This document shows, one piece after another, positions 1 to 8,395 of a DNA stretch of 8,395 nucleotides. Each line of letters starts with the position of its first letter. Position 1 is the stretch's first letter. This DNA is from a virus (taxonomy: Duplodnaviria; Heunggongvirae; Uroviricota; Caudoviricetes), in the IMG/VR virus record IMGVR_UViG_2690316099_000020; one strand, written 5' to 3'. The notes under the pieces are model-generated. The model did no database searches. It was given only the letters and a program-made list of their open reading frames with translations, and was not told where the DNA came from. A program made the position numbers and the translations under genes.

Positions 1-3000
1 CTGGTTGTCTGGAGATTCAGGGGGCCAGTCTAATTGCCGACGGAAAAACGCTGGTTATTGGCAATACAGAGAATGACGGAGCTGTTGACTCTATTGCTGG
101 TACCGGGTTGATCACCAAAACAGGTTCCGGCGATCTGGTACTTAATGCAGATAACAATGACTTTACTGGTGNNNNNNNNNNNNNNNNNNNNNNNNNNNNN
201 NNNNNATGCAGATTGAAAACGGTGAAGTTACCCTGGGCCGCAGCAACTCCCTGATGAATGTCGGCGATACGCATTGCCAGGACGATCCGCAAGACTGCTA
301 CGGTCTGACGATAGGGAGTATTGATAAGTACCAGAATCAGGCAGAGCTAAACGTTGGCTCCACCCAACAAACCTTTGTGCACTCATTGACGGGCTTTCAG
401 AATGGCACTTTAAATATCGATGCTGGTGGCAATGTTACTGTTAATCAAGGCAGTTTTGCTGGCACCATCGAAGGTGCTGGTCAGCTCACCATTGCGCAAA
501 ACGGCAGCTACGTGCTGTCGGGGGCGCAGTCGATGGCGCTAACCGGCGATATAGTCGTTGATGATGGTGCGGTGCTTTCGCTGGAAGGCGACGCGGCAGA
601 TCTCGCCGCTCTCCAGGACGATCCGCAGTCGATCGTGTTAAACGGCGGTGTGCTCGATCTCTCTGATTTCTCCACCTGGCAGAGCGGCACATCATACAAT
701 GATGGCCTTGAAGTCAGTGGCAGCAGCGGAACGGTTATCGGCAGTCAGGATGTGGTAGATCTTGCAGGTGGCGACAATTTGCATATCGGCGGCGACGGGA
801 AAGATGGCGTCTACGTGGTGGTCGATGCGAGCGACGGGCAGGTAAGTCTGGCAAACAATAATAGTTATTTGGGCACAACACAAATCGCCTCCGGTACGCT
901 GATGGTGAGCGACAACTCGCAGCTTGGAGATACCCACTATAACCGCCAGGTTATCTTTACCGATAAGCAACAAGAAAGCGTGATGGAGATTACTGCCAAT
1001 GTCGATACTCGCTCTACGACGACTGAGCATGGGCGTGATATTGAAATGCGCGCCGACGGTGAAGTGGCAGTTGATGCGGGGGTAGACACGCAGTGGGGCG
1101 CACTGATGGCTGACAGCAGCGGGCAGCATCAGGATGAGGGTAGCACATTTACTAAAACGGGGGCGGGTACGCTGGAGCTGACCGCCAGCGGTACAACGCA
1201 GTCGGCAGTACGTGTCGAAGAAGGCACCCTGAAAGGCGATGTTGCGGATATCTTTCCTTATGCTTCGTCACTGTGGGTCGGTGATGGGGCGGCGTTCGTT
1301 ACTGGCGCGGATCAGGATATTCAGTCTATCGATGCTACTTCCAGCGGCACTATCGATATCAGCGATGGTACGGTTTTGCGTCTGACCGGGCAGGATACTT
1401 CCGTCGCCCTTAATGCCTCATTGTTTAACGGCGATGGGACGCTGGTGAATGCTACCGATGGCGTGACGTTGACAGGTGAGCTTAATACCAACCTTGAAAC
1501 TGACAGCCTGACCTATCTTGCCGACGTGACGGTTAATGGTGATCTGACCAATACGTCCGGTGCGGTTAGCCTGCAAAATGGCGTCGCTGGCGATACGCTG
1601 ACGGTAAACGGTGATTATACCGGCGGCGGTACGCTACTGCTCGATAGCGAATTAAACGGCGATGACTCGGTAAGCGATCAATTGGTGATGAACGGTAATA
1701 CTGCTGGCAATACCACGGTGGTGGTTAACTCTATTACAGGGATTGGTGAGCCGACATCGACAGGCATTAAAGTGGTTGATTTCGCAGCTGATCCCACGCA
1801 GTTTCAAAACAATGCGCAGTTCAGTCTGGCAGGCAGCGGCTACGTCAATATGGGAGCGTATGACTACACGCTGGTGGAAGATAACAACGACTGGTATCTG
1901 CGATCGCAAGAAGTAACGCCGCCATCGCCACCTAATCCCAACCCGACTCCCGATCCTGATCCCACACCGGATCCTGACCCAACCCCCGACCCGGCCCCTA
2001 CGCCTGCTTACCAGCCGGTGCTGAATGCCAAAGTTGGCGGTTATCTCAATAACCTGCGGGCGGCAAATCAGGCGTTTATGATGGAGCGACGCGATCACGC
2101 TGGTGGCGATGGTCAGACGCTGAATTTACGTGTTATCGGCGGACGTTATCATTACACGGCGGNNNNNNNNNNNNNNNNNNNNNNNNNNNNNNNNNNNNNN
2201 NNNNNNNNNNNNNNNNNNNNNNNNNNNNNNNNNNNNNNNNNNNNNNNNNNNNNNNNNNNNNNNNNNNNNNNNNNNNNNNNNNNNNNNNNNNNNNNNNNNN
2301 NNNNNNNNNNNNNNNNNNNNNNNNNNNNNNNNNNNNNNNNNNNNNNNNNNNNNNNNNNNNNNNNNNNNNNNNNNNNNNNNNNNNNNNNNNNNNNNNNNNN
2401 NNNNNNNNNNNNNNNNNNNNNNNNNNNNNNNNNNNNNNNNNNNNNNNNNNNNNNNNNNNNNNNNNNNNNNNNNNNNNNNNNNNNNNNNNNNNNNNNNNNN
2501 NNNNNNNNNNNNNNNNNNNNNNNNNNNNNNNNNNNNNNNNNNNNNNNNNNNNNNNNNNNNNNNNNNNNNNNNNNNNNNNNNNNNNNNNNNNNNNNNNNNN
2601 NNNNNNNNNNNNNNNNNNNNNNNNNNNNNNNNNNNNNNNNNNNNNNNNNNNNNNNNNNNNNNNNNNNNNNNNNNNNNNNNNNNNNNNNNNNNNNNNNNNN
2701 NNNNNNNNNNNNNNNNNNNNNNNNNNNNNNNNNNNNNNNNNNNNNNNNNNNNNNNNNNNNNNNNNNNNNNNNNNNNNNNNNNNNNNNNNNNATGGCGTAC
2801 CGCGGTTGGTGTCACACCAACATTAGATCTGAATTATTATCACGATCCCCATGCGACGGAAATTGAAGAAGATGGCAGCACTATCAGTGACGATGCGGTG
2901 AAGCGACGGGGTGAAATAAAAGTGGGAGTCACGGGCAATATCAGTCAGCGAGTGTCCCTGCGCGGCAGCGTGGCGTGGCAGAAAGGGAGTGATGATTTTG

Positions 3001-3041
3001 CCCAGACGGCAGGGTTTTTGTCGATGACGGTGAAATGGTAA
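1..3041 (+). CDS. yfaL: AIDA-I-type autotransporter adhesin (YfaL/EhaC-like), 5'-partial at window edge, interrupted by two N-runs
   Basis: Codons starting at position 3 are open for 3-172 (..GTGLITKTGSGDLVLNADNNDFTG). The 206-2162 segment (frame of ORF 206..2866) is a Gly/Thr/Asp/Asn-rich beta-helix-like passenger, then a PT-rich linker, then AYQPVLNAKVGGYLNNLRAANQAF, typical of the start of an autotransporter translocator domain. After the second N-run, 2792-3041 (frame of ORF 2130..3041) ends ..AGFLSMTVKW with stop TAA at 3039-3041, the aromatic-terminal outer-membrane beta-barrel signature. The frame differs on each side of both N-runs. The yfaL name rests on synteny next to ubiG/gyrA. 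Confidence 0.85.
173..205. other. Unresolved N-run (33 nt) inside the yfaL-like gene
   Basis: Run of n characters; the yfaL reading frame differs on the two sides. Confidence 0.99.
422..429 (+). other. Chi site 5'-GCTGGTGG-3'
   Basis: Exact octamer match read directly on the + strand. Confidence 0.9.
1870..1877 (+). other. Chi site 5'-GCTGGTGG-3'
   Basis: Exact octamer match on the + strand. Confidence 0.9.
1919..2005 (+). repeat. In-frame Pro/Thr/Asp-rich tandem-repeat linker (PPSPPNPNPTPDPDPTPDPDPTPDPAPTP) between passenger and translocator domains
   Basis: Direct translation of 1919-2005 in the passenger frame; reiterated CCN-GAY / CCN-ACN codon pairs. Confidence 0.75.
2099..2106 (+). 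other. Chi site 5'-GCTGGTGG-3'
   Basis: Exact octamer match on the + strand. Confidence 0.9.
2163..2791. other. Unresolved N-run (629 nt) covering most of the autotransporter beta-domain
   Basis: Run of n characters; the reading frame changes across it. Confidence 0.99.
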
Positions 3042-3062
3042 TCGCTGTCTGACCATCACAAT

Positions 3063-3146
3063 TGCCGGATGCGGCGTAAACGCCTTATCTGGCCTACGGA
3101 GAGCATTTGTAGGCCTGATAAGACGCTGCAAGCGTCGCATCAGGCA
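3063..3146. repeat. BIME: two REP (repetitive extragenic palindromic) units in inverted orientation between convergent yfaL and ubiG
   Basis: 3064-3097 GCCGGATGCGGCGTAAACGCCTTATCTGGCCTAC and 3109-3145 GTAGGCCTGATAAGACGCTGCAAGCGTCGCATCAGGC match the E. coli REP consensus family. Each has an imperfect internal palindrome. A short extra palindrome TTGGCGCGGCCAA follows at 3147-3159. Confidence 0.8.
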
Positions 3147-3168
3147 TTGGCGCGGCCAAACATCAACC

Positions 3169-3891
3169 TCACTTATTCTGCGTGTGCAGCATATAGTTCA
3201 CATCCACGCCGGGGCCGAGCTTAAAGGAATTAGTGATCGGGTTGTAATGTAGCCCGGTTATATGTCGCTCTTTTAAACTGGTCTGATCCACCCAGCCAAG
3301 CAGCTCTGCCGGTTTAATAAACTTCTTCACATCATGCGTACCTTTGGGCACCATGCGCAAAATATATTCCGCGCCAACCACCGCCATCAGCCATGACTTG
3401 CCGTTGCGGTTAAGCGTCGAGAAAAAGACATCGCCGCCTGGTTTCACCAGTTGCGCACAGGCTCTGACCACTGACTGCGGATCGGGTACGTGCTCCAGCA
3501 TCTCCATGCAGGTCACCACATCATACTGCCCGGCATGTTTTGCCGCGTGCTCTTCCACGGTTTCCTGCACGTAATCCACCTGAATGCCGCTTTCCAGCGC
3601 GTGCAGCTTTGCCACCTGCAATGGCTCAAAGCCCATATCCAGACCGGTCACCGTCGCGCCTTCGCNNNNNNNNNNNNNNNNNNNNNNNNNNNNNNNNNNN
3701 NNNNNNNNNNNNNNNNNNNNNNNNNNNNNNNNNNNNNNNNNNNNNNNNNNNNNNNNNNNNNNNNNNNNNNNNNNNNNNNNNNNNNNNNNNNNNNNNNNNN
3801 NNNNNNNNNNNNNNNNNNNNNNNNNNNNNNNNNNNNNNNNNNNNNNNNNNNNNNNNNNNNNNNNNNNNNNNNNNNNNNNNNNNNNNNNNNN
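3169..3891 (-). CDS. ubiG: Bifunctional 3-demethylubiquinone 3-O-methyltransferase / 2-polyprenyl-6-hydroxyphenol methylase UbiG; the 5' third lies in the N-run
   Basis: The - strand ORF 3169..3651 translates to [77 protein letters not shown]...NYMLHTQNK, which I recognise as the C-terminal 160 residues of E. coli UbiG. Codons for ..EGAT precede it at 3652-3663. Stop is TGA (reverse complement of 3169-3171). The start at 3891 is inferred from the 240-aa length of UbiG and assumes the N-run preserves length. Confidence 0.9.
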
Positions 3892-4197
3892 NNNNNNNNN
3901 NNNNNNNNNNNNNNNNNNNNNNNNNNNNNNNNNNNNNNNNNNNNNNNNNNNNNNNNNNNNNNNNNNNNNNNNNNNNNNNNNNNNNNNNNNNNNNNNNNNN
4001 NNNNNNNNNNNNNNNNNNNNNNNNNNNNNNNNNNNNNNNNNNNNNNNNNNNNNNNNNNNNNNNNNNNNNNNNNNNNNNNNNNNNNNNNNNNNNNGGTTNN
4101 NNNNNNNNNNNNNNNNNNNNNNNNNNNNNNNNNNNNNNNNNNNNNNNNNNNNNNNNNNNNNNNNNNNNNNNNNNNNNNNNNNNNNNNNNNNNNNNNN
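3666..4197. other. Unresolved N-run covering the ubiG 5' end, the divergent ubiG-gyrA intergenic region and gyrA codons 1-24; a 4-nt island 'ggtt' survives at 4095-4098
   Basis: Run of n characters with one tiny unmasked island. Confidence 0.99.
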
Positions 4198-6755
4198 ATG
4201 CGATGTCGGTCATTGTTGGCCGTGCGCTGCCGGATGTCCGAGATGGCCTGAAGCCGGTACACCGTCGCGTACTTTACGCCATGAACGTACTAGGCAATGA
4301 CTGGAACAAAGCCTATAAAAAATCTGCCCGTGTCGTTGGTGACGTAATCGGTAAATACCATCCCCATGGTGACTCGGCGGTTTATGACACGATCGTCCGT
4401 ATGGCGCAGCCATTCTCGCTGCGTTACATGCTGGTAGACGGTCAGGGTAACTTCGGTTCCATCGACGGCGACTCTGCGGCGGCAATGCGTTATACGGAAA
4501 TCCGTCTGGCGAAAATTGCCCATGAACTGATGGCCGATCTCGAAAAAGAGACGGTCGATTTCGTTGATAACTATGACGGCACGGAAAAAATTCCGGACGT
4601 CATGCCAACCAAAATTCCTAACCTGCTGGTGAACGGTTCTTCCGGTATCGCCGTAGGTATGGCAACCAACATCCCGCCGCACAACCTGACGGAAGTCATC
4701 AACGGTTGTCTGGCGTATATCGATGATGAAGACATCAGCATTGAAGGGCTGATGGAACACATCCCGGGGCCGGACTTCCCGACGGCGGCAATCATTAACG
4801 GTCGTCGCGGTATTGAAGAAGCTTACCGTACCGGTCGTGGCAAGGTGTACATCCGCGCCCGTGCTGAAGTGGAAGTCGACGCCAAAACCGGGCGTGAAAC
4901 CATTATCGTCCACGAAATTCCGTATCAGGTAAACAAAGCGCGCCTGATCGAGAAGATTGCGGAACTGGTAAAAGAAAAACGCGTGGAAGGCATCAGCGCG
5001 CTGCGTGACGAGTCTGACAAAGACGGTATGCGCATCGTGATTGAAGTTAAACGCGATGCGGTCGGTGAAGTTGTGCTCAACAACCTCTACTCCCAGACCC
5101 AGTTGCAGGTTTCTTTCGGTATCAACATGGTGGCATTGCACCATGGTCAGCCGAAGATCATGAACCTGAAAGATATCATCGCGGCGTTTGTTCGTCACCG
5201 CCGTGAAGTGGTGACCCGTCGTACTATTTTCGAACTGCGTAAAGCTCGCGATCGTGCTCATATCCTTGAAGCACTAGCCGTGGCGCTGGCGAACATCGAC
5301 CCGATCATCGAACTGATCCGTCATGCGCCGACGCCTGCAGAAGCGAAAACTGCGCTGGTGGCTAATCCGTGGCAGCTGGGCAACGTTGCCGCGATGCTGG
5401 AACGTGCTGGCGACGATGCTGCGCGTCCGGAATGGCTGGAGCCAGAGTTCGGCGTGCGTGATGGTCTGTACTACCTGACCGAACAGCAAGCTCAGGCGAT
5501 TCTGGATCTGCGTTTGCAGAAACTGACCGGCCTTGAGCACGAAAAACTGCTCGACGAATACAAAGAGCTGCTGGATCAGATCGCGGAACTGTTGCGTATT
5601 CTTGGTAGCGCCGATCGTCTGATGGAAGTGATCCGTGAAGAGCTGGAGCTGGTTCGTGAACAGTTCGGTGACAAACGTCGTACTGAAATCACCGCCAACA
5701 GCGCAGACATCAACCTGGAAGATCTGATCACCCAGGAAGATGTGGTCGTGACGCTCTCTCACCAGGGCTATGTTAAATATCAGCCGCTTTCTGAATACGA
5801 AGCGCAGCGTCGTGGCGGGAAAGGTAAATCTGCCGCACGTATTAAAGAAGAAGACTTTATCGACCGACTGCTGGTGGCAAACACGCACGACCATATTCTG
5901 TGCTTCTCCAGCCGTGGTCGCGTCTATTCGATGAAAGTTTACCAGTTGCCGGAGGCCACTCGTGGCGCGCGCGGTCGTCCGATCGTCAACCTGCTGCCGC
6001 TGGAGCAGGACGAACGTATCACCGCGATCCTGCCAGTGACCGAGTTTGAAGAAGGCGTGAAAGTCTTCATGGCGACCGCTAACGGTACTGTGAAGAAAAC
6101 CGTCCTCACCGAATTCAACCGTCTGCGTACCGCCGGTAAAGTGGCGATCAAACTGGTTGAAGGCGATGAGCTGATCGGCGTTGACCTGACCAGCGGCGAA
6201 GACGAAGTAATGCTGTTCTCCGCCGAAGGTAAAGTGGTGCGCTTTAAAGAGTCTTCTGTCCGTGCGATGGGCTGCAACACCACCGGTGTTCGCGGTATTC
6301 GCTTAGGTGAAGGCGATAAAGTCGTCTCTCTGATCGTGCCTCGTGGCGATGGCGCAATCCTCACCGCAACGCAAAACGGTTACGGTAAACGTACCGCAGT
6401 GGCGGAATACCCAACCAAGTCGCGTGCGACGAAAGGGGTTATCTCCATCAAGGTTACCGAACGTAACGGTTTAGTGGTTGGCGCGGTACAGGTAGATGAC
6501 TGCGACCAGATCATGATGATCACCGATGCCGGTACGCTGGTACGTACTCGCGTTTCAGAAATCAGCATCGTGGGCCGTAACACCCAGGGCGTGATCCTCA
6601 TCCGTACTGCGGAAGATGAAAACGTAGTGGGTCTGCAACGTGTTGCTGAACCGGTTGACGAGGAAGATCTCGATACCATCGACGGCAGTGCCGCGGAAGG
6701 GGACGATGAAATCGCTCCGGAAGTGGACGTTGACGACGAGCCAGAAGAAGAATAA
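4128..6755 (+). CDS. gyrA: DNA gyrase subunit A
   Basis: Visible from 4203 as [71 protein letters not shown].., which is E. coli GyrA from residue 26. Active-site Tyr122 is TAT at 4491-4493. GyrA box QRRGGKG is at 5805-5825 (residues 560-566). The acidic C-terminal tail ..[17 protein letters not shown] ends with TAA at 6753-6755. Start 4128 is back-calculated from Met26 at 4203. The in-frame upstream extension to 3540 in the ORF track is an artefact of translating N as X. Confidence 0.95.
5354..5361 (+). other. Chi site 5'-GCTGGTGG-3'
   Basis: Exact octamer match on the + strand, inside gyrA. Confidence 0.9.
5870..5877 (+). other. Chi site 5'-GCTGGTGG-3'
   Basis: Exact octamer match on the + strand, inside gyrA. 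Confidence 0.9.
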
Positions 6756-6774
6756 TTTTACTTCTTCATGCCAA

Positions 6775-6792
6775 AAGGGAGCTATCTCCCTT
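6775..6792 (+). terminator. Short stem-loop AAGGGAG-CTAT-CTCCCTT followed by GTTTG, 20 nt after the gyrA stop
   Basis: Perfect 7-bp inverted repeat (6775-6781 / 6786-6792) with a 4-nt loop. The GGGAG arm could alternatively serve as a Shine-Dalgarno sequence if a downstream gene started at TTG 6791. Confidence 0.3.
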
Positions 6793-6802
6793 GTTTGAAT
6801 TG

Positions 6803-6832
6803 AAAAGTCCAGGCTGCAAAGTCTGGGCTTTT
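6803..6832 (+). terminator. Candidate intrinsic (possibly bidirectional) terminator downstream of gyrA
   Basis: AAAAGUCCAGGC (6803-6814) pairs with GUCUGGGCUUUU (6821-6832) around loop UGCAAA: 12 bp including two G-U pairs. The A-tract on the 5' side and U-tract on the 3' side are the arrangement seen in bidirectional rho-independent terminators. Confidence 0.45.
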
Positions 6833-6843
6833 GTCGTATTAGG

Positions 6844-7078
6844 NNNNNNNNNNNNNNNNNNNNNNNNNNNNNNNNNNNNNNNNNNNNNNNNNNNNNNNNN
6901 NNNNNNNNNNNNNNNNNNNNNNNNNNNNNNNNNNNNNNNNNNNNNNNNNNNNNNNNNNNNNNNNNNNNNNNNNNNNNNNNNNNNNNNNNNNNNNNNNNNN
7001 NNNNNNNNNNNNNNNNNNNNNNNNNNNNNNNNNNNNNNNNNNNNNNNNNNNNNNNNNNNNNNNNNNNNNNNNNNNNNN
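6844..7078. other. Unresolved N-run (235 nt) hiding the yfaA start region
   Basis: Run of n characters. Confidence 0.99.
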
Positions 7079-8395
7079 GAAAAAACGTTGTCGCCGCTGG
7101 TGGTGCACAACAATCTGCAAATCGATCTCAATGAGCCGGACCTCTTTCTCGACAGCGACTCTCTGAGCCAGCTTCCCAAAGATCTCCTCACCATTCCGTT
7201 TCTCCACGATGTTCTGAGTGAAGATTTCGTTTTCTATTATCAGAATCATGCCGATCGTCTGGGCATTGAAGGCAGCATTCGTCGCATTGTCTATGAACAC
7301 GATCTCACGCTGAAAGATAAACTCTTTTCGTCACTCTTAGATCAGCCCGCGCAGGCTGCGCTATGGCACGATAAACAAGGCCATCTTTCACATTACATGG
7401 TGCTGATCCAGCGCAGTGGTTTAAGCAAACTGCTGGAGCCATTGTTGTTTGCCGCTACCAGCGACAGCCAGTTAAGCAAAACGGAAATCAGTAGCATCAA
7501 GATAAATAGTGAAACTATTCCTGTTTATCAGTTGCGCTATAACGGCAATAACGCCCTGATGTTCGCGACTTATCAGGACAAGATGCTGGTGTTTTCCAGC
7601 ACGGATATGTTGTTTAAAGATGATCAGCAGGATACCGAAGCCACGGCGATCGCAGGTGATTTGTTGAGCGGCAAAAAACGCTGGCAAGCAAGCTTTGGCC
7701 TGGAAGAGCGTGCTGCTGAAAAAACGCCAGTACGCCAGCGCATCGTGGTCAGCGCCAGGTTGCTGGGTTTTGGCTACCAGCGGTTAATGCCTTCTTTTGC
7801 TGGCGTACGCTTCGAAATGGGTAACGACGGCTGGCACAGTTTTGTGGCGTTAAATGATGAATCCGCCAGCGTAGATACCAGTTTCGATTTTACGCCGGTC
7901 TGGAACAGTATGCCTGCCGGGGCCAGCTTCTGTGTGGTGGTGCCGTATTCACACGGTATTGCCGAAGAGATGCTTTCGCACATCAGCCAGGAAAACGACA
8001 AGCTGAATGGGGCGTTAGACGGTGCCGCGGGGCTGTGCTGGTATGAAGACTCAAAATTGCAAACCCCGCTGTTTGTCGGTCAGTTTGATGGCACTGCCGA
8101 ACAGGCGCAATTGCCAGGGAAACTGTTTACGCAAAATATTGGTGCGCACGAAAGCAAAGCGCCAGAAGGTGTTTTGCCGATAAGCCAGACTCAGCAGGGC
8201 GAAGCGCAAATCTGGCGTCGCGAAGTGAGTTCCCGATACGGTCAGTATCCGAAAGCGCAGGCGGCGCAACCCGATCAATTAATGTCGGATTATTTTTTCC
8301 GCGTGTCGCTGGCGATGCAAAACAAAACGCTGCTTTTCTCCCTCGATGACACGCTGGTTAATAACGCCCTGCAAACACTGAATAAAAACCGCCCG
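6962..8395 (+). CDS. yfaA: YfaA-like DUF2138-family protein, 3'-partial (runs off window end); start not visible
   Basis: The frame starting at 7079 is open for all 439 codons to the window end (EKTLSPLVVHNNLQIDLNEPDLFLDSDSLSQLPKDLLTIPFLHDVLSEDFVFYYQNHADRLGIEGSIRRIVYEHDLTLKDKLF...LVNNALQTLNKNRP) with E. coli-like codon usage, while all other frames are broken. Identity is inferred from position immediately downstream of gyrA on the same strand; I cannot confirm it residue by residue. The start coordinate is a placeholder inside the N-run; the true start could be anywhere from TTG 6791 to about 7078. Confidence 0.65.
7096..7103 (+). other. Chi site 5'-GCTGGTGG-3'
   Basis: Exact octamer match on the + strand. 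Confidence 0.9.

Follow-up and report, generated by a model that had tools for sequence, protein, structure and literature searches.

The window, the whole 8,395-nt stretch of DNA that was analysed, ends inside a gene whose first codons are hidden by a run of Ns, and it raises three linked questions: which gene this is, where its reading frame begins, and what its product does. The original prediction took the open frame to be a partial yfaA gene, the head of a poorly characterised cluster around an alpha-2-macroglobulin (A2M) homologue. We followed this up with translation, database searches, comparison with unmasked relatives, structure prediction and a search of the literature.

Identity of the partial gene

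The window is E. coli chromosomal DNA that contains the 3′ part only of the autotransporter gene yfaL (plus strand), ubiG (minus strand), gyrA (plus strand, stop codon at 6753–6755) and, at its end, a partial yfaA. The features that bear on yfaA are collected in Table 1. The visible part of the gene was translated in frame 1 as 439 codons with no stop or frameshift. Compared with Pfam, this translation matched PF09909 (DUF2138) with an E-value of 3.3e-233 and a score of 775.8 bits (the cut-off of the family is 22 bits), over profile positions 32–477 of 560, and a relaxed Pfam scan (E ≤ 10) returned no second family. The top megablast match shares 99.8% identity with the fragment and bears the annotation ‘yfaA: DUF2138 domain-containing protein’, as does every listed match. 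The open frame, the profile score and this match bear out the original prediction of a partial yfaA/DUF2138 gene with ~440 visible codons, including the DUF2138 profile comparison that it had proposed for the 439-aa fragment.

Relative to strain 730V1, the fragment covers residues 39–477 of a 562-aa protein with two amino-acid differences, and the 3′ end of the gene (~85 codons and the stop) lies beyond the window edge. The full-length 730V1 relative scored 959 bits on PF09909; on the NCBIfam equivalog NF008500 it scored 907 bits (cut-off 529), a value that belongs to this 99.8%-identical full-length relative, the window gene being partial. It is thus virtually certain that the gene is E. coli yfaA, of which the region comprises the 5′ three-quarters. 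By megablast, a yfaA match was present in 5396 of the 5426 complete E. coli genomes and lacking in the other 30. Over positions 4198–8395, identity to the window was at most 99.1% in any complete E. coli genome, and the Escherichia loci compared included no identical one. When yfaA was compared with its counterparts in K-12, the cryptic Escherichia clades, E. whittamii, E. albertii and Superficieibacter, dN/dS was 0.06–0.14. The gene is therefore real and evolves under purifying selection. The yfaA gene of the window is therefore a known, annotated core-genome gene with a characterised orthologue, and its identification holds no surprise for specialists.

Table 1. Positions in the window of the yfaA coding sequence, its landmarks and the elements upstream of it
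Feature	Position	Strand	Basis
First hairpin past the gyrA stop, AAGGGAG-CTAT-CTCCCTT, then GTTTG	6775..6792	+	Terminator-like site in relative L001 (13758–13775); RNA fold
Second hairpin, 13 bp, AAAAGUCCAGGCU-GCAA-AGUCUGGGCUUUU	6803..6832	+	RNA fold; visible in the window
Masked stretch (N-run); by homology, third hairpin, AAGGA, yfaA ATG and codons 1–38	6844..7078	+	Relative L001 (13827–14000); annotation
yfaA coding sequence, codons 39–477 of 562 (periplasmic DUF2138 domain)	7079..8395	+	Translation, megablast, Pfam, alignment, dN/dS
Most conserved block of the family, codons 61–120	7145..7324	+	Conservation against pLDDT in 10-residue blocks; invariant columns
Cys323 codon, TGT	7931..7933	+	Invariant in 99 homologues; read in the window
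Cys358 codon, TGC	8036..8038	+	Second invariant cysteine; read in the window

Organization of the yfaA cluster

The window itself ends inside yfaA, and the genes that follow were read in relatives. In all six E. coli genomes inspected, yfaA is followed by yfaT, yfaS, yfaQ and yfaP. This order, with yfaA first, had been given in the original prediction and is also that of the K-12 annotation. In relatives, the stop codon of yfaA overlaps the start codon of yfaT (ATGA). Domain searches in these relatives assigned to yfaT a DUF1175 domain and a weak NlpC/P60 match, to yfaS (1504 codons) MG2, bait-region, A2M and bMG10 domains, to yfaQ two DUF2300 domains and a SpoIID-like stretch, and to yfaP a DUF2135 domain. 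In YfaS of 730V1 the CxEQ motif is absent, and GVIN occupies the aligned thioester site. In some Pseudomonas, the operon-type macroglobulins carry CVEQ.

When one genome per species was scanned, 400 stretches that encode a YfaA relative were recovered, and the best 80 of these loci were compared. YfaA, YfaT, YfaS, YfaQ and YfaP are encoded in the same order and on the same strand in all 80, save for two contigs (L039 and L047) whose ends fall within the cluster. In the Pseudomonas-group loci, a paralogue of YfaP is encoded directly upstream of the YfaA homologue wherever the contig reaches upstream. Among the best 80 loci, no such paralogue precedes yfaA in those of Enterobacterales, and in the window this place is taken by gyrA and its terminator. 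The Escherichia cluster is a five-gene variant without the upstream magA-like gene.

Of the six E. coli genomes, four (730V1, JNE151685, Eco_24-2013 and UTME-7) carry an intact yfaS. In the other two it is a pseudogene; these are K-12, where the annotation agrees with the original prediction, and LHM10-1, where an internal stop is found at codon 844, and yfaA is intact in both. The two broken copies, and the 30 complete E. coli genomes without a yfaA match, would be expected if yfaA in this strain were what remains intact of a cluster in decay; with yfaS broken as in K-12, YfaA would then have neither a partner nor a current function. We consider this unlikely, as the genomes with an intact yfaS include the three closest to the window, yfaA itself is under purifying selection, and its visible codons are free of stops and frameshifts.

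Relationship to MagB of Pseudomonas aeruginosa

The magABCDEF operon of P. aeruginosa comprises PA4492–PA4487 (PMC3735191). MagB (PA4491) is a 64-kDa protein of COG4685 with one predicted transmembrane helix at amino acids 26–48 (mBio 2013, Table 2; PMC3735191); MagA and MagF share COG4676, MagC belongs to COG3234, MagD is the A2M protein (COG2373), and MagE belongs to COG5445 (PMC3735191). The annotation of PA4491 reads ‘Uncharacterized protein YfaA’ (PMC10977779), and the JGI name of the Pseudomonas matches in our searches is ‘uncharacterized protein YfaA (DUF2138 family)’. Because the six-gene order of the Pseudomonas-group loci is that of magABCDEF and PA4491 carries the YfaA annotation, YfaA is, on synteny, size, topology and annotation, the positional and family orthologue of MagB; this assignment is argued from published tables and from Pseudomonas-group loci other than that of P. 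aeruginosa, which lies outside the 80 loci compared. E. coli YfaA is 44–49% identical to the Pseudomonas-group homologues that were recovered.

The Mag proteins have been studied at the biochemical level. Co-immunoprecipitation from the inner membrane recovers MagB together with MagD (PMC3735191; PMC5764988), the MagB–MagD complex has a 1:1 composition, and MagB is required for the ternary complexes that include MagA or MagF (PMC5764988). When magB is deleted, MagD is degraded in the periplasm, and its processing from 165 to 100 kDa is lost (PMC5764988). MagD traps a protease non-covalently once its bait has been cleaved (PMC3735191; PMC5764988).

Predicted architecture of YfaA

In relatives, the N-terminus of YfaA reads MSGEKKAKGWRFYGLVGFGAIVLLSAGVWALQYAGSGPEK, in which four K/R residues are followed by ~19 hydrophobic residues. 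A hydrophobicity scan predicted a single transmembrane helix at approximately residues 13–31 and found no comparable hydrophobic stretch in the rest of the protein; in the AlphaFold2 model the helix spans residues 11–34. An equivalent N-terminal anchor is present in 99 full-length homologues with the exception of one (P0009), the N-terminus of which looks frameshifted. In 22 of the 99 (the P. fulva group), a lipoprotein signal (LLAAC↓G) replaces the helix. Since either a helix or a lipobox is found across the homologues, what the family conserves is the attachment to the membrane of a domain that is otherwise periplasmic. The whole protein contains two cysteines, Cys323 and Cys358. As these are its only cysteines and both are invariant in the 99 homologues, they may form a periplasmic disulfide.

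The AlphaFold2 model, built from the 99-sequence alignment (mean pLDDT 79, pTM 0.75), consists of the N-terminal helix and a large α/β domain. The most conserved part of the family, residues 61–120, reaches 3.6–3.85 bits per column and contains many invariant residues (e.g. in EDFVFYY and DRLG). The same residues have the lowest pLDDT of the model (41–55), except for residues 61–70, for which it is 81. Because the highest conservation coincides with the lowest model confidence, residues 61–120 are a candidate partner-binding (docking) or mobile segment. Two usable leads emerge here, the two invariant cysteines and the strongly conserved segment that the model leaves unresolved.

A comparison of the family profile with all PDB chains gave no match at E ≤ 1. 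A Foldseek search of the PDB gave a single match at E ≤ 0.001, the Treponema pallidum lipoprotein TP0453 (3k8i; E = 5e-4, probability 0.99). The match is weak, with TM-scores of 0.21 when normalized to the query length and 0.40 to the target length and an rmsd of 10.7 Å, and in practice the fold of YfaA has no solved representative. TP0453 reportedly opens amphipathic helices for membrane insertion. YfaA could by this likeness do more than anchor passively and be a TP0453-like module that senses membranes or lipids, in which the conserved, flexible segment 61–120 would change its conformation upon envelope damage and gate the activation or processing of the macroglobulin. The low model confidence of the most conserved block and the need for MagB in the cleavage of MagD (PMC5764988) would both be in line with such a module. 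It is nonetheless quite improbable, given the poor superposition and the absence of a sequence relation to PDB entries, and low pLDDT may equally reflect the limits of the model. Very improbable, by our estimate, is the wider proposal that DUF2138 proteins (YfaA and MagB), of unsolved fold, would be conformational switches and not just anchors, in which residues 61–120 sense damage to the membrane or envelope and license both the cleavage and the activation of the thioester-less macroglobulin. If true, it would account for the selection on yfaA even in strains in which yfaS is broken.

Position of the yfaA start codon

In 730V1, LHM10-1 and K-12, in which this region is unmasked, the ATG of yfaA is located 148 nt past the gyrA stop codon, and from there it is 114 nt, or 38 codons, to the base that matches position 7079. 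In relatives the ATG is preceded by the Shine–Dalgarno sequence AAGGA. The start of yfaA in the window therefore lies inside the N-run, as the original prediction had supposed in the first of its two scenarios. The masked bases that precede 7079 are expected to encode MSGEKKAKGWRFYGLVGFGAI.. after AAGGA and the ATG. The ATG would nominally fall at 6965 if the mask were right-justified, all coordinates within the mask being nominal.

The N-run itself is 235 nt long, and the homologous stretch measures 174 nt in every genome compared, an excess of 61 nt. In agreement with this, the region that spans the spacer is 839–840 nt long in all 60 best E. coli matches, as against 901 nt in the window, and none of these 60 genomes has a gyrA–yfaA spacer of the length that the N-run implies. 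On both flanks of the mask, the window sequence is the same as in the relative L001. Each of the five N-runs in the window exceeds the real sequence that it stands for, the excess being 32, 127, 90 and 61 nt (the 90 nt refer to two adjacent N-runs at 3666–4197 counted together), and the lengths of the masks are for this reason unfit for arguments about reading frame.

The visible part of the spacer is occupied by the two hairpins listed in Table 1. The first carries GGGAG in its 5′ arm and TTG 6791 in its 3′ arm. The second is preceded by an A-run and followed by a U-run, has TTG 6800 directly on its 5′ side, and is likely to be the intrinsic terminator of gyrA. In L001, a 152-nt stretch that covers the 148-nt spacer folds into three hairpins with a minimum free energy of −56.3 kcal/mol (z = −4.39), and none of 200 shuffled sequences folded as well. 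When the unmasked spacer of a relative was compared with Rfam, only chance snoRNA matches far below threshold resulted, and no known RNA is therefore concealed by the mask; a scan of the gyrA–yfaA spacer for sigma-70 promoters returned no sites.

The second scenario of the original prediction, a start at TTG 6791 or TTG 6800 after GGGAG that would extend the protein to an N-terminus of ..KSPGCKVWAFVVLG, has practically no chance of being correct. If the N-run is taken at face value, both codons share the frame of 7079, but this apparent link depends on the N-run being 235 nt rather than the real 174 nt. In unmasked 730V1 the TTG frame reads LFELKSPGCKVWAFVVLGHGKVWLCP and closes at a stop after 26 codons, lies 113 nt from the ATG and is thus out of frame with yfaA. 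Both TTG codons sit in or beside the terminator hairpins, one 5′ arm of which supplies the GGGAG, and the alignment of PF09909 position 32 with the first residue of the fragment fits ~38 missing residues and not 93–96. The TTG starts were rejected on these grounds, and they are refuted for all relatives. The questions about the start and about the downstream genes are artefacts of the masking and of the window edge.

Proposed function of YfaA

By analogy with MagB, YfaA probably anchors the thioester-less A2M homologue YfaS at the inner membrane. YfaA would be a bitopic inner-membrane protein with an N-in/C-out orientation, composed of a short, positively charged cytoplasmic N-terminus and one helix, which in the window fall under the mask, and a large periplasmic DUF2138 domain, to which the visible codons belong. 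This domain would bind YfaS, the counterpart of MagD that is encoded two genes downstream, in a one-to-one complex, and the binding would both tether YfaS to the inner membrane and shield it from degradation; one-to-one binding, tethering and stabilization are known from Pseudomonas only, and their E. coli equivalents are inferred. Tethered in this way, YfaS would inhibit, by a bait-and-trap mechanism, proteases that gain entry to the periplasm. The YfaA–YfaS core would act together with accessory proteins related to the cell wall, alongside YfaT (NlpC/P60-like), YfaQ (SpoIID-like, with two DUF2300 domains) and YfaP. As the Escherichia cluster has no upstream magA-like gene, the composition of the complex would differ from that in Pseudomonas. 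The present analysis establishes the identity of the gene and the position of its start, the membership of YfaA in its family, the conserved order of the cluster, purifying selection on yfaA and the presence of a membrane anchor across the family.

An observation that runs counter to the anchor role is that K-12 and LHM10-1 have retained an intact yfaA next to a yfaS pseudogene. A role of YfaA that is independent of the macroglobulin is conceivable, since yfaA is intact where yfaS is broken.

The original prediction described the genes of the cluster as all of unclear function, and this description is partly outdated: MagA–MagF of P. aeruginosa have been studied biochemically, and MagB has been found to anchor and stabilize MagD (PMC3735191; PMC5764988). 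For E. coli YfaA, a literature search found no experiment. The type II macroglobulin system has been proposed to be a periplasmic ‘innate immunity’ device, and the link to MagB supplies E. coli YfaA with a concrete, testable function.

Comparison with known systems

The closest counterpart is YfaA of E. coli K-12 (b2230, NP_416733), a 562-aa protein encoded at the same place in the chromosome, with gyrA upstream and yfaT-yfaS-yfaQ-yfaP downstream. Over the visible part, the K-12 gene and the window are 98.4% identical at the nucleotide level, and the differences are no more than allelic; the K-12 copy of the partner gene yfaS is a pseudogene.

T. pallidum TP0453 (PDB 3k8g/3k8i) resembles YfaA as its sole PDB fold match at E ≤ 0.001, and both are membrane-associated envelope proteins. 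However, TP0453 has 247 residues compared with 562 in YfaA, is 10% identical to it, superimposes with the low TM-scores given above and has no sequence relationship to it, which makes it a lead and not a member of the family.

MagB and YfaA share the COG4685/DUF2138 family, a similar size (589 and 562 aa, respectively) and a single N-terminal transmembrane helix, and both are encoded directly upstream of a DUF1175 gene and a gene for a thioester-less macroglobulin. The partner macroglobulin is thioester-less in MagD and is without CxEQ in 730V1 YfaS, which is encoded by a relative of the window locus. The two systems differ in that the Pseudomonas operon has six genes and the Escherichia cluster five, the upstream magA paralogue being missing, and in that the biochemistry comes from MagB only.

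The type I A2M proteins, E. coli YfhM/ECAM (which is associated with PBP1c) and Salmonella Sa-A2M, are likewise periplasmic, inner-membrane-associated protease traps with an A2M fold (PMC5764988). In contrast to the system described here, they possess a CXEQ thioester and their own lipid anchor, are encoded beside pbpC and have no DUF2138 partner (PMC3735191). Anchoring is thus provided by the macroglobulin's own lipid in type I (PMC3735191), and by a separate protein, MagB or, as predicted here, YfaA, in the systems to which yfaA belongs.

Sequence and lineage of the window

The masked runs in the window do not match their counterparts in length. In all Escherichia genomes compared, they exceed the homologous stretch by 32, 127, 90 and 61 nt, with the 90-nt value referring to the adjacent runs 3666–4094 and 4099–4197 counted jointly, and the 34-nt run stands in place of just 2 nt. 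Either the lengths of the masks are unfaithful, or this genome contains insertions precisely at the masked sites. Two open reading frames that had been listed across masks (206–2866 and 3540–6755) were rejected as artefacts.

None of the 5426 complete E. coli genomes matched gyrA and yfaA together (window 4198–8395) at more than 99.1% identity. For yfaA alone, identity reached 99.8%, and the flanks at 6500–7400 were matched at up to 100%, in other strains. Based on these comparisons, the lineage of this DNA appears to be mosaic or poorly represented. The quinolone-resistance-determining region of gyrA (window 4365–4388, codons ∼80–87) carries the wild-type Ser83 and Asp87.

Comparison loci and membrane anchors

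In E. coli UTME-7 (20484–21137 of its locus), rcsC directly follows yfaP, and the atoSC/atoDAEB region, which is present in K-12 and 730V1, is missing. Three other loci (L003, L005 from Shigella flexneri SFBU0723, and L011 from E. coli ECMA0423) show a 1-nt shift in offset relative to the window every 50–300 nt, and their yfaS and yfaQ matches are broken into fragments. Both features look like uncorrected long-read indel errors and not biology.

P0069 and 21 similar proteins, all of them 547-residue YfaA/MagB homologues from the P. fulva group, have a lipoprotein signal (LLAAC|GQD) and no N-terminal transmembrane helix. Judged from these sequences, the type of anchor is exchanged in this group, and membrane attachment is retained.

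Coordinates of masked runs and macroglobulin features
Feature	Location	Strand	Compared with
N-runs (masked)	window 172–205, 2163–2791, 3666–4094, 4099–4197, 6844–7078		Escherichia homologous stretches
Operon-type macroglobulin genes	loci L019–L082, e.g. L019 about 12579–17039		E. coli YfaS 1039–1042 (alignment)
Second A2M-like match	loci L019, L025, L033, L037, L052, L054, about 4500–6800	minus	YfaS (identity)

Macroglobulins of the operon type

Several Pseudomonas-group genomes contain a second, distant A2M-like match (20–22% identity to YfaS). It lies upstream of the mag-type cluster, at a distance of a few kb, and is encoded on the other strand.

According to a published rule, the A2Ms of six-gene operons do not have a thioester motif. 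We located the site by alignment to residues 1039–1042 of E. coli YfaS in the Type II macroglobulin genes that adjoin yfaA/magB homologues, using the best 80 of 400 stretches coding for a relative, drawn from one genome per species. GVEQ occupies the site in 41 of these loci, and GVIN or GVVN is found in 13, from Escherichia and its relatives. Because the canonical site reads CVEQ in 22 of the 80, from the Pseudomonas/Aquipseudomonas group, the rule of motif absence, as assessed at the level of the sequence motif, does not hold in about one quarter of the sampled species.
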